From positions 23,758-87,757 of the forward strand of contig JBAZWG010000001.1 of assembly GCA_041660505.1 (NCBI GenBank): a stretch of DNA of 64,000 nt, in the 5' to 3' direction. Shown here piece after piece: positions 1-64,000 of the stretch. The position numbers and the translations under genes were made by a program. The DNA comes from Minisyncoccota bacterium. GTDB lineage: Bacteria; Patescibacteriota; Minisyncoccia; Phycocordibacterales; JACRKE01. Position 1 is the first letter of the stretch. Every line of letters begins with the position of its first letter. The notes beneath the pieces were generated by a model. That model had not been told where the DNA came from. It was given only the letters and a program-made list of their open reading frames with translations, and did not search any database.

Positions 1-746
1 AACTCGACAATCATCACCTGGTCCGGGAATTTGAGCGCACCGAGAATCATTACGGCAATTGCTGATACGACGTACGTCTCGAAGAGGTCTGCGGCCATGC
101 CCGCATCATCGCCAACATTATCTCCTACGTTGTCGGCGATAACGGCGGGGTTACGGGGATCATCCTCTGGTATACCTGCCTCAACTTTACCTACGAGGTC
201 GGCACCGACATCAGCACCTTTGGTGAATATTCCGCCACCAAGTCTCGCGAATACCGAGATGAGCGATGCACCGAAGCCGAGCCCGACGAGTGCCTTGATG
301 TCACCTGTAATATAGTATAAAAGTGTAACTGAAAGGAGAGCTAGACCGACAACGAAGAATCCTGTGACCGCGCCGCCTTTGAAGGCAAGTGAGAACGCCT
401 GAGACAGACCCTTCTTCGCCTCCTCGGTCACACGCGAGTTTGTTTTAACCGCAACGGTCATACCTACATATCCCGCAAGCATTGATGCCAAGGCGCCAAC
501 AATGAATGCAACGGCGGTCACTTGACTAATGAACCACCAAAGCAGAATAGCGGTAATAGCACCGACGGCGAGTACGGTCGTGTTCTGGCGCTTGAGGTAA
601 GCTTTTGCTCCCTGCTCAATAGCCTGCTGGATAGAGACCATTTTCTCGTCGCCAGGCGACTTCTTCATTATTATAGAGATGAGTATCACCCCATAGACGA
701 TTGAGACGATTGACGCCCCGATTGCCATTACCACAATAGTAGACAT
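1..746 (-). CDS. hppA: K+/H+-translocating membrane pyrophosphatase (HppA), N-terminal part; 3' end runs off window start
   Basis: Reverse-strand translation from ATG (cat at 744-746) gives MSTIVVMAIGASIVSIVYGV...GGIFTKGADVGADLVGKVEAGIPEDDPRNPAVIADNVGDNVGD, the signature of membrane-bound H+-PPase. No stop before position 1, so it is not in the ORF track. Confidence 0.8.
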   Translation of the reverse strand, partial: MSTIVVMAIGASIVSIVYGVILISIIMKKSPGDEKMVSIQQAIEQGAKAYLKRQNTTVLAVGAITAILLWWFISQVTAVAFIVGALASMLAGYVGMTVAVKTNSRVTEEAKKGLSQAFSLAFKGGAVTGFFVVGLALLSVTLLYYITGDIKALVGLGFGASLISVFARLGGGIFTKGADVGADLVGKVEAGIPEDDPRNPAVIADNVGDNVGDDAGMAADLFETYVVSAIAVMILGALKFPDQVMIVE

Positions 747-799
747 GTATAAAAAGCTAGTTTTTAATAATACTGGCTTATAATAACGTTTCTTTAGAA

Positions 800-1828
800 T
801 TATGCAAGCGCCTTCACGCTATGCATTAGGAGTGTGGCGACATAACCCCACTCGTTGTCGTACCAAGAAAGCACTTTGACCAGGTCACCGTCTACGACTT
901 TTGTGAAGTTCAGATCTACAATTGCACCATACGGTTCACCGATAATGTCTGATGAGACAAGCTGTTCTGTCGTCGTCTTCATAATCCCATGCCAGCGTGG
1001 GTCGGCCTCGGCTTTCTTGAATATATTATTAACCTCATCGACTGTCGTTTGGCGCGAAGATATAAAAGTAATATCTGCAAGAGAACCGGTAATGACTGGC
1101 ACACGGAAGGCCAAGCCGTCAAACTTCTTTTCTAATGCGGGAATTGCGCGGGTAACGGCGATAGCGGCGCCGGTCGTTGACGGCACAATGTTGTGCCCGG
1201 CTGCACGACCTCTGCGATAGTCCGTGCCATCCCGTACCGGAGCGTCGTTCGTGCTCTGGGTGTTGGTAATACCGTGAACAGTGCTCAATATCGCTTTCTT
1301 AATACCCAACCCTTCTTGTAAAATCTGCATGACCGGCGAAGCGGAATTAGTGGTGCATGAAGCATTAGAGGATATTGCGCAGGTCTTTAACTTACCGTCA
1401 TTCACACCCATAAGCACGGTGGCACCGCCGCTTGTGCCCTCAGCATCCTTCGCCGGTGCAGTGATTATCGCGCGTTTGGCGCCGGCGTTGATATGTCCCT
1501 CTGCCTTCTCGAAGGATTCGAAAAATCCGGTAGACTCGATAGCGAGGTCAATCCCCAACTTGCCCCAAGGCAACATTGCCGGATCTTTCTCATTCAAAAA
1601 CTGGATAGTTTTACCGGCGATAGTAAAGGTGCGATTGGCTTCGTCTACTATAATGTCATGATGATATTTGCCATAGACAGAATCGTGCTTCAGTAAGTAA
1701 GCAAGATTAGCGACACTGCCAAGATCGTTAATAGCGATAATATCAAACTCCGGCCGGCCGAAAGCTTGGCGGAAGAACAGTCTCCCAATTCTCCCAAAAC
1801 CATTAATGGCAACTTTTTTCTTTGGCAT
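800..1828 (-). CDS. gap: Glyceraldehyde-3-phosphate dehydrogenase (type I)
   Basis: 342 aa with INGFGRIGR NAD-binding motif, active site SNASCTTN, C-terminal WYDNEWGY. Confidence 0.95.
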   Translation of the reverse strand: MPKKKVAINGFGRIGRLFFRQAFGRPEFDIIAINDLGSVANLAYLLKHDSVYGKYHHDIIVDEANRTFTIAGKTIQFLNEKDPAMLPWGKLGIDLAIESTGFFESFEKAEGHINAGAKRAIITAPAKDAEGTSGGATVLMGVNDGKLKTCAISSNASCTTNSASPVMQILQEGLGIKKAILSTVHGITNTQSTNDAPVRDGTDYRRGRAAGHNIVPSTTGAAIAVTRAIPALEKKFDGLAFRVPVITGSLADITFISSRQTTVDEVNNIFKKAEADPRWHGIMKTTTEQLVSSDIIGEPYGAIVDLNFTKVVDGDLVKVLSWYDNEWGYVATLLMHSVKALA

Positions 1829-1892
1829 AAATTTGCAAGTTAGTTACGTGTCATATATTGTATCAGTGACTAGAGTCAATTCCAAAAATATT

Positions 1893-2312
1893 ATGCACAG
1901 AGAACTGCAAGTCGGTGTTAAAATTCTGCTAAAAAACAAATCAGGAAGGTATCTGCTTATTCGCCGTAACCCGAAAAAGTATCCGGAAATCGGTCCAAAG
2001 TGGGACATTGTTGGTGGCAGGATCAAACCCGGGACAGGCTTAGTGCCAAATTTAAAAAGAGAGGTCAAAGAAGAAACCGGTTTGATTCTAAAATGCAAAC
2101 CCACGCTTGTTGCCGCGCAAGATATCTTGCGCATTCCGGAACGCCATGTTGTCAGACTTACCTATCAGGGTACAATCGTCGGCACACCAAAAATAGATTC
2201 AGAGAGCTTAGAATACAAATGGTTTACAAAAGAGGAGATATTCAAACTCTCGCAAAAAGAGATTGATATTTATTTCAAAGAACTAATTAGGCTCAAGCTT
2301 ATAGATTGGTAG
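1893..2312 (+). CDS. NUDIX hydrolase
   Basis: Nudix box GGRIKPGTGLVPNLKREVKEETGL (GX5EX7REVXEEXGU). Start moved to internal ATG 1893 because the ORF-track start 1806 overlaps gap. Confidence 0.8.
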   Translation: MHRELQVGVKILLKNKSGRYLLIRRNPKKYPEIGPKWDIVGGRIKPGTGLVPNLKREVKEETGLILKCKPTLVAAQDILRIPERHVVRLTYQGTIVGTPKIDSESLEYKWFTKEEIFKLSQKEIDIYFKELIRLKLIDW

Positions 2313-3096
2313 TCTTCAGCTCAGCGATTTCAGCTGGTCGTTTGCCGGTGAGAATCGGGGAGGTGTTTACGTCTATGAAGAAAATCTCGCCGGTAGGCTT
2401 GACGCAATATTCAGTATAAATCGGATTACTCTCCTTGGGCTTCAAATGAGGGAATATGTATTTAAGCGCACGTACAGCATATTCTTTGCCATCTTGAAGG
2501 TCTTGGCCTTCACCCCCAGTCCAATTAAAGTGCATATCGGGAGCGTCTGGATTGAACTCTGCTTCGAATTTCTGACAGTCCGTCACATTTAGGTAGTGCG
2601 GTCCTTTCCACGTTTCAATATTAGTTTTCCCGGACGGTGAGACAATGATAGTGCCTGCCATAATCGGCTCGCAGTATTCCTTAACCTCTACAGTCCATGA
2701 AGCGAATCCTCCTGGCAGTTCTTCACCGAATTTACAAATCTCATCAAGGCTTCCATCTATTAGTCTCCTCACTTCACCCATTTCCTTTGATTTGCAACGA
2801 ATGATGAAGTGTTCGTTTTTCTGTTCCAAAAGTTTTTCTTTGATGTCATCGATTGAATTAAACAAACCGTAATGACGCAACTGCGGCAGGCCAAATTTCC
2901 TCATCCCTTCCTCTTTATGATTATTCTGAAATATAAAATCGTCGTATACCTCTTGACTGATCCGGCCAGCTTCAAACAGGCTCTTCGCCCAAAAATCCAA
3001 ACCCTGTTTTTCCTTAGTTCGCTCCTTTATGTTTACGTTTGTTTTCTGTTCACTCGATGTTAAATTGACCTCCCCAAATTGTTTTATTTCTTCCAT
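2299..3096 (-). CDS. Hypothetical protein, possible ATP-grasp-like C-terminal region
   Basis: 265-aa ORF with protein-like composition. C-terminal GEIFFIDVNTSPIL resembles the ATP-grasp (E/D)xN motif region. No firm family assignment. Confidence 0.45.
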   Translation of the reverse strand: MEEIKQFGEVNLTSSEQKTNVNIKERTKEKQGLDFWAKSLFEAGRISQEVYDDFIFQNNHKEEGMRKFGLPQLRHYGLFNSIDDIKEKLLEQKNEHFIIRCKSKEMGEVRRLIDGSLDEICKFGEELPGGFASWTVEVKEYCEPIMAGTIIVSPSGKTNIETWKGPHYLNVTDCQKFEAEFNPDAPDMHFNWTGGEGQDLQDGKEYAVRALKYIFPHLKPKESNPIYTEYCVKPTGEIFFIDVNTSPILTGKRPAEIAELKTTNL

Positions 3097-3444
3097 CTTT
3101 CGATTATATCATAATAATCCATAGCCCGTATTTGACGCAAAATTTTGGGTGTGGTACTATGACGCCTTGTTTTTGTACGCACCCGAGACACAATACTGCT
3201 TTGCAGCGGAGGATTTATGTGGAGAATTGTTAGAGATGATTCGCGGCCGATACCCGCATCCCCAATCGAATTCTTCACTGAATTCATGAGGGACGATCCG
3301 GTTGCCGGCTGGGCGCTGGTTTTGAGCGCTGTCGCGCTCGCGATCAGTATCGCCGGCCAGTTTGCCGGCGTGGTTCATCCCTAGCCGCGTCCTCTCGGGC
3401 GCCCAATTCGACGGGAGCACAACACTCCCGTCGTACACAAAGGA

Positions 3445-3478
3445 CATGTCGTTATCCGCGACGTGTTTTTTGTTTTTT
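3445..3478 (+). terminator. Rho-independent terminator closing a GC-rich island
   Basis: Stem catgtcg/cgacgtg followed by ttttttgttttttt. Confidence 0.6.
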
Positions 3479-3549
3479 TGGACCTATCGGGAGTCGAACC
3501 CGAACTCCATCCATGCCATGGATGTGTGATACCGCTTCACCATAGGCCC
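3479..3549 (-). tRNA. tRNA-Ala (anticodon GGC)
   Basis: Reverse complement folds as a 71-nt cloverleaf: acceptor GGGCCTA/TAGGTCC with G3:U70 Ala identity pair, anticodon loop ATGGCAT, T-loop TTCGACT. CCA not encoded. Confidence 0.85.
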
Positions 3550-3612
3550 GTCAACGTTTTGTAAGTATAACAAAATTATGCTTAAATATCTAGACACGCG
3601 CAATAATATTGC

Positions 3613-3686
3613 GCACCCTTAGCTCAGTTGGTTAGAGCGCACGATTCACATTCGTGAGGTCTCAGGTTCGAACCCTGAAGGGTGCA
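3613..3686 (+). tRNA. tRNA-Val (anticodon CAC)
   Basis: 74-nt cloverleaf: acceptor GCACCCT/AGGGTGC, D-loop AGTTGGTTA, anticodon loop TTCACAT, T-loop TTCGAAC. Confidence 0.9.
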
Positions 3687-3791
3687 CACTCGGTGTGCGG
3701 CCTAACCTCGCAACTGCTTGCGAGGTGGCAGGGCGAGAAAGACTTTTCAATATCGCTAAGCAATCTGAAAAGTACCCGCGACGGTAGTCGA

Positions 3792-3810
3792 GAACCCTGA
3801 AGGGTGCACA
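3792..3810 (+). repeat. 19-bp direct duplicate of tRNA-Val 3' end (gaaccctgaagggtgcaca)
   Basis: Exact copy of 3670-3688 (T-arm/acceptor 3' half) about 120 bp downstream. att-like scar. Confidence 0.7.
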
Positions 3811-3840
3811 GTCGCTCCATAAAAATACGAACTAACTCTT

Positions 3841-4389
3841 TTGACGGAGCATCTGATACGTGATATTATACATTTCGACTTCTTGTTCCTTACCAAGCTT
3901 ACTGTAGGAGGAAAGCCGATGCCCGGTCACATGTCTAATTCTGAAGAGTTACTACCACTCCTCCCTATGCCGGCTGATAACGAGGTGTTCGAATTGACGC
4001 TCGACGGCGACCTCGCCACCAATCAGCCTAGCGCCATGATCGCCGAGTTCGTCAGTGGGCATGGGGAGTTCGAGTACAGAGGGCGACTTATCGTTGGCAT
4101 AGAGACGCGCCGCTTCAGGTGGGTATCTATTGGCAGGCAGTTTGGCCTCGCCACAGTGAAGCGAGCACTGGCGGGGCAGAAAGTTCCTGAATGCCAATGG
4201 CTGAACGCCGTCGTGGCAAAGTACGAGATAACTCCGCACCTGCGAGGTATAGCCAACGCCTCGTGGGTCTCGCCCGACTTCCACGCCAACCTGTTCCCGT
4301 ACATAAATTCAGGCGGGAACATCAGCCTCGAGTTTCCTGGTGTCCATATGGGCGGGTATTGGCGGTGGCTGGTCGAAATGGAGGAATGA
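3841..4389 (+). CDS. Hypothetical protein, GC-rich, adjacent to tRNA-Val duplication
   Basis: 182-aa ORF (true start may be internal M at 3919/3931). GC content clearly above flanks. Followed by hairpin plus T-rich terminator. Confidence 0.5.
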   Translation: MTEHLIRDIIHFDFLFLTKLTVGGKPMPGHMSNSEELLPLLPMPADNEVFELTLDGDLATNQPSAMIAEFVSGHGEFEYRGRLIVGIETRRFRWVSIGRQFGLATVKRALAGQKVPECQWLNAVVAKYEITPHLRGIANASWVSPDFHANLFPYINSGGNISLEFPGVHMGGYWRWLVEMEE

Positions 4390-4416
4390 CCACCTGATTC
4401 TGGTCCTTGGTGTTGC

Positions 4417-4456
4417 CCCGCGTAGTCAGTTTGATACGCGGGGCTTCTGTTTATGG
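4417..4456 (+). terminator. Intrinsic terminator
   Basis: ccccgcgta...tacgcgggg stem followed by cttctgtttatggttt. Confidence 0.55.
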
Positions 4457-4490
4457 TTTCGCAAGTGCTATAATAAGAACTACAATTTTT

Positions 4491-5090
4491 ATGTTCAACA
4501 TTCCTAAACTTATCGCCGCTATCGGATACTTCGGTATCGGCGGGATTATCTTCGCCGAGTCGGGACTATTCTTCGGGTTCTTCTTGCCCGGTGACAGCCT
4601 GCTCTTTACCGCCGGATTCTTGGCCTCGCAGAACTTACTGAACATTTGGGCTCTCTTAATACTAACGTTCGTCTGTGCAGTACTTGGCGATCAGGTCGGA
4701 TACTGGTTTGGCCGAAAGGCGGGGCCGAAGATATTTACAAAAGAAGAGTCTATCTTCTTTCATAAAGACCACATTACGCGCACGCAAGACTACTTTGCTA
4801 TCCACGGCAAGAAGACAATAATCCTCGCTCGCTTCATCCCCATAATCCGCACATTCGCACCGATAATGGCAGGGGTCGGCAATATGGAATATTCGACATT
4901 TCTCTCATACAATATTATTGGTGGATTCGGTTGGACATTCGGCCTCACCCTCGCTGGGTACTTCCTTGGTAGTGTTATCCCGGACGTGGATAAATATCTA
5001 CTGCCGATAATCACTGTCATTATTATATTATCGGTATTACCAGCAATTAAGCACTTCATCGTTGATGGCAGAAGAACGAAAGAAAAATAA
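4491..5090 (+). CDS. DedA/VTT-domain (SNARE-associated) membrane protein
   Basis: GLFFGFFLPGDSLLFTAGFLA motif and multiple TM helices. Start set to MFNIPKL ATG at 4491. Confidence 0.85.
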   Translation: MFNIPKLIAAIGYFGIGGIIFAESGLFFGFFLPGDSLLFTAGFLASQNLLNIWALLILTFVCAVLGDQVGYWFGRKAGPKIFTKEESIFFHKDHITRTQDYFAIHGKKTIILARFIPIIRTFAPIMAGVGNMEYSTFLSYNIIGGFGWTFGLTLAGYFLGSVIPDVDKYLLPIITVIIILSVLPAIKHFIVDGRRTKEK

Positions 5091-5136
5091 GAACCTCCTG
5101 ATTTCTCAAGGGGTTCTTATTTTCTAGAAGACTGTC

Positions 5137-5568
5137 TTATTGAGAGACTGTGGTTGTGGTCACAGGAGGAATAACTACTGTACCATTCTTCGCGGCGGCA
5201 AGAGCGGCATCAGCAGCCTTCTTCTCGGCGGCAAATGTTTCATTCGCCAACTGTATGGCAGCCTTGCGCTTCTCGTTCGCTGCCTTGATGGCGGCTACAT
5301 GAACTTTTACCGCAGCCGTTATCGCTGACTTCTTTCCCTCGCGCTCGGCTTTAGCCTTATCTTGTAGCGCCTTTCTTTCCGTCTTTGCTTTTTCCAGAGC
5401 GGCCTTTTTATCTTCTCTCGCTTTCTCTGCTATCGCCTTTGCTTCTTGGCGCTTCGCTTCAATCTGTGCTTTAACGCTTCCAGCGTCCGGTGCGGCCGTT
5501 GTCTGAGCCAATACCGGTGCCGCCATAAGCATCAAACCTACTATCGCTAACTTCGATACATTTTTCAT
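5137..5568 (-). CDS. Secreted Lys/Ala-rich coiled-coil protein (hypothetical)
   Basis: Signal-peptide-like N-terminus MKNVSKLAIVGLMLMAAPVLA followed by a KAxAExxK low-complexity repeat region. Confidence 0.55.
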   Translation of the reverse strand: MKNVSKLAIVGLMLMAAPVLAQTTAAPDAGSVKAQIEAKRQEAKAIAEKAREDKKAALEKAKTERKALQDKAKAEREGKKSAITAAVKVHVAAIKAANEKRKAAIQLANETFAAEKKAADAALAAAKNGTVVIPPVTTTTVSQ

Positions 5569-5692
5569 AAAAAAATAATTACTTGTAATACTTTAAGTAT
5601 AGCACACTTCAAATAAAGTTTTCCACTTACAAAGTTTCTGCTACCTGTTATAATTATAAAGGGCATTAGTAATAAATTAGTAATAAATTTTT

Positions 5693-5929
5693 ATGATGAA
5701 CTATTCGAATTTTGGAACTATGGGATTCGGTTGGGTCGTGAGCCTAATTGGCACACTCTGGATTATACTTTTAATAGCAGCGATGATCGCCCTGATTAAA
5801 TATCTTATGGGCGAGATTTCCGACACCAACCGCAAGCACCGTTCACCGATGGAAATGGTCAAGGAGCGTTATGCCAAGGGCGACATCGACAAGAAGGAAT
5901 TCGACACCTTGCGCAAAGACCTGAAATAA
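5693..5929 (+). CDS. SHOCT-domain small membrane protein
   Basis: One TM helix then ERYAKGDIDKKEFDTLRKDL, typical of the SHOCT short C-terminal domain. Confidence 0.7.
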   Translation: MMNYSNFGTMGFGWVVSLIGTLWIILLIAAMIALIKYLMGEISDTNRKHRSPMEMVKERYAKGDIDKKEFDTLRKDLK

Positions 5930-5943
5930 AACATACTTGTCTT

Positions 5944-6714
5944 ATGGACAAGAAGGATACAAGCTGGGAGAATGTGGCTGTCTGGTACGACAGCCACTTG
6001 CATTCATCAGACACTTATCAGGAGCAGGTTATTTTACCTAAACTTACGGAGCTACTAATGCTTGCACCGGATGACACTTTGCTTGATTTAGCTTGCGGTC
6101 AGGGTTATTTTTCTCACGCGCTACTCCCCTTTGTCGGACACGTTATCGGTGTAGATATGTCAGAGTCATTAATAGATTTTGCGCGCAAAGCTACACAGAT
6201 CAAGGATCTCGAACGCATAGAATTCCATGTGAGCGAATCGCACAAGCTTGCCATGCTTGCCGACGCGAGCGTGGATAAAATTATCATAGTACTTGCTCTG
6301 CAAAATATCAGGGAGCTGGAAACGACGTTGCAAGAATGCGCCCGCGTTCTTAGGCCGTCCGGTAGTCTGCACATCGTCCTTAATCATCCTATGTTCAGAA
6401 TTCCCAAATACAGCGACTGGCGCTACGACACAGCCAAGAAGGCGCAAGTACGCGAGGTGTGGCGTTATTATTCTGAATTCAGCTCGTCTATTATTATGAA
6501 CCCCGGAGCGAAGAAGGATAAACAAACGACGGTATCGTTTCATCGACCGCTTGCATCATTTATAAAAGCCGGAGCAAAGGCGGGATTCTTGTTGTCGAAT
6601 CTGGAAGAATGGGCTTCTAATAAAGAGAGTGAACCGGGTCCGAAAGCCCAACTCGAGAACATTGCCCGCAAGGAGATACCGCTCTTTATGTATTTGCAAT
6701 TACAGAAGAAATAA
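5944..6714 (+). CDS. Class I SAM-dependent methyltransferase
   Basis: Motif I LLDLACGQGYFS and post-I acidic residue GVDMS. No DPPY/NPPY DNA-methyltransferase motif seen. Confidence 0.85.
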   Translation: MDKKDTSWENVAVWYDSHLHSSDTYQEQVILPKLTELLMLAPDDTLLDLACGQGYFSHALLPFVGHVIGVDMSESLIDFARKATQIKDLERIEFHVSESHKLAMLADASVDKIIIVLALQNIRELETTLQECARVLRPSGSLHIVLNHPMFRIPKYSDWRYDTAKKAQVREVWRYYSEFSSSIIMNPGAKKDKQTTVSFHRPLASFIKAGAKAGFLLSNLEEWASNKESEPGPKAQLENIARKEIPLFMYLQLQKK

Positions 6715-6716
6715 TC

Positions 6717-7475
6717 ATGTCTAAATACTATTCAGGCAAACGCAGTAGAAATATTTATGAATCCGACTCGAAGACACCGTTCCGTTTGAGCCGTTCTAAA
6801 ATAGATTTATTTTTAAACTGTAAGCGCTGTTTCTATCTAGACAGAAAGCTTGGCGTTGGTCAACCGCCCGGATACCCTTTCAGTCTTAACTCTGCCGTTG
6901 ATACTTTATTAAAAAAAGAATTTGATATTCACCGTGCCGCACATACGCCACATCCGATGATGTCGGCTTACGGCTTGGATGCTATTCCATTTCATCATGA
7001 GAAGATGGATGAGTGGCGCGACGCGCTACGCGGAGGCATTACATATACTGATCCGGAAACTAACTTCTATGTCACAGGCGGAGTTGATGATGTCTGGCGT
7101 CATGCACCGGAAGGCCAGCTCATAATAGTAGACTATAAGGCCACGTCTAAGACGTCTGAAGTATCGTTGGATGCCGACTGGCAGATCGGTTACAAACGCC
7201 AAATGGAAGTGTACCAATGGCTCTTCCGTATGAACGGCTTCGATGTATCCGAAACAGGCTACTTCGTCTACTGCAACGGCGATACCGACAAAGAAGCCTT
7301 CGACGGTAAACTTGAGTTCAATATCAAGCTCATTCCATATAAAGGCGACCCGAGCTGGATACCTCAAACGCTCAAAGATATCAAATCGTGTCTCGAATCC
7401 GCAGATTTGCCAGATTCGAGTCCTGATTGCGACTATTGTCTATATAGAAAGCTAACTAAAGAATATGAAAGGTAA
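6717..7475 (+). CDS. PD-(D/E)XK nuclease, RecB/Cas4-like with Cys pairs
   Basis: GGVDDVW ... IIVDYKATSK ... RQMEVYQWL (D / DxK / QxxxY motifs of RecB-family nucleases). N-terminal CKRC and C-terminal CDYC. Start 3 nt after the methyltransferase stop. Confidence 0.7.
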   Translation: MSKYYSGKRSRNIYESDSKTPFRLSRSKIDLFLNCKRCFYLDRKLGVGQPPGYPFSLNSAVDTLLKKEFDIHRAAHTPHPMMSAYGLDAIPFHHEKMDEWRDALRGGITYTDPETNFYVTGGVDDVWRHAPEGQLIIVDYKATSKTSEVSLDADWQIGYKRQMEVYQWLFRMNGFDVSETGYFVYCNGDTDKEAFDGKLEFNIKLIPYKGDPSWIPQTLKDIKSCLESADLPDSSPDCDYCLYRKLTKEYER

Positions 7476-7617
7476 TACGTATACCAAAGCAGGTAAAAAA
7501 CAAGGCCGGCCGGCATTCCGCACCGCGTCAGTCTATCGCAATAACAAAGGCGTGAAGACTCGCGCGATAAAAGCCTCGTTCAACGGCTTCAGCGGGAATC
7601 AAAAATTTCCAAAATAA
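7465..7617 (+). CDS. Possible small basic protein (50 aa), unannotated
   Basis: MKGNTYTKAGKKQGRPAFRTASVYRNNKGVKTRAIKASFNGFSGNQKFPK. Overlaps the end of the nuclease gene in another frame. Below the ORF-track size cutoff. Confidence 0.2.
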   Translation: MKGNTYTKAGKKQGRPAFRTASVYRNNKGVKTRAIKASFNGFSGNQKFPK

Positions 7618-7622
7618 CCTTC

Positions 7623-7653
7623 AAATAGAGAGTTGAACTCTCTGAAATTAAGG
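7623..7653. repeat. REP-like palindrome family 1, copy 1 (core agagagttgaactctct)
   Basis: Perfect 8-1-8 palindrome with conserved trailing aaattaagg. One of 4 copies in the window. Confidence 0.85.
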
Positions 7654-7669
7654 ATAAAATAACTATTAC

Positions 7670-7960
7670 ATGAGCATACTATTGATTGTAGGAATAATTA
7701 TAAATACAATGGCTTTTGGAGTAATGGGGTTTCGTAATCAGAAACTAGGCATAAAAGTACCAAAAATATTGCTAAGAGAAATATTTAATATTCCAATTAC
7801 TGTTATTTACTATTTGAGTTTTGTAGTGATTTTACTTTCTCCTGATAGTTGGCTACAAAAAATAATAATAGCTTTATCAATGCAATTTTTGATTAACCAC
7901 ATTATCTGGGGATCTATAACTGGTATTGTTGCGGGTATAATAGTACGAAGGAATAAATAA
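7670..7960 (+). CDS. Small membrane protein (hypothetical) between REP copies
   Basis: 96 aa with 3 predicted TM segments. AT-rich. Bracketed by REP copies 1 and 2. Confidence 0.45.
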   Translation: MSILLIVGIIINTMAFGVMGFRNQKLGIKVPKILLREIFNIPITVIYYLSFVVILLSPDSWLQKIIIALSMQFLINHIIWGSITGIVAGIIVRRNK

Positions 7961-7985
7961 TAAGTAGTAATTCAGACTTTTCCAC

Positions 7986-8016
7986 AACTAGAGAGTTCAA
8001 CTCTCTATAATAAGGC
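7986..8016. repeat. REP-like palindrome family 1, copy 2 (centre base flipped: agagagttcaactctct)
   Basis: Same element with trailing ataataagg, 32 bp upstream of the transposase start. Confidence 0.85.
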
Positions 8017-8037
8017 TTTTTGTGATAAACTGATTTT

Positions 8038-8664
8038 ATGGACAGGGCACCAATTGAAGAAGACACATTTCATCATGTTTATAACCGTGGCGTTGATAAG
8101 CGAACGATCTTCGAAGACGACGCAGACCATCGAAGATTTATCCTATACCTGAATGTCTTGAATGACACACAGATTGAGAGCCCAAACACCTTTGAGGCGC
8201 TCGAGCGACGACATAAAGATTCACCACTTGGCGAGCGGTTGGTGAATATTTGCGCATTCTGTCTTATGCCTAACCATTTTCATCTATTGCTACACGAGCG
8301 TACACCTGGAGGAATAAGCAAATTTATGCAAAGACTGGGGACAGCATACACACTATATTTCAATGAGAAACATAAACGGAGCGGTGCATTGTTCCAGGGC
8401 AGATACAAAAACCGAATTATTGACGACGAGGAGTACTTGCTCCATGTCATTGATTATATACATTGCAATCCTAATTCAATCGCCGGAGTCGAGGAATATT
8501 TATGGTCCAGCTACCATGATTTTTGCGGAAGCAAAAAGTTTAAACAATTACTGGGAACAGATGTATTATCCGAGTTTACCGAAATTCCAAAGAACTATGC
8601 TTCTTGGTTAAGGTCGCGAGGCAATTTTTCTGAAATAAAGCATATTACGATCGATGAAAGCTAA
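8038..8664 (+). CDS. IS200-like / REP-associated tyrosine transposase (Y1 HUH, RAYT), copy 1
   Basis: HHVYNRG ... NHFHLLLH (HuH) ... GRYKNRIIDDEEYLLHVIDYIHCNP (catalytic Tyr region), about 208 aa. Confidence 0.85.
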   Translation: MDRAPIEEDTFHHVYNRGVDKRTIFEDDADHRRFILYLNVLNDTQIESPNTFEALERRHKDSPLGERLVNICAFCLMPNHFHLLLHERTPGGISKFMQRLGTAYTLYFNEKHKRSGALFQGRYKNRIIDDEEYLLHVIDYIHCNPNSIAGVEEYLWSSYHDFCGSKKFKQLLGTDVLSEFTEIPKNYASWLRSRGNFSEIKHITIDES

Positions 8665-8674
8665 AATATCCTTT

Positions 8675-8705
8675 AAATAGAGAGTTGAACTCTCTAGGAT
8701 AAGGT
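8675..8705. repeat. REP-like palindrome family 1, copy 3
   Basis: aaatagagagttgaactctctaggataagg. Overlaps the stop of the minus-strand DUF218 gene. Confidence 0.85.
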
Positions 8706-9316
8706 TATTTCTCGAGAAAGGTACGTGTGAAGGGCAAGTTAATTTCCAGCCAGGCTTTTATGCTTGCGGCGTACTCCCTTTTGGCATAGGTTGCTTCTGC
8801 TTTAGTGTTGGTTGATGAGGCCGCTATTCCGATCGAGCTTAGCCCGAGATTATTGCAGAGATACAGGGCTCGCGGGAGATGAAACTTTTGGGTTACTAAG
8901 ATAGTATTCTTTATATTATAGACGGTAGCGGCGTTATAACATGAGGCGAAGGTTGAGTTGCCATTATAATCGAGAACAAGTTGGTCTGATTTGGCACCGT
9001 GCGCAAGGGCAAACTTTTTCATCGCGTCGGGCTCGTTGTGGCCAAGGTCAGAGGCGCCGGATAGGAGCAACTTCCCCACCTTACCCTGTTGCAAGAGTTC
9101 TATGCCCTTCACCACTCTTGCTTCGAGCATGTCACGCGGAGTGCCATCGGGCTTGAGCCCTGCGCCGAAGACTAACCCGACGATTGTGCTCGTCGCTAAG
9201 GTATCCTGCATAATGATTTGACTTGCGTATGCGGACTGGACGCGGAAAATCGCCCCGAGTATAATAAGAATGAGTAGCAAGGCAATAAAGCCTAGCAACT
9301 TAATTATCAATTTCAT
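8705..9316 (-). CDS. DUF218 / SanA-YdcF family membrane-anchored protein
   Basis: N-terminal TM, then the GxxPDGTPRDMLEARV...LLLSGASD core typical of DUF218 (SanA/ElyC). Confidence 0.65.
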   Translation of the reverse strand: MKLIIKLLGFIALLLILIILGAIFRVQSAYASQIIMQDTLATSTIVGLVFGAGLKPDGTPRDMLEARVVKGIELLQQGKVGKLLLSGASDLGHNEPDAMKKFALAHGAKSDQLVLDYNGNSTFASCYNAATVYNIKNTILVTQKFHLPRALYLCNNLGLSSIGIAASSTNTKAEATYAKREYAASIKAWLEINLPFTRTFLEK

Positions 9317-9333
9317 TAGTATACTATACCAAT

Positions 9334-10611
9334 ATGAACGCGTATAAGCCAGTAGTCACGAGCGTTGTATCCGGCGTAGTCGGAGCGCTCATCGTGTTTC
9401 TCGGGGGTCTTTGGTTGTTATCGACTAACCCCCTATTGTTTATTAACTTGTTCGGTAACCCAAAATCAGTAAGCGCAACAGCAAGCAGTACGCCGGAGAA
9501 TACAGTAAAAAATATTTTCTCCAAAGAAATATACACTCAAGAATCATTTGTTATCGATACGGTCAAAGCAACAAAGGGTGCCGTGGTATCAATAGTGATA
9601 TCCAAAGACGTACCGGTAATGGAACAGTATTATAGCCAGGTGCCTGGGATTGATCCGAATGATCCATTCGCACAGCTCTTTGGCGGTGGATTTAATTTTC
9701 AGATCCCCCAGCTTCGCCAGAACGGCACTAAACTGCAACAAGTCGGTGCGGGCTCCGGGTTCATTGTTTCGCCAGACGGTCTTATTATTACCAACAAACA
9801 CGTGGTGGCCGACAAGACGGCGGAGTATGCCGTGTTCCTAAACGATGGCAAGAAATATGCGGCGAAGGTTGTCGCTCGAGACCCTGTTAATGATCTCGCC
9901 GTTCTCAAAATTGGGGGGGTAAAATTACCCTATCTCAAATTCGCAAACTCCGACGCCATACAGGTTGGCCAGACCGCTATCGCTATCGGTAATGCGCTCG
10001 GCCAATTCAATAATACGGTCTCGGTTGGCGTTGTGTCGGGCTTAGCTCGCTCGGTCACGGCCGGAAACATGTCGGGCATGTCGGAACAGCTCGATAACGT
10101 TATCCAAACCGACGCGGCGATTAACCCCGGTAACTCCGGCGGGCCGCTCCTAAATCTCGACGGCCGTGTAATCGGCGTGAATGTCGCCGTGGCCCAAGGT
10201 TCGCAAAATATCGGTTTCTCATTACCTGCTAATCTTGCAAAGAGCGTCGTCGATTCGGTACAGAAGAATGCAGGCAAGATAATTCGCCCATACCTTGGGA
10301 TTCGCTACACCGCGGTTACGCCGGAACTTAAAGATGCGAATCATCTGATGGTTGACTATGGTATGCTCGTGCTCCGCGGAAGTTCTAAAGACGAGCTCGC
10401 CGTGGCCCCGGGCTCACCGGCTGACAAAGCCGGTATCCTCGAGAATGACATAATTCTCGAAGCCGACGGCAAGAAATTAACAAGCGACGTCAGCCTGTCT
10501 AATCTGGTTCGTGATCACAAGGTCGGCGACACTATGGCACTCAAGGTATTAAGTAAGGGTACGACCAAGACTGTGAAGATTAAGCTAGAGGCAATCCCGA
10601 CATTGCAGTAA
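9334..10611 (+). CDS. htrA: HtrA/DegP-family trypsin-like serine protease with PDZ domain
   Basis: TNKHVV (His), DLAVLKI (Asp), GNSGGPLLN (Ser) catalytic motifs. C-terminal PDZ. N-terminal TM. Confidence 0.9.
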   Translation: MNAYKPVVTSVVSGVVGALIVFLGGLWLLSTNPLLFINLFGNPKSVSATASSTPENTVKNIFSKEIYTQESFVIDTVKATKGAVVSIVISKDVPVMEQYYSQVPGIDPNDPFAQLFGGGFNFQIPQLRQNGTKLQQVGAGSGFIVSPDGLIITNKHVVADKTAEYAVFLNDGKKYAAKVVARDPVNDLAVLKIGGVKLPYLKFANSDAIQVGQTAIAIGNALGQFNNTVSVGVVSGLARSVTAGNMSGMSEQLDNVIQTDAAINPGNSGGPLLNLDGRVIGVNVAVAQGSQNIGFSLPANLAKSVVDSVQKNAGKIIRPYLGIRYTAVTPELKDANHLMVDYGMLVLRGSSKDELAVAPGSPADKAGILENDIILEADGKKLTSDVSLSNLVRDHKVGDTMALKVLSKGTTKTVKIKLEAIPTLQ

Positions 10612-10668
10612 AACACAAGACCGCCTTCTGCGAATTTCGAGAAGGCGGTCTTGTGTTTTTGATTTTGT
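10612..10668 (+). terminator. Strong intrinsic terminator (18-bp perfect stem)
   Basis: aacacaagaccgccttct...agaaggcggtcttgtgtt followed by tttgattttg. Sits between convergent genes. Confidence 0.8.
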
Positions 10669-10669
10669 A

Positions 10670-10990
10670 TTAGTTGGTCACTTTGTCGTAACACGACCAG
10701 TGATATTCTTTGTTATTTGCAAGCGCCCACATGGCGAGTTTGATGCTGTCTTCGTTGTTGTAGTAGTCGAGATCCTCACCCATTTTAGCAGAGAATTCCT
10801 TGAACGTCGGCTTATGGAACTGGAATGTACCGTAGGCCTTACCATTATCTCCAAAGACATTTCCTCTGATATTAGACTCACATTGCGCGATGGCAAGGGC
10901 TAGCTTCTTGCTGACGCCATACTTCTTCGCATAGGCAGTAATGAGAGCTGATATGCATGCGCGCGATTCAAGCTTCTGACCTTCACACAC
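10670..10990 (-). CDS. Lysozyme-like transglycosylase domain protein (Rpf/SLT-like); 5' signal-peptide region appears frameshifted
   Basis: AIAQCESNIRGNVFGDNGKAYGTFQF matches the catalytic-Glu region of Rpf/SLT transglycosylases. Upstream, an in-frame signal-peptide-like stretch (LILSLFATKSVAGVLLAANFAFA) lacks a start codon. An ATG (MRTVRNALGIG) is in another frame across a T-run near 11148-11155. Confidence 0.6.
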   Translation of the reverse strand: MCEGQKLESRACISALITAYAKKYGVSKKLALAIAQCESNIRGNVFGDNGKAYGTFQFHKPTFKEFSAKMGEDLDYYNNEDSIKLAMWALANNKEYHWSCYDKVTN

Positions 10991-11463
10991 CGGCAGAACG
11001 TCGCTAACCGTTTCGGTCGCGTCGCTTTGCTGGCTGACTTCTTGGATGGTTTGCGCATTATTGGCGATAGAATTAATTGCTTGCGGAGCGAAAGCGAAGT
11101 TGGCGGCGAGGAGAACCCCTGCGACGGACTTCGTGGCGAATAATGATAAAATAAGCCTATTCCTAATGCGTTCCGGACTGTTCTCATTACCTGGCGAAAC
11201 CGACTAAGGATCACCTGGCTTTGCAATGCTGGGTCCCGTGCTGACGGGGTTTAATCGAAAACAAGCTCGAAAGCTTGTTGAGAAATATCATATCATATCT
11301 AGTATCTCCTGTCAATACTAAAACCCACTTTATCCACCCTGTCAATATCATAAATATGGCTATATATATAGCTAGAATAGCTGGAAATATAAGCCAACAT
11401 TTGTACCCGATTTGCAACTCCTGTATACTGCGAACAGATTATATAAGTTAATTTAAGAACATT

Positions 11464-12045
11464 ATGTACGAAGAGAAAAAGTTTGCCCTCGGGAGCCTCA
11501 AGGGGCTCTCGGAGAAACAGGTTAGTGAGCATCTTAAGCTCTATTCGGGGTACGTAAAGAATACAAACGAACTTCTTTCCAAGCTCGAAGCCGGCATCTC
11601 TTCCGGTTGGGATGCCTACACTTTGGCAGAGCTCCGGCGCCGAATGGGTTTTGAGTTCAACGGTATGCGTTTACACGAATATTACTTTAAGCAATTCGAG
11701 TCTGGCTCGGTATTCGATGGCACAGCACTGAAGGATGCCGTTTTGGCTCAATACGCATCGCTAGATAACTGGAGGTCACAGGTCAGCGCGGCGGCGATGG
11801 CACGCGGTGCCGGCTGGGTGTTACTCCTCCGAGATCGTGCAATAAACAAACTTATGATCCAGTGGGTCAGTGATCACGATATGGGGATGATCGCCGGTGT
11901 GGATGTGATAATGGCTCTTGACGTCTGGGAGCATGCCTATCTTTTGGACTATCTGCCGTCCCGGCGTAAAGATTACATTGCCGCATTCTTTGACAACCTT
12001 AACTGGTCGGTGCTAGAGTCTAGGTTCGAGCGAACTGATAAATAA
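11464..12045 (+). CDS. sod: Fe/Mn superoxide dismutase
   Basis: DVWEHAYLLDY C-terminal signature. 193 aa. Confidence 0.95.
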   Translation: MYEEKKFALGSLKGLSEKQVSEHLKLYSGYVKNTNELLSKLEAGISSGWDAYTLAELRRRMGFEFNGMRLHEYYFKQFESGSVFDGTALKDAVLAQYASLDNWRSQVSAAAMARGAGWVLLLRDRAINKLMIQWVSDHDMGMIAGVDVIMALDVWEHAYLLDYLPSRRKDYIAAFFDNLNWSVLESRFERTDK

Positions 12046-12052
12046 CTAATGG

Positions 12053-12097
12053 CACACAAGGCGGTCTTCTGGGGCTCGCAGAAAACCGCCTTGTGTG
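12053..12097 (+). terminator. Hairpin downstream of sod (13-bp stem, no clear U-run)
   Basis: cacacaaggcggt...accgccttgtgtg. Shares the 10-mer aggcggtctt with the 10612 terminator. Confidence 0.4.
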
Positions 12098-12107
12098 ACA
12101 AAAATAT

Positions 12108-12869
12108 ATGGAACCAAACCAACAGCAGAACTACTCTATACCGATTGCAATCGTGATTGCCGGTGTAATCGTTGCCGGAGCAGTGCTCTGGAGCAAAGGT
12201 TCCGGCCCGGTGCCGGTAGCACAAGTTCAGGGTCAGGGACAAGCACAAACAGCCTCAACCGCTGAGCTCATAAAGAGCATGCCGGCCGTTAGTGCTAAGG
12301 ATCATGTCCTAGGTAATCCATCTGCCCCTATTACAATAGTAGAATACTCCGATATCGAATGCCCCTTCTGTCGTCGATTCCATACCACTATGCAGGAAGT
12401 GATGTCTCAATATGGAGACAGCGGCCAGGTGGCGTGGGTGTATCGCCAGTTCCCCTTAAGCATCCATCCCAAGGCCTATCCGGAAGCTACGGCAACCGAG
12501 TGTGTGGCATCGCAATACGACAACAACACTTTCTGGAAATTCCTCGCCGCTCTAATGGAGACTAAAGCCGATGCAGATGGTAATCAGATTGCTGTGATAT
12601 CCGACGACTTTACCGCCGAACAGCGCATCGCCGAAGCATCAACAAAGCTCAAATTGGATGGTGCAAAGATAGCTTTGTGCGTCTCCGCCGATACATTTAA
12701 ACAAAAATTGGAGAGTCTAAGAGGGGAGGCGATGAAGGCAGGCCTTGGCCAGAACGAAACAGGCACGCCGTACAGTATTATCGTAGCCGGCAATAAAAGA
12801 TACTTCATAGACGGTGCCCAGCCCTACAGTGCGGTCAAAGCGCTTATCGATACGGCGCTCAAAGGCTAG
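12108..12869 (+). CDS. DsbA-family thiol:disulfide oxidoreductase (thioredoxin fold, TM-anchored)
   Basis: N-terminal TM. CPFC active-site motif in [15 protein letters not shown]. Confidence 0.75.
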
Positions 12870-14110
12870 TAATTCAACAGTCTTTTGGCCTTCTGGTGGT
12901 AGCGAATTTTTTCGTGAGCTTTGGCTTCTATTTGGCGGATGCGTTCGCGGGTAACGCCGAACTCTTTGCCGACTTCTTCGAGTGTACGCATGACGCCGTC
13001 TATGAGACCATGGCGCATTTCTAATATCTTGCGCTCTTTGGGGGTCAGGTCGTTCAGAATTTCTTTGATTTGGTCGGCTAGGATACGGCGCGAACTTTCT
13101 TGATCGGGAGAAAGAATTTTATCATCGGCGATGAACTCGCCCAGAGTTGACTTATCGTCGCTCGAGTCTCCTATCGGCGTTTCCAGCGAAACAGTGCTCT
13201 GGTCTATCTTTTCTATATTATAAACCTTCTCAACCTCGATACCCATCTCTATTGCAATTTCCTCCGGCAACGGATCGCGCCCCAAGTCTTGCGAGAGTCT
13301 GCGCACTACTTGCTTATACTTCGCAATAGTCTCTACCATATGCACGGGTATGCGGATTGTGCGCGATTGGTCAGCCAAGGCGCGAGTAATTGCTTGGCGA
13401 ATCCACCAAGTGGCATAAGTTGAAAATTTATAACCCTTAGACCAGTCGAATTTCTCTACGGCTTTGAAAAGGCCAAGATTTCCTTCTTGAATTAAGTCTA
13501 AAAGGGTCAAATCAGAACTACGGCCAACGTATTTCTTCGCAATAGAAACCACGAGACGCAAATTGGCTTTTACCAGAATGTCCGACGCCTCACGCTCGCC
13601 GAGCGCTATGCGCTTCGATAGTTCACGCTCTTCGGCGGCAGAAATAAGACGATACTGGCCGATCTCGCGCAAGTACATCTGCACAGAATCCGGCATCGAG
13701 CCTTCGCGTCCTTTACTCACTCGTGCGTGGGCGATATCCTGCTCAAGTTGCTCGTCAAGAAGTCCGCCACCTTCTAATACATCAATATTCGCTTCGTCGA
13801 ATTTCTCGTACAACTCATCCAAAAATAGAATATCATTCTCGATAGTCGGAAACTCTTTTAAGATCTCATTATAGGTGACGAAGCCTCGCGACTTGGCCTT
13901 CTCGATAAGCAGATTAATCTTGCGAGCCTGAAGACCGCTCTCTTTCTTAGCAACTATCGCTGTCCCGCCCCTCGGCTTGGTCTTTGCCTTCTGCTTTACA
14001 ACCTTCTTCTGCTTATTTTTGGCAACAGACTTTTTCGCTTTAGGTGCGTGCTTCTTCTTTACTATCTTGTGCGTTTTCTGCGCCTTCTTTTTTTTATTTT
14101 TCATTTTCAT
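12866..14110 (-). CDS. rpoD: RNA polymerase sigma-70 factor RpoD
   Basis: Region 2 [13 protein letters not shown], region 4 helix-turn-helix ([11 protein letters not shown]), Lys-rich N-terminus. Confidence 0.95.
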
Positions 14111-14126
14111 AATATTGTACTAAAAA

Positions 14127-15872
14127 TTAAATTAACTTGCTTTCAAATTTCTTTAGAACTTCAAGCCTTGAGCCCATCTTCTGACATTCTTCCAAAAGGG
14201 TTTTTGTTTCCGCTTCGCTTATACCGGACTTCTTCAAATCACTCATGCAAATATAAAATTTCTTTTTTAGAATTTCTGTTTCGAGAGAAGCGAACAGGCG
14301 ATCAATCTCTTTGGAGATTTCTGCAGAACCGGCGAACTGGGCTTCTGCCTCGAACATAAATCTCTCTCTGTTGTTGATAAGCGCTTGTTCTCGACCGGCT
14401 GCTTGCTCACCAAATATGTCAGCAAACAATTTCCGCACCGTACCGGTATCAATTGTCGCTTTTGCCGGTTCGCTCTCTTGCCAGAAGACTATCCCGAGAA
14501 TTTTCTCTATTATAGCATCTTCGCGTGTGCGAGTAGCTTTTGTTATATAGGTCGTGTCGGTCTTATATGACATATCGGACTTATGCAACCCCATAGATCT
14601 TATACTCTCTCTGATAACATCTTCTTTCAAATCGATTCTGTCGGCGATAAGCGCGATAAAATGAGCTTGATCTATATGGCTTCTAAGCCGCACGACGAGC
14701 GGGAGGACTTCATGTTCTACTCTTTTGCGCAATTCACGCAAATCCTTAGTCTTTTCTCTTATAACCTGCAGATAATACTCTATAACATGAATGCTATTTT
14801 TTACCGACTGCTTCCACGCCTCCGGATTCTCTTTTATGCTATCAGCCGGGTCTTTGCCATCTGTCACAACCGCAACGCGGACATCCATATCGAGATCAAG
14901 TGCCATCTCTACGGCTCGACGCGATGAAGCCACTCCGGCCGTGTCGGCATCGAATGCTAAGATTAAATTATTGGTCAACCGTTTAACAAGCATTAAGTGA
15001 TCATTAGTAAGTGCTGTACCGGATACGGCGACTGTATTCGTAAGCCCTGCCTGGTGAGACATGATGGCGTCCATTTGGCCTTCCACTAAAATGCAGACGT
15101 TCTCTTTTCTTATCGATACCTTGGCCTTATCATAGGCATAAAGCACGCCGGATTTATTATAGAGCACCGTCTGGGGAGAATTTACATATTTACCTTGAGT
15201 CGAAATATCGCGGACAGTAACAGACTCACGATTTGTTTCCAATATTCTACCCGTAAAAGCGACGACGTGGCCAATACTGTCTGCTATCGGGAACATGATA
15301 CGCTGGCGGAATCTATCGTACGATGAACCCGACTTGCCAACCGCAGATAATCCAACCGAGTCTATATCCCTATTCTGATAACCTCTCGCAAGCAGATAAT
15401 CCAAGCACTTCTTCCAGCTATCCGGCGCGTAACCAATACGGAAATTATTTATTGTTTCTTTTTGTAATCCCCTCTTAAGCAGATAATCCATAGGCTCGTT
15501 ATCTTCCTTGAGTTCCTGCTGATAGAAAAGGGTCGTTGTCTCCATTATCTCGCGCAAGATTTTATGCGGATCGGTATGTTGCTCTGGGCCTGTCACAAGT
15601 ATTACTCCGGCGCGATCGGCCAAAAGCGTAAGTGCCTGCCGGAAGTCAACACCCTCTATGTCCTGCACGAAGCTAAATATGTCTCCGCCCTTATTACATC
15701 CAAAACAGTAATAACTCCCGCGTGCCGGAGACACGAAGAAAGAAGCCGTGTTTTCCGCATGGAAGGGACACTTAGCCTTTAAGTTCGCGCCGGCGCCATC
15801 AAGCTTGAGATACGAGCCTACAACATCCTGAACTCCAAGCCGCGCCTTTATCTGTTCGACGACGGATGACAT
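14127..15872 (-). CDS. dnaG: DNA primase DnaG
   Basis: CHC2 zinc finger CPFHAENTASFFV...YYCFGC. TOPRIM domain (EGQMDAI, DADTAG). Confidence 0.95.
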   Translation of the reverse strand: MSSVVEQIKARLGVQDVVGSYLKLDGAGANLKAKCPFHAENTASFFVSPARGSYYCFGCNKGGDIFSFVQDIEGVDFRQALTLLADRAGVILVTGPEQHTDPHKILREIMETTTLFYQQELKEDNEPMDYLLKRGLQKETINNFRIGYAPDSWKKCLDYLLARGYQNRDIDSVGLSAVGKSGSSYDRFRQRIMFPIADSIGHVVAFTGRILETNRESVTVRDISTQGKYVNSPQTVLYNKSGVLYAYDKAKVSIRKENVCILVEGQMDAIMSHQAGLTNTVAVSGTALTNDHLMLVKRLTNNLILAFDADTAGVASSRRAVEMALDLDMDVRVAVVTDGKDPADSIKENPEAWKQSVKNSIHVIEYYLQVIREKTKDLRELRKRVEHEVLPLVVRLRSHIDQAHFIALIADRIDLKEDVIRESIRSMGLHKSDMSYKTDTTYITKATRTREDAIIEKILGIVFWQESEPAKATIDTGTVRKLFADIFGEQAAGREQALINNRERFMFEAEAQFAGSAEISKEIDRLFASLETEILKKKFYICMSDLKKSGISEAETKTLLEECQKMGSRLEVLKKFESKLI

Positions 15873-15888
15873 TCTTTATTTATTTTTC

Positions 15889-18800
15889 CTATTCCTCTTC
15901 TTCTTTTGATTCCCTGTCCTGGACAGATTGTCGAAAGCCGGTGCCCGCCGGGATAAGTCTTCCGATAATAACATTTTCTTTGAGACCGCGGAGATGGTCT
16001 ACGCCTCCTTTGACAGCCGTTTCGGTCAATACGCGAGCGGTATTCTGGAATGATGCGGCAGACAGGAACGACGGAGTCTTAAGCGCAACCTCCGAAATAC
16101 CTAGGAGCAATACGTCAACCTTTGCCGGCTTGCCACCTTTAGCCTCCGCGCGCTTGTTCGCGTCTGCGACTGTAGAAATATCTACAGTTTCCCCCGCCAC
16201 CAAGCCTGTGTCGCCGGAATTAACAACGTGTCTCTTTGAGAACATCTGTCTTACGATAACTTCTACGTGCTTACGGGCAATCGTTGCGCCTTGTGTCGCG
16301 TAAACGCGGTTAACTTCGTTCACGATATAATCTTCAACAACGACCTTCCCACCAAACTCGAAGAGCTCCGCCAGATTAGCTGAACCGTCGGTAAGGAGAT
16401 TACCTTTCTTAACTGTATCCCCTTTACTCACCTTGACCGAACGAACTTGCGGAACGATGTATTCTTTAGTTTTTGAATCGGTGCTTGTCGTGCGAGAGTC
16501 GTCCGACAACACTTCGATAATCTTATCACGGCCGACTGATTTAACATCTACAACGGTACCGTCAATCTCGCTAATAATAGCCGGATTCTTGGGTGCGCGT
16601 CGCTCGAAGATCTCCTCTACGCGCGGGAGACCCATCGTAATATCTCCGCCGGCTTGCGCCACACCGCCAACGTGGAAGGTACGCATTGTGAGCTGGGTGC
16701 CCGGTTCGCCGATAGCCTGAGCGGCGACGACACCGACTGCTTCACCGAGCTCGATCTGCTTGTTACGGCCGAAGTCGAGACCATAACACTTGCGACACAT
16801 ACCGCGAGTTGATTTACAAGTCAGCGGAGTGAAAACCTGCACCGATTCTATCCCTGATTGGTCAACGATTATTGCGTCCGCTTTATTAAGTAATACGCCT
16901 TTTTTAAATAGGATTCCGCCGTCCGGATTAACAATATCTTTAGCAATAATACGGCCACGAACGGCATTGGCGATTCCCGGTTCCAGGCCGACTACATGTT
17001 TGCGCTCGATAGCGCGTCCGATTTGATCACCGCAATCTTCGTGTGTCACGATTGAATCCTGGGCGACGTCAACCAAGCGCCGTGTAAGATAGCCGGACTT
17101 GGCGGTGTTAAGTGCCGTGTCCGCGTTACCCTTACGCGCACCGTGAGTGGTGATAAAGTATTCGAGCGGAGAAAGGCCTTCGTGCCAAGACGGGATAACC
17201 GGGAAGTCAAGTTGGCGTCCTTGAGTATTGACGATAAGGCCGATCATTCCGGCCATCTGCGTTATCTGACTCATAGAGCCGCGCGCCTTTGAGATAACCA
17301 TGTCGTGAACGCTGCCCGTGGGGTTCATTGCAATCGGCACCATCTTCTCGACATCATCCTTAACCTTACGCCAAAGCTCGATCATAATTCGATAACGCTC
17401 CGTTTCCGAAAGCAAGCCTTCGGCATATTGATCATCCACGACTCTGGCCTCTGCCATACCGCGTGCGATTATCTCCGGCTTCTCCTTCGGCACAACGACA
17501 TCATCGATACCCCAAGTGATACCAGAACGCATCGCGTATTTATAACCAAATGATTTGATACGATCGAGCAGAGCAGGAGCGGCCTCGGCACCGTAATGAG
17601 CGATGAGCTCTTCCACAAGTGCGGCAATTTCCTTGGCGCTAATCTCGTAGTTCACGAACGGGTAGTCTGATGGGAGAATACTATTGAAGAAGACTCTGCC
17701 GACAGTAGTCTCTACGAGCTCACCCTTAAATATAGAATACTTCTCGCTAGTGCCTCCGAGTAATTTGACCTTTGCCTGCAGGCTGACATCACCGAATTCA
17801 TAGGCCATAATAGCGGCGTTCGGACGAGCGAAATACTTGCCTTCTCCTTTGGCGCCCGGAACCATCTTTGTCATCCAATAACAGCCGAGTACCATATCCA
17901 ACATTTTCGGCGTCGTGGTCGGATTACCGTTACCAGGGAAAAGCAGGTTCTTGTCGGCGGACATTAATCGGCCGGCCTCCTCTTGCGCCTCGTCAGAAAG
18001 CGGAACGTGGACTGCCATTTGGTCACCATCGAAGTCTGCGTTGAATGCCGGACAAACCATCGGGTGAATCTGGATAGCGTTGCCTTCGATAAGAACCGGC
18101 TTGAAGGCCTGAATACCCAAGCGGTGCAGGGTCGGCGCACGGTTAAGAAGAACGTATTTATTCTTGATAACTTCTTCGAGTATTGCCCACACCTCCGGCG
18201 CGCCTTCCTCGATAAGCTTGCCGGCACCACGGATGTTAAACGCGAGCTCTTGTTCGAGAATCTTGGAGATAACAAAGGGACGGAAGAGCTCTAGAGCCAT
18301 GTGCTTAGGCAGACCGCATTGATTTAGTTTAAGTTCCGGACCGACAACGATAACACTTCGGCCTGAATAGTCTACGCGCTTACCGAGCAAGTTCTGGCGG
18401 AAGCGGCCTTGCTTACCCTTCAACATATCCGCCAAAGACTTTAACGGGCGGCGCTGGGCTTGAGACACCGCCGAAGCGGCACCGTTACCATGGCGGATAG
18501 AGTTGTCGATAAGAGCATCAACTGCCTCTTGGAGAATACGCTTTTCATTGCGCTGAATAACTTCCGGCGCGTTTATTTCTACGAGCCTCTTCAAACGATT
18601 GTTACGATTAATAACGCGGCGATACAAATCATTAATATCCGACGTTGCATGACGGCCACCATCCAAGGCAACCATCGGGCGCAGGGCCGGAGGAGTTACT
18701 GGGATAATAGTCAAGAACATCCATTCCGGACGGACTCCAGCGCGGATAAGCGACTTCACAAGCTGTAGGCGCTTATTAAGTTTGAGTCTCTCCGCAGTTC

Positions 18801-19539
18801 CCGCCTTCTCAAGTCTCGTTTCAATCTCACCGACAATGCTCTCGAGATCAAGTTCCTTGAACTTCTTATATATAGCCTCAGCGCCGATCTCGGCATCGAA
18901 GAGAGTTCCATAACGCATCGAATATTTATGATAAAGCACTTCGTCGAAGACGACACCCGGCTTAATAGAGTCTATTTCTTTCTTAACTTCTGAAAGAGAG
19001 TTTCGAATGGCCTCTTTGGCCTCCTCTGAATTCGAAGATTTAATCTTAGACCTGAATTCGCTATCAAGATCTTTTAGAATTTTCTTTTTCTCTTCATCAT
19101 TTACTTTCGTAACCAAGTAGCCGGCAAAGTAGATTACTTTTTCAAGATCCGTAACAGAAAGGTCCATCAAGAGTCCTATGCGAGACGGTACGCCGCGCAC
19201 AAACCAGATATGCGCCACAGGCGCGGCAAGCTCGATGTGCCCCATACGCTCACGGCGAACGATAGAGCGGGTCACTTCAACCCCGCACTTCTCACATATG
19301 ATATCTTTATAACGAATGCGACGATATTTACCGCAGTAACACTCGTAATCCTTTTCCGGACCGAAGATCCGTTCATCGAAGAGGCCGGAACGTTCACTGC
19401 GTTGAGTGCGGTAGTTGATTGTCTCTGGTCTGGTAACTTCACCATGAGACCACTCTCTGATGCGTTCGGGTGATGCCAGCTTCAGGCTGATAGCGTTGAA
19501 GTCGAGCGGAGCATTTTTTGAATACATTTTTTGTTCCAT
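15889..19539 (-). CDS. rpoC: DNA-directed RNA polymerase beta' subunit
   Basis: 1216 aa. Zinc-binding [20 protein letters not shown], catalytic [12 protein letters not shown]. Confidence 0.98.
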
Positions 19540-19554
19540 ATATTTATGTATGTT

Positions 19555-22500
19555 TTATTCTTCGTCCGACTTTTGTTTATCAAGCTTTTCTAATTGCACA
19601 TCGAGTGCCAAACCCTTGAGCTCGCTTAAGAGAACATTAAATGAAGCCGGGATATTCGGCTCGCGGATTTTCTCGCCCTTTACAATAGCATCGAAGGTCG
19701 CAGAACGGCCGACGATATCATCGGATTTGATAGTTAGCATTTCGCGAAGCATGTGAGCGGCGCCATAACCCTCGAGTGCCCACACCTCCATTTCTCCGAA
19801 TCTCTGCCCGCCACCTTGCGCCTTACCGCCCAAAGGCTGTTGGGTGATAAGCGAGTATGGCCCGATTGAGCGCATGTGAATCTTGTCCTCAACCATGTGG
19901 TGGAGCTTAAGAATATACATGACGCCGATGGCGATATCTTGTTCGAATTTCTCGCCGGTTAAGCCATCATAGAGAGTGACTTTACCTGATTCCGCCAAAC
20001 CGGAGCTGACTAGCTCGTCTTTGATCTCTTCGGTTGTTGCCCCAAGGAAGGTTGGCACAACGGCCTGGTAGCCGCCTCGCGTTGCCGTAAGACCCATATG
20101 CATTTCGAAGATTTGGCCCAAGTTCATACGAGAAGGCACACCGAGCGGAGTCAAGATAACATCGATTGGCGTTCCGTCGGCCATGTATGGCATATCCTCC
20201 TCCGGCAAAATTCTGGAGATGATACCTTTGTTACCGTGACGTCCGGCAAGCTTATCACCCACCGACACACTGCGGAGTTGAGCGACTTCTATATAGACTT
20301 TCTTAATGATGCCTGATTCGAGTTTGGCGCCTTTATCGCGGGAAAAAACTTTGACACCGATAACGCGACCGCGCTTGCCATGACCCATTCTTAATGAGGT
20401 ATCCTTTACGTCTCTGGATTTCTCGCCGAAGATAGAACGCAAAAGTCTTTCTTCTGGTGTCAGCTCCGTCTCACCCTTCGGCGTAATTTTACCGACAAGA
20501 ATATCGTTCGGGCCAACCTCGGCGCCAATACGGACAATACCGTCTTCATCAAGATCTTTGAGCTTCGATTCGCCGACATTTGGAATATCGTGGGTGGTAA
20601 CCTCCGGCCCAAGTTTGGTGTCGCGAACGCTTATCGAGAATTCCTCAACGTGAATCGAGGCGAATTTGCTGTTCTTAACTATGCGTTCGGAAATAATGAT
20701 AGCGTCTTCATAGTTCGCACCACCCCATGACATGAAGCCGACAAGGGCATTTTGGCCGAGAGCGATCTGGCCTTGATCGGTCGACGATGTGTCGGCCAAA
20801 ACTTCGCCCTTCTTAACCTCCTGTTTGAGTGACACGATTGGGCGCTGATGAAAGGCCGTGAAGTCGTTGGTACGGGCAAAATTTACGAGCGGATATTCGT
20901 CTCTGTCGCCTCCATTGGTCTTTACCACGATCTTGCGAGAGTCCACCTTCTCTACAACACCATCGTTCTTTGCAACAACGAGGCGGCCCGTGGCTGTCGC
21001 AATCTGTGCCTCCATACCAGTCGAAACAACAGGATATTCCGGAACGATACAAGGGGTTGCTTGGCGTTGCATGTTCGTACCCATGAGCGAACGGTTTGCG
21101 TTGTCATGCTCAAGGAATGGAATCATCGAGGTTGCCAAGGAAAATGCCTGATTCGGCGCAACGTCGATGAAGTCAATGTCGTCTCTGTTCGCCATGCCAG
21201 GGTTAGCCTTGATACGAGCCTCGACTTTTTCTTCTGTAAATTTGCCCTTCGCATCATAAGCGACGCCGGCGTGAGCAATGTTGTAACTCTCTTCTTCTAG
21301 CGCATTCAAGTAAACAACCTCGTCGGTTATCTTACCATTCTTTACTCGGCGATAAGGAGCCTCGATAATACCGAGATCGTTGATGCGCGCGTACGATGAA
21401 AGCGTAAGAATGAGACCGATGTTCGGACCCTCCGGCGTCTGGATAGGACAAACTCGGCCGTAGTGAGATGTATGTACATCGCGAACTTCGAAGCCGGCGC
21501 GCTCGCGCGTGAGACCTCCGGGACCAAGCGCAGACAAGCGGCGCAAGTGTTCGAGCTCCGACAAGACGTTCTCCTGACCGGCCAATTGTGAAAGTTGGTT
21601 GGTAGTAAAGAATTCTTTGATACGTGCCTGGAGTGGTCGCGGATTGACGACTTGTACCGGCATAACCGTACCGGTGTCGATAGTCGACATTCTGTCTTGC
21701 GTGTTGCGCTTCATCTGCGCCAGGCCGAGACGAACCTTGAGCTGGAACATTTCTCCAACGGGGCGAACACGGCGGAGACCGAGGTGGTCTATATCATCCG
21801 GCAAAGCCTCCGGATTGGCATTTAGCTCAAGAATATGGCGCACAGTGGCCAGAATATCTTCATAATTAAGCGTGCGCTTGGACATTGCCTTAGCGCCCAT
21901 ATCCATTCCGAAGCGCTTATTGAAGCGATATCGGCCGACGTGCGACAAATCATAGCGATCTTCTCCGAATAACGATTCTATATATTCCTTGGCGCTATCG
22001 GCGTTCGCGAGGTCATTATCGCGAAGGCGTTTGTACATTTCTACATATGAGTCCTCAACAGTCTTGGCATGGTCTTTGGCGAAGGCAAGCTCGATCATCT
22101 TCAAACCGTCTGGGAGGTCGGCAAAATCCTTTTTGATCTCCTCATCCTTCTTGCCAGAGAGAACGCGTAAGAATGAGCTGACGGGAATTTTGCGGCGTCT
22201 GTCTACGCGCACATACATAATGTCATCAGAATCGGTCTCAAGCTCAATCCACGAACCGCGAGCCGGAATAACTTTGGCACCGAAGAAATTTTTGCCTTTA
22301 ATTTCGAGCGCGGTGAAGAAGATACCGAAGCTTCTGGCCAGCTGGGGCACGACAATGCGCTCAACGCCGTTCACTACGAATGTGCCATGCTCGGTCATGA
22401 GGGGAAAGTCCGTCAAAAATATCTCCTGATCCTTCTCCTGGCCAAGAACTTTGTTGGTCAAACGGACGATGGCGCGGAGCGGAGTCTCATAACTTAACTT

Positions 22501-22743
22501 ATTTTCTTTAGCGTAAAAATCGTCATATTTAGGCTCATCAAGTTTAAAAGAGACGAATGAGAGGTCGAACTTCTTGCCGGAATAGTCGTGAATGACGGAA
22601 AATTCTTTAAAGACTTCTTTAAGACCGTCCTCGAGCAACCACTTATACGAGTTTCTCTGCATCTCGATTGGAGCAGGCAGATCGGCCAACGGCGGTTTGT
22701 ATTTCGAAAAATATTTCTTAACGATGGGCGTGGATGATGCCAT
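19555..22743 (-). CDS. rpoB: DNA-directed RNA polymerase beta subunit
   Basis: 1062 aa with conserved rpoB blocks (GRHGNKGIISRILP, EMEVWALEGYGAAHML). Confidence 0.98.
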   Translation of the reverse strand: MASSTPIVKKYFSKYKPPLADLPAPIEMQRNSYKWLLEDGLKEVFKEFSVIHDYSGKKFDLSFVSFKLDEPKYDDFYAKENKLSYETPLRAIVRLTNKVLGQEKDQEIFLTDFPLMTEHGTFVVNGVERIVVPQLARSFGIFFTALEIKGKNFFGAKVIPARGSWIELETDSDDIMYVRVDRRRKIPVSSFLRVLSGKKDEEIKKDFADLPDGLKMIELAFAKDHAKTVEDSYVEMYKRLRDNDLANADSAKEYIESLFGEDRYDLSHVGRYRFNKRFGMDMGAKAMSKRTLNYEDILATVRHILELNANPEALPDDIDHLGLRRVRPVGEMFQLKVRLGLAQMKRNTQDRMSTIDTGTVMPVQVVNPRPLQARIKEFFTTNQLSQLAGQENVLSELEHLRRLSALGPGGLTRERAGFEVRDVHTSHYGRVCPIQTPEGPNIGLILTLSSYARINDLGIIEAPYRRVKNGKITDEVVYLNALEEESYNIAHAGVAYDAKGKFTEEKVEARIKANPGMANRDDIDFIDVAPNQAFSLATSMIPFLEHDNANRSLMGTNMQRQATPCIVPEYPVVSTGMEAQIATATGRLVVAKNDGVVEKVDSRKIVVKTNGGDRDEYPLVNFARTNDFTAFHQRPIVSLKQEVKKGEVLADTSSTDQGQIALGQNALVGFMSWGGANYEDAIIISERIVKNSKFASIHVEEFSISVRDTKLGPEVTTHDIPNVGESKLKDLDEDGIVRIGAEVGPNDILVGKITPKGETELTPEERLLRSIFGEKSRDVKDTSLRMGHGKRGRVIGVKVFSRDKGAKLESGIIKKVYIEVAQLRSVSVGDKLAGRHGNKGIISRILPEEDMPYMADGTPIDVILTPLGVPSRMNLGQIFEMHMGLTATRGGYQAVVPTFLGATTEEIKDELVSSGLAESGKVTLYDGLTGEKFEQDIAIGVMYILKLHHMVEDKIHMRSIGPYSLITQQPLGGKAQGGGQRFGEMEVWALEGYGAAHMLREMLTIKSDDIVGRSATFDAIVKGEKIREPNIPASFNVLLSELKGLALDVQLEKLDKQKSDEE

Positions 22744-22759
22744 AATGAAATATAGTTAG

Positions 22760-22797
22760 ATAACAAATAAAAGCACGAGTGGATAACTTCTCGTGTC
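22760..22797 (-). terminator. Intrinsic terminator downstream of rpoB (minus strand)
   Basis: Reverse complement cacgagaagttatccactcgtg followed by cttttatttgtt. Confidence 0.6.
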
Positions 22798-22978
22798 GTT
22801 CGTGTTATTAATTAGTGGTGATAAGTGTATGCAAAGTACTTACGCGATACTTGTACACTTTAATAAAGACTCACCACTCGCCCCCAGCCAAAACTCAATC
22901 TTGCAAGTGTTGATAAGTAGTATAGTAGAAAAGCCCAAATATGTCAACACTTATCCACAGTTTAGGGACTTGACTGGC

Positions 22979-23629
22979 CTAATGCGCCTTTTTCCACTCG
23001 TCAATTTTTTTGTGATTCCCCGAAGTCAAAACAGCGGGGACTTTATATCGTTTCTCTTTCCACTCCAGAATCTCCGGCCTGGTATAAACATCGTGAGCAC
23101 TTACTCTTTTCTCTTCTATAGAACTTTCGTTGCCTAAAACACCAGAAATCTGTCTGGATACGGCATCTGCGACAATTAGCGCCGGCAACTCCCCGCCTGT
23201 CAGCACATAAGGCCCGACAGAAATTTCATCACCCTTTAATATTTTCTTAACGCGCGCGTCAATGCCTTCATACCGCCCGCAAATTAAAACTATATCAGTA
23301 TATTTTGTATAACCTTTGGCGATAGTATTTGTAAACTGCTTCCCCGCCGGCGAAAAATGAATTATCTTGAATTTATTATATCCTTCTCCACTTTCCACTT
23401 TCGACTTTATACTTTCAACTGTCCGCAGGACAGGTTCCGCATACATCACCATCCCCGGGCCGCCGCCATATGGTATGTCGTCGGTCTTATGATGCTTGTC
23501 GGTCGTAAAATCCCGCGGGTTGTAGAAAGTAATCGAAATTGCGCCAGAGCTTTGTGCTCGCTTCAGTATGGAGTCTTCGGTATAAGGCCGAATAATCTCC
23601 GGAAATGTAGTGATAATATGAAAACGCAT
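22979..23629 (-). CDS. trmD: tRNA (guanine37-N1)-methyltransferase TrmD
   Basis: MRFHIITTFPEII start, IPYGGGPGMVM, GRYEGIDARV motifs. Start set to internal ATG at 23629. Confidence 0.9.
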   Translation of the reverse strand: MRFHIITTFPEIIRPYTEDSILKRAQSSGAISITFYNPRDFTTDKHHKTDDIPYGGGPGMVMYAEPVLRTVESIKSKVESGEGYNKFKIIHFSPAGKQFTNTIAKGYTKYTDIVLICGRYEGIDARVKKILKGDEISVGPYVLTGGELPALIVADAVSRQISGVLGNESSIEEKRVSAHDVYTRPEILEWKEKRYKVPAVLTSGNHKKIDEWKKAH

Positions 23630-23665
23630 CTGCAAAGAATAGCAGTTTTTTGTACTTAACGCCAT

Positions 23666-23932
23666 CTAGTGGGCAAACACAAATTTCTCCACTTTGTCCA
23701 CTCTTTCTACTAATTCCTCGTGATCGAGAGTACTTACAGAGTTTACTTTAAGAAAAGCGACGTCGCGTTTGACCTGTGTCATATCTGCTTCCAGATTTTG
23801 CAGACGCTCGTCAACCTTGTCTAATCTCTGATTAACGCCAGAAAATCCGTTCGCCATCATGACGGCAAGTTTGTCTACGGTCTCCTCGATATGACTTATT
23901 TTTTCTTCGGATGCTTCGCTCATAACCATCAT
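23666..23932 (-). CDS. Small coiled-coil protein (hypothetical), paralog of 48850..49119
   Basis: About 89 aa from the MMVMSEASEEK start. Shares ...QVKRDVAFLK.../...HEELVERVDKVEKF with the 48850 ORF (KVKQDVEFIR / HEDLRSRVGKIESK). Confidence 0.5.
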   Translation of the reverse strand: MMVMSEASEEKISHIEETVDKLAVMMANGFSGVNQRLDKVDERLQNLEADMTQVKRDVAFLKVNSVSTLDHEELVERVDKVEKFVFAH

Positions 23933-24068
23933 GATACTCCAGAGCAAAAATATAACAAGTTGATAACAAAAAACCGCCCGGAGGCGGCTTCTTGGTTCCA
24001 GAGGTTGAACCTTTCCTACCCCCGGCAGGCGCGGTTGATGCTTAAGGTTCAACTTCTTCCAGTCTTTA

Positions 24069-24434
24069 TTATAACTTAAGATCTGCCATGGCTTCATCGA
24101 CCGTCTTGGTCGGTGTAGTCTGGGTGTTCTGTAGCGGGCGGTTCTCTATGCCGACACCCAAATCGTCTTTCTTAATACCGCCTGTGCCGCCTATCGGTTC
24201 GTTGATCTTAAGATTAACACGAGCGTTATTCTTGAGGCCGACAATGCGGAGCAAAGTGCGGATAGCCTTGGCGGTGTTGCCACTGCGACCGATTATCTTA
24301 CCCATGTCCTCCGGATGCACATCGAGCGTGAGCAATACGCCCATCTCGTCAACTGTCCTGTTCACCTTCACTGACTCCGGATGATCTGCAAGCGCCTTAA
24401 TGATACTCTCCAGAAATACCTGATCTTGTTCCAT
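24069..24434 (-). CDS. KH-domain RNA-binding protein (UPF0109/YlqC-like)
   Basis: GKIIGRSGNTAKAIRTLL KH GXXG loop. Sits in the conserved position after rpsP. Confidence 0.8.
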   Translation of the reverse strand: MEQDQVFLESIIKALADHPESVKVNRTVDEMGVLLTLDVHPEDMGKIIGRSGNTAKAIRTLLRIVGLKNNARVNLKINEPIGGTGGIKKDDLGVGIENRPLQNTQTTPTKTVDEAMADLKL

Positions 24435-24526
24435 ACGTGATATTAGAAACTAGTAATAACTTTATAATGTGCTAACTATACATGAGTGCTCGCCATCCTT
24501 CAATCAAGACTGTGAATATCTGCGCG

Positions 24527-24829
24527 CTAAGCGGCAGGAGCGGCGGCCTTGGCCTTCGGGTCAACCTTCTTCTTGCCAACCTTCGAGACCTTCTTGGACT
24601 CGATGAGTTTGTGATTAACCAGGATATTGTGTACCGTATCAGTCACCTGTACGCCTTGCTTGAGCCAGTGCGCGATACGTGTTTTGTCGAGCTGGGCTTT
24701 GCCACCTCGAGCATTATATGAGCCAACCACTTCTAAAAATCTGCCGCTTTTTGCCGAATTCTGCGAATCGGTCACAACCATGCGGAATGACGGATCGTTC
24801 GCTCTGCCCACACGTGATAATCGTATCAT
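24527..24829 (-). CDS. rpsP: 30S ribosomal protein S16
   Basis: MIRLSRVGRANDPSFRMVVTDSQNSAKSGRFLEVVGSYN matches the bS16 N-terminus. Confidence 0.9.
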   Translation of the reverse strand: MIRLSRVGRANDPSFRMVVTDSQNSAKSGRFLEVVGSYNARGGKAQLDKTRIAHWLKQGVQVTDTVHNILVNHKLIESKKVSKVGKKKVDPKAKAAAPAA

Positions 24830-24866
24830 TAACATAATCGTGCTATACTACCGAAAATATTAGGAT

Positions 24867-26864
24867 ATGTCAAAGCATAAACAAGAGGAAACACACAAAA
24901 TGGGAACAATAGCCACGACCGGTAAGGGTCTAGGCTTCGTTGCCGTTGAGGGCTTCGACGATGATGCCATGATCCAACAAGGAGAGCTCAATTGCGCTCT
25001 GAATGGCGATACTGTCGAACTGGAACTTCTCCCACGAGTTAGCAAACGTGTAGGGGCTAGGGTTGTGAAAGTACTCGCACGGAAGAAGACAACATTCGTC
25101 GGCACCGTTGTGCGCGTAGGCGACAAGAAAAGCCAGAAGCCTCTTTATGATCTCATTCCGGACGATACGAAATGTTACGTGCATTTCGTTATCACTAATA
25201 CCGACTTCCCCGACCTCACACACGAAGTGAAGGCGCAAGTTGAGATGAATGCGTGGACTGACCCGAGCGTTCCGCCGACCGCAACCGTAACACAAGTCTT
25301 CGGCTCTGCCGGCACGCACCGTGCCGAGATGGGCGCTATTATCGCCGGCGCAGGCTTCGATAATTCATTTACTAAAGATATCGATGCGGCGGCGGAGAAG
25401 CTTAAGCATAGTTACGCGCAGGATCTGGAAAATGAACGAGCTAAACGCCGAGATTTTAGCAACGTCCTAACCTTTACCATCGACCCGTTCGACGCGAAGG
25501 ATTTCGACGACGCACTGTCATACCAGAAGCTCGCAAACGGCCAGCACGAGATTGGCATTCATATCGCCGACGTGTCGCACTTCGTCCGCCCCGGCACAAT
25601 ATTGGATGAAGAAGCTTATCGAAGGGCTACTTCTGTCTACCTTGTCGACCGCACCATCCCAATGTTACCGGAGGCTTTAAGCAACGATATCTGCAGTCTT
25701 AAGCCGCACGAGCCAAGACTTACCTTTTCTGCCGTGTTCACCATGGACGACAACGCAACTATTCTGAACTCGTGGTTTGGCCGAACTATAATTAACTCCG
25801 ATCACCGCTTCACTTATGAGTCGGCACAGGAGGTGCTCGACCATCCCGGCAAGGATGAGAAGTTCGGGCAGATTCTCGCGCGCATGAACAAGTTCGCCAA
25901 GCTCCTTAATGAGCGCGGGATGAAGCGCGGTGCGATATCATTCGAGAACGATCGCGAGGTCAAATTCGAGCTCGATGCAGATGGTAAACCAATTCGCCTC
26001 ATCAAGAAAGAACGCACCGATTCGCACAAACTTATCGAAGAGTTCATGCTCCTCGCCAATCGCAGAGTAGCGGAATATGCCTCTGCCTTGGGTTCCGAAG
26101 CCGGGCCTCTGGGGGCTCGAGGCGCGGCTTCTGTATCCAAGCCGGTAGTCTTTATCTATCGTAATCACGATATCCCAAATGTTGATAAAGTGATGAACCT
26201 GAAGGAATTTCTCGGCTCTCTCGGCCACAAACTGCATATCAAGGGCAAGAAGTTGCGGGCAGAAGAACTGAACGAGGTATTGCAGTCTGCAGGCGACGAT
26301 CCGGCGCTCGGCGCGCTTATCGAGAAGAGTATCCTACGCTCGATGGCCAAGGCAGTCTATTCCACAAAAAATATCGGCCACTATAGCCTCGCCTTCGAGC
26401 ATTACACCCACTTTACCTCACCCATTCGCCGCTATCCGGACGTGATGGTGCATCGCTTGCTGTTTGAATATCTGGAGGACCGCCACCCTGATAAATCAGA
26501 ATTAAAGGCGTACGAAGAAAGATGCCTGCATTCCTCTGTGCGCGAACGCGAGGCAATGCATGCCGAGTGGGACTCGATTAAGTATAAACAATCAGAATAT
26601 CTGGCGTCGCATGTGGGCGACGAATACGAAGCGGTCATCACTAGCGTAACCGACTGGGGCATGTATGTAGAAACGATAGAAGAACTCTGCGAAGGTCTCG
26701 TCTCTGTAAGAGACATGACTGACGACTTCTATGAACATCACGAAAAAGCCTACGCCTTAGTAGGCCAGAAAAAGAAGAGGAGATTTAGAGTCGGTGACAC
26801 ATTGAGAGTAAAAGTTAAAGGCACCGACGTAGCCAAAAAGCAAGTGAACTTCGTCCTTGCATAA
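24867..26864 (+). CDS. rnr: Ribonuclease R / RNB-family 3'-5' exoribonuclease
   Basis: Cold-shock-like N-terminus. RNB catalytic region (FTIDPFDAKDFDDALS, GIHIADVSHFV). C-terminal S1 domain. Confidence 0.9.
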   Translation: MSKHKQEETHKMGTIATTGKGLGFVAVEGFDDDAMIQQGELNCALNGDTVELELLPRVSKRVGARVVKVLARKKTTFVGTVVRVGDKKSQKPLYDLIPDDTKCYVHFVITNTDFPDLTHEVKAQVEMNAWTDPSVPPTATVTQVFGSAGTHRAEMGAIIAGAGFDNSFTKDIDAAAEKLKHSYAQDLENERAKRRDFSNVLTFTIDPFDAKDFDDALSYQKLANGQHEIGIHIADVSHFVRPGTILDEEAYRRATSVYLVDRTIPMLPEALSNDICSLKPHEPRLTFSAVFTMDDNATILNSWFGRTIINSDHRFTYESAQEVLDHPGKDEKFGQILARMNKFAKLLNERGMKRGAISFENDREVKFELDADGKPIRLIKKERTDSHKLIEEFMLLANRRVAEYASALGSEAGPLGARGAASVSKPVVFIYRNHDIPNVDKVMNLKEFLGSLGHKLHIKGKKLRAEELNEVLQSAGDDPALGALIEKSILRSMAKAVYSTKNIGHYSLAFEHYTHFTSPIRRYPDVMVHRLLFEYLEDRHPDKSELKAYEERCLHSSVREREAMHAEWDSIKYKQSEYLASHVGDEYEAVITSVTDWGMYVETIEELCEGLVSVRDMTDDFYEHHEKAYALVGQKKKRRFRVGDTLRVKVKGTDVAKKQVNFVLA

Positions 26865-26872
26865 TTGTACCA

Positions 26873-27250
26873 ATGCGCCGAATATGCTTAAATGCATTCG
26901 GAGGTGATCGCGTGAGAAAATCGGAAAATAGGTTCACTAGTCTGTTTGTTGCGATTCAGGAAGTACTTGTTGGCGATACTGCCAGCGAGGAAATCATGGA
27001 CGCAATCGGCCAGATTTTTAGACAGAGACATTTTTACCATACCAGCCTTAAACTCGAAGAACTGGACGGTGGCGGTCTTGAGGCCAAATTCACGATCTAC
27101 ATAGGCCGATGTTTTGCGATTCCTGACGACCAGGATCTGTCCCAGTTCAAATCCTTCGCGGTCACATCATTTGCCGCTAAGGAGATATCTCACGCAGAAA
27201 TGTTAGAGGTATCAGAGGACTTCAAGGCGGAAGTTGAAACACTAATGTGA
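26873..27250 (+). CDS. Hypothetical protein
   Basis: 125-aa ORF 9 nt after the rnr stop. Followed by an 11-bp perfect hairpin (27271-27297). Confidence 0.4.
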   Translation: MRRICLNAFGGDRVRKSENRFTSLFVAIQEVLVGDTASEEIMDAIGQIFRQRHFYHTSLKLEELDGGGLEAKFTIYIGRCFAIPDDQDLSQFKSFAVTSFAAKEISHAEMLEVSEDFKAEVETLM

Positions 27251-27338
27251 ACGCCCTATTCACGCACGAAAACTCCGGTCAATCACTGACCGGAGTTGCA
27301 GTTTCCATGACATTTTAAAAACATTAATTAATACTAAT

Positions 27339-27372
27339 ACATCATTTCTGTGCTATAGCAGATATCTGATGT
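27339..27372. promoter_or_regulatory. Composite palindrome ACATCAT-N5-TGCTATAGCA-N6-TGATGT (copy 1)
   Basis: Outer 6-bp inverted arms around a perfect inner 10-bp palindrome. Second copy at 27960-27993 on the other side of the PaaX-like gene. Confidence 0.4.
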
Positions 27373-27380
27373 AATAGTAG

Positions 27381-27941
27381 TTAGTTGAGTTTGAAGTGGT
27401 CGCGCAATTTATTATCGGGCGAGATATCGGAGCGCATATAATAGACATGTTCCGGAATATCGAAGTAGTTAATAACAAAATTGATCTCATTTTCACAATC
27501 GAACGGAAATACAAAAACGCTTTTCTGGAACTCCTTGAATCCAAGTCTTTTTAGAGTGTGCCTTAGCGCGTCACGCGTCCTTTTGCTCTCTTCTGGAACA
27601 TCGAACAAAACTACGCGCCAGCGACCGTCCCACTTCTTCTTCGGCTTAAGCTTTAAATTTTTGAACTCCTGGTCTAGGAAATATGCCCTCCCTTTATTCG
27701 TAAGGCGCACCTCCTCAAGATTATTCGTCTTTATCCGCTCAACAAGTCCGCGCGCTTGATAGCGTTCGAGTAATACATAGAGCTTCTTGCGATCGATCTT
27801 ATACCAGATCTTATCGCAAACATTAGCCATTCGCCTACGCTCATAGTTCGTTCGTTGAAAAGCGAGAAAAGACTTAGCCGCCAATAGTGAAAGTATTTGA
27901 AATGAAAACTTGGTCGAGTCTTTAATGTCTTTGACTATCAT
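27381..27941 (-). CDS. PaaX-like winged-helix regulator (wHTH + Cas2-like C-terminal fold)
   Basis: KWDGRWRVVLFDVPEESKRTRDALRHTLKRLGFKEFQKSVFVFP resembles the PaaX C-terminal region. N-terminal HTH-like segment. Confidence 0.55.
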   Translation of the reverse strand: MIVKDIKDSTKFSFQILSLLAAKSFLAFQRTNYERRRMANVCDKIWYKIDRKKLYVLLERYQARGLVERIKTNNLEEVRLTNKGRAYFLDQEFKNLKLKPKKKWDGRWRVVLFDVPEESKRTRDALRHTLKRLGFKEFQKSVFVFPFDCENEINFVINYFDIPEHVYYMRSDISPDNKLRDHFKLN

Positions 27942-27959
27942 AATTCGATTCTATCAACT

Positions 27960-27993
27960 ACATCATCCCTCTGCTATAGCAACGAAGTGATGT
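27960..27993. promoter_or_regulatory. Composite palindrome copy 2, extended by outer tatcaac/gttgata arms (27952-28001)
   Basis: ACATCATccctcTGCTATAGCAacgaagTGATGT immediately upstream of the PaaX-like start. Candidate operator. Confidence 0.4.
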
Positions 27994-28027
27994 ATGTTGA
28001 TAACTGGAGAAACGGGGGCGGGGCGGG

Positions 28028-28056
28028 TAAAAAATGCGAAGGACCAGGTCCTCCGC
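28028..28056 (-). terminator. Intrinsic terminator ending the copper operon (minus strand)
   Basis: Reverse complement gcggaggacctggtccttcgc followed by attttttac. Confidence 0.6.
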
Positions 28057-28089
28057 GGGTCTAGTCCTTGTTCGGTTCTGCTCTCAAGC

Positions 28090-28356
28090 TCAATCCTTGA
28101 ACGTGGCTACGTATGATTCTAGGAGAGCTAGAAACTCTTCTGGTGGCCTAGGTGATTGGTGGGTCTCGACGTCACACCTGCAAGGACCAATGAGTCCCCA
28201 TTTATCACTACTGTTTATGTCGTTCTCACAATATGAAATGTGGACTCTACGACCAACCTTAGTCGCAACGCAAAAAATCACCGTAGCCCCGTCACTTTTG
28301 ATAAATCTCAAGAGCTCACCTCCGTTATCAATCACAGTATACAGTCTTTCAGACAA
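28090..28356 (-). CDS. Cys-containing 88-aa hypothetical protein downstream of copA (TTG start)
   Basis: Starts 1 nt after the copA stop. FC..YC..PCRC cysteines. GC-rich. Followed by the minus-strand terminator. Confidence 0.35.
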   Translation of the reverse strand: MSERLYTVIDNGGELLRFIKSDGATVIFCVATKVGRRVHISYCENDINSSDKWGLIGPCRCDVETHQSPRPPEEFLALLESYVATFKD

Positions 28357-30588
28357 TTAATTCAACTTCAACCGTTTAAGCAACAGCGAGTTGCTCACCA
28401 CCGAGACACTGGATAGTGCCATGGCGACTGAGGCGAAGATGGGGTTCATCACTATATGCCAGACTGGGAAGAGAACGCCCATTGCTACGGGTATCAAGAT
28501 GATGTTGTAACCGAAAGCCCAAAATAAATTCAGCTTGATGGTGCGCATCGTACGCTTGGAGAGTTTGATAGCGCCAGCGACCGATGACAAGTCTTTATTA
28601 ATGAGTGTGATATCGGCGGCCTCTATCGCCACATCGGTACCTGTACCCATCGCGATGCCGACGTCGGCCGCGGCGAGCGCCGGTGCATCATTGATGCCGT
28701 CACCAACCATTGCGACCACCTTTCCTTCTGCTTGGATCTTCCTAACTTGACTCTCCTTCTCGGCCGGCATGACTTGGGCGAGAATCCTCGTAATACCAAC
28801 TCTTGCGCCAATAGCCTTGGCTGTGCGCTCGTTGTCGCCCGTGATCATCACCGGCTCAATTCCCAGAGATATGAGCCGCTTGACCCCCTCTACTGCACTC
28901 TCTTTGATGGTATCGGCTACGGCAATCATACCCGCAAGCTCGCCTTCTACGGCAATGAGCATGACTGTCTTGCCTTCGCTCTCGAGCTTCTCGATCTGTG
29001 CCGTAATGCTCTGCACCTCGATATTCTGGCTTTGCATCAAGCGCGTATTGCCGAAGTAGACAGCCTTGCCATCCACCTTACCATAGACGCCTTGCCCGGC
29101 TATTGCTTTGAAGTTCTCAACTCTGCCAATAAGTAATTTCTCTGCGTCAGCTTTGTTCATAATACTTTCTGCAAGTGAATGTTCAGAACCTTTCTCGACA
29201 GAGGCGGCGAGTTGTAAAATTTCTTTTTCTTTAATATCGCCTAACGCAATAATTTCTGTCACTTCCGGTTTGCCTTTCGTTAACGTGCCGGTCTTGTCGA
29301 ATATCACGACGTTCACTTTGTGCGCGGTCTCTAGACTTTCTGCATCTTTAATAAGTATGCCGTATTCTGCGCCTTTGCCGGTGCCCACCATTATCGCTGT
29401 CGGCGTCGCCAAGCCCATCGCGCACGGGCAAGCAATAATAAGCACGGCTATCGTATTGAGTATCGCATAAAGCAACGCCGGTGCTGGGCCGAAGACATAC
29501 CAAGCAACGAACGTAATTACAGCAAGCATCATCACGATAGGCACGAAGTATGATGAGACCAAGTCAGCAATGCGCTGGATTGGCGCCTTACTCCCCTGTG
29601 CTTCTTCCACCAGCTTGATGATTTGCGCGAGCAACGTGTCAGAGCCGACCTTAGTCGCTGTGAACGTAAACGTACCTGATTTATTTATCGTCGCACCGAT
29701 GACCGTATCACCTTTTGATTTATCAGTCGGGATACTCTCGCCGGTGACCATCGACTCGTCTATTGATGACTCGCCATCAATAATCGTGCCGTCGACCGGG
29801 ACTTTCTCGCCGGGACGGACACGAATGATGTCGCCGATGACTACTTCTGCAATCGGAATGTCTAACTCTTTATCACCCCGAAGAACACGGGCGGTGCGAG
29901 CTTGTAACCCTATTAATTTCTTTATAGCTTCTGAAGTTCCAGCCTTCGCTCGAGCTTCAAAATATCTGCCGAGCAATATCAGGCCTATAATAATTGTCGC
30001 GACGTCGAAGTAAGGCATTGGCTCTATGCCTACAGACTGCACCACTTGCGGCGCCACTACAACGAATACCGAATAAAGATACGCGACAGAAGTACCGAGC
30101 GCGACGAGCGTATCCATATTGGCTGTGCGATGCTTAAATGCAGGAATAGTGGCACGGTAGAAAGTAAATCCTGCCCAGAACTGCACCGGTGTTGCAAGTA
30201 AAAGTTGGAACCAGAAATTCTTGAGCAATTCGGGAGCAGTCTCCATCAGCCCAGGGAAGCTGCCCCAGAGCACAAGAGCGCCGAGCACCAAGCTCACAGT
30301 GACGCGAATAAGCAGAGCGCTAAGTTCGCGCTGTTTCTCCAGCTTCTGCTCATCGTCAGTTTGCACGATACTATTAAGTACAGCTTCGTAGCCAACGTTT
30401 GCAACCGCGCCGGCCAGATGTTCGTCGGTAACTATTGCAGAGTCGTAGGTGACCGTAGCCTTGGTATTCGCCAAATTAACATTGGCCGATTCTACGCCCG
30501 GCACCTTCTTGAGCGCGTCTTCTATAATGAGTACGCACGAGGCGCAGTGCATTCCCTTAAGTGGAAAAGTCTTCTTGGTAGTAGCCAT
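28357..30588 (-). CDS. copA: Copper-translocating P1B-type ATPase
   Basis: [14 protein letters not shown] motif ([10 protein letters not shown]). DKTGTLT phosphorylation site. [10 protein letters not shown]. Confidence 0.95.
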
Positions 30589-30590
30589 AT

Positions 30591-30956
30591 CTATTCGACA
30601 ATTATTTTACCTTTATACATATTCATCCCGCACGAGTAGACGAATGTACCCTTCTTTTTCGGTGTTATCTCGATAGAGACCTTTTGATTCAAGGGCAAAG
30701 TCTTGCGCACGTTAAAGTCGCCAAGCACCACTTCTTCCAAGCATGATGTCGGATCTGTGCGCGTGAAGTCGAGCGTGGTCGTTTTATCCAACGGAATTTT
30801 TACCACCTCCGGCGTATAACCGCCATCGACTTTAATTTCTATTGCGCCAGATGTGGCACTTACTGCTTGCTCGTTTTTTTTACCAAGGAAGAATTTATAG
30901 ACCGCACCGATAACAACAATCCCGCCAATCACTATTGCGATTTTATCTGGAGTCAT
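30591..30956 (-). CDS. Cupredoxin-like small protein, putative copper-binding (TM-anchored)
   Basis: N-terminal TM. C-terminal [17 protein letters not shown] motif, also present at the C-terminus of the neighbouring 458-aa protein (FMCSMGMYRGSIEVIE). Confidence 0.5.
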
Positions 30957-30973
30957 AATTATGTATTTTTTAA

Positions 30974-32350
30974 CTATTCAATGACTTCAATGCTACCACG
31001 ATACATACCCATTGAACACATAAACGGTATTGTTCCTGTCTTGGTCGGCGTGAATTCCGCAATATTTTCTCCTTCTTTAAGTAACCCTCTGATACCGAGA
31101 CTCGGCACGATGAATGACGCGGCGCAGGAGTACGGGAACGTGGCGTTAATAATCCAGCGCACCGGAATTCCTTTCTTCACTACCAGATTATTAGGCACAT
31201 AGCCAGAACGTTCCTCGTTCATTCTTAATATCTGTATCTGTTTGCCGTTCTCTGTGATAATCTCTGCCGAAGTTGCCGAGGTCGAACCTCGGTTATCCAC
31301 AGGCCAGACAATCTTTGGCAAAGTGATATTAATTCCATTCTGCGCCAAGCCGTTACTTATACTTAAGAAGCCGAAGATGATGACCGCGATGCCGGCAATA
31401 CGGAAGAAGTATCTGCCGACTACACCTTTTACATAAGCCGAGAGCCAGCCGATACCCATAAGCATCGGTAACGTCCCAAGCGCGAATATGCCCATTATCA
31501 ATGCACCTTGCACAAAGCTTCCGGTACTAACAGCATAGAGCTGCATTGCTTGTGTGAACCCGCAAGGTAGGAAGAACGTCGCTGCACCCATGAGAAATGC
31601 TCCGGTGTGTGAATATTCTTTTCCGTCTCTGTGAATACCAAGCATTTTACTGATTCGTTTTGGCATAAAGGCGATCCCGCCTGATATGCGCGGGAAGATT
31701 CCAACAAGTGAGAGGCCAAGCACAAACATAACAATACCGACAACGATTGTGATGCCGCCAAGCAGGCTTTGCGACAATAAGAATACCGAGCCGAGGTAGC
31801 CGATAACTCCGCCAAGCAGTGTGTAAGAAATAATTCTGCCAAGGTTGAAGAAGATATGCGGGCGGAAGTTCTGGAGCGAGGTCGCTTCGGGGTGCGCCAC
31901 AGCGTGCTCGGCAGATAAGCCAAGCACAAGCCCGCCAACAAGCGCCATGCATGACGAGATACCGGCGGTTAGGCCAATTATCAGCACTGTGAGCAACGAC
32001 GCATTACCCTCATCCTTTATGGCGACATCAAGCAGGCCGGTCGTGGAGAGTACTGCGTAGAGCAACAAGACAATAGCGCCAGAGGCGGCCAGCTCGGCAT
32101 AGTCCATCGGATTATTCGAGAGCCACAACTTGGAAGCAGAGCGTCCAAGTGAATATCCTGCAGATTTTACAGCCTCCTCAACAACAGTCATATCCAGATT
32201 CTCACCGTCATAGGCAATCTGACAGACACCAGTTTTGTGACTGATGTGTATGTTATGGATGTTCTGTATAGCGCGCAGCTTATTCTCGATAAGCACTTCG
32301 CACGATTTGCAGTGCATCCCCTTAATTGAGATGGTATGTGTGTTATTCAT
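30974..32350 (-). CDS. HMA-domain membrane permease (DsbD/TauE-like TM core) with C-terminal cupredoxin-like domain
   Basis: N-terminal GMHCKSCEVLIE heavy-metal-associated motif. About 8 TM helices with conserved Cys (SSCMALVGG, LPCGFTQAM). C-terminal CSMGMY motif. Confidence 0.75.
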   Translation of the reverse strand: MNNTHTISIKGMHCKSCEVLIENKLRAIQNIHNIHISHKTGVCQIAYDGENLDMTVVEEAVKSAGYSLGRSASKLWLSNNPMDYAELAASGAIVLLLYAVLSTTGLLDVAIKDEGNASLLTVLIIGLTAGISSCMALVGGLVLGLSAEHAVAHPEATSLQNFRPHIFFNLGRIISYTLLGGVIGYLGSVFLLSQSLLGGITIVVGIVMFVLGLSLVGIFPRISGGIAFMPKRISKMLGIHRDGKEYSHTGAFLMGAATFFLPCGFTQAMQLYAVSTGSFVQGALIMGIFALGTLPMLMGIGWLSAYVKGVVGRYFFRIAGIAVIIFGFLSISNGLAQNGINITLPKIVWPVDNRGSTSATSAEIITENGKQIQILRMNEERSGYVPNNLVVKKGIPVRWIINATFPYSCAASFIVPSLGIRGLLKEGENIAEFTPTKTGTIPFMCSMGMYRGSIEVIE

Positions 32351-32379
32351 TAAGCTTAACTCTGATGTGTTCGGACTGT

Positions 32380-32640
32380 TTATTTTTTAAGCAGGCTGGA
32401 ATTGTGCATCCAGACGTAATACCAAGCGAATATCCATGACACTATAAACACAAACCCTGCCCCCCAGACGATACTCGTAGGGTCACCCCAGGTGAAACCG
32501 GGGATAAGCTCGAATAGCGAATTATGCAGGGCTAGTGCGCTACCAGTGAGAAGGCTTGCATATGCCATACATGCGAAATACACTACCTCGCCACCCAACA
32601 CACACTTCCACCCGTACGACTTAAGAGACAATTTGTCCAT
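32380..32640 (-). CDS. Small membrane protein (hypothetical)
   Basis: 86 aa, two TM segments, Trp-rich C-terminus. Confidence 0.4.
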   Translation of the reverse strand: MDKLSLKSYGWKCVLGGEVVYFACMAYASLLTGSALALHNSLFELIPGFTWGDPTSIVWGAGFVFIVSWIFAWYYVWMHNSSLLKK

Positions 32641-32715
32641 ATTTGATGTTAGCTTTATTAATTTCTAGATTATACATCACAACCGTGATGGCAAAAAGCT
32701 GGCTATTAACAATAT

Positions 32716-33051
32716 CTATCTCATCATTTCGCCCATCGATGCACTTGCACCTGATGCCTCGGTATTTTCCTTCACATATTTCGCACTTAAGACTTCCGTA
32801 TCCTTACCCATACTTGTTAGCTTCTCATCTTTATACTTCGCTCCGGCCTCTTGCATCATCAAGCCGTCGTCCTTCATCATCTTACTCATCTCTCTTATGC
32901 TTGCCGTTTGTTTTTTCATCATTGAGACTGCTTCGGCCAACTTTTTGTTCTGTGCGTTTGTGTCTAGCATTTGATTGGCCGAGACATATCCGACAACACC
33001 GCCAATGAGTAATGCGATAACCATACCAATACTTGCTGTTTGCGTGTTCAT
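32716..33051 (-). CDS. Met-rich TM-anchored protein, candidate Cu(I)-binding
   Basis: 111 aa, about 13% Met (MMKKQ, MSKMMKDDGLMM, MGEMMR). N-terminal TM. Sits between RND and metal genes. Confidence 0.5.
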   Translation of the reverse strand: MNTQTASIGMVIALLIGGVVGYVSANQMLDTNAQNKKLAEAVSMMKKQTASIREMSKMMKDDGLMMQEAGAKYKDEKLTSMGKDTEVLSAKYVKENTEASGASASMGEMMR

Positions 33052-33087
33052 GATATATTTTTAGAACTAATAAACTTGCTAATAAAT

Positions 33088-36000
33088 TTAGAACCCGGAT
33101 TCATTCTCATTCACCTTCAATGCCGCTTTCCTGCCGAACTTGTAGAACAAGGCCGGGGTTAAGAAAAGCGAAATAATAGTCGACGAAACCAAACCACCAA
33201 AGATAACAACTGCAAGCGGGTGGAGCATCTCCTTGCCCGGCTCGCCACCGCCGACGATGAGCGGTATCAGTGCGAGCGCCGTCACCAAGGACGTCATAAG
33301 CACCGGTACAACACGATCGAGCGTGGCCCTTACTATTGTCTCCGGAGTAAACGGTAATCCCTCTTTCTGCACCAGTGTAAGCGCTCTGCCGATAAGCATG
33401 ATGCCATTTCGGGACACAATACCAGCAAGCGAGATAAAGCCGACCATATGGGCCAGATTGACCGACCCGCCCGTGAGCCAAATACCAGCCATTCCGCCGA
33501 TAAGCACAGTCGGAATGTTGGTCATAACGAGCAAGGTAATCGGCACCGAGCGAAAGGCATGGAATAGTACGCCGAAGATCATAATGACCCCCAGTACGAA
33601 CACTATCGCAAGTCTCTCTGAACTTTCCTTCTGACTTTTATAATTACCTTCGAAGGAAAGTGTGACGCCGAGCGGAAGCTTCTTGGACTCCACTGCCGAC
33701 TTCGCTGCACCGACGGCACCCACCACATCGCTCCCCTGATAATTAGCCGAGACGATAAGCACGCGCTTACCAGCCTCGTGGTCTAGACTATTACGGCCAC
33801 CCTCAATCCTTATGTCGCCGATATCACCGACGGACTCGACACCCATAAACGGGAGCGAGAGGTCGCGGAGAGACGCCATTGCGCCCTTAGACTCCGGGTC
33901 GAAATAGGCAACGACATTTACCGATGCGGGGCCGAGGCGGACTTGGCCGAGCTTATCGCCCATGAGACCCATCTCGAGATCGTTCGCTACTTTACCGGAT
34001 GAGAGACCATAATCAGCGAGCCGATTGCGATCGACATAAATGCGGAACTCCGGCACAACTGCGTTCTGTTGGATACGTGCGTTGGAGATACCTTTCTGCT
34101 TCTTGAGCTCCGACACGACTCGATTGGCCGCTTGCTCCATAAGAGCTGGATCATCACCGAATACTTTAACTACGATAGGCGCGCGGACACCGGAGAGAAG
34201 CATTTCCACACGGTGTGTAATCGGCTGACCAAGACTGAAGTCCGCTCCGGCAAGCCTATCGAGCACGGCTTGGATTTGCCGGAATATTCGTTCATGCTCG
34301 CCCTCGTAGCCGGGCTTAATGGCTATCTGCACCTCGCTCGTGTTGGCACTGCCGCCGTGTGGATCGGCCGGCGCACGGCCGGCGATATTGCTTACCTGCC
34401 TGATACCTTTGATTTGCAATATTTTCGACTCAAGCCTCGTGACGTATTCATTGGTCGTAGAGAGCGCCGTGCCGGGCGGGAGATAGACCATCGCGACCAT
34501 CGAACCCTCGTTGAATGGAGGGATACCCTCCTTACCTGCCAGCGCATACAGCCCGACCGTCAGCACAAGTGCAACGAGTGTAGCATTGCCGATGATTTTG
34601 ACATTCGTGACGCACCAGTGTATCCACGGCGTTATCTTCGCTTTAATTTTCTGCACGATCTTCGTTTCTTGTTCATGACCCTTGAGCGATTTGTCGTTCA
34701 AGAGAAGTGCCGACAGAACCGGCGTTACTGTTAAGGAAACAGCCATCGAGGCAAAAAGCGAAACGAGATAGGCTGAACCAAGCGCAATAATCAATTTGCC
34801 TTCTATCCCCGGCAAAAAGAATATCGGTAGGAATACTACAGCAACAAGCACGGTTGCGTACACAATGGAATTACGCACCTCCTTTGATGCCGACAATACG
34901 ATACTTTCTCGCAATTCCTTTTTGTCGCCCTTCATCCAATCGCGCAGACGATGGTAGATATTTTCGATGTCGACGATAGCATCGTCAACGAGTTCGCCCA
35001 CCGCAACCGCAATACCGCCCAGAGTCATCACGTTCACGGATAGCCCGAACGATTTAAAGACGATTGCCGTCGCAAGGATCGAGAGCGGGATTGCTGTGAG
35101 CGTAATAAGCGTCGTGCGTACATTCATCAGAAAGATTATCAGAATAATGATAACGAGTATCGTACCATCGCGCAGGGCATCTTCTACATTCTGCAATCCG
35201 GCACGAATAAAGTTCTCTTGTCTGAAGAGATTGGGGTGTAATTCTATACCGGCCGGCAAGCTTGGCTTGAGCGAGGCGAATGTGGAATTAATGGCGTCCG
35301 TAACGGTAATTGTTTGCGCATCCGGCTGGCGAATAATGCGAAGTATCACGCCCGCTTTGCCATCGATAGCACCGCTCCCGCGGATAGGGCTTGCCCCTTC
35401 GACAATCGAAGCGATGTCGCCGAGACGCACCGCGGCTCCATTCATACCGCTCTTGCCGATTGCGATTTCTTGCAAATCGGCAACGACTGACGGTGCGGTC
35501 AGAATTCTGATAGCGTATTCTTTTTCATCCTCAATAATCACACCGCCGCTTCGATTGACGAGCATCGTCGACACGTTATCGCGAATTGCATCGAACATAA
35601 GGCCGTAGCGACGCATGCGTTCGGCGTTTACATTGATTTGCCATTCGCGCACTTCTCCGCCCATCACCAATACGTTCGCGACTCCGGGCGTTTTGAGTAG
35701 TGCCGGCCTTATTGTCCAATCGGCCAAGGTACGGAGTTCCATCGGAGATATTTTCTCATCCGGCGAACTCACACCTACCCACATTATTTCTCCTAGGAGC
35801 GATGTCGATGGTCCAAGTGTCGGCTTCACGTTAACCGGTAGAAGTGCTTGCGCCAAGCGCTCTTGTACCACCTGCCTGTTGCGTAGAGTGTCGCTCCCCC
35901 ACGCAAACTCGATGTTTACCGTGGCTTGCGAATATGAGGCGTTACCCGTCAGGCGCTCCACGCCTGGCGTACCGGTAAGCACGGATTCTATCGGATTCAG

Positions 36001-36195
36001 GATACTGCGCTCCACTTCTTCTGCCGCCATCCCCGTACTCTCGGCGAATATCGTTACCGTCGGCTTATTGATATCGGGCAAAATATCAACCTTCATCGTG
36101 GCAATGCTGTAGACACCGGCAAGCGTCATCGTTCCGGCCAGCACGAGTACGGTTATCTTATTGTTGAGCGACCAGGAAATAATTTTATTGAACAT
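33088..36195 (-). CDS. RND-superfamily efflux pump (CusA/CzcA-like heavy-metal or AcrB-like)
   Basis: 1035 aa. 12-TM and two large periplasmic loops with typical RND architecture. Context suggests the HME type. Confidence 0.9.
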   Translation of the reverse strand: MFNKIISWSLNNKITVLVLAGTMTLAGVYSIATMKVDILPDINKPTVTIFAESTGMAAEEVERSILNPIESVLTGTPGVERLTGNASYSQATVNIEFAWGSDTLRNRQVVQERLAQALLPVNVKPTLGPSTSLLGEIMWVGVSSPDEKISPMELRTLADWTIRPALLKTPGVANVLVMGGEVREWQINVNAERMRRYGLMFDAIRDNVSTMLVNRSGGVIIEDEKEYAIRILTAPSVVADLQEIAIGKSGMNGAAVRLGDIASIVEGASPIRGSGAIDGKAGVILRIIRQPDAQTITVTDAINSTFASLKPSLPAGIELHPNLFRQENFIRAGLQNVEDALRDGTILVIIILIIFLMNVRTTLITLTAIPLSILATAIVFKSFGLSVNVMTLGGIAVAVGELVDDAIVDIENIYHRLRDWMKGDKKELRESIVLSASKEVRNSIVYATVLVAVVFLPIFFLPGIEGKLIIALGSAYLVSLFASMAVSLTVTPVLSALLLNDKSLKGHEQETKIVQKIKAKITPWIHWCVTNVKIIGNATLVALVLTVGLYALAGKEGIPPFNEGSMVAMVYLPPGTALSTTNEYVTRLESKILQIKGIRQVSNIAGRAPADPHGGSANTSEVQIAIKPGYEGEHERIFRQIQAVLDRLAGADFSLGQPITHRVEMLLSGVRAPIVVKVFGDDPALMEQAANRVVSELKKQKGISNARIQQNAVVPEFRIYVDRNRLADYGLSSGKVANDLEMGLMGDKLGQVRLGPASVNVVAYFDPESKGAMASLRDLSLPFMGVESVGDIGDIRIEGGRNSLDHEAGKRVLIVSANYQGSDVVGAVGAAKSAVESKKLPLGVTLSFEGNYKSQKESSERLAIVFVLGVIMIFGVLFHAFRSVPITLLVMTNIPTVLIGGMAGIWLTGGSVNLAHMVGFISLAGIVSRNGIMLIGRALTLVQKEGLPFTPETIVRATLDRVVPVLMTSLVTALALIPLIVGGGEPGKEMLHPLAVVIFGGLVSSTIISLFLTPALFYKFGRKAALKVNENESGF

Positions 36196-36227
36196 AATTT
36201 TGAGTTTTAAGGTTCAACCTTTACCAG

Positions 36228-37958
36228 TTACATTCCTGGCATATTGTCATGCTCGCCCGACTTCGGCTGAGCAGTCTCACCTTCAGCGCTCGGCATACCG
36301 GCCGGCGCAATTTCTTCAAGCAACATATCCTCGCGTATCTCCGGTGTTGGCTTCAATATATATCGGTCGCCTATCGCGAGTCCGTCATACACCTCAATCT
36401 GTGCACCGAGCGTGCGGCCGATTGTTATTTTCCTCGCGAATATTCTGCCAGCTTCAGAAACAGCCCAGACTTGTGGCTCACCGGTGGAATTCCACCAAAC
36501 GGATGATGCTTTTATTATAATTCCGGTCGAATTATCCGGTGCAATAATTCTGACAGAGGCGTCTATCGGCCAAGCTATTTGCTCTGTAAATGAAGCGTCA
36601 GCCATATACATTCCACCGGAGTCAAGTGATGCGCCGACACCCGTGACTCGGACTTCCTTAACGTCTCGCGAGAATCCCGGGCGTACAACCTTCAACACCT
36701 CGCCGACTTTTGGCGTACGAATATTGCCCGGAATTCTGAATCGCACGAACGGTTGCGTTGATCCATTCGCCGACGTGATGCGCGCAATAGGCATACCCGG
36801 TCCGACGAACTCGCCGGCATTCTTATCGATGGTGGAAACAGTGCCCGACAAAGGCGCCTTTATATAGAGTCCGCCGCGAGAACCATTTTCAACAGCCGCA
36901 TATGAAGCCTCTGCCGCCTTAGCCTCGGCCTCCGACATCGCTAGCATTTTTTCATTCTCGGCAATTTTCTCTTCGATCATTTTACGATCATTTACCAACA
37001 TCCGCTTCTGTTCAAGGTTCATATTTTCGTATTCGGTTGCTTGCATACTGACGTCTGCCTCTGCGTCTTTGTATTTCGCTACCATAGCAAGAAACTCTGC
37101 TTGATCTTCTTTCATCATTGGGCGAATATCTTCGACACCTTCGCCAAAGACGCTGCTGTGTGCCATGCGCACGGCCGATGCCAGATACTGCGTGGCCTCA
37201 TCGAGAGGAAGCGACTGCGTGTCTTTTAGTGCGGTGATTAACCGAAAAAGATTGGTGTCTGCTGTATTCCGTGTCTCTTGGTCGAGCATGCCGTACGCAG
37301 CGTAAATACTGCCCCCACGATAGAGTGATGCAATGTGCGTATTGGTAATCGTGTTTACGTGCTCACTAACCATCTGATCGAGAAACGAGCGAATTTCACC
37401 ACGCATCGCTCGCACGGTATCCTTCGCCAGTTCTATCGAGTTATTTCCGGAGAGTAACGTATTTGAATCTACCCTCGATCGTTCGAGTGACGCAAGTTGC
37501 GTTTTGAGCTGTGCATTATTTTTCTCGACAAATTGCTTTGTCGTCTCCAACTGTGCACGCTTTTCTGTCAACATTTTCGCTTCTGTCGCAAGCATCGCCA
37601 CGAGCTCCGGCATCGCCGGGGGTTCCGAGAGCTTGGCAATCGGCTGGCCGGCATACACACTGTCTCCAATTTTTACCATCCACGAGACAATACTCCCATC
37701 GCGCGTCGGCTGTACCGGCACGGTTCCTAGGGACAATATTGTCCCTGACCAAGAATTCTGCGAAGAATTACCGCCCACGCCGGCATCATCGCCGACTGTG
37801 GCCACGATAGATTCGAAAGAAGGGGCGTCAGCCACGGTAGAATCCGCCTCCGCAACAGAAGCGCTCATATTACTGCCAACTTTAGCCAATCCTATTCCGA
37901 CAATACCGGCACCGAGAAACGTGATGACAATCCAAAAACCGATAAATTTTATTTTCAT
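36228..37958 (-). CDS. RND periplasmic adaptor (membrane fusion protein, HlyD/CusB-like)
   Basis: N-terminal TM. Long coiled-coil hairpin. Beta-barrel/lipoyl-like C-terminal (VGDSVYAGQPIAKL). Confidence 0.85.
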   Translation of the reverse strand: MKIKFIGFWIVITFLGAGIVGIGLAKVGSNMSASVAEADSTVADAPSFESIVATVGDDAGVGGNSSQNSWSGTILSLGTVPVQPTRDGSIVSWMVKIGDSVYAGQPIAKLSEPPAMPELVAMLATEAKMLTEKRAQLETTKQFVEKNNAQLKTQLASLERSRVDSNTLLSGNNSIELAKDTVRAMRGEIRSFLDQMVSEHVNTITNTHIASLYRGGSIYAAYGMLDQETRNTADTNLFRLITALKDTQSLPLDEATQYLASAVRMAHSSVFGEGVEDIRPMMKEDQAEFLAMVAKYKDAEADVSMQATEYENMNLEQKRMLVNDRKMIEEKIAENEKMLAMSEAEAKAAEASYAAVENGSRGGLYIKAPLSGTVSTIDKNAGEFVGPGMPIARITSANGSTQPFVRFRIPGNIRTPKVGEVLKVVRPGFSRDVKEVRVTGVGASLDSGGMYMADASFTEQIAWPIDASVRIIAPDNSTGIIIKASSVWWNSTGEPQVWAVSEAGRIFARKITIGRTLGAQIEVYDGLAIGDRYILKPTPEIREDMLLEEIAPAGMPSAEGETAQPKSGEHDNMPGM

Positions 37959-37984
37959 ACATACTAGCTAGCTGATAAAAGCGT

Positions 37985-38404
37985 CTAGTATTGTATGTGG
38001 GGCGTTATCTTGGAATTGATTATTCCGTCGCTGAATAATATAGAATACAAAAGTTGGAGCTCGGAAATTTTCTTAGATTGCCAACGTCTTATCTTGTGCG
38101 CGAGCAGAACGGTAAATCCTGCGGATAATTTGCGTATTGCTAAATAAAAAATATTTACAGCAACGAAGAATAAAAATATTTGAGTAGCATTAAAAAAAAT
38201 ACCGCGCCAAGCGTCCAGATGAGCGAACAGGCTTATTGGACATTCCGGGTTAACTGCGCCTATCGGGCATTCAGTGGACATCGTTGCGTTATCATTATGA
38301 AGCATAAAGAAGAATCCGAAAACGCCAAAGGCGACAAGCGCGCTTATTGCTAAAATAGCTATAATTCTCCTGCTTAATTCCGACATGTTGTCATTATACC
38401 ACAT
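37985..38404 (-). CDS. Membrane protein (hypothetical) upstream of the efflux genes
   Basis: 139 aa with TM segments and a CPIGAVNPECPIS Cys pair. Confidence 0.4.
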   Translation of the reverse strand: MWYNDNMSELSRRIIAILAISALVAFGVFGFFFMLHNDNATMSTECPIGAVNPECPISLFAHLDAWRGIFFNATQIFLFFVAVNIFYLAIRKLSAGFTVLLAHKIRRWQSKKISELQLLYSILFSDGIINSKITPHIQY

Positions 38405-38418
38405 TTGCAGATATTTTG

Positions 38419-39129
38419 TTAGCGCATCCCGCGTTCGTAGTTATATCCGCCCTCCGTTTTCGTAAATATGTTATCGCTATACTCGTAGACAAGCGGGGCG
38501 GCAAATGGCAGGTCTAGCAATGGGATTTTCTCATCGCTTATATTGTCGAGATGTTTTATCAGCGCTCGCATCGTATTGCCGTGGCTTACAACGAGTATCG
38601 TCTGACCGCGCTTAAGCCTAGGCAGTATTGAACTTGTAAAATACTCCATTACTCTTGTGTGCACATCCCTAAGGCTCTCGCCTTTTGGCGGAGTGGCTTC
38701 ATAACCTCGACGCCAGTCTCGCACCTGCTCTACACCATACATTTTCTCCGCCTCGTTTTTATTAATGCCTTGCAGGGCGCCATAGGCTCGCTCGTTCAAT
38801 GCGCGATTTGTATATATCGGTAGCAATTGCTTCTTATTCATCGCGAGCGGGCCGGTACGCACCATGCTGTACCAAGGATTCTTACCATGCTCGAATATTC
38901 CAAGCTTCCTTTGGCACGATAAGATTATAAGTAAAGTCTCGTGCGCTCTCTCGAGATGAGAGCTGAACGCAGAGTCGAATTCGAATTTTTTGCAAATCTC
39001 GGCAACTTCCTGCCCCTCTCTTATTCCATCGGCAGTTAAGGGTACATCAAGCCAACCTGTAAAGACGTTGAGTTTATTAAATGACGACTCGCCGTGTCTG
39101 ACGAGCACTAACGTTCCTTTTTTACTCAT
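38419..39129 (-). CDS. gpmA: 2,3-bisphosphoglycerate-dependent phosphoglycerate mutase
   Basis: LVRHGESSFNKLNVFTGWLDVPL histidine-phosphatase motif. 236 aa. Confidence 0.9.
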   Translation of the reverse strand: MSKKGTLVLVRHGESSFNKLNVFTGWLDVPLTADGIREGQEVAEICKKFEFDSAFSSHLERAHETLLIILSCQRKLGIFEHGKNPWYSMVRTGPLAMNKKQLLPIYTNRALNERAYGALQGINKNEAEKMYGVEQVRDWRRGYEATPPKGESLRDVHTRVMEYFTSSILPRLKRGQTILVVSHGNTMRALIKHLDNISDEKIPLLDLPFAAPLVYEYSDNIFTKTEGGYNYERGMR

Positions 39130-41405
39130 GCTTTTATTGTATCATAGTCGTCAAGCTTTACGGAGAGGACGCGCGAGATTGCATCGTTGCCTAAGGTTAT
39201 ACCATACAGAATGCCGGCATGAGCCATCGTCTCGCGATTATGCGTGATAATGATGAGCTGAGTCTGTGAAGAGAGCGCTTCAAGCATATCGCCATATTTT
39301 TTGGAATTAGACTCGTCGAGCGCGGCGTCTGTCTCGTCTAATACTAAAAATGGCGGCGGATTTACCTGCGTAACAGCGAACAAGAGTGCTATCGAGACCA
39401 ATGTTCTTTCGCCACCGGACAAGAGATCCAACGAGCGAATTTTCTTGCGTGGGAGAGAGACGTCTATCTCGAGACCGAGCTCGGGTTTATCAGGTATTAC
39501 AGGGGCTAATTCTTGTGTAAGTTCATCCGCAACTTTTACTCGTTTGATTTTTTCCGCAACTTTGAGTGAAGCCGTTCCTCCGCCGAAAAGTAATTCAAAA
39601 TACTTCGCGAACTCTGCATTTATTTTCTCTATCCCGGACTCGAATTGTGTCTCAAGCTTTTTCTCCAGCTCTGTCTTGACCTGCTCCAATGCTAACCGAC
39701 TTTTCTCCAGATCTGCGACTTCTGTCATTAAGAATGTATCGCGCTCTTTGGTCGCGTCGTACTCCTTGAGTACATCGGTGTTGACTCCGCCAAATTCCTC
39801 GATACGCGCTCGCATACGCTCAATCTTACGCCAGAGTGTCTCGAGCTCGTCTTTGGACTTTAGTGTTATCCCACCCTCTCCTTCGGGGAGGGTCAGGGAG
39901 GGGCTAAGCAAGTTCTTTTGTATCACATACGATATATCAGACAATGCCTGCTTCAGATTCTTCTCGCGTTCATCCACTTGCGCCACAAGTAAAGTCAGAC
40001 TGTCAATACGCGCAGTCAAACGCTCCAGCGTTATCTCCTCCTCGTGCGAACGCTTCTCGGCCTCGATTGACTCCTGCGCCAGTAAATCTCGTGACACGCG
40101 CAGGCGGGCAGTTTGCTCACGCATTACCTTCTCCTTCGTCTCACGTTCGGCAATCTCGTGCCGTTGCATCTCGAGGTCGAAGGTGAGGGCTGATATCTCG
40201 TTGCCAAGTTCTTGCCGACGCGTCTCGTTCTCATCTCCCGCATTTGCATCGTCGCCCCTATGATATAAACCTTGAATATCTTTTATAAGCTCGCGAACCT
40301 TAGCCTTCAAAAAATTAATGTCAGCCAAACTCTCAAGCTCATGCACCAGTGCGCTCGCGCGATGTACGAGTGACGAGAGATGTGTTTCTGATATTTTAAC
40401 AAAACTCTCGCTAGTGCTGTTCGCCGGTGAGGCGAGCGTCGTCAGTGTTCGCTGCTTTTCTCCCAAAGCACCCTCCATCTTGCCAACTTCACGCGATAAT
40501 TCTAGCCGTTCATAGGTAATCTTACTGATTTCCGCCTCTGACTCTCTGATATTTTTATCAAGCTCTTGGGTAGCGCGATTCTCGGCGTGCTTGCCTTGTT
40601 GTGCACGCTCGCGGCGCGTCACATCGAGCTTGTCGCGCTCAAGTTTATATCGCTCCAGTTCTATCACATGCGCCTGCCGTTCTTCATCCAGCCGGCCAAA
40701 GGTGTGAGTAAAGTAGTCGCGCGCCAACGCCTCAAGCTCGATACGCACCGCTTCGGTTTTGCGAATTTGCTCTACTTGTTTCTCTAAATATTTAAGATGA
40801 GGTGCCAATTCTTTTCGCAGGAGTTCGACCTGCTTCAAGTTCTCTTCTGTCTTCGCCAGCTTTCTCTCACTCTCGTCTTTCTTATATTCTATTAAAGACA
40901 AGCCGAGTGCGTCATCGATCATCTCGCGTCGCTCTGTGCTCGAGGCATAGAGAAGTCTATCCGCCTCGCCTTGGCTGATAATATGATGCTGTGAGGTGCC
41001 GAGGCCGGCGCCCGCAAGTAGTTCTACAATATCTTTTAATCTAACTTTAGAATTGTTTAAATAGTATTCATTAACGCCGTCACGATACACATGCCGTGAT
41101 ATAGTAACTTCATCGAAGTCTATGTTAAGAAATCTGGAGACGTTATTTAACGTGACAGCGACAGACGCATGCTGTAAACGTTGTGCAGTTTGTGAGCCAT
41201 GAAAGATAAAATCCTCGCCTTTCTTGGCGCGCATGCCTTTAGCTGATTGATCGCCCAAGACCCATCTGAATGCCTCCACAACATTACTCTTGCCGGAGCC
41301 ATTAGGCCCCACCACGGCCGTAACCGGTGAGCTGAATTCGAATTTGGTCTTCTTGGCAAAAGATTTAAAACCGGCTATCTCTAGCGACTTGAGGTACATA
41401 GACAT
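39126..41405 (-). CDS. smc: SMC-family chromosome segregation ATPase (short form, 759 aa)
   Basis: N-terminal Walker A GPNGSGKSN. C-terminal signature LSGGERTLVSIALLFA and Walker B LDETDAALD. Central coiled-coil much shorter than canonical SMC. Confidence 0.8.
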   Translation of the reverse strand: MSMYLKSLEIAGFKSFAKKTKFEFSSPVTAVVGPNGSGKSNVVEAFRWVLGDQSAKGMRAKKGEDFIFHGSQTAQRLQHASVAVTLNNVSRFLNIDFDEVTISRHVYRDGVNEYYLNNSKVRLKDIVELLAGAGLGTSQHHIISQGEADRLLYASSTERREMIDDALGLSLIEYKKDESERKLAKTEENLKQVELLRKELAPHLKYLEKQVEQIRKTEAVRIELEALARDYFTHTFGRLDEERQAHVIELERYKLERDKLDVTRRERAQQGKHAENRATQELDKNIRESEAEISKITYERLELSREVGKMEGALGEKQRTLTTLASPANSTSESFVKISETHLSSLVHRASALVHELESLADINFLKAKVRELIKDIQGLYHRGDDANAGDENETRRQELGNEISALTFDLEMQRHEIAERETKEKVMREQTARLRVSRDLLAQESIEAEKRSHEEEITLERLTARIDSLTLLVAQVDEREKNLKQALSDISYVIQKNLLSPSLTLPEGEGGITLKSKDELETLWRKIERMRARIEEFGGVNTDVLKEYDATKERDTFLMTEVADLEKSRLALEQVKTELEKKLETQFESGIEKINAEFAKYFELLFGGGTASLKVAEKIKRVKVADELTQELAPVIPDKPELGLEIDVSLPRKKIRSLDLLSGGERTLVSIALLFAVTQVNPPPFLVLDETDAALDESNSKKYGDMLEALSSQTQLIIITHNRETMAHAGILYGITLGNDAISRVLSVKLDDYDTIKA

Positions 41406-41460
41406 ATAATATCATAGCGAAGGTTTTACAGTAGTGGACAATGTGCTATATTCACAATAT

Positions 41461-42561
41461 ATGAAAAAGAAAACAGGGGGCAAGATCAGAGTTGGGGTGC
41501 TGTTCGGCGGGAAGTCGGCAGAGCATGAGGTTTCTTTACAGTCGGCGCAAAATATCATTAAGGCTTTAGACAGGACGAAGTATGACGTGGTGCCTATTGG
41601 CATTGACAAGCATGGCAAGTGGCTTTTGCACGACCCGTTGAACTACCTTCTAAATGCAGCCGATCCTAAGTTAATCAAACTGAACTCCTCAAGTAGAAGT
41701 GTAGCACTTGCTCCAGAAAGCGCCGGGAAGATTACTGCGCTTTCTACACAGGAGCCGATGGGTAGTATCGATGTGGTGTTCCCTGTCTTGCACGGACCAT
41801 TTGGTGAGGACGGCAGTATTCAGGGCTTACTTAAAGTTGCCAACGTGCCATTCGTCGGCGCAGGCGTGCTCGGTTCGGCCGTCGGGATGGACAAGGATGT
41901 GATGAAGCGATTACTCCGCGACGCCGGCATACCGATTGGTAAATTTATCACCGTGGCCGGTTATGAAAAAATTACATTTGCGCAAGCTAAGAAGAAATTA
42001 GGTACCCCACTATTCATAAAGCCGGCCAACATGGGCTCATCGGTTGGCGTGAGCAAGGTAAAGAATGAGAAAGAATTTAAATCAGCGCTAGCAGAAGCAT
42101 TTAAATACGATACAAAAGTTTTGATAGAAGAGATGATAGTAGGCAGAGAGATAGAATGTTCCGTCCTCGGCAATGAGCATCCGATGGCATCGGTGCCGGG
42201 CGAAGTCATCCCGCATCAAGACTTCTACTCCTATGATGCGAAGTATATTGACCCGGACGGAGCGGGCTTAGAAGTGCCGGCAAAATTGCCAAAAAATATT
42301 GTAAAGAAAGTGCAAGACGTAGCGATAAAGACATTCAAGGCACTGAACTGTGAGGGACTCGGTAGAGTTGATATGTTCCTCAAGAAGAACGGTCAGATTT
42401 TCGTGAATGAAATCAACACTATCCCTGGCTTTACCAAAATCAGCATGTACCCCAAGCTGTGGGAAGCCTCCGGCATGCCGCAACCAAAACTACTTGATAA
42501 TCTCATCAAATTGGGAATCGAACGCTTCGAACGAGATCAGAAATTGCAGACAGAGAAGTAG
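41461..42561 (+). CDS. ddl: D-alanine--D-alanine ligase
   Basis: [14 protein letters not shown] and ATP-grasp motifs ([19 protein letters not shown]). Alternative GTG start at 41434. Confidence 0.9.
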
Positions 42562-42628
42562 ATTCGATAAGTTGAAGTTCGCAACGAATTGTGTTAGTTA
42601 TGTACACGGAAGTGCTGAAAGGAGTTCT

Positions 42629-42997
42629 ATGAAAATAAAGGTTCTTGGTTATGGGCCTGCGGACCTGCTTGAGCAAATCTTAAAGCAGGAATGGTCACCG
42701 TGTAATGATGGTGGTCAAAATTTCACGTCCATCACTGTCAAGAGCGGAGAGCTCAAGGCCTGCTTCTCAGTGCCTCGAGGCAAGGAGGAATTCATTCACA
42801 CTGCTCTGTTCTTGGTACGCGTGGGACGCAAGAGAGGCGTGTCCGTTCGTAACGCATTCGTCACGCTTACATTCTTCGACTTGCTGTGCAAGAGCGGGAG
42901 AAGGGCTCTCTTGCTCAATGGCAACCGCCTAGTGGAGAGACCTTCTGGGAAGAAACCTGTGCGCTACTGCGCCACCTTTACCTTCGAAAACACGTAG
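42629..42997 (+). CDS. Hypothetical protein (122 aa), GC-rich orphan
   Basis: SD aaaggag 5 nt upstream of the ATG. Overlaps the ddl 3' end in another frame. Followed by terminator-like element A. Confidence 0.5.
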   Translation: MKIKVLGYGPADLLEQILKQEWSPCNDGGQNFTSITVKSGELKACFSVPRGKEEFIHTALFLVRVGRKRGVSVRNAFVTLTFFDLLCKSGRRALLLNGNRLVERPSGKKPVRYCATFTFENT

Positions 42998-43005
42998 CTC
43001 CTGCC

Positions 43006-43058
43006 AAGCTGCCGGAAAGTTGCTGTAACCGCACTTCCCGGCAGCTTTTCGTTTTATA
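43006..43058 (+). terminator. Terminator-like conserved element, copy A (diverged)
   Basis: aagctgccgg...ccggcagctt 10-bp stem plus ttcgtttt. Loop sequence related to the 53-bp elements at 48666 and 49397. Confidence 0.6.
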
Positions 43059-43085
43059 AGCTAGCACACAAGACTACCTTGTGTG

Positions 43086-43769
43086 CTACCAGCCAAGTTT
43101 ATCGAGGGCGCTTCGCGCGGCGTCTTGCTCCGCTTCTTGTTTGGACGGGCCTTTGCCTTTTGTAATCAGATCCGGGCCAAGGAAGACGCCTACGGTAAAG
43201 ACTTTGTCATGGTCGGGACCTTCTTCGCCCACCACTTCGTAGCGCGGGGTGACACTGCGTTTTTCTTGTGACACTTCTTGCAGAGCACTCTTTGCGTCAC
43301 GCCACAACTTCTTTTTTACTATCTCATCGGTTTTTGGAATTAAAGTACGGGCGATAAAGTCCTTGGCTACAGCATAACCTTGATCAAGATATATAGCGCC
43401 AATGATTGCCTCATAGGCGTTGGCCAATATCGACTGGCGTGCGCGTCCGGTATCTTTGGCTTCACCCTTAGACATTAGCAAGAACTTCTGAACGTCGAGC
43501 GATGACGAAATCTGAGAAATACTCACTGTATTCACCAACGCCGCTCTATATGCTGTGAGCTCGCCCTCCCACACTTTGGGGTATTTGTGATAGAGATATT
43601 CCGTCACCACTAATTCTAAAACTGCATCGCCAAGAAATTCAAGCCGTTCATTGTGCGAAAGCTGGAAGCTGGGATTCTCATTTAAATATGACCGATGCGT
43701 CAAAGCCTGCTGGATATATTCTCTATTTTGGAACTGTACGCCGATGGTCTTTTCGAATTTTTCTAGCAT
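43086..43769 (-). CDS. rnc: Ribonuclease III
   Basis: ERLEFLGDAVLELVVTEYLY signature. C-terminal dsRBD. Confidence 0.95.
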   Translation of the reverse strand: MLEKFEKTIGVQFQNREYIQQALTHRSYLNENPSFQLSHNERLEFLGDAVLELVVTEYLYHKYPKVWEGELTAYRAALVNTVSISQISSSLDVQKFLLMSKGEAKDTGRARQSILANAYEAIIGAIYLDQGYAVAKDFIARTLIPKTDEIVKKKLWRDAKSALQEVSQEKRSVTPRYEVVGEEGPDHDKVFTVGVFLGPDLITKGKGPSKQEAEQDAARSALDKLGW

Positions 43770-43837
43770 AAAATTATTTTGTCTTAGAAGGCGAGGCCTT
43801 GAGCATCTAGAAGGCCTCGCCTTCTAATTCCTAGTCA

Positions 43838-44758
43838 TTATTTCGCGACAAGTGTTATGGCTTTAGTAATTATTGGTATTAAATCGTCATAAATTTTAAG
43901 GTGTACGACTTCATGCACCTCAAACCATCTTGCATCGTCAAGGCCGGTGGAATTGTGGATTAACTCATCGCGCAAAGGCGCCTTGAGCAAGAAATATACT
44001 ACTTGTCGGCGCACCTTCCCTGAGTGCTCGTCATTCGCTATGTATTCGTTGTGCCCTAAGTCGGCCTCAACCACCGTGTGTAAACCCAACTCTTCTTCTA
44101 TCTTTCTCACGACAGCGTCTTTGTCATTCTCTCCCGAATCGATATGACCTTTCGACAGCGTCCAGAATCCGAAAATATCATGCACGAGAGCTAAATAAAT
44201 TTCTCCATCTTCTACTGTATATACAACTCCTCCCGCTATTTTCTCTACGTTCATTTTTTCGAGATCGGCAGGAGAATAATCTTGGATTTTATTGCGTGAT
44301 TTTTTCTCCTTCTTCTTCGGCTTCTCGTTCTTGCCCGGCTCGCCCATCTCTTTATATACCGTGCCGAGCACGCCGTTCACAAATCTGCCAGACGATTCCC
44401 CGCCGAACGTCTTCGCCAGTTCTATCGATTCATTAATGGCAACTTTGGCTGGCACCTCGCCCTTCTCCGAAAATAAAAGCTCGTATAAGCCGATACGCAG
44501 GATGTTGCGATCAACCATCGAGATTTTATCCAATGGCCATTCCGGCGCGGCCTTCACAATAAGCTGGTCAAGCGCACTGCGTTTACTGGCAACGCCTTGT
44601 GCGAGAACGTCAACAAATTCCCTGTCGGTCAGACCGGGTCCGAATTCTTCTATATTTTTCTCGAGGATATGCGGGAGGTTAGCCAAGGGCTGACTGCGGA
44701 AGTCGAGCTCAAAGAGTGATTGTAAAACGATACTTCTTGAAAGGTGCCTATTGGCCAT
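43838..44758 (-). CDS. NusB-domain / NUDIX hydrolase fusion protein
   Basis: N-terminal NusB helices (RHLSRSIVLQSLFELDFRS...DRNILRIGLYELLF). Lys-rich linker. C-terminal Nudix box GHIDSGENDKDAVVRKIEEELGL. Confidence 0.8.
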   Translation of the reverse strand: MANRHLSRSIVLQSLFELDFRSQPLANLPHILEKNIEEFGPGLTDREFVDVLAQGVASKRSALDQLIVKAAPEWPLDKISMVDRNILRIGLYELLFSEKGEVPAKVAINESIELAKTFGGESSGRFVNGVLGTVYKEMGEPGKNEKPKKKEKKSRNKIQDYSPADLEKMNVEKIAGGVVYTVEDGEIYLALVHDIFGFWTLSKGHIDSGENDKDAVVRKIEEELGLHTVVEADLGHNEYIANDEHSGKVRRQVVYFLLKAPLRDELIHNSTGLDDARWFEVHEVVHLKIYDDLIPIITKAITLVAK

Positions 44759-44806
44759 GTCGAAATTTATTGTACCCCAGAATTCAAAAAGGTTCAAGCA
44801 AAACAA

Positions 44807-44842
44807 GAGGTTCGACCTTTTAGATGCTCAAGGTCGAACCTC
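44807..44842 (-). terminator. Palindromic terminator family gaggttcgacctt / aaggtcgaacctc (copy 1), downstream of rpmF
   Basis: 13-bp perfect stem with A-run on the plus strand upstream (U-run for the minus transcript). Near-identical copy at 60067-60102. Confidence 0.65.
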
Positions 44843-44860
44843 TAAACGTGAGTGGAAAAA

Positions 44861-45082
44861 CTATGACTGCTTTGCCGCGTCTGCTTTTCTCTTCTTTTTG
44901 TCTTCAGCCTTCTTGGTCTTCTTCATGACATCGATGATTTCACGGCCATTATAACTGCCGCAGGTCATGCAGAGCGTGTGTGAGCGGACAGGAGCTTTGC
45001 ACTTAGGGCAAACGCTCTTAGGCGTCTCGGTCAGCGCGTGATGGGATCGTCTATTGTCGCGGTGTGCCCGCGTATGTCGCAT
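44861..45082 (-). CDS. rpmF: 50S ribosomal protein L32
   Basis: MRHTRAHRDNRRSHHAL...CPKC...CMTCGSY zinc ribbon typical of bL32. Confidence 0.85.
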   Translation of the reverse strand: MRHTRAHRDNRRSHHALTETPKSVCPKCKAPVRSHTLCMTCGSYNGREIIDVMKKTKKAEDKKKRKADAAKQS

Positions 45083-45178
45083 GTGTACTACCATTTCAGT
45101 ATTATTTATTGTTTATTTCTTGTTGGGCAAATAATACCCTATTTTAACCAAAAACGCAAATTTTCTTTATTCATAATA

Positions 45179-48100
45179 ATGAGCTACACTGCATACACCA
45201 TGCGACCCTTCGTTCACCTCCACACACACTCTCACTATTCCCTGCTCGATGGGTTATCAAAAACAGAGGAACTCATTAGGCTCGCGAAGCAGTATGAGAT
45301 GCCGGCATTGGCGGTGACTGACCACGGCAACATGTACGGCGCCATCGAGTTCTATCAATATTGCAAAAAAAAAGATATCAAACCTATCTTCGGCTTCGAG
45401 GCTTACGTTGCCAATCGTACAAGATTCGACAAACAACCGGGTATCGATAATAAAAGATATCACCTCACACTGCTTGCAGAAAATTTCACCGGTTACAAGA
45501 ATCTGATGAAGCTCGTCACCAAGTCTTCGCTCGAAGGCTATTATTACAAGCCTCGCGTTGACAAAGAATTGCTAAAAGAATGTGCTGAAGGACTAATTTG
45601 TTTGTCCGGTTGCCTTGGTAGCGAGCTAGGGCGAGCAGTCCAATCCGGCGACGAAGCGGAAGCTTATCGCGTCATAGACGAGTATCAAAATATCTTCGGT
45701 AAAGATAATTATTATCTCGAGATAATGGCGCACGACAGTATTGCCGATGTAAAAACGATGCGCGAGTTTATCATAAGAGCATCGAAGAAGACGGGTATCC
45801 CGCTTGTCGCTACGCAAGACTCTCATTACCTACACAAAGACGACAAACACGCGCACGAGACATTACTCGCCATCAACACCGACGGCACGACGACCGACGC
45901 CAACCGCTACAGCTTCGGCGAAATGGACGGCTCCTTTATTAACGGCGATGAAGCCTATGAACTTTTTAAGGACACACCGGAGGCCTGCGATAATACTTTA
46001 AAAATAGCGGAGCGTTGCAACGTTGAGCTGACTCTGGGTAAATTTATCTTCCCCAACTTCCCTCTCCCTGAAGGGAAAAGTGCCGACGACTTCTTGCGCG
46101 AGAAAACATTCGCCGGTATCGAGCGCCGCGGGCTTACTGGTAAACCGGAAGTAGTCGAGCGCTTGGAGTATGAGCTTGGGATAATTAAGATGAAAGGTTA
46201 TGCCGCCTATTTCCACGTCGTGGAGGACCTGATACGATTCGCCACCGAACGTAATATCTACAGCAACATTCGTGGTTCGGTTGCAGGTTCGATGACTACA
46301 TATTTACTCGGCATTACGAAGATCGACCCGCTGGTTTATAAAATCCCGTTCGAACGATTCCTTAATCCTGAACGTCCGTCGGCGCCAGATATTGATATGG
46401 ACTTCGCCGATAATCGGCGCGAAGAAGTGCTTGAATATACTAAAGAAAAGTATGGGCATGACTATGTGGCGCAAGTAGGCACGTTCGGCACGATGCTCGC
46501 GCGAGGCTCTGTACGTGATGTGGCACGGGCACTCGGTCATCCATATATATTGGGCGACAGCATTTCCAAGCTCATCCCGCTTGGCTCTCAAGGCTTCCCT
46601 ATGACTATTGAACACGCCTTCGAGGTAGAGCCGGAGCTCCAGAAAATGTACGACGCTGATCCGAAAGTAAAAGATATTATAGATATCGCGAAGAAGCTAG
46701 AGGGGTGCGTGCGCCACGTCTCGGTGCATGCGGCCGGTGTCGTCATCGCGCCCAATCCGCTCATCGAGTACGCCCCGCTCCAGCTTGACCCCAAGGGTGG
46801 TAAAATTATTACGCAGTACGATATGTATACCGTGGGTGAAGATGGCGTTGGACTGACGAAATTTGACTTTTTGGGAATCAGAAATCTCTCAATTCTTGCC
46901 GACGCCGTTCGCATAGTAAAAGCCGTACGCAACGAAGACATAGATATAGAAGCAATACCCTTGGATGATAAGAAAACATTTCAGATGCTCGCGCGCGGAG
47001 AGACGATGGGGCTCTTCCAACTGAACGGCCAAGGCATGACTAAATTCTTGAAAGATTTGAAGGCGACCAGCATTCACGACATCAACGCCATGGTGGCTCT
47101 CTATCGCCCGGGCCCGATCCAATTCATTCCGGAATATATTAAGCGCAAGCATAATCCCGAACTTGTCTCATACCTTGACCCGGCGCTTGAGAAAATCCTG
47201 AAGCAGACGTACGGCATCTTGGTCTATCAAGACGACCTCTTGATGATGGCGCACGATCTCGCTGGTTACAGCTGGGGTGAGGTTGATAAATTCCGCAAGG
47301 CTGTCGGCAAGAAGATCCCGGCAGAGATGGAAGCGCAAAAAGAGAAGTTTATAAAGGGTTGTGTTGCTGTGTCTAAATGGCCGCAGAAGAAGGCGGAGGA
47401 AATTTGGGCGTGGATAGAGCCCTTTGCCGCGTATGGCTTTAACAAGGCTCACAGCGCTTCGTATGGCCGAGTAGCCTATCAGACATCATATATGAAGGCC
47501 AACTTCCCTGCCGAATATATGACCGCGGTACTCACGGCGGAGTCGGGCGATGTGGACGAAGTGGCTGCCGTCATCGATGAATGCAAGCGGATGAAGATAC
47601 CGGTCTTGCCACCGTCTATTAACGAGAGTCTCGGCGACTTCGCTGTCGTCAAGAAAGCATCCGGTGATGAAATCAGGTTCGGATTATACACGATAAAAAA
47701 TCTGGGTACCGAAATTGCGAACTCTATTATAGAGAACAGAACGGAGCATGGGTTTTTTAAGTCTCTTGCCGATTTCTTCGACCGCGTGAGACACAAAAAT
47801 TTGAATAAGAAGTCGCTCGAGGCGCTTATTAAGTCCGGTGCCATGGACGAGCTTGGTGAGCGCGGGGCTATGATCTTTAATCTCGACGACGCTCTGCAAT
47901 ATAATAAAGAAGCGGCAAGTACGGCACACCAGTCGTCCTTATTCGGTCTGTTGGATGAACCGCATGTGGCCGCGGCACTGACGCTTAAGCTTGCGCCACC
48001 GGCGACGCTTATGGAGAAGCTAGCGTGGGAGAAGGAATTATTAGGCCTCTATATCTCCGGCCATCCGTTAGAAAAACATCGCGAAAAATTTGAGAAGTCC

Positions 48101-48388
48101 GGAATTACAATCACAAGCATAAAGGCGCAGACCGACGGCGCGGTCGTGGCCTTCGGCGGGCTCATAGAAGAGCTCAAGGCGATATTTACAAAGAAGGGCG
48201 ACCACATGGCGTTCATGAAAGTGTCGGACTTTACCAACCAAATCGAGGTTGTCGTCTTCCCCAAAGTGCTTGAAGAATTCAAAGCAATAGCCATACCCGA
48301 AAAATGTGTGGCCATCCGTGGCCGCCTCTCATTCCGCAACGGTGAACCGAGCATAATTGCGAGCGCGTTCAAGAGCCTTGACGAATAA
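45179..48388 (+). CDS. dnaE: DNA polymerase III alpha subunit
   Basis: PHP domain FVHLHTHSHYSLLDG. Palm/fingers motifs. About 1070 aa from the ATG at 45179. Confidence 0.95.
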   Translation: MSYTAYTMRPFVHLHTHSHYSLLDGLSKTEELIRLAKQYEMPALAVTDHGNMYGAIEFYQYCKKKDIKPIFGFEAYVANRTRFDKQPGIDNKRYHLTLLAENFTGYKNLMKLVTKSSLEGYYYKPRVDKELLKECAEGLICLSGCLGSELGRAVQSGDEAEAYRVIDEYQNIFGKDNYYLEIMAHDSIADVKTMREFIIRASKKTGIPLVATQDSHYLHKDDKHAHETLLAINTDGTTTDANRYSFGEMDGSFINGDEAYELFKDTPEACDNTLKIAERCNVELTLGKFIFPNFPLPEGKSADDFLREKTFAGIERRGLTGKPEVVERLEYELGIIKMKGYAAYFHVVEDLIRFATERNIYSNIRGSVAGSMTTYLLGITKIDPLVYKIPFERFLNPERPSAPDIDMDFADNRREEVLEYTKEKYGHDYVAQVGTFGTMLARGSVRDVARALGHPYILGDSISKLIPLGSQGFPMTIEHAFEVEPELQKMYDADPKVKDIIDIAKKLEGCVRHVSVHAAGVVIAPNPLIEYAPLQLDPKGGKIITQYDMYTVGEDGVGLTKFDFLGIRNLSILADAVRIVKAVRNEDIDIEAIPLDDKKTFQMLARGETMGLFQLNGQGMTKFLKDLKATSIHDINAMVALYRPGPIQFIPEYIKRKHNPELVSYLDPALEKILKQTYGILVYQDDLLMMAHDLAGYSWGEVDKFRKAVGKKIPAEMEAQKEKFIKGCVAVSKWPQKKAEEIWAWIEPFAAYGFNKAHSASYGRVAYQTSYMKANFPAEYMTAVLTAESGDVDEVAAVIDECKRMKIPVLPPSINESLGDFAVVKKASGDEIRFGLYTIKNLGTEIANSIIENRTEHGFFKSLADFFDRVRHKNLNKKSLEALIKSGAMDELGERGAMIFNLDDALQYNKEAASTAHQSSLFGLLDEPHVAAALTLKLAPPATLMEKLAWEKELLGLYISGHPLEKHREKFEKSGITITSIKAQTDGAVVAFGGLIEELKAIFTKKGDHMAFMKVSDFTNQIEVVVFPKVLEEFKAIAIPEKCVAIRGRLSFRNGEPSIIASAFKSLDE

Positions 48389-48435
48389 TAAATACTATTG
48401 TAGCTTGTCGAAAGAAGCGGGAAGAGTGAGTTGTC

Positions 48436-48654
48436 ATGGCAAATCTATTCGGAGCCGTGTCGATGATTCTACTGGGAATTTCCGGTTTCGCTGCTGGAGT
48501 TTCGGTCATGGACCATGCTGGTGGTGCTGAATTTATCAACGCAATCAGCAGCCGTGCATGGTTCTGGGAGGTGATAACGCTAACGTTTTTCATCATGGGC
48601 GCGTTCCTGCATGTAATCGCCCTCAACGAGATGTTGAAACCTCGTGGGCGATAG
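48436..48654 (+). CDS. Small membrane protein (hypothetical, 72 aa)
   Basis: Two TM segments. Immediately followed by the 53-bp terminator-like element B. Confidence 0.4.
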   Translation: MANLFGAVSMILLGISGFAAGVSVMDHAGGAEFINAISSRAWFWEVITLTFFIMGAFLHVIALNEMLKPRGR

Positions 48655-48665
48655 CTCTTTTCATA

Positions 48666-48718
48666 GCTGCCGGAGGAAGTTGTCTTAACACCGCTTCCAA
48701 GGGCAGCTTTCTTCGTTT
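48666..48718 (+). terminator. 53-bp terminator-like element B (identical to C)
   Basis: agctgccggaggaagttgtcttaacaccgcttccaagggcagctttcttcgtt. Nested stems agctgcc/ggcagct and ggaag/cttcc, then a U-rich tail. Confidence 0.65.
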
Positions 48719-48726
48719 ATATTAAT

Positions 48727-48757
48727 ACTTAGAGAGCTGAACTCTCTAAAATAGGGG
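48727..48757. repeat. REP-like palindrome family 1, copy 4 (agagagctgaactctct, one mismatch)
   Basis: Same element and trailing aaaatagg context as the copies at 7.6-8.7 kb, 40 kb away. Confidence 0.8.
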
Positions 48758-48849
48758 TTTTTGCAGATTGCATTTGCTTGATGCGCAAGTTGTGTGTCTT
48801 GAAATCTTTTCCACTTCCTAAACCTTCAGTTCAGAGCTAAAATAACTGA

Positions 48850-49119
48850 ATGAAAACCGAGGACCTGGCAGTCATGATAAAAAAGCAATTCGACGTTATG
48901 GGTATGCAACTCAGAAATATTGATTATGGGATAGAAAAACTTGAGGTCAAGAACGACAACCTCGAGAACCAATTGACACAGGTTCGAGCCGATCTAACGA
49001 AAGTAAAACAGGATGTTGAGTTCATCCGTGAAAACAATGTGTTTAAAATCGAACACGAGGACTTACGGTCGCGCGTAGGAAAGATTGAATCGAAACTCAA
49101 GCTTCGTTTGAAGGTTTAG
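48850..49119 (+). CDS. Small coiled-coil protein, paralog of 23666..23932
   Basis: 89 aa, heptad-rich. Shared KVKQDVEFIRENN / HEDLRSRVGKIESK blocks. Confidence 0.5.
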   Translation: MKTEDLAVMIKKQFDVMGMQLRNIDYGIEKLEVKNDNLENQLTQVRADLTKVKQDVEFIRENNVFKIEHEDLRSRVGKIESKLKLRLKV

Positions 49120-49224
49120 CTCGCTGAATCTCCCACCCCAAAAAGTTTAGGGACTATTTCAGCTTGACGAATAACATATTTTATATTAATTTCATTGTTA
49201 ATGATGTAGGGATAGGAGGTGAAC

Positions 49225-49380
49225 ATGATCTGTGTAGTGAAGGTGAATTATCCCAAATGCAAGAAGTGTGGCTGTGATACAGAGCGCACCGGAGGATGGC
49301 GAGGCGATGTTGGTCTCGATTACCTTCGATGTACAAAGTGCGGCCACAAACAAACTAGCCGGGTTTATACCTGGCGATGA
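49225..49380 (+). CDS. Zinc-ribbon mini-protein (51 aa), unannotated
   Basis: MICVVKVNYPKCKKCGCDTERTGGWRGDVGLDYLRCTKCGHKQTSRVYTWR with CxxC...CxxC. SD ggaggt upstream. Followed by element C. Confidence 0.35.
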   Translation: MICVVKVNYPKCKKCGCDTERTGGWRGDVGLDYLRCTKCGHKQTSRVYTWR

Positions 49381-49396
49381 CCGTGTTGCAGCACCA

Positions 49397-49449
49397 AGCT
49401 GCCGGAGGAAGTTGTCTTAACACCGCTTCCAAGGGCAGCTTTCTTCGTT
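49397..49449 (+). terminator. 53-bp terminator-like element C (identical to B)
   Basis: Exact 53-bp repeat of 48666-48718. Confidence 0.65.
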
Positions 49450-49471
49450 AGACCTTATTATTAGCCAAGTT

Positions 49472-49490
49472 ATCAACACCGAGTGTTGAT
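49472..49490. repeat. Palindrome family 2 (atcaacac-cga-gtgttgat), 5' copy
   Basis: 8-bp perfect arms with a 3-nt loop, about 22 bp upstream of the second transposase ATG. Confidence 0.8.
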
Positions 49491-49512
49491 ATTTCGTGAT
49501 ATACTCTCAAGT

Positions 49513-50193
49513 ATGAGAGTTATTGAAATTTGCGAGGATGAGTACTACCATGTTTTGAATCGAGGAATTAATAAGCAAAAAATCTTTCTTGATGATCGAG
49601 ACCGTGCTCGGTTTTTATTTCTTATCTTGTTTTTGCAGTCTCCTGCCCTGGTAAATAATATGAGTGATTTCGCCGCGAGATTTACAGATCTTATTCTTGC
49701 TGATGAATACAACATACTTGCGGTGAAAGAACTAGATGAACTTTGGAATAAAATGAAGGAGTCGAGGTGTGTGGAGCTCCTGGCGTTTGCACTTATGGGG
49801 AACCACTTTCATATCGCCGTTCATGCACTCAAGGATTCAGGAATAGCAACCTATTTGCAACGAGTGCAGAACGCGTATACAAAATACTTTAATATAAAAC
49901 ACGATCGGACGGGACATTTATTCCAGGGACCATACAAAGTCGTACACCAACCAGACGACGAACGTCTCATGATGCTTACTGCGTATATCCACCATAACCC
50001 GAATGAGGTTTTAGATAGTAGAGCTGAAGTTGAAGCATTCAAATGGTCTAGCTACCAGGATTACCACAACAATAATCGCTGGGGCGAGTTATTAAAGCCA
50101 GAAATAGTACTCGAACAATTTTCCAATCCCGCGGAATACCTAGAATTCGTTAACGATGGCAACGTAAAATCAACACCGAGTGTTGATAAATAG
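49513..50193 (+). CDS. IS200-like / REP-associated tyrosine transposase (Y1 HUH), copy 2
   Basis: YYHVLNRG ... GNHFHIAVH (HuH) ... GPYKVVHQPDDERLMMLTAYIHHNP (Tyr region). Diverged from copy 1. Confidence 0.85.
   Translation: MRVIEICEDEYYHVLNRGINKQKIFLDDRDRARFLFLILFLQSPALVNNMSDFAARFTDLILADEYNILAVKELDELWNKMKESRCVELLAFALMGNHFHIAVHALKDSGIATYLQRVQNAYTKYFNIKHDRTGHLFQGPYKVVHQPDDERLMMLTAYIHHNPNEVLDSRAEVEAFKWSSYQDYHNNNRWGELLKPEIVLEQFSNPAEYLEFVNDGNVKSTPSVDK
50169..50187. repeat. Palindrome family 2, 3' copy (inside the last codons of the transposase)
   Basis: Identical atcaacaccgagtgttgat. Confidence 0.8.
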
Positions 50194-50277
50194 AGCTTGC
50201 AAAGGGCTATGTCGGTGCTAGACTTTATACAGCCCTGCTCTTTTCGAACGATGAGAGCATGATTGTAGGAGGTCAGC

Positions 50278-50550
50278 TTGAGCCAGATGTTCGAATATCA
50301 CGAGGTCATCGAGACTCTTGCCCGACAAAGCCGGAAGATCTCGAAAGAAATTCCGTTGGAGGACCAACGGGCTGTGCTCTCGGCAATTTCTAGGTTCGAG
50401 ACCGTTCATGGCCGTGGTGCAGTGCTCGACGTTATCTGTGCCGCATCGCGAGCCGGCAAGTTGCACGAATGCCTGAAAGCGCTCGACGCAGTGACAGACT
50501 CACCCTCGTTGCTAAACGATGTTTGTCGGCAACTGGGACTCGTTCGATGA
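50278..50550 (+). CDS. Hypothetical protein (90 aa), GC-rich orphan; TTG start
   Basis: SD gtaggaggt 9 nt upstream. High GC relative to flanks. Confidence 0.4.
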   Translation: MSQMFEYHEVIETLARQSRKISKEIPLEDQRAVLSAISRFETVHGRGAVLDVICAASRAGKLHECLKALDAVTDSPSLLNDVCRQLGLVR

Positions 50551-50692
50551 TTATCTTGGCAGGTTAAGGGGGAGCCTGTCGAAAGTACAAATCCCCCAAC
50601 CCACAAAGAACGCGTCCATGTGACGTGTTTTTTGTTTCTATTTGTCTATATATAGATATCTGCTATTATGGTGTGACACTAATTTAAATACT

Positions 50693-52438
50693 ATGGAACC
50701 AGAAAAATTGCAGAACATTCGCCATACGCTTGCTCACCTTATGGCACAGGCTGTTAAGGAGCTCTATCCGAACGCACAACTTACGCTTGGCCCGGCTATT
50801 GATACGGGGTTTTATTATGACATTGACTTTGGTGCCGACAAATTATCGGACGCTGATCTACCGAAAATAGAGAAACTGATGCGCAAGAACCTCCAGAATT
50901 GGAAAGAATTCACTCATCAAGAAGTAGACGAGGCGGGTGCAGAAAAAGCTTTTGCCGGTAATCAGTACAAACTTGAACTGGTTAAAGAAATTTCTGAACG
51001 CGGGGAGAAGATCACCCTATACACCTGCGGTAATTTTACAGACCTTTGCCGTGGCGGACACGCAGAAAATCCGTCCAAGGATATTGCACCGGACTCGTTC
51101 AAACTCGATCGTATTGCCGGGGCCTATTGGCGCGGAAGCGAGAAGAACCCTATGCTCACCAGAATCTACGGTCTGGCCTTCGAGTCAAAACCAGCGCTAG
51201 ACATGCATCTCACAATGCTCGAAGAGGCCAAAAAACGCGACCATCGTAAACTCGGCAAAGAACTGGAACTGTTTATGATCGCCGACGAAGTCGGTCCAGG
51301 TTTACCGATGTTCTACCCGAAAGGCGCAATTTTACGCCGACTTATCGAGAACTACATTATTGAAGAACAAGAGGCAAGGGGCTACGTTCCCATCTGGATT
51401 CCACATATTACAAAGGGCAAGCTCTATGAAATTTCCGGCCATTTGTCGAAATACGATGCGATGTACAATCCAATGCACATTGACGACGACGACTATTACC
51501 TTAAGCCGATGAATTGCCCGCACTTCATGATGCTCTATAAGTCACTCCCGCATTCATACAAAGAACTCCCATTACGATACACTTGTACTACTACAAATTA
51601 CCGCTATGAGAAGTCCGGCGAGCTCTCTGGCCTCACGCGCGTGCGAGCCCTCACACAAGACGACTGTCATGTGTTCTGTATGCCGGACCAGATTGAGAAT
51701 GAAATTAAGCTGATGCTCGAGATGATCGGCAACGCATATCATGTCTTCAAAATTACCGACTTCTGGGTGCGCATTTCACTTAGAGATTCTAAGGATAAAT
51801 CAAAGTACCTTGGCGACGACGATGTTTGGAATAAAGCGGAAGACGCCTTACGCAAGGTAGTGAAGGCATCCGGCTGGAAATATAAAGAAGCGGAGAATGA
51901 AGCGGCCTTCTATGGTCCCAAGCTTGACTTCATGATGAAGGATGCTATCGGCCGTGAGTGGCAAATCTCCACAATCCAACTCGACTTCAACCTGCCTAAG
52001 CGTTTCGAGCTGGAATATACCTCTAACACTGGCACAAAAGAACAACCCGTGGTGATTCACAGAGCAATCCTTGGCTCTACAGAGCGTTTTATGGGAGTAC
52101 TCATAGAGCACCTAGCCGGTAACTTCCCCACTTGGCTCTCGCCGATACAGGTTGCCATATTGCCAATCTCCGATAAGCATTTGGAATATTCAAAAAAGGT
52201 CGCCGAGAGCCTCCGAGCTTCTGGTGTCCGTGTGGAGCTTAATGAAGATAACGATACTTTGGGCAAGAAGATACGCAATGCGAAAGGTACAAAAGTGCCT
52301 TACATGCTAGTCATCGGCGATGCGGAGGTTAACGACAAAACTATTACGGTAGAGCATCGTGACAAAGGTAAGGTCGGCGCACAATCCGTCGCCGAATTCA
52401 TTGCGAATATTACTGACGAAATTAAAAATCGTAATTAA
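50693..52438 (+). CDS. thrS: Threonyl-tRNA synthetase (lacks N-terminal TGS domain)
   Basis: Editing-domain start IRHTLAHLMAQAV...GFYYDIDFG. Class II motifs. Anticodon-binding C-terminus. Confidence 0.95.
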   Translation: MEPEKLQNIRHTLAHLMAQAVKELYPNAQLTLGPAIDTGFYYDIDFGADKLSDADLPKIEKLMRKNLQNWKEFTHQEVDEAGAEKAFAGNQYKLELVKEISERGEKITLYTCGNFTDLCRGGHAENPSKDIAPDSFKLDRIAGAYWRGSEKNPMLTRIYGLAFESKPALDMHLTMLEEAKKRDHRKLGKELELFMIADEVGPGLPMFYPKGAILRRLIENYIIEEQEARGYVPIWIPHITKGKLYEISGHLSKYDAMYNPMHIDDDDYYLKPMNCPHFMMLYKSLPHSYKELPLRYTCTTTNYRYEKSGELSGLTRVRALTQDDCHVFCMPDQIENEIKLMLEMIGNAYHVFKITDFWVRISLRDSKDKSKYLGDDDVWNKAEDALRKVVKASGWKYKEAENEAAFYGPKLDFMMKDAIGREWQISTIQLDFNLPKRFELEYTSNTGTKEQPVVIHRAILGSTERFMGVLIEHLAGNFPTWLSPIQVAILPISDKHLEYSKKVAESLRASGVRVELNEDNDTLGKKIRNAKGTKVPYMLVIGDAEVNDKTITVEHRDKGKVGAQSVAEFIANITDEIKNRN

Positions 52439-52443
52439 AAAAC

Positions 52444-52905
52444 ATGAACTCAATGACAAAGTGGATATTAGGGCTAGTTGTCGTTGTTGCAGTAGCACTT
52501 CTCGTTATGAAGGATAACGAGAAGACTGTATACGCGCCGGATGACACTTCAGCTATCCAGAGTGGAGTAAACGAACCGACAAGTATTAACAAAGAACCTG
52601 TCGTCCAGAATGCTCCGTCATATACTTCGATTGTTAAAATAAAAGAGGTAACAGGTCCGGCATCAGTAGCCACAGGTTTACAGACTAATTGGGTGATCAG
52701 TGCAGAAGCACCGGGTACAGAGACAACAACATACACGGCAAACTGGGCAGACGGCTCGCCCAAAGAGTCTCAAACGAGCAGTAATGTGTTTACCCATATC
52801 TACACCAAGCCAGGTCTGTACGTAATTACCTTCACGGCAAAGAGTACAAACAGCAAGCTCGTTCAGACGCTAAAGACGGTAAACGTCGTATCGGCCAACA
52901 AGTAA
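52444..52905 (+). CDS. TM-anchored protein with PKD-like domain
   Basis: YTANWADGSP...FTHIYTKPGLYVITFTAKS matches the PKD consensus (WDFGDGS...HxYxxxGxYxV). Confidence 0.6.
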   Translation: MNSMTKWILGLVVVVAVALLVMKDNEKTVYAPDDTSAIQSGVNEPTSINKEPVVQNAPSYTSIVKIKEVTGPASVATGLQTNWVISAEAPGTETTTYTANWADGSPKESQTSSNVFTHIYTKPGLYVITFTAKSTNSKLVQTLKTVNVVSANK

Positions 52906-52908
52906 CGT

Positions 52909-54576
52909 ATGCAGAGTCCGGAACTTGCCAAACAGATCAAGACTTTCCTTGAGGGCGATGTTGAGTTTGACGACAAGACTCTAGATACTTATAGCAAGGA
53001 TACGAGCCTATTTTCTGTACGTCCGCAGATTGTTGTCTTCCCCAAACATTCCAAAGATGTTTCTGCTCTAGTAGCTTTCGTGCTCGAACAAAACGCTAGA
53101 GGCGAGAAGCTTACTCTTACCGCGCGCTCCGGCGGGACGGATATGTCCGGCGGACCGCTTACGGAATCTATTGTGGTAATATTCGGACGTTATATGAACC
53201 AACTCATTTCACTTGGCGCCCTGGGTGCCAAGTGTGCTGTTGTAGAGCCGGGTATGTTCTACCGCGACTTCGAGACCGAGACGTTGAAGAACAATTTACT
53301 CCTCCCTTCCTATCCGGCCTCACGAGAGATCTGCATGATGGGCGGTGTCGTCAACAACAATTCCGGCGGAGAGAAGACCCTGCGCTACGGCAAAACCGCA
53401 CGATATGTGTCTAAAATGAATATGATTCTCTCTGATGGAAACGAGTATGAGATAAAGAAACTTACAGAACATGAACTCTTCCTCAAGATGGTACAAGAAA
53501 ACTTCGAAGGCAGGTTTTATAAACAGCTCTACGATTTAGTAAAGAATAATTACGATTTATTGCAGGCTCGCAAACCGCAGGTATCGAAAAATTCTTCCGG
53601 CTACGCACTCTGGGACGTGTATGATCCGCAAGCCAAAACCTTCGACCTCACCCAGCTCTTCGTCGGCGCACAAGGCACGCTCGGCCTTATGACCAAGGCC
53701 GAGATCCAGCTTATCCACCCCAAACCTTATAAACGTATGCTTGTTATATTTATGAAGAGCACCGATATATTGGGCGACTTGGTGCAAGATGTGCTCAAGT
53801 TCTCGCCAGAGAGCTTCGAGTCATACGACGACAACACGATGAAGGTGGCTATCAAATTCTTCCCCGCCCTGCTCAAACGCTTGAAGGGCAGTCTGGGCTC
53901 GCTTATCATGAGCTTCTTGCCCGAAGTGGGCATGGTGCTGACAGGAGGCTTCCCCAAGCTCGTCCTGCTTGCCGAATTTACGGCCGACAGTGTTGAAGAG
54001 GCATTAGCGCAAGCAGAAAAGTGCCGAGCTGCAATCAAAGAAAAGTACAATCTAAAGATGCGCGTGACGCAAAGTGATATAGAAACAGAAGAGTATTGGG
54101 TCGTGCGCCGAGAGAGCTTTAACCTCTTGCGCAATAACGTCCACGGCATGCACACGGCGCCGTTTATCGACGACGTTGTGGTTAATCCGCAATATTTGCC
54201 GGAGTTCTTGCCTAAGCTGAATAAAATCTTCGAGCCGTACAAGATTATCTATACCGTGGCCGGGCACGTGGGTGATGGCAACTTCCACATCATCCCGCTA
54301 ATGGACTTGACCGATCCACATACCAAGGAAATAATAAAGGAGCTGGGGCCAAAAGTGTATGATCTGGTAATCTCCTATAACGGCTCAATAACAGGCGAAC
54401 ATAATGATGGCATTGTCCGCACGCCGTATATAGAGAAGGAATTCGGCAGTGAAGTTTATAAACTTTTTGTCCAAACAAAGAAAATTTTAGACCCGCTTAA
54501 TATCTTTAACCCCGGTAAAAAAGTCGGCGGCACAATAGCTTACGAAGAAGCGCATTTGCTTACGAAGAATAATTAA
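52909..54576 (+). CDS. FAD-linked oxidase (GlcD / D-lactate dehydrogenase family)
   Basis: FAD-binding PCMH-type N-terminus (RSGGTDMSGGPL). C-terminal FAD-oxidase_C. Confidence 0.85.
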   Translation: MQSPELAKQIKTFLEGDVEFDDKTLDTYSKDTSLFSVRPQIVVFPKHSKDVSALVAFVLEQNARGEKLTLTARSGGTDMSGGPLTESIVVIFGRYMNQLISLGALGAKCAVVEPGMFYRDFETETLKNNLLLPSYPASREICMMGGVVNNNSGGEKTLRYGKTARYVSKMNMILSDGNEYEIKKLTEHELFLKMVQENFEGRFYKQLYDLVKNNYDLLQARKPQVSKNSSGYALWDVYDPQAKTFDLTQLFVGAQGTLGLMTKAEIQLIHPKPYKRMLVIFMKSTDILGDLVQDVLKFSPESFESYDDNTMKVAIKFFPALLKRLKGSLGSLIMSFLPEVGMVLTGGFPKLVLLAEFTADSVEEALAQAEKCRAAIKEKYNLKMRVTQSDIETEEYWVVRRESFNLLRNNVHGMHTAPFIDDVVVNPQYLPEFLPKLNKIFEPYKIIYTVAGHVGDGNFHIIPLMDLTDPHTKEIIKELGPKVYDLVISYNGSITGEHNDGIVRTPYIEKEFGSEVYKLFVQTKKILDPLNIFNPGKKVGGTIAYEEAHLLTKNN

Positions 54577-54597
54577 GAGATTTATACATAAACACTG

Positions 54598-54622
54598 AGA
54601 CCCACCGGGTCCCAGTGGGTCT
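54598..54622. terminator. Hairpin between convergent genes
   Basis: agacccac-cgggtccca-gtgggtct. Confidence 0.45.
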
Positions 54623-54646
54623 TATCCTCGAGTCTAGCAGGCGGTC

Positions 54647-55045
54647 TTACGCCGAGAACACGGCGAGGCCGATGGCCAGGCGCAACTGCTCGAACAGAAC
54701 CGAAACGTCGTCCTGATTGATTCCTTCGGAAAACGTCCGAAGGTAAACGTAGTCCGACTCCATGCCCACGTACATTTCTCCTCGGTAGTTCGGTGGTGTC
54801 GTGACCTCGGTTGGCATTTTCGAGAGCTTGTGCTCTTGAGTTTCCGCCTCCGCTTGCTCCAGCGCGCCCGAGAAGTCGGCGAGCGTAGTGGCTACGCGTG
54901 TCCCACCGATGATGATGTCGAGGTTAGGGTTCTCGGCATCGCGTGAGTTATGGTACGCGTAGACAATCACAGATTGATTGTTTGCGTGTCTTGCAGGTAT
55001 GACAAACCTGCGGGCTTGGGCGTACTTCAGCTTTGCCTTGGCCAT
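54647..55045 (-). CDS. Hypothetical protein (132 aa), GC-rich orphan
   Basis: Strong SD gaggagg 6 nt upstream of the ATG. GC well above flanks. Confidence 0.5.
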   Translation of the reverse strand: MAKAKLKYAQARRFVIPARHANNQSVIVYAYHNSRDAENPNLDIIIGGTRVATTLADFSGALEQAEAETQEHKLSKMPTEVTTPPNYRGEMYVGMESDYVYLRTFSEGINQDDVSVLFEQLRLAIGLAVFSA

Positions 55046-55171
55046 GCTTGTTCCTCCTCTAGTCCACGTTCGGACAAGAATTTTCTGCCTGTTTCCGTTA
55101 CCGCAATAAGGCTATCACTATTAAAACTTTTCCGCAATTTATTCTCTCTTCAATGTTTATGGCCGTCTAGT

Positions 55172-55444
55172 TTAGACAATACTTACATGAAGCTTGCCAC
55201 CCACAGCATGTGCGATTTCATTCAGATAGGAAAGTGTCGGGTTTTCTGAACCGGATTCGAGACGCGCGATTGCTGACTGATGCGTACCCAAACGAGAGGC
55301 CAATTCGGCCTGAGTAAGCTTCTTTTGAATACGCTTTCTGATAATTGCCTCTATTAATTCAAATTGAGGGCCCAATGCATCGTAGGCTTTTTTTACTTCT
55401 TTATTTCGAAGCGTCTTTTTCTTAAATTGTGCGAAAGTATTCAT
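55172..55444 (-). CDS. XRE-family HTH antitoxin (HigA-like)
   Basis: LTQAELASRLGTHQSAIARLESG Cro/C1-type HTH. Immediately downstream of the toxin gene. Confidence 0.7.
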   Translation of the reverse strand: MNTFAQFKKKTLRNKEVKKAYDALGPQFELIEAIIRKRIQKKLTQAELASRLGTHQSAIARLESGSENPTLSYLNEIAHAVGGKLHVSIV

Positions 55445-55454
55445 AACCTATATG

Positions 55455-55763
55455 TTATATCAGTCTCCTTAAATTTGCAAGTGCCTTATAGAGTTCGCGT
55501 TTTGGCAACTTCCGACCTTTCTTTGTATACACATGCAGTATCCAAGCTCTACCCTTATGGAATGTGTAAAACAACCTGAGATTTTTCTTCCCAAAAATTC
55601 TGAGTTCGAACAGTCCGTTAAGTATTGGCTTGCTATGAGGCATTCCCAACAAATGACCGAAGGTTTCTAGAAGCGTCAGTGTTCTATCAACTTTAGCAAT
55701 AGTATCGGGATCTAACGCCTCAATATACCGATTAATATATCGATCAAGAAATTGAATATCCAT
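55455..55763 (-). CDS. RelE/ParE-superfamily toxin, Gp49/HigB-like
   Basis: LFELRIFGKKNLRLFYTFHKGRAWILHVYTKKGRKLPKRE matches the Gp49-like HigB family. Toxin-first gene order. Confidence 0.7.
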   Translation of the reverse strand: MDIQFLDRYINRYIEALDPDTIAKVDRTLTLLETFGHLLGMPHSKPILNGLFELRIFGKKNLRLFYTFHKGRAWILHVYTKKGRKLPKRELYKALANLRRLI

Positions 55764-55765
55764 AA

Positions 55766-57175
55766 TTAGGATGTACTTGGATTATCAACTCTTTGTAATC
55801 TACTGTTTAGCATCTCGTAAAATTCTAGCGGCATAATCTTTTTCAAGAAATATCTATCATGCGAGACGACGATGAGCGTGCCGGCATAATCCTGCAGGAT
55901 GGTTTCCAGCACTTCAAGCGCTTCGATGTCCAGATGATTGGTCGGTTCATCAAGTATTAAAGTGTTGATAGAGCGTAACGAGAAAATTATCATGAGCAAC
56001 CTCGCCCGCCCGCCCGGGCTCAATGTGGCGATAGTCTTATCCGCCTGCTCGCGCTCGAGCCCGGCATGCACCAAGGCGCGGTACGCATCGGTTACATTCA
56101 GCGTAAATGTTTCTTGCAGATAGGCAAGCACCGTCTCTTCGCGCGGTAAGGACTCATGCTCTTGCAACAGGTTCGCGAGCTTAACACCGGCTCCAATTAC
56201 AACACTCCCTGATGTTGGCGCCAGTTCACCGGTGAGAAGTTTTATCAGTGTAGATTTACCACTACCATTCGCGCCGACTATTGCAATGCGGCTCTTGGCG
56301 GGAATAAAAAGTGAGAATGGCCCGATCTTAAAACCTTGAGAATACTTGTATGCAACATCAGAAATGACAATATCATTTGACCCACCCTTCTTCGCGACAG
56401 TCAGGGGCACTTTGAACGGTTGTTCGAATATCGGCTTCTCGATTTTTTCTATTCTGTCTATTCTTTTTTCTAACGCCTTGGCAGTCTTCGCACTGCGAAT
56501 TGCCTGGTCGCGATAGAATCCCTGCAAGATTTTATCTTTGTCAGAAACTTTGTGCTTACCGCCTCGCAAGGCGTCTTCTTTTTTATCTTTTACATTCTGT
56601 ACGAGGCGCGAAATTTCTTCTTGTTGTAAACGATAGGCCGTCTGCACGCGTGCTCGCTCCGCCTCTTTACGCGCTAGATATTCACTATACGTCCCGCGAG
56701 TAGCAGAGAGCGTGTGGGTGTTGGCGTCGAGCTCGAAGACCGCCGTCGCTACTCTGTCCAGGAACATACGGTCGTGCGAGACGATGAGGCAAGCGGCTTT
56801 GGTGTTAATGAGAAGTTCTTCGAGCCAAGCCAATGATGCCAGGTCGAGATTATTCGTCGGCTCATCCAGGAGCAACAGCTCCGGCTCTTTTGCCAGGGCG
56901 TCCATGAGTAGTTTCTTGGTCTTCTGACCACTGCTTAGGCCGGCGTCGTGCAAACTGGTATCTTGCATCACGTAAGCAATATTCTTCCCTGCCGACAAAT
57001 GAACCTTGCCGGAGTCTGCTTCTTCCAACCCAGCCAATATTTTTAGCAACGTCGATTTACCGGACCCGTTATGGCCGACCAACGCGACCTTCTCCCCTGC
57101 TTCGATGGTGAAGGAGATGTCGTCCAATATTGTGCGCGTACCGAAGCTTTTGTGAAGTTTGGTGACTTTAAGCAT
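55766..57175 (-). CDS. ABC-F family ATPase (two tandem NBDs, no TMD)
   Basis: Two Walker A sites (GHNGSGKST, GANGSGKST). Two LSGGQ-like signatures (LSSGQKTK, LSPGGRARL). Inter-domain linker. Confidence 0.9.
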   Translation of the reverse strand: MLKVTKLHKSFGTRTILDDISFTIEAGEKVALVGHNGSGKSTLLKILAGLEEADSGKVHLSAGKNIAYVMQDTSLHDAGLSSGQKTKKLLMDALAKEPELLLLDEPTNNLDLASLAWLEELLINTKAACLIVSHDRMFLDRVATAVFELDANTHTLSATRGTYSEYLARKEAERARVQTAYRLQQEEISRLVQNVKDKKEDALRGGKHKVSDKDKILQGFYRDQAIRSAKTAKALEKRIDRIEKIEKPIFEQPFKVPLTVAKKGGSNDIVISDVAYKYSQGFKIGPFSLFIPAKSRIAIVGANGSGKSTLIKLLTGELAPTSGSVVIGAGVKLANLLQEHESLPREETVLAYLQETFTLNVTDAYRALVHAGLEREQADKTIATLSPGGRARLLMIIFSLRSINTLILDEPTNHLDIEALEVLETILQDYAGTLIVVSHDRYFLKKIMPLEFYEMLNSRLQRVDNPSTS

Positions 57176-57179
57176 TCAA

Positions 57180-57941
57180 CTATTGTGCAGAAGGTGCGGA
57201 GGTAGTAGGTGTACTTGTGGCCTCTGAAGTCTTATTGAAAGCCTTCAATCCCTTCATGATGGTCTCAATATCTTTGCGGGCGTCGTGGAGATCGCTCGTG
57301 CCGACTTTAATATCTGCTCGGGCAGATTTGAGGGCGGCTTGATTCGCCTTAGCTACAGCCTTATCCCCATTGTCCGGCACTAGCGGTGCAACGTAATTAA
57401 TAGCAGCTGATGCCTGGATGCTGGCGTCTGCGAGCTTAGCATTCAGATCAGTAAGTGCCGTCTGCAGAGCCGTCACATCCTTGCCCGCCGTTTGAGCTTC
57501 ATTGATGCGCGTTTGGAGCTTGCCGGAGAGTGTGGTCATCATACCGACGAGAGTCGCAATGCGGTCTGCGGCGGCGATGAGATGCCCGCGCGGGATTATA
57601 AGGGCATATACGCGATATGAACCGAGAATCGACTTCTCGTCTTCGCGGGCTGTGGCTAATTCGGTATCGGCGTCTATCTTGGCTTTGAGCGCAGTGAGCT
57701 CACCGACATTATTTTGCACATCGGCGGCGATACTCGTCTTCTGGTCCGCACTCACGTTCTTCATTTCCTGGACACGAGCCATTAGCGTATTCAAATCAGC
57801 GATGCGTGCATCAATCTGCTTGTCCGAGCGGGCAATAACAGTCTCGAGCTGGGTTGCGGCGAGAGCCGGCGTCGCAGAACCAAGCAAGACAACCGTACCG
57901 AGTGCCAATGCGATTTTAGCGGTTATATTATATTTCATCAT
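57180..57941 (-). CDS. Secreted Ala/Thr-rich coiled-coil protein (DUF5667-like)
   Basis: Signal peptide MMKYNITAKIALALGTVVLLGSATPALA. Helical repeats. Confidence 0.55.
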   Translation of the reverse strand: MMKYNITAKIALALGTVVLLGSATPALAATQLETVIARSDKQIDARIADLNTLMARVQEMKNVSADQKTSIAADVQNNVGELTALKAKIDADTELATAREDEKSILGSYRVYALIIPRGHLIAAADRIATLVGMMTTLSGKLQTRINEAQTAGKDVTALQTALTDLNAKLADASIQASAAINYVAPLVPDNGDKAVAKANQAALKSARADIKVGTSDLHDARKDIETIMKGLKAFNKTSEATSTPTTSAPSAQ

Positions 57942-57971
57942 AGAAGTTTTATGTTTATTTGTTAATGAAGA

Positions 57972-58220
57972 TTACTGCGTCGCGCTGGCTTTGTCTGCGT
58001 TGGCGGCGTCGGCAGTGAGGCCATTAAGCTCTGCGTCAATAATTGCGGCATCATTTGCCAAACCTGTATCTGTTGTATCTATTACAACCGTAGGTGTGGT
58101 TGTTGCCTGCTCTTCCGTTGTCTGTGCGACCGGAGTAGAAGAACTGCTCATCATCCAGAAGAACCAAAAGATAACCAATACCACAATGATACTTATGATC
58201 GCTTTTATTGTGCTAGACAT
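57972..58220 (-). CDS. Small TM-anchored Thr-rich protein (hypothetical)
   Basis: 82 aa. N-terminal TM. Low-complexity tail. Confidence 0.4.
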   Translation of the reverse strand: MSSTIKAIISIIVVLVIFWFFWMMSSSSTPVAQTTEEQATTTPTVVIDTTDTGLANDAAIIDAELNGLTADAANADKASATQ

Positions 58221-58387
58221 ACAATATATAGTTAAATAAATAAAGTCTTAAAATTTCTTTAAGCTCCAATATTGAGTATACACCCGTCGCTTGTATTGTC
58301 TAGTTTATAAATAACTATTTACAGATTACCAATCGTATGTTATTATGACAAGCAGATGGCGGATGTGTTCCGTCGAAAGGAAGGTGG

Positions 58388-58816
58388 ATGATGGTCGACA
58401 ACGACCGTCAGGCAGCATTAGAGGAGATGGAAGCCGCGCTTCAGGAGAAGCGCGTGCTGTACACACTCGGAGACTCGGAAGGCAAGGTCCTCGAGTCGAT
58501 TCGAGAGCGGCACGAGGTCCACTGCTGGTTGGGCCGTGAGCCGTTCAGCTCGACCGAGACCTGTGAGTCACTCACGAGAAGCAACACGCCCGAGGCCGAG
58601 TTCCGTGTTCACGACATCATGGTCGCGAAGGACCGTCTGGGTGTGGAGCTCCTCATCGCCGAGGGATCGATCAGAGTTACGGGTTACACCGAGGGCAAGA
58701 ACATCCTCGGAAACATGACCGGATTCAGGTCGGTCAGGGCCCGGCTCTACATCCCCCGGGGGGCGCCTGTCCCCACCCCTGCATTTTTTGTTCTTGGGGA
58801 GCTCGTGCACGAGTAG
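58388..58816 (+). CDS. Hypothetical protein (142 aa) in a ~60% GC island
   Basis: SD ggaaggtgg upstream. Followed by a strong terminator. Composition sharply different from the genome. Confidence 0.5.
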   Translation: MMVDNDRQAALEEMEAALQEKRVLYTLGDSEGKVLESIRERHEVHCWLGREPFSSTETCESLTRSNTPEAEFRVHDIMVAKDRLGVELLIAEGSIRVTGYTEGKNILGNMTGFRSVRARLYIPRGAPVPTPAFFVLGELVHE

Positions 58817-58833
58817 CACAGCTCTCCCTACTG

Positions 58834-58871
58834 CCCCGGTCCGCATTGTGCGACCGGGGCTGGTTTTTTTA
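58834..58871 (+). terminator. Strong intrinsic terminator
   Basis: ccccggtc-cgcattgtgc-gaccgggg followed by ctggttttttt. Confidence 0.8.
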
Positions 58872-58907
58872 AATTATTCCTAATGTCCGAGGCGAGACCT
58901 CGGACAA

Positions 58908-59954
58908 TTATACTTTGGCCATGGCTTTTGCGAGCAAATATTTCGGGACAAAAAAATTGAGTACCGGCACGAAAATGAAAAGGCTGATTCGCGCTGGAAC
59001 GCCTGCTCGTTTTGAGAGCCCGGCCCAGGTCAGACCAATCATAACAACATTCAGACCGGGGACTAGATATGTCACATACCACCACCATGGTCGCTCGGCA
59101 ATAGTAATAGGGTAAAAAATATTCAAAAGCGGAACACACGCCATCCACGATCGAGGAACCTTGAAATGTTCGGCAAGTTCATACAAGCAAAAGGAATAAT
59201 AAAAGTAGAGAGCTACGCAGAGGATTCCGCCCGGACCCGCAAAAAGATTTTTCGCAAAATCACCCAGGCCGGCAACAATACCGATCACTGGCTTCGCGAG
59301 CATGAGAGCGCCGAGTATGATGAGAAGAATGACTGGTGTCGGATAATCCTTTTTTACCATAACGCTTTGTGCGGGCGAAACAGGCATTGTTTCGGCAGAC
59401 GATGATTTTACCGCAGGTACAGGCGCGGAAGGAGTGCCGGCTCCCGTCTCCCATAACACTTTGTATACTTTGATCTCATGTGGAATACCTTTCAAATGGC
59501 GATAGCCGATCTCTGCACTTGGTATCTCGTTCTTATTCATCGAGAGGTAGACTGCTTCGGTGAAGTAGATTTCATTCGCATCGGCGAGCCCTTCTACCCG
59601 TGCCGCGATATTGACCGGCTGACCGAAAACATCATTCTCGCGTACCGAAACCTCACCGGAGTTGATAGCCACTCGCACCTCAAGCGCTTCGTTCGAGGCC
59701 TTTGCGTTGTGGCCCCTCAGCCTGCGCTGGATCGCCATACCGCACAAAACAGCATTGGTAGGACTCTCAAAGGTCACCAAGAAAGCATCGCCGATGGTTT
59801 TAATTACCGTCCCCCGGAACTTAAGAAAAATTGGACGGATAAGGCGATCATGCAGATCAAGAAGTTCCTCCAGCTCGTTGCGTGTCTGCCGCGAAGAACG
59901 GTCTGTGTATCCCTTGATGTCAGTAAACATTATGGTGAGGTGCCGTGTTTCCAT
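58908..59954 (-). CDS. Class III adenylate/guanylate cyclase with C-terminal membrane domain
   Basis: IMFTDIKGYT ... KTIGDAFLVTF ... NIAARVEGLA cyclase homology domain. Then about 4 TM helices. Confidence 0.85.
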   Translation of the reverse strand: METRHLTIMFTDIKGYTDRSSRQTRNELEELLDLHDRLIRPIFLKFRGTVIKTIGDAFLVTFESPTNAVLCGMAIQRRLRGHNAKASNEALEVRVAINSGEVSVRENDVFGQPVNIAARVEGLADANEIYFTEAVYLSMNKNEIPSAEIGYRHLKGIPHEIKVYKVLWETGAGTPSAPVPAVKSSSAETMPVSPAQSVMVKKDYPTPVILLIILGALMLAKPVIGIVAGLGDFAKNLFAGPGGILCVALYFYYSFCLYELAEHFKVPRSWMACVPLLNIFYPITIAERPWWWYVTYLVPGLNVVMIGLTWAGLSKRAGVPARISLFIFVPVLNFFVPKYLLAKAMAKV

Positions 59955-60066
59955 AGGTTACAACATATTAACACGTTTCAATCTTTTAGACATCCGGTGT
60001 TGCTAAAATTGAGCCTGTAAAGAGTATGGGATGGAATATACTTGCCATGTTTTTGTAAACAAAAAA

Positions 60067-60102
60067 GAGGTTCGACCTTTTGGATGCCTAAGGTCGAACC
60101 TC
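60067..60102 (-). terminator. Palindromic terminator family gaggttcgacctt (copy 2), downstream of the DUF5679 gene
   Basis: Same 13-bp stem as 44807-44842. A-run on the plus-strand 5' side. Confidence 0.65.
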
Positions 60103-60131
60103 TGGATTCTGTCTACTAAGTAACAGCTCTG

Positions 60132-60314
60132 CTACTTCAACGCCTCGGCGTCGGTCTTGGACATGAATTTGAACATGTTGCCACCGCACTTCTCGCACTT
60201 GCCTTTGGCAGAGTATCGTCCGTTCTTTTCAGACACTTGCGGGTCTTTCATTATTTGCATCGTCGGCTTGTTGTTCGCATCGCGATCCTTCATGCACAAA
60301 GCTTTGAGTTCCAT
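60132..60314 (-). CDS. DUF5679-like zinc-ribbon mini-protein
   Basis: ...KNGRYSAKGKCEKCGGNMFKF pattern typical of this CPR-enriched family. Confidence 0.55.
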   Translation of the reverse strand: MELKALCMKDRDANNKPTMQIMKDPQVSEKNGRYSAKGKCEKCGGNMFKFMSKTDAEALK

Positions 60315-60417
60315 ATTATTACTTTTACTTAATATTTAATTAATCCGGATAGTATACACTATTTCTCTTAATTATACACGTAATCCAACTATTTTCGATT
60401 ATTGTGCCTTTGTACAT

Positions 60418-60852
60418 TTATTTATTTAAATACGTAATCGTTAATTGCAGTATCGTCGCGAACGAAACCCACAAGAGATACGGAATGTTGGCGTATATTA
60501 TCCATGCATAGGTGGGAGCGCCAGTCTCTATGTGGAGCTTGAGGCCGAAGGAGTAAATAGCGAAGAGCGCCCAGATGAGCGTGCCGAGGACGAGGAGAAT
60601 ATCAAACGCCGCGAATAGATTATTCTTCAGCCCGAATTGAATCGGCGTAAAAGCGAAGTTGAAGATTAGATTAAGCGCGAATGGCAGAGCCACAATCCAC
60701 GGAATCTGCTTGGTGAATGTTTTGTAAAATACAGTGCCGAAAGAAACGGCTATCAACACATACAGCACTGTCCAAACGGGGCCGAAGAGCCAGCTCGGCG
60801 GCGACCACCAAGGCTTCACAAGTTGCGAGTACCAATTGTAAGCGTTGTTCAT
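60418..60852 (-). CDS. tspO: TspO/MBR (tryptophan-rich sensory protein) family
   Basis: PSWLFGPVWTVLY and 5 TM helices. Confidence 0.85.
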   Translation of the reverse strand: MNNAYNWYSQLVKPWWSPPSWLFGPVWTVLYVLIAVSFGTVFYKTFTKQIPWIVALPFALNLIFNFAFTPIQFGLKNNLFAAFDILLVLGTLIWALFAIYSFGLKLHIETGAPTYAWIIYANIPYLLWVSFATILQLTITYLNK

Positions 60853-60962
60853 AATATAATGCCTCCAGTATAACACAACGGCTCAAATGGCAGGAAATGA
60901 GCCGATTAGCGGAGGTTTAACCTCCGCCAGCACAGAGATATTGTATCACAATCACCAAATAT

Positions 60963-61826
60963 CTATCTGATCCCCGTGTCGCAGGAGAGGTTGAGTTCGC
61001 TCATTACTTTTGACATGACTATGACATCTTGAGGTGCACAGCGTGGGAGCATTTGACCGCCTGCGGCTTGGACAGTATAGGTGCCCGGTGCGAGGGTGGC
61101 GGTGTAGTGGCCTAGCGCGTCGGTCGGGGCGCTCACGGTCGCGGTCGCACTTCCTTTTTTAAATATCTGCACCGTCGTCTGATACGGCTTGTCGGCACAT
61201 TGCGGGTCTGGCGGGTCACGCATCACCGGGCAAGTCGGCCCGAGCGTAACGGTGCCCTGTATGCCGGATGTTATTGGTGCCGGTGCGGGCGGGCACTTGG
61301 TAAATTCACAGTTGGGGCCGGTGCGGGCGACGTACGAGCCGTCGGGGCATAGCTTGGCCTCCATCGTGCAGGCTACAGGGCCGGGTGGCACCGTCGTGCT
61401 GGCTGCTGCAAGAAATATCGGCACCTCGATCGCGTCATCATTCGCAGGCAGGCCGGATGGGTTATCTTTCTTCAAGATGAGCGTCGCTTTATTGCTATAC
61501 GCCTTCGGATCTGCGGTGAAAGTAAGCTTAGCCTCGAATGGCACGTAGGCCGTGGTCATCCATTCCCCTTTTGCTTGGGCAGAGCCTTGTGCAATAATTT
61601 TACCATCCCAATCAACGAGCACAACATGGAAGCTCGCTTCGAAGTACCAAGTCCCCGGCGCCTCACCCGTGACAGAGAGCGGGCTCGAGACGGTAGCGCC
61701 GGCCAGAGGCGCGCTCACCCGCGGTTTGTTCGCAACATTGGTTGTAGGCGTCTGCGCTGGTTGAGCGAACTTGAACAGAGCAAAAGTAATCACAAGCACG
61801 ACAACGATGTATAATATTTTTTTCAT
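60963..61826 (-). CDS. Secreted protein with Gmad2 Ig-like and carboxypeptidase-regulatory-like domains
   Basis: Signal/TM MKKILYIVVVLVITFALF. GTWYFEASFHVVLVDWDGKIIAQG (Gmad2-like). GHYTATLAPGTYTVQAAG (CarbopepD_reg-like). Cys-rich linker. Confidence 0.65.
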   Translation of the reverse strand: MKKILYIVVVLVITFALFKFAQPAQTPTTNVANKPRVSAPLAGATVSSPLSVTGEAPGTWYFEASFHVVLVDWDGKIIAQGSAQAKGEWMTTAYVPFEAKLTFTADPKAYSNKATLILKKDNPSGLPANDDAIEVPIFLAAASTTVPPGPVACTMEAKLCPDGSYVARTGPNCEFTKCPPAPAPITSGIQGTVTLGPTCPVMRDPPDPQCADKPYQTTVQIFKKGSATATVSAPTDALGHYTATLAPGTYTVQAAGGQMLPRCAPQDVIVMSKVMSELNLSCDTGIR

Positions 61827-62009
61827 ATAGTTCATGTTATTTTCATTCATTATACTCCACAACCATTCACTATCCTATTAACCCCTCTACAACCTTTCCG
61901 ACTTGACATATTAACGATAACATTTTTGTATCACCAAATGGACGGGCACGTCATTTTATTGTAGAGTGAATGTGATTTTTGTAGGCTCAACACCGAAAGG
62001 AGGTTCAAT

Positions 62010-62309
62010 TTGAGCAGAAATGATTCTGTCGGCGACGAAGAGGATGAGCGGAAGAGCTACGTCGAGGAGCTGATCGACGGCGACGAGCTCGAAGGCGCCG
62101 CACTTGGCGTCGCCAAGAAATACGTCGCCGACGGGCGAGACAGCCTTTCCGACAAGCAGTTGTTTGTCCTAGAGAAGTATGTTCTAGGCAAACAGAAGGA
62201 CTGCGGACGCTGTGGGACACCAATCCCCTGGAGCGAGAGGTATGCACTCTCGACCCAGGAACACCCCTGGTGCTCCTGGTGTCTACAAGTCACCTCGCAC
62301 GACGACTAG
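62010..62309 (+). CDS. Hypothetical acidic protein with C-terminal Cys4 motif, GC-rich orphan; TTG start
   Basis: SD aaaggagg 9 nt upstream. CGRCG...CSWC. Confidence 0.45.
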   Translation: MSRNDSVGDEEDERKSYVEELIDGDELEGAALGVAKKYVADGRDSLSDKQLFVLEKYVLGKQKDCGRCGTPIPWSERYALSTQEHPWCSWCLQVTSHDD

Positions 62310-62374
62310 TCACACGACGAGGTGACCACGGCAACGGGGCAGGCCGGTAATTCTGCCCCTAACTACAAAAAACA

Positions 62375-62635
62375 CTATTCTGGATTATGAATAGTGTTTT
62401 TTGTTTTCAAGCTCAATTTTTCCTTGCGGGATAATTTTTTAATTTCCGCTTCGCGCTTAGATGCCGATGACCTATCCGGATGCTTTTCATTATACACCAT
62501 CTTACTCGCTCCGTGAGCGCGCGTGTATTGCCCACCGATTCCCTTCTTGTGCTCATTAAGACGCCGCGCAAGGTCGGTCGTGATGCCGGTGTAGATAGAC
62601 TTGTCGGCGCACTGGAGTAGGTAGACGAAGTACAT
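62375..62635 (-). CDS. GIY-YIG nuclease family protein (UPF0213-like)
   Basis: YFVYLLQCADKSIYTGITTDLARRLNEHK canonical GIY-YIG motif. Confidence 0.9.
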   Translation of the reverse strand: MYFVYLLQCADKSIYTGITTDLARRLNEHKKGIGGQYTRAHGASKMVYNEKHPDRSSASKREAEIKKLSRKEKLSLKTKNTIHNPE

Positions 62636-62656
62636 AATTCAATTTTCCGATCAAGG

Positions 62657-62727
62657 CTGGGGGATTAGGACTCGAACCTAAATACTCAGGACCAAAACCT
62701 GATGTCCTACCATTAGACGATCCCCCA
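62657..62727 (-). tRNA. tRNA-Gln (anticodon UUG)
   Basis: Reverse complement TGGGGGATCGTCTAATGGTAGGACATCAGGTTTTGGTCCTGAGTATTTAGGTTCGAGTCCTAATCCCCCAG. Acceptor 7 bp. Anticodon loop TTTTGGT. Confidence 0.85.
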
Positions 62728-63408
62728 TTGATTCTCACAAATACCTTCTGTCCACCCCGCGATTCTTCTCACTAAATGTGAGCTACTTTTTGGGCAGACT
62801 CTGAGTACGCCAACGTACTCCTCGCCAACATTCCTTCTCTTCGTTTTTGGATTACCTTTTTTGTAGTATATGTGAGTGATACTACCGACGGGCAACTTGA
62901 GTCTATTACACCAGAAATTTAGTATTTTTTCAAGGTCGTCGCGCTTCGCATTATGTAAATAAAGTTCATACTTTATCTCATTGTTATCAAGTCTTAGAAT
63001 AAATTTAAGGAATAAAATAAAAACCTTGACCATTCGCCAGTCTGAATTACTAAACTTTAGTCCCGAACCAGCCGAATATTCCTTCTCCTTTGAGCCTTCC
63101 GCCCAATAGAGACAGGTTCCAATGATCAATAAGTCTCGGTCGCTCAGCTTACCAATTTCTGTTCGCGCCAATTCAATTATTTCTGTCTGAATTCTTACTC
63201 GCTTGGCTTTACGCGCTGCAGCCCCTCGCCTTTGACCAGCCCTTCTTTTCTCGGTAAAAATCTGCTTTTGGCGTTTCGATAAACCAACATCAACAAACCA
63301 TTCCGTGAGTGTCGATTTAGCAACGGGAATTACTTTCCGTATCTCCGAATAACTTTTTCCTTGTCGTCTAAGCGCCACCGCCCGTTCGTGTATCGTACTA
63401 TCAATCAT
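62713..63408 (-). CDS. HTH-domain protein with degenerate LAGLIDADG-like region (hypothetical)
   Basis: N-terminal HTH (GKSYSEIRKVIPVAKSTLTEW). Basic linker. LLIIGTCLYWAEGSK and NAKRDDLEKILNFWCNRLKLPVGSI resemble LAGLIDADG endonuclease motifs. 3' end overlaps tRNA-Gln by 15 nt. Confidence 0.5.
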   Translation of the reverse strand: MIDSTIHERAVALRRQGKSYSEIRKVIPVAKSTLTEWFVDVGLSKRQKQIFTEKRRAGQRRGAAARKAKRVRIQTEIIELARTEIGKLSDRDLLIIGTCLYWAEGSKEKEYSAGSGLKFSNSDWRMVKVFILFLKFILRLDNNEIKYELYLHNAKRDDLEKILNFWCNRLKLPVGSITHIYYKKGNPKTKRRNVGEEYVGVLRVCPKSSSHLVRRIAGWTEGICENQWGIV

Positions 63409-63452
63409 AGCACTAATACTAACATACTATGTACGATTATTCGTGGGAATAA

Positions 63453-64000
63453 CTACTCCCCTGCGATCTTGGCCAGGGCAATTTCGAATAAGAGTTCCGG
63501 CACGGCGGATGTCGTCATTTCGTCGTAGGTTTTCAAGAGTTCGCGGAGGAGGTCGGAGAAGGTCCCGGTAAATTTAACTTTCTGGAGTTCGGCGATACGC
63601 GCGAGTTCTTCCTTCGACATTTCCGCTTCGAAAAATTTCTTCAGTTCCGGCGAGAGCTTCATCAACATCACAATGCGTAGTGTGCGCAGAATGAATTTAA
63701 GGAGCAGCCGCGTATCCATATTCTCCGCTTCGCTGGACTTGAGTAGGGCAACGCCTGCCGAAACATTCTTCTCCAAAATCGACTTAGCCAGATCGAAGAC
63801 GAGCGTGATCTTGGGTGAGCCCGATGTCGCTTCGACGTCTTCTGATTTTATCTTCTTGCCTTTTACAGACGCTATAACTTTCTGCAACACACCGTGCGCG
63901 TCGCGGAACGAGCCCTCGGCCAGAGTTGCAAGCACGCCGGCGGCATCCTTATCCAATTCATAACCTTCCTTCTTTGCCACATCGATGAGCATCTTCTTCG
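63453..64000 (-). CDS. dnaX: DNA polymerase III gamma/tau subunit, C-terminal part (5' end beyond window)
   Basis: LAEGSFRDAHGVLQKV matches the conserved DnaX domain III motif. The N-terminal AAA+ part must lie past 64000. Confidence 0.75.
   Translation of the reverse strand, partial: KKMLIDVAKKEGYELDKDAAGVLATLAEGSFRDAHGVLQKVIASVKGKKIKSEDVEATSGSPKITLVFDLAKSILEKNVSAGVALLKSSEAENMDTRLLLKFILRTLRIVMLMKLSPELKKFFEAEMSKEELARIAELQKVKFTGTFSDLLRELLKTYDEMTTSAVPELLFEIALAKIAGE

Follow-up and report, generated by a model that had tools for sequence, protein, structure and literature searches.

In an ultra-small CPR bacterium of the Paceibacterota, a RAYT-like Y1 nuclease gene and its cognate hairpins form, in the reading that we favor with moderate confidence, a REPtron-like unit inside an accessory islet, resident in the genome rather than an actively copying insertion sequence (IS). 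The arrangement is a variation of the REP/RAYT theme, not a new kind of system, and the bracketing of the gene by hairpins is typical of a large gene family in CPR bacteria. Coordinates (Table 1) refer to the window, i.e. the whole stretch of 64 kb of DNA that was analyzed.

The islet (48389-50692, 2.3 kb) is an insertion between dnaE (stop codon at 48388) and thrS (ATG at 50693). Four relatives, with a ThrRS that is 70% identical, show dnaE directly before thrS, with gaps of 36, 213, 38, and 36 nt (L089, L091, L092, and L093, respectively), and the GC content amounts to 0.39-0.44 across 48650-50300 vs. approximately 0.48-0.52 in the flanks. The description of this region as a repeat hotspot in an earlier sequence-only reading is thus appropriate, as it is a genuine accessory hotspot; all features listed in that reading were found in place, and the repeats occur far beyond chance. 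Searches of 48300-50700 against Rfam gave no match at E ≤ 1, and the 90-aa ORF near the thrS end belongs to no Pfam or NCBIfam family.

Table 1. Features of the accessory islet and related elements elsewhere in the window
Feature	Position	Strand	Basis or remark
Three REP family 1 copies	7626-7644, 7989-8007 (inverted), 8678-8696		Flank the first Y1 gene together with a membrane ORF of 96 aa
First Y1 gene, 208 aa, cognate to REP family 1	8038-8664	+	Pfam
Coiled-coil paralog, about 88 aa	23669-23932	-	Own start, downstream of a terminator
Accessory islet	48389-50692		dnaE-thrS adjacency in relatives, low GC
Hydrophobic two-helix orphan ORF, 72 aa	48436-48654	+	ORF list
Element B, terminator-like imperfect hairpin with T-rich tail	48665-48717	+	Identity to C, folding
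Dispersed REP family 1 copy	48730-48762	-	Hairpin 48730-48748 plus asymmetric tag
Coiled-coil orphan gene, 89 aa	48850-49119	+	Paralog of 23669-23932 (-)
Zinc-ribbon-like (2x CxxC) orphan gene, 51 aa	49225-49380	+	Strong Shine-Dalgarno
Element C, same as B	49397-49449	+	Sequence comparison
Upstream cognate hairpin TATCAACAC-cga-GTGTTGATA	49471-49491	+	-9.3 kcal/mol, z -3.9
Extended -10-like box TGaTATACT	49497-49505	+	7 nt before ATG; putative leaderless promoter
Y1 HUH nuclease gene, RAYT-like, class-2 TnpA_Y1, 226 aa	49513-50193	+	Pfam, alignment, AF2, Foldseek
Downstream cognate hairpin, within last codons	50169-50187	+	Exact repeat, folding
ORF of 90 aa, function not assigned	50278-50550	+	ORF list; GC-richer, 0.50-0.55
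Terminator-like hairpin at the islet's end	50603-50635	+	Closes the islet
thrS promoter-like site	50642-50669		After the terminator-like hairpin 50603-50635

The start of the Y1 gene was corrected, yielding a product of 226 instead of 177 aa that matches Pfam Y1_Tnp (PF01797) with 33.1 bits (cut-off 23). The HUH motif NHFH occupies residues 97-100 and the tyrosine Y158 lies in YIHHNP. H98, H100, and Y158 are invariant in an alignment of 22 family members, and YIHxNP, present across the family, represents the Y---NP tyrosine motif of class 2. An AF2 model of the protein (pLDDT 87.5) shows a helical insertion that precedes the HUH strand as well as an extension at the C-terminus. Its best PDB match is 4ER8, TnpA_REP with a REP hairpin (E 9e-5, target-normalized TM-score 0.61), followed by the TnpA-hairpin complexes of ISDra2 and IS608, and Foldseek assigned a probability of 1.00 to each of the matches 4ER8, 2XM3, 2XO6, 2VJV, and 2A6M; the modeled fold is of the TnpA type, closest to E. 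coli TnpA_REP. The extended -10-like box ahead of the gene would indicate a leaderless promoter; such a box is present at 27 homologous loci, and at 16 of these its end lies 6-9 nt ahead of the ATG.

The gene lies between two hairpins of identical sequence, ATCAACAC-cga-GTGTTGAT. Palindrome 2, ATCAACACCGAGTGTTGAT, occurs as exact copies at 49472-49490 and 50169-50187 that agree in strand and loop, vs. a chance expectation of 0.01 matches on average (100 shuffles). The first copy ends 22 nt ahead of the ATG at 49513 and lies where a -35 element would be expected, directly 5' of the -10 box; the second encodes STPSVD, the last residues of the ORF. This is the placement upstream and in the last codons, with a palindrome differing from that of the first Y1 gene, that had been proposed before. 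Ordinary intrinsic terminators were considered and rejected, as the downstream copy has no T-tract and the upstream copy lies ahead of the promoter; the identity of the copies to each other and their locus-specific sequence also speak against terminators. The same 19-mer brackets a homolog with 45% identity in a Saccharibacteria genome, where three further exact solo copies are intergenic (444-kb contig). The single match in Alphaproteobacteria (L005) was discarded, since it falls within the estimated 2-4 chance 19-mer matches expected in 596 Gb.

The first Y1 gene of the window passes the same Pfam cut-off of 23 with 38.4 bits, and the two proteins are 35% identical, which upholds the claim of a second, diverged Y1 transposase gene. 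The two genes represent low-copy, divergent paralogs that carry different hairpins. REP family 1, TAGAGAGTTSAACTCTCTA, is found at 7626, 7989 (inverted), 8678, and 48730. The last of these aligns to the reference copy with 82% identity over 33 nt, with one mismatch in the inner stem, and is a real family member because the tag AAAAWANCCYT beside its hairpin also occurs in the three members located at 7.6-8.7 kb; the distant fourth copy that had been postulated does exist. For a third hairpin family, no third Y1 gene was found in the window.

Bracketing by hairpins extends well beyond this locus. An exact repeat of at least 12 nt between the upstream and the stop-codon zones was detected at 51 of 67 homologous loci from metagenomes vs. 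3 of 139 control ORFs, and a test for perfect hairpins was positive for 32 of the 67 homologous genes vs. none of 133 controls. At the family loci the repeat is usually a perfect hairpin with a stem that differs between loci and matches within a locus, and the pairing of gene and hairpin recurs in most of 80 homologous loci. The stems are perfect over 8-22 bp, with loops of 3 nt and a length varying between copies. In one pair of loci (L006 and L017, 88% identical), a compensatory change distinguishes GTTAGAA...TTCTAAC from GTTGGAA...TTCCAAC. About 30% of the family loci harbor an in-frame internal copy at codons 52-65, and 22 of 24 internal copies occupy one site ahead of the HUH motif (nt +153 to +193); the Y1 gene of the window (49513-50193) has no internal copy.

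Dispersed copies are scarce. Only five extra hairpin copies were counted in approximately 263 kb of flanks of the homologs, and within the 64-kb window palindrome 2 is confined to its gene, so that a "REP population" may barely exist; for REP family 1, one or two copies away from its own gene occur in the same 64 kb. The high-copy intergenic palindromes by which RAYT/TnpA_REP systems are recognized were not found in the 64-kb window, the homolog flanks, or the 444-kb Saccharibacteria contig. Among approximately 100 hairpins, no conserved tetranucleotide was seen beside the stems, nor was there a GT[AG]G foot as in canonical REPs. Both Y1 proteins score far below the cut-off of 80 bits of the REP_Tyr_transpos equivalog (NCBIfam NF047646), with 29.8 and 49.9 bits. 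The sequence-only reading had proposed two independently active REP/RAYT systems. Two cognate gene-hairpin pairs do exist, and their pairing recurs in homologs; the proposal as a whole is supported only in part, and its attribute "independently active" finds no support, given the rarity of dispersed copies. The sub-threshold scores and the missing foot also count against the proposal, as does the lack of near-identical genes.

The last point bears on whether the unit is an autonomous minimal IS200-like IS, a mobile unit of 717 bp (49471-50188; hairpin, promoter, tnpA, hairpin) that moved by transposition into the spacer between dnaE and thrS, with the hairpins serving as its left and right ends on one strand. 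This is rather unlikely, even though the unit sits within an inserted, low-GC islet, solo hairpins are rare, and two divergent Y1 copies occur in 64 kb. The order hairpin-tnpA-hairpin over about 0.7 kb, with subterminal hairpins at both ends and the upstream hairpin just before the promoter or start, is also that of IS200/IS608/ISDra2; IS200 itself measures about 0.7 kb, both hairpins share strand and orientation like those of IS608/ISDra2, and the catalytic fold matches the TnpA of these two elements as well. All-against-all BLASTN of genes and flanks, however, revealed no near-identical Y1 genes in differing surroundings, neither at 80 loci nor in the window, and recent transposition was discarded as an explanation on this basis; the closest family pairs are syntenic, with 67-75% identity in the flanks, and the protein clusters are seen on single contigs. 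IS200-like elements (class 1.1, TnpA_IS200) are multi-copy, and their distinct imperfect left and right ends differ from the one perfect palindrome used at both ends here, where no conserved target or cleavage tetranucleotide was detected. Their core-only proteins comprise about 150 aa vs. 226 aa with extra domains, and the tyrosine motif is Y---NP (class 2) instead of the Y---Q of class 1 (PMC6006769). In the family, the loops of upstream and downstream copies are inverted relative to each other in 15 loci and direct in 11. Relatives are absent from viral contigs, and plasmids yielded only generic "transposase" matches with 24-32% identity.

It is likewise unlikely, and distinctly so, that the protein is a domesticated regulator only, which would use the palindromes as operator or insulator sites in double-stranded DNA. 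It would then repress its own leaderless promoter via the C-terminal helical domain and mark the 3' end, with no cleavage or spreading left. The upstream hairpin over the -35 region, beside the extended -10 box and the leaderless start, would suit such a role, as would the very few dispersed copies, the vertical and syntenic inheritance, and the C-terminal extensions of the subclass-2.1 type, which are said to resemble HTH domains (PMC6006769). Against it stand the catalytic HUH histidines and tyrosine, invariant across the family, and the perfect stems of varying length (8-22 bp), which are typical of selection for base pairing, not of half-site recognition. Solo intergenic copies exist (REP family 1 at 48730; L001-L003), and the third, in-frame copy in about 30% of the genes has no obvious operator role.

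The remainder of the islet appears to be orphan cargo, i.e. three small genes plus a terminator-like hairpin that is present twice. The hydrophobic 72-aa ORF, the 51-aa CxxC ORF, and the coiled-coil paralog are all present as described before. The first belongs to no Pfam or NCBIfam family and has no relative in any fetched locus. The coiled-coil protein of 89 aa is 35% identical over 75 aa (BLASTP, E 4e-11) to the product of the gene noted at 23666, which truly spans 23669-23932 on the minus strand (about 88 aa); among 5.8 billion proteins, it matched nothing except itself. The 51-aa ORF has the pattern CxxC...CxxC and a strong ribosome-binding site, AGGAGGTG, and obtained two weak matches in an exhaustive HMMER search (E 1.5e-4 and 4.2e-4). 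Elements B and C, which had been called identical, indeed agree in 53 of 53 positions, fold with -22.3 kcal/mol (z -3.5) next to a T-rich tail, and probably close the first and third small genes. The B-to-C period of 732 bp would most likely reflect the insertion or duplication of a small module with the same terminator. Neither the small ORFs nor B/C recur in 93 fetched loci. The former label of duplicated cassettes of small genes is wrong as worded: the repetition is limited to the 53-nt hairpin B/C, while a single, distant paralog exists for the coiled-coil gene. The idea that B and C serve a cassette array as attC-like sites for recombination was considered and found unsupported, as there are two copies only, no recombinase was seen, and the structure is terminator-like. 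Being short and exact, the repeats B/C and palindrome 2 could confuse a short-read assembler, and a mis-join at them, or chance repeats, could in principle have produced the block. This is extremely improbable: the gene-hairpin architecture recurs in dozens of assemblies obtained independently in different projects, all ORFs are intact, the repeats occur far more often than by chance, and the block sits in a 719-kb contig.

Among known systems, the E. coli REPtron with TnpA_REP (4ER8) shares the HUH/Y1 fold, the Y---NP motif, a gene bracketed by cognate palindromes, low gene copy, and divergent paralogs that possess separate palindromes; tnpA_REP genes are flanked by subclass-specific REPs, with several divergent genes per genome that each have their own REP family (PMC6006769). 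It differs in that sequence identity in the structural alignment is only about 10%, in its length of 165 aa vs. 226 aa with a helical insertion and C-terminal extension, in the perfect 8-22-bp stems with 3-nt loops and without the GT[AG]G foot here, and in hundreds of dispersed copies vs. at most a handful. By motif inspection only, not by the authors' profiles, the family resembles TnpA_Y1 subclass 2.1 (Bertels group 1, including TIRYTs), with the motifs NH[YF]H / FQ / Y[IV]HxNP, a WSS tail, and about 220-240 aa (Table 1 of PMC6006769). The gene of the window shows NHFH, LFQGP, YIHHNP, and WSS, with 226 aa vs. about 238 aa. Subclass 2.1 was reported without REP-like structures near the gene, some members having terminal inverted repeats (PMC6006769; Quentin et al., 2018), whereas most CPR family members possess cognate hairpins at both ends; CPR genomes were not part of that survey. 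In-frame REP insertions in tnpA_REP are described for subclass 2.4 of cyanobacteria and Bacteroidetes (PMC6006769), likewise a cognate palindrome inside the reading frame without disrupting it, while the internal copies of the CPR family concentrate at a single site.

For the REPtron-like unit, the following course of events is proposed. The accessory islet would have been inserted where dnaE and thrS ancestrally adjoined in a Paceibacterota genome, with a class-2 TnpA_Y1 HUH/tyrosine ssDNA nuclease gene at its core and two identical hairpins (8-bp stem, 3-nt loop) on either side. By analogy with E. coli TnpA_REP and the TnpA of IS608/ISDra2, the protein would recognize the hairpin once the DNA becomes single-stranded and cleave and rejoin the adjoining DNA. 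These reactions may occasionally seed solo hairpins, such as the REP family 1 copy at 48730 and the three intergenic copies in Saccharibacteria, and would keep the copies at the protein's own gene identical. With one hairpin at the -35 region of an extended -10 promoter, the protein probably controls or insulates its own transcription. The unit would behave as a vertically inherited resident gene with a very small hairpin population. Against this reading, perfect palindromes equally fit a double-stranded operator bound by a dimer, and the two copies of the window are directly oriented, as are IS200/IS605 ends; the scarcity of dispersed copies, the missing GT[AG]G foot, the low NCBIfam scores, and the motif resemblance to a subclass reported without REPs also count against it.

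A more far-reaching reading, held as quite improbable, is that of a "self-addressed" class of Y1 nucleases throughout CPR bacteria, carrying their own hairpin over the promoter, at the 3' end, and in about 30% also in frame within the gene, with homogenizing or switching of their own locus. Copies are identical within a locus and stems drift between lineages, which would imply that a process of homogenizing or switching is active. Such a nuclease might cut its own gene and rejoin it at these hairpins, or toggle or repair it, with hardly any extragenic REP population. If the self-addressed reading were true, the family would constitute a minimal RAYT system with its own locus as the main substrate.

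The host role of RAYT-type domesticated Y1 nucleases is generally examined in genomes that contain REPs by the hundreds. In the present case, the logic of a gene and its cognate hairpin is encountered in ultra-small CPR genomes that are nearly free of extragenic copies. The motifs of the family match a subclass earlier described as REP-free, and the hairpin positions are regular, i.e. promoter, codons 52-65, and stop codon. For annotation, the family accounts for perfect palindromes and for a recurrent class of "transposase" calls made in CPR MAGs. It provides a stripped-down case for hairpin recognition, autoregulation, and the concerted evolution of gene-borne hairpins.

The second Y1 gene of the window encodes a RAYT-like protein of 226 aa that matches Pfam Y1_Tnp with 33.1 bits (cut-off 23); the first Y1 protein, 35% identical to it, reaches 38.4 bits. 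For the NCBIfam equivalog of the REP-associated tyrosine transposase, the scores of 29.8 and 49.9 are both well under the cut-off of 80. In the public record (P0001), the gene is annotated as 177 aa only; the start is placed at ATG 49513, because the conserved family N-terminus (MR.I.I..GEYYH..NRG) begins there in the family alignment. About 190 relatives were found among 5.8 billion proteins searched, nearly all from Patescibacteria, with 42-54% identity and either without a name or called 'transposase'. H98 and H100 (NHFH) and Y158 (YIHHNP) are invariant in the alignment. The AlphaFold model built from it is confident (pLDDT 87.5, pTM 0.87); its top solved match is E. coli TnpA_REP with a REP hairpin (4ER8, E 9e-5), followed by the TnpA-hairpin complexes of ISDra2 and IS608. 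A sequence profile search reached ISDra2 TnpA alone, and weakly.

The gene is bracketed by the 19-mer ATCAACACCGAGTGTTGAT (palindrome 2), which occurs at exactly two sites in the 64-kb window, in the same loop orientation (chance mean 0.01 matches, 100 shuffles); the distinct flanking palindrome described in the sequence-only reading is borne out. When one genome of each species was scanned for the exact 19-mer, the source genome was not among the hits, and four copies turned up on one 444-kb Saccharibacteria contig. One of these lies in frame inside a 226-aa Y1 homolog (45% identity), encoding DQHRVLI, with palindrome variants 33 nt before the ATG and across the stop codon; the remaining three are intergenic, with stems lengthened to at least 15 bp. 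The family was sampled through 80 homologous loci fetched from metagenomes. As an unbiased test, a 155-nt zone surrounding the start was compared with a 126-nt zone surrounding the stop: an exact repeat of at least 12 nt, direct or inverted, is shared in 51 of 67 evaluable genes versus 3 of 139 control ORFs from the same loci. A stricter definition, which asks for a perfect stem of at least 7 bp with one and the same arm in two or more zones, gives 32/67 versus 0/133. The repeats form hairpins whose loop has 3 nt and whose stem has 8-22 bp, identical within a locus and different between loci; the closest gene pair (L006/L017, 88%) shows a compensatory stem change (GTTAGAA/TTCTAAC versus GTTGGAA/TTCCAAC). 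Neither GT[AG]G nor any other conserved foot is visible beside the family hairpins. A manual count of loop orientation, upstream versus downstream, gave 15 inverted and 11 direct loci; within the window, the second Y1 gene has the direct and the first the inverted arrangement. Together with the Saccharibacteria copies, the family-wide repeat tests argue that the hairpin belongs to the Y1 gene.

Across the family, the gap from the end of the upstream hairpin to the ATG has a median length of 23 nt. A -10-like hexamer lies between hairpin and ATG in 27 of 45 loci versus 43 of 131 controls, and in 16 of these 27 its end is 6-9 nt upstream of the ATG. At the second Y1 gene, the closeness of TGaTATACT to the ATG suggests a leaderless transcript with the hairpin at the -35 position; that the gene is a pure autoregulator is retained as a rival reading. 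Whole ORF interiors, compared with their own flanks (exact match of at least 12 nt), contain an internal match in 24 of 78 Y1 genes versus 5 of 107 controls, starting at nt +153 to +193 in 22 of the 24 and in both sub-clades. The in-frame cognate hairpins of L004 (the Saccharibacteria locus) and of 22 metagenome loci occupy a constant site before the HUH motif (codons 52-65), which in the AlphaFold model falls within a helical insertion ahead of the HUH strand. In the sub-clade of the second Y1 gene, the internal copy encodes the conserved peptide KHRVFN (AAACAC-CGN-GTGTTT); the gene itself has none. In L016, L017, L025, L046 and L058, which show no cognate internal copy, the internal site is taken by an unrelated AT-rich hairpin.

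In four relatives (ThrRS ~70% identical), thrS directly follows dnaE (gaps of 36, 213, 38 and 36 nt), so that the 2.3 kb between them in the window is an insertion, in agreement with the proposed hotspot; in the closest relatives (72%), thrS stands in a different context. This islet is AT-richer than its flanks and is closed by a terminator-like hairpin and a promoter-like site for thrS. Downstream, the thrS-gyrB stretch is variable among relatives (L092 7749-9278, Parcubacteria LiPW_30; downstream of thrS in L089, L091 and L093), holding GmrSD_N and HEPN genes in one and small ORFs of no assigned function in others; the neighbourhood is therefore a general accessory-gene hotspot.

All elements listed in the sequence-only reading are present, among them a 72-aa hydrophobic ORF, a 51-aa double-CxxC ORF and an 89-aa coiled-coil ORF, the last indeed a paralog of the gene at 23666 (35% identity, E 4e-11). 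Searches of Pfam, NCBIfam, the fetched loci and proteins detected no relatives of the three proteins. The supposed duplicated small-gene cassettes proved wrong: the duplicated unit is a terminator-like hairpin (elements B and C), strong but interrupted (-22.3 kcal/mol, z -3.5), with TTTCTTCGTT after it. The distant fourth copy of REP family 1, the hairpin family of the first Y1 gene (TAGAGAGTTSAACTCTCTA), holds up as a true member, because it shares the asymmetric tag AAAAWANCCYT adjoining the hairpin. At the first Y1 locus, orphan small ORFs adjoin the REP family 1 copies (7465-7960); the layout is similar at both Y1 loci, the proteins are unrelated. The ORF at 23666 is over-extended, its upstream part containing a repeat doublet and a terminator (GCCGCCtccGGGCGGTTTTTT); the coiled-coil gene has a KH-domain gene and trmD as its neighbours and is probably ~88 aa long, with its start at ATG 23932, after the terminator.

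Features of the window and of one homologous locus
Feature	Position	Remarks
Lysine-/arginine-rich ORF, 50 aa	7465-7617	first Y1 locus, orphan
Membrane ORF, 96 aa	7670-7960	first Y1 locus, orphan
REP family 1 copies	7626, 7989, 8678; 48730	
First Y1 gene	8038-8664 (+)	
Related long inverted repeats	10610-10659; 12050-12100	perfect or near-perfect; ACACAAGRCSGYCTTCT ...
Coiled-coil ORF as called, 143 aa	23666-24097 (-)	
PaaX central Cas2-like domain protein, 186 aa	27381-27941 (-)	Pfam PaaX_M 7.5e-23; Cas2 3.8e-5
37-nt inverted repeats	27337-27373; 27959-27995	bracket ORF 27381-27941
Third-family doublets	44806-44843; 60066-60103	degenerate 24000-24057; single 36209-36221
DNA polymerase III alpha ORF (dnaE), 1116 aa	stop at 48388	left border of region
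Element B	48665-48717	53/53 identical to C
Element C	49397-49449	53/53 identical to B
Palindrome 2	49472-49490; 50169-50187	exact copies
TGaTATACT (-10-like)	49497-49505	ATG at 49513
Second Y1 gene	49513-50193 (+)	
Threonyl-tRNA synthetase (thrS)	ATG at 50693	right border of region
In-frame cognate hairpin	L004 7095-7115	Saccharibacteria CAZYXJ010000001.1; before HUH motif

A third palindromic family forms REPIN-like doublets, AGAGGTTCGACCTT-N10-AAGGTCGAACCTCT, with folding energies of -22.8 and -25.0 kcal/mol (z -5.7 and -6.4). Upstream of dnaE, the divergent region holds one of the copies. The window contains no Y1 gene cognate to this family, whose half-site is similar to the AAGGT-nnn-ACCTT hairpins found in the other Y1 sub-clade. 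Another gene-plus-flanking-palindrome unit is formed by the PaaX-like ORF and its repeats, each internally palindromic (TACATCA...TGCTATAGCA...TGATGTA). The two long inverted repeats have the appearance of one bidirectional terminator hairpin present twice.

Extra-genic copies of a locus's own hairpin are rare (5 in ~263 kb of flanks), no two loci share near-identical Y1 genes in different contexts, and several locus pairs are syntenic, with flanks 67-75% identical. Y1 relatives were not found on viral contigs, and those on plasmids are distant ones only. RAYTs are described as resident, vertically inherited genes (PMC5581495); the pattern seen here points to such a gene rather than to an active insertion sequence, with a minimal insertion sequence kept as a rival.

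TnpA_Y1 proteins have been split into 12 subclasses in a survey outside which CPR genomes lie (Quentin et al., PMC6006769). Class-2 genes (Y---NP) are low-copy; in five subclasses, REPs that are specific to the subclass and bear a GT[AG]G foot lie on both sides of the gene, and subclass 2.6 and class 3 show atypical flanking structures (PMC6006769). Subclass 2.1 (NH[YF]H, FQ, Y[IV]HLNP, SS tail, ~238 aa) was reported without REPs (PMC6006769). In its motifs, the CPR family resembles subclass 2.1, but it differs in having cognate hairpins; these lack the GTAG foot of known REPs, and the internal copy sits elsewhere than that of subclass 2.4, at a far more fixed site. The literature search found no paper describing Y1/REP systems in CPR. 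The earlier proposal of two independently active REP/RAYT systems is right about the pairing of two genes with hairpins in an accessory hotspot, but over-reaches in 'independently active'. The second Y1 locus is best read as a low-copy, REPtron-like variant of RAYTs that is typical of CPR genomes. Most intriguing in the family is that identical hairpins seem to be kept up in concert at three sites, the promoter, codons 52-65 and the stop codon.

Follow-up and report, generated by a model that had tools for sequence, protein, structure and literature searches.

We read a 53-nt sequence, present twice without a mismatch in the window (the whole 64,000-nt stretch of DNA that was analysed, part of a 719-kb contig), as a Rho-independent terminator module of a single sequence family that forms the junction of small ORFan cassettes, and we put the probability of this reading at roughly 55%. 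The exact 53-mer, AGCTGCCGGAGGAAGTTGTCTTAACACCGCTTCCAAGGGCAGCTTTCTTCGTT, occupies 48665-48717 and 49397-49449, both on the + strand and 100% identical. An earlier note on this DNA had recognized the exact repeat and was right to do so, but its first copy, given as 48666-48718, truly starts 1 nt to the left; a third, diverged copy that it had placed at 43006-43058 is likewise a relative of the 53-mer (V3), with an extent of 43006-43055.

The repeat and the small genes in front of it

The features on which the argument draws are as follows.

42629..42997, +, 122-aa ORFan, ending 8 nt before V3; the ORF and V3 lie between ddl and rnc
43006..43055, +, V3, diverged member with the same outer stem lengthened to 10 bp and the tail TTTTCGTTTT
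43062..43088, unstranded, perfect 11-bp hairpin TAGCACACAAG-actac-CTTGTGTGCTA after V3, overlapping the convergent rnc stop codon
48389..50641, +, hypervariable dnaE-thrS islet with different genes in each relative examined
48436..48654, +, 72-aa predicted membrane (TM) ORF, ending 10 nt before copy 1
48665..48717, +, copy 1, outer stem AGCTGCC/GGCAGCT and inner stem GGAAGT/GCTTCC
48718..49396, +, segment X, the 679 bp between the identical copies, with a REP-like palindrome and the 89-aa and 51-aa ORFs
48729..48749, unstranded, palindrome TTAGAGAG-ctgaa-CTCTCTAA, 12 nt after copy 1
48850-49119, 89-aa coiled-coil ORF within segment X
49225..49380, +, 51-aa CxxC..CxxC ORF, stopping 16 nt short of copy 2; its ribosome-binding site, GGAGG, is strong
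49397..49449, +, copy 2, 100% identical to copy 1, with a Logan contig break inside
49471..49491, unstranded, palindrome TATCAACAC-cga-GTGTTGATA, 22 nt after copy 2
49513..50193, +, RayT-like Y1 (HUH) transposase gene, context only, as homologous loci occur without the 53-mer

The edges of the element are sharp, with identity stopping exactly at both ends, and the flanks are unrelated, as are the ORFs upstream of the copies to one another. Besides its two stems, copy 1 comprises a 3x3 purine internal loop, a 12-nt apex and the tail TTTCTTCGTT; in V3, two 2-nt deletions have done away with the internal loop, and the apex motif UG...UAAC is common to all three variants. As the earlier note had described, all copies fold as nested hairpins with a U-tail (-21.9 to -23.7 kcal/mol, z -3.4 to -5.5); for copy 2 in its own context, the MFE fold is an alternative structure that pairs the U-tract.

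Several features identify the 53-mer as resembling an intrinsic terminator: 1) the stem-loop is GC-rich and runs straight into a U-rich tract, where T makes up 7-8 of the first 10 nt (7/10 in TTTCTTCGTT, 8/10 in TTTTCGTTTT); 2) this tract is one-stranded, no T-tract being found on the opposite strand; 3) all 4 known copies, three in the window and one in a related contig (L035), point the same way as a small ORF whose stop codon is 0-16 nt upstream (gaps of 10, 16, 8 and 0). Other good terminators in the window share the same hairpin-plus-T-tail design, and the 53-mer would probably terminate transcription as well. In contrast to ordinary terminators, the sequence of which is not conserved, its loops, 3x3 internal loop and tail are identical within the genome and 94% conserved across species.

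The claim that each copy directly follows a small orphan gene stands in its first part, a small + strand ORF being found 8-16 nt in front of every copy in the window, and is uneven in its second. Orphan status is firm for the 122-aa ORF, which matches itself only among 5.8 billion proteins, while the 51-aa ORF is better called a near-orphan, with 2 marginal matches (E 1.5e-4 and 4.2e-4) among 1.84 billion representatives. For the 72-aa ORF, there was no Pfam or NCBIfam match, and an exact-sequence look-up returned no record. The GC content of segment X is 0.40-0.42 vs. ~0.50 in the flanking dnaE/ORF72 region. The 51-aa ORF is not called as a gene by JGI.

Two further similarities around these genes were dismissed. 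A promoter-like repeat, CTTGACGAATAA, in front of two ORFs does not exceed what chance would give (we estimate ~2 exact 12-mer repeats for 9 kb) and is partly dnaE coding sequence. The similarity AGCCAAGTT(T)ATC after copy 2 and V3 was likewise discarded, its second instance being rnc coding sequence.

Relatives of the repeat and variable loci

On its sequence, V3 is homologous to the 53-mer and not convergent, given the combination of a rare shared pattern, interior similarity and covariance model score: 1) the 24-base pattern common to both occurs at 16 loci in 596 Gb of genomes, with an expectation of ~2e-6 in 64 kb; 2) the interior similarity of V3 to the 53-mer was equalled by 4 of 5000 shuffles; 3) V3 scores 64.9 bits with covariance model R1, a value inflated by the presence of V3 in the model seed, vs. 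at most 33 bits for generic terminators carrying the same stem. An apparent link of V3 to the islet terminators of a related genome, L043 (CCGGAAA..GTAACCGC in common), was dropped because the paired positions differ.

Model R1 matched the three window copies plus one new copy in the related Paceibacterota contig L035; with filters off, nothing beyond the three copies appeared in the window, nor did about 210 kb of related loci yield any other; in about 165 kb from relatives, no copy was found apart from that of L035. Genome and metagenome contigs were also scanned with the pattern AGCTGCCGGAN{12,32}CTTCCN{0,3}GGCAGCTTT, which picked up no homologue, only single generic terminators from unrelated phyla; the pattern was over-strict at base 1, where L035 has a G, and the L035 copy was hence missed. 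A scan of viral contigs for the conserved interior gave 0 matches. Against Rfam, only tRNAs reached the gathering score, and at E<=10 only Sso133 (18.2 bits) and a lncRNA model (12.8 bits) came up, nothing meaningful.

The L035 copy occupies the corresponding position downstream of dnaE. It is identical at 50 of 53 positions (94%), the unpaired GGA/AAG internal loop and the larger part of the apex among them, even though the dnaE DNA of the two genomes is merely 74% identical and the remaining intergenic and gap DNA is unalignable. With such a copy at the orthologous spot, the terminators have not evolved independently but share descent, as the earlier note had proposed. Conservation at 94% amid replaced neighbours suggests either recent exchange or an added sequence-specific role, and we surmise that recent exchange or selection is the likely cause. 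In these species, other intergenic hairpins have been replaced, and selection on structure only would not keep 94% identity, internal loop and apex included.

Around dnaE, the element is absent from 5 of the 6 related genomes sampled, L035 being the exception, and the dnaE-thrS gap has other contents in each of the seven related genomes examined. The closest relative by dnaE identity (L032, 85% aa) is without the element, and its ddl-rnc gap measures 44 bp only, with neither the 122-aa ORF nor V3. Both loci are thus insertion spots. Comparable arrangements recur elsewhere: L039 has 97%-identical terminators behind two consecutive genes, L043 has 88%-identical terminators behind two ORFans in its dnaE-thrS gap, and in L043, L048 and L041 direct repeats of 24-101 nt surround single accessory genes. 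Copy 2 shares its 3' spacer with L035 and copy 1 shares the palindrome that follows it, so that neither copy 1 nor copy 2 as the ancestral one fits all flanks. The islet showed no similarity to known phages or plasmids.

Alternative explanations

The earlier note had entertained a mobile 3' UTR element, a view that sits poorly with a repeat of three copies in 64 kb, clustered within 6.5 kb in a single orientation and lacking homologues in our scans. A more specific form of it is that the 53-mer is a REP/MITE-like non-autonomous hairpin, moved as ssDNA by a RayT-like Y1 (HUH) transposase and landing at gene ends by happenstance. In its favour, the window holds two RayT-like genes (Pfam Y1_Tnp), both with REP-associated tyrosine transposase as the best NCBIfam match, and copy 2 lies 64 nt upstream of one of them; the best PDB fold match is 4ER8. 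Both genes have a palindrome of their own on their flanks, and one of the palindrome families is dispersed; the palindrome at 48729..48749 is a member of the TAGAGAGTTSAACTCTCTA family, found on the flanks of the Y1 transposase gene at 8038-8664, and that at 49471..49491 forms the left hairpin beside the RayT-like gene near copy 2, the right one being at 50169-50188. A palindrome of such kind follows every 53-mer copy at 8-22 nt, and the discrete edges and the 94% conservation across species would also suit an element that moves. Against this, the RayT loci of two other Patescibacteria (L046 and L048) keep their CAC-CGA-GTG hairpins without a 53-mer-like element or an R1 match; homologous loci also rule out the 53-mer as the left end of a RayT-like unit. 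All 4 copies lie in one orientation right behind stop codons, and inverted doublets, the GTAG foot and target-site duplication are all absent, the flanks TCAT/TATA, ACCA/AGAC and CGCC/ATAA showing no duplication even if the stem could pass as TIRs. The sole sequence in common with the RayT hairpin is the 7-mer AACACCG, for which we estimate a chance probability of ~0.08. We therefore regard transposase-driven movement of the 53-mer as unlikely.

Compared with the REP/BIME sequences, REPINs and RAYT transposases of the literature (Bertels & Rainey 2011, PMC3116915; Bertels et al. 2017, PMC5581495; structure 4ER8), the 53-mer shares the form and place of an extragenic imperfect palindrome at a gene 3' end; RayT-like Y1 transposases are likewise encoded in its genome as single copies, with cognate hairpins flanking these genes and copy 2 in the 5' extragenic flank of one of them. 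It departs from them in its low copy number in the window and its fixed orientation, as well as in the missing doublets and foot, and the cognate hairpins (apex CAC-CGA-GTG) differ from it in sequence.

A functional structured RNA or a protein-binding 3' element (e.g. a 3'UTR-derived sRNA or a stabiliser), with its sequence under purifying selection, is to our mind about equally improbable. It would account for the 50/53 identity with L035, unpaired internal loop and most of the apex included, next to DNA that is saturated, and for the UG...UAAC apex shared by all three variants. Yet the internal loop is entirely missing in V3, the element is attached to three or four unrelated ORFs, and its lack in 5 of 6 relatives around dnaE, the closest (L032) among them, is unexpected for a conserved RNA gene. 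Covariation yielded 0 double (compensatory) changes in a set of 4 sequences only, and Rfam contributed no match; a shared structured RNA, another option of the earlier note, thus gained no positive evidence.

Less probable again is a dedicated site-specific recombination site, attC-like or an att core, at which a recombinase would integrate and excise small gene cassettes. The exact 53-bp direct repeats in an A-X-A layout, the promoter-poor small ORFs that all run in the same direction with an imperfect palindrome after each, the variable host locus and the recurrence in relatives of accessory genes between direct repeats would all agree with such a site. The layout recalls integron attC sites and chromosomal cassette arrays (e.g. 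Vibrio VCRs), in that a near-identical imperfect palindrome, folding as a hairpin, stands behind each of the small ORFs, which are mostly orphans and share one orientation. Unlike attC, the 53-mer has a symmetric internal loop and not attC-type extrahelical bases, and it occurs in only two or three units (2 adjacent); its length of 53 nt does not exceed that of the shortest attC. The R''/R' core sites (RYYYAAC...GTTRRRY) are absent at its ends, which read AAGCTGCC...GGCAGCTT, GTTAGAC occurring behind copy 2 only, and no integrase or recombinase domain (Pfam) was found among the called genes within +/-10 kb. With core sites missing and no integrase within that range, we rejected an integron attC. 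In addition, the bracketing repeats in relatives are unrelated in sequence, and some are fragments of the 3' ends of coding sequences, which speaks for a process that does not depend on sequence and against a dedicated site.

Chance resemblance, or an assembly artefact fusing unrelated DNA at a shared k-mer, can be put aside as highly improbable: terminators with the same outer stem (AGCTGCCGGAAG...CTTCCGGCAGCTTTT) do occur in unrelated bacteria, but identity is 53/53 with 0 exact matches in 100 dinucleotide shuffles, the shared pattern is as rare as given above, the homologous L035 copy comes from a separate JGI metagenome, and a Logan contig from the independent run SRR18595301 is 100% identical to 49420-51260, starting 30 nt before the end of copy 2. 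A k=31 graph should break in this way where a sequence is repeated, and the repeat is therefore no peculiarity of a single assembly.

Proposed cassette junctions and their implications

Among the options of the earlier note, a cassette boundary is the best-fitting one, as evidenced by the A-X-A bracketing, the variable dnaE-thrS gap and the analogous footprints in relatives. According to the model that we favor, the 53-mer would end small accessory (ORFan) genes in variable spots of this Candidatus Paceibacterota genome, its two-tier GC-rich hairpin with UUUCUUCGUU immediately after being the putative terminator part. The ancestral copy may have stood behind the first small gene downstream of dnaE, as it still does in L035, and the 679-bp segment with its two small genes may then have become flanked by identical copies (A-X-A) by one of two routes: a) an incoming cassette recombined at the terminator or carried the same terminator; or b) the terminator was duplicated during insertion. 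Either recombination or duplication of this sort probably gave rise to the A-X-A layout, and the empty-site junction with X absent would read ORF72-A-AGACCTTATT. A like but older event may have placed the 122-aa ORFan with its now-diverged copy between ddl and rnc. We postulate that the repeat is a terminator first and, secondarily, a portable junction or homology patch for the gain and loss of cassettes.

A precedent is offered by the PeSLs, the promoter-early stem-loops of T4-like phages (Arbiol et al. 2010, PMC2839356; Comeau et al. 2014, PMC4122927). These are composite elements that include a strong sigma-70 promoter, at ~50 per phage genome, and their copies recombine to shuffle, insert or delete single-gene modules and can release mini-circles (PMC2839356; PMC4122927). 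The two systems are alike in their conserved short terminator stem-loops at the borders of small ORFans in hyperplastic regions, and the A-X-A layout here would be a leftover of such recombination. In contrast to PeSLs, the 53-mer has 3 copies in the window and resides in a cellular Patescibacteria chromosome; no promoter-like site was seen inside it or shared after the copies, such that the sigma-70 promoter of a PeSL has no counterpart.

It is conceivable, if quite a long shot, that Paceibacterota gain and lose single small genes by a hairpin-guided cassette mechanism, integron- or PeSL-like, in which terminator or REP-like hairpins serve as joining sites, possibly processed as ssDNA by conserved single-copy RayT-like HUH enzymes, and direct repeats of 24-100 nt are left on either side of each inserted gene. 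The larger prospect, at which our data merely hint, is that the candidate phyla radiation has a defined mechanism of cassette exchange, which may work through its widespread RayT-like enzymes.

In itself, the 53-mer is a tidy but fairly ordinary feature of modest novelty. For cassette junctions in these genomes, it may offer a practical marker, namely a terminator present in duplicate or a short direct repeat on both sides of a gene of 0.5-0.8 kb. If the reading as a terminator module at cassette junctions is true, the repeat would furnish a small example of how orphan genes are added to streamlined Patescibacteria genomes, with insertions occurring in a small number of plastic gaps between core genes, at the hairpins of gene ends, and with the terminator being carried along or copied, each new gene thus being insulated.

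The repeated hairpin and its copies

The 53-mer AGCTGCCGGAGGAAGTTGTCTTAACACCGCTTCCAAGGGCAGCTTTCTTCGTT occurs exactly twice in the window, with the identity confined to exactly 53 nt and flanking DNA that has nothing in common, and no such repeat was found across 100 dinucleotide shuffles. The earlier note had recognized this pair, but copy 1 starts 1 nt further left than it had placed it. A diverged copy (V3) was also proposed, and all three lie on the + strand, 8-16 nt past the stop of a small + strand ORF:

48665-48717, +, copy 1, behind an ORF for a 72-aa membrane protein
49397-49449, +, copy 2, behind an ORF for a 51-aa CxxC..CxxC protein with a strong GGAGG site
43006-43055, +, V3, behind a 122-aa ORF

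None of these three small ORFs has a convincing match in Pfam or NCBIfam; the 122-aa ORF matched only itself among 5.8 billion proteins, and the 51-aa ORF gave two marginal matches among 1.84 billion representatives.

V3 has the outer stem, AAGTTG, TAAC apex, CTTCC and tail in common with the 53-mer, the difference being two 2-nt deletions. Its relatedness was upheld by two tests: 1) the 24 specified bases common to both are found at only 16 loci per 596 Gb of reference genomes, so that about 2e-6 would be expected in the 64-kb window; 2) the similarity of its interior to the 53-mer exceeds 4996 of 5000 shuffles. Given the 24 bases, unrelated terminators from other phyla nearly match V3 in overall identity (40-41 of ~53), and hence the argument for homology rests on co-occurrence in one window and not on alignment score. 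This co-occurrence also disfavours V3 as a convergent terminator.

When 596 Gb of reference genomes and JGI metagenomes were scanned for the pattern, all that surfaced were isolated generic terminators of the type AAAGCTGCCGGAAG...CTTCCGGCAGCTTTT, from Lachnospiraceae, Bacteroidota and Herminiimonas among others. The 53-mer interior was present in none of them, and the scan of viral contigs returned zero matches. BLAST of the element against related loci revealed one real further copy (L035:7947-8000, 50/53 identical), directly 3' of the stop of a 53-aa membrane ORF which, as in the window, is the first gene downstream of dnaE; the 53-aa and 72-aa ORFs are unrelated, with no similarity. Between the window and L035, dnaE DNA is 74% and other genes 68-76% identical, no intergenic DNA aligns other than the element, and at other places in the operon the orthologous intergenic hairpins have given way to different sequences. 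A covariance model trained on the copies scored the four instances at 65-86 bits vs. ≤33 bits for pattern-selected generic terminators, and found nothing further in the window (filters off) or in ~210 kb of related loci. The observation is confirmed and, with a conserved copy in a second species, somewhat better supported than the earlier note knew.

The predicted RNA fold of every copy has two stems, the outer of 7-10 bp and the inner of 5-6 bp (GGAAG/CUUCC), capped by a 12-nt apex, with the tail UUUCUUCGUU or UUUUCGUUUU directly 3' of the stem (-21.9 to -23.7 kcal/mol; z-scores -3.4 to -5.5). The reverse strand also folds, but without a T-tract, and the same hairpin and T-tail design is seen in other terminators of the window. 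In its own context (49387-49457), copy 2 has a different minimum-energy fold (-27.3 kcal/mol), in which CGGAGGAAGUUGUCUU pairs with AGGGCAGCUUUCUUCG, sequestering the U-tract, and the 5' arm is used in a 5-bp hairpin. Elsewhere, long perfect hairpins at 10610-10659 and 62365-62404 (20-bp and 16-bp stems, A-tracts/T-tracts on either side) are probably bidirectional terminators.

Insertion spots and flanking direct repeats

The window lies within a 719-kb contig (JGI 3300037810 Ga0376277_0000057), also in NCBI as a Candidatus Paceibacterota MAG. A Logan contig (run SRR18595301) matches 49420-51260 without a difference; its start lies 30 nt short of the end of copy 2, the graph break expected at k=31 because of the repeat there. 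Six related genomes were obtained via dnaE homologues (69-85% amino-acid identity). In the two closest, the genes mostly follow the window's order, smc-(ddl)-rnc-nusB/NUDIX-rpmF-dnaE-[gap]-thrS, and the more distant L036, L039, L041 and L043 have rnhB and other genes between rpmF and dnaE. While dnaE-[gap]-thrS is preserved in all genomes compared, the gap content (0 to 5 ORFs) differs in all seven.

Content of the dnaE-thrS gap
Window: 72, 89 and 51 aa ORFs and a RayT-like gene
L032: 168 aa ORF and a NUDIX gene
L035: 53 and 59 aa ORFs
L036: 285 aa ORF
L039: 357 aa ORF
L041: nothing
L043: 123, 63 and 210 aa ORFs

The gap (window 48389-50641) is a gene-turnover hot spot; at L048, a RayT homologue locus, the RayT-like gene likewise abuts the dnaE 3' end. 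Where the window carries the 122-aa ORFan and V3, L032 has 44 bp between ddl and rnc. The variable gap and the absence of this insert in L032 indicate that both element-bearing places are insertion spots. Between copies 1 and 2 GC is 0.40-0.42, compared with ~0.50 for the dnaE/ORF72 region beside them; near the 122-aa ORF it is 0.53-0.54. Upstream of thrS, a two-hairpin leader (ACAACAA..CCCTAAGGGGAGTTTTGTG.. then GGCTCCC..GGGGAGTTTTTCTGTTATT) is conserved in three relatives (L032 14590-14700; L035 8195-8300; L036 5840-5930); the window carries another sequence there (50560-50640), and no Rfam match, T-box or other, was found in the window.

Copies 1 and 2 bracket 679 bp comprising a REP-like palindrome, the 89-aa ORF and the 51-aa ORF. 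Like footprints, built on unrelated sequences, are found in relatives:

L039 3068/3540: 97%-identical terminators behind two consecutive genes
L043, in its own dnaE-thrS gap: 88%-identical terminators behind two ORFans
L043: the rnhB 3' end, copied perfectly over 24 nt, on either side of a 172-aa ORFan
L048 14956/15651: 57-nt repeat around a Trp-repressor-like gene
L041 16048/16896: 101-nt repeat around a Phd/PemK pair

These direct repeats (24-101 nt, 85-100% identity; the two of L043 at 13771/14547 and 8495/9162) bracket single accessory or ORFan genes, in one case the Phd/PemK pair; some are terminators and some are copies of the neighbouring gene's 3' end. The sequence comparison suggests that Paceibacterota repeatedly undergo insertions which leave long duplications on both flanks, and the unrelatedness of the repeats favours a general process, whereby a small gene inserted at a gene end would leave the local end sequence, often the terminator, on both sides. 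The 3' spacer is common to copy 2 and L035 and the following TAGRRRG palindrome to copy 1 and L035; with this sharing split between copies, the flanks do not identify an ancestral copy.

RayT-like transposases and their palindromes

The window encodes two RayT-like proteins (Y1 transposases resembling REP-associated tyrosine transposase) with 35% mutual identity, each gene having its own flanking palindrome:

8038-8664, first RayT-like gene
7626-7658, 7989-8021 and 8678-8710, palindrome TAGAGAGTTSAACTCTCTA, following three consecutive small genes around the first RayT-like gene
48730-48762, dispersed TAGAGAGTTSAACTCTCTA copy, 40 kb off and adjoining copy 1
49513-50193, second RayT-like gene
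49471-49491 and 50169-50188, palindrome ATCAACAC-CGA-GTGTTGAT, flanking the second gene

Both proteins match Pfam Y1_Tnp, and their best NCBIfam match, REP-associated tyrosine transposase, is below cut-off. For the second, the closest fold to its predicted structure (pLDDT 86.9) is that of E. coli TnpA-REP, 4ER8 (E 4e-5, TM 0.68), with the ISDra2 and IS608 transposases ranking lower. At L035 8014-8032 the TAGAGAGTTSAACTCTCTA family is represented by TAGAAGGTTCAACCTTCTA, with compensatory changes in both arms. The second protein has at least 188 homologues (≤54% identity) from Patescibacteria, typically single-copy; at two such loci (L046 3230-3260 and 3947-3977; L048 9938-9988 and 10637-10661) the flanking hairpins have the same apex, (A)CAC-CGA/TCG-GTG(T), with lower stems that differ between genomes yet are self-complementary. 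This is a Patescibacteria-wide family of single-copy RayT-like Y1 genes with hairpins on both sides, and our literature search found no paper tying REP/RAYT systems to Patescibacteria.

Some such palindrome lies 8-22 nt past every 53-mer copy, as might be anticipated if the 53-mer were itself a REP/MITE-like mobile hairpin. However, its orientation is always the same, it forms no doublets and it lacks a GTAG foot, and the homologous RayT loci have no 53-mer-like sequence, which also led us to reject it as part of a RayT unit. We therefore take the two to have accumulated side by side in plastic intergenic DNA and consider a REP/MITE-like origin unlikely; with nothing further found by the covariance model in the window and ~210 kb of related loci, the mobile element offered by the earlier note is without support.

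Two other hairpin families were observed. One, with a self-palindromic arm AGGTTSAACCT (or GGTTCGACC) and a ~10-nt loop (TTRGRTGCYY), recurs across several genomes in both orientations, within intergenic gaps of the rpmF-nusB-rnc operon as well as at other sites (window 44806-44843, 60066-60103, 43784-43827, 24002-24055, 36210; L035 3042-3088; L032 8635; L039 2984-3020). The other, GC-rich CCCTCCCC(TGGCCA)GGGGAGGG, is multicopy in related genomes (L041 2087-2129, 4513-4633, 5521-5567, 19763-19922, 22293-22516; L035 8040-8135) and absent from the window.

A probable terminator as proposed cassette junction

We surmise, at a probability of about 0.55, that the 53-mer belongs to an intrinsic terminator family propagated as an ORFan-cassette junction by recombination or duplication at the hairpin. 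Among the options raised earlier, a cassette boundary is thus favoured, given the bracketing layout, the two insertion spots and the like footprints in relatives. The 94% cross-species identity would reflect recent exchange, or possibly extra selection. A sequence-specific functional RNA or protein-binding element is as doubtful as the mobile hairpin. Two one-sided stem changes (A-U to G-U, U-G to U-A) preserve pairing, and what separates the window and L035 elements is the outermost pair and a TCT to CAC change at the apex; compensatory changes number 0, among four sequences (three distinct elements) that are too few to read as negative. Rfam searches came up empty at gathering thresholds and yielded no more than noise at E≤10, and the 3x3 all-purine internal loop of copies 1 and 2 is missing from V3, leaving the structured RNA suggested earlier without support. 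A dedicated recombination site would fit the bracketing copies and is less probable still, since footprints built on unrelated sequences argue against a special role of this 53-mer sequence. Artefact or chance is a negligible explanation, and a remainder of the probability is given to none of these readings.

The nearest functional analogue is PeSL of T4-like phages: in hyperplastic regions, ORFans are bordered by these conserved motifs of terminator and promoter, between which recombination shuffles single-gene modules (PMC2839356, PMC4122927). In contrast to PeSL, the 53-mer has no conserved promoter part and resides on a cellular chromosome, so the likeness is in mode of action and not membership. 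It also lacks those defining features of REP/RAYT systems (PMC5581495) and of attC sites that could be checked here. More promising as leads are the direct-repeat footprints that keep recurring, together with the RayT-like genes of Patescibacteria and their cognate hairpins.
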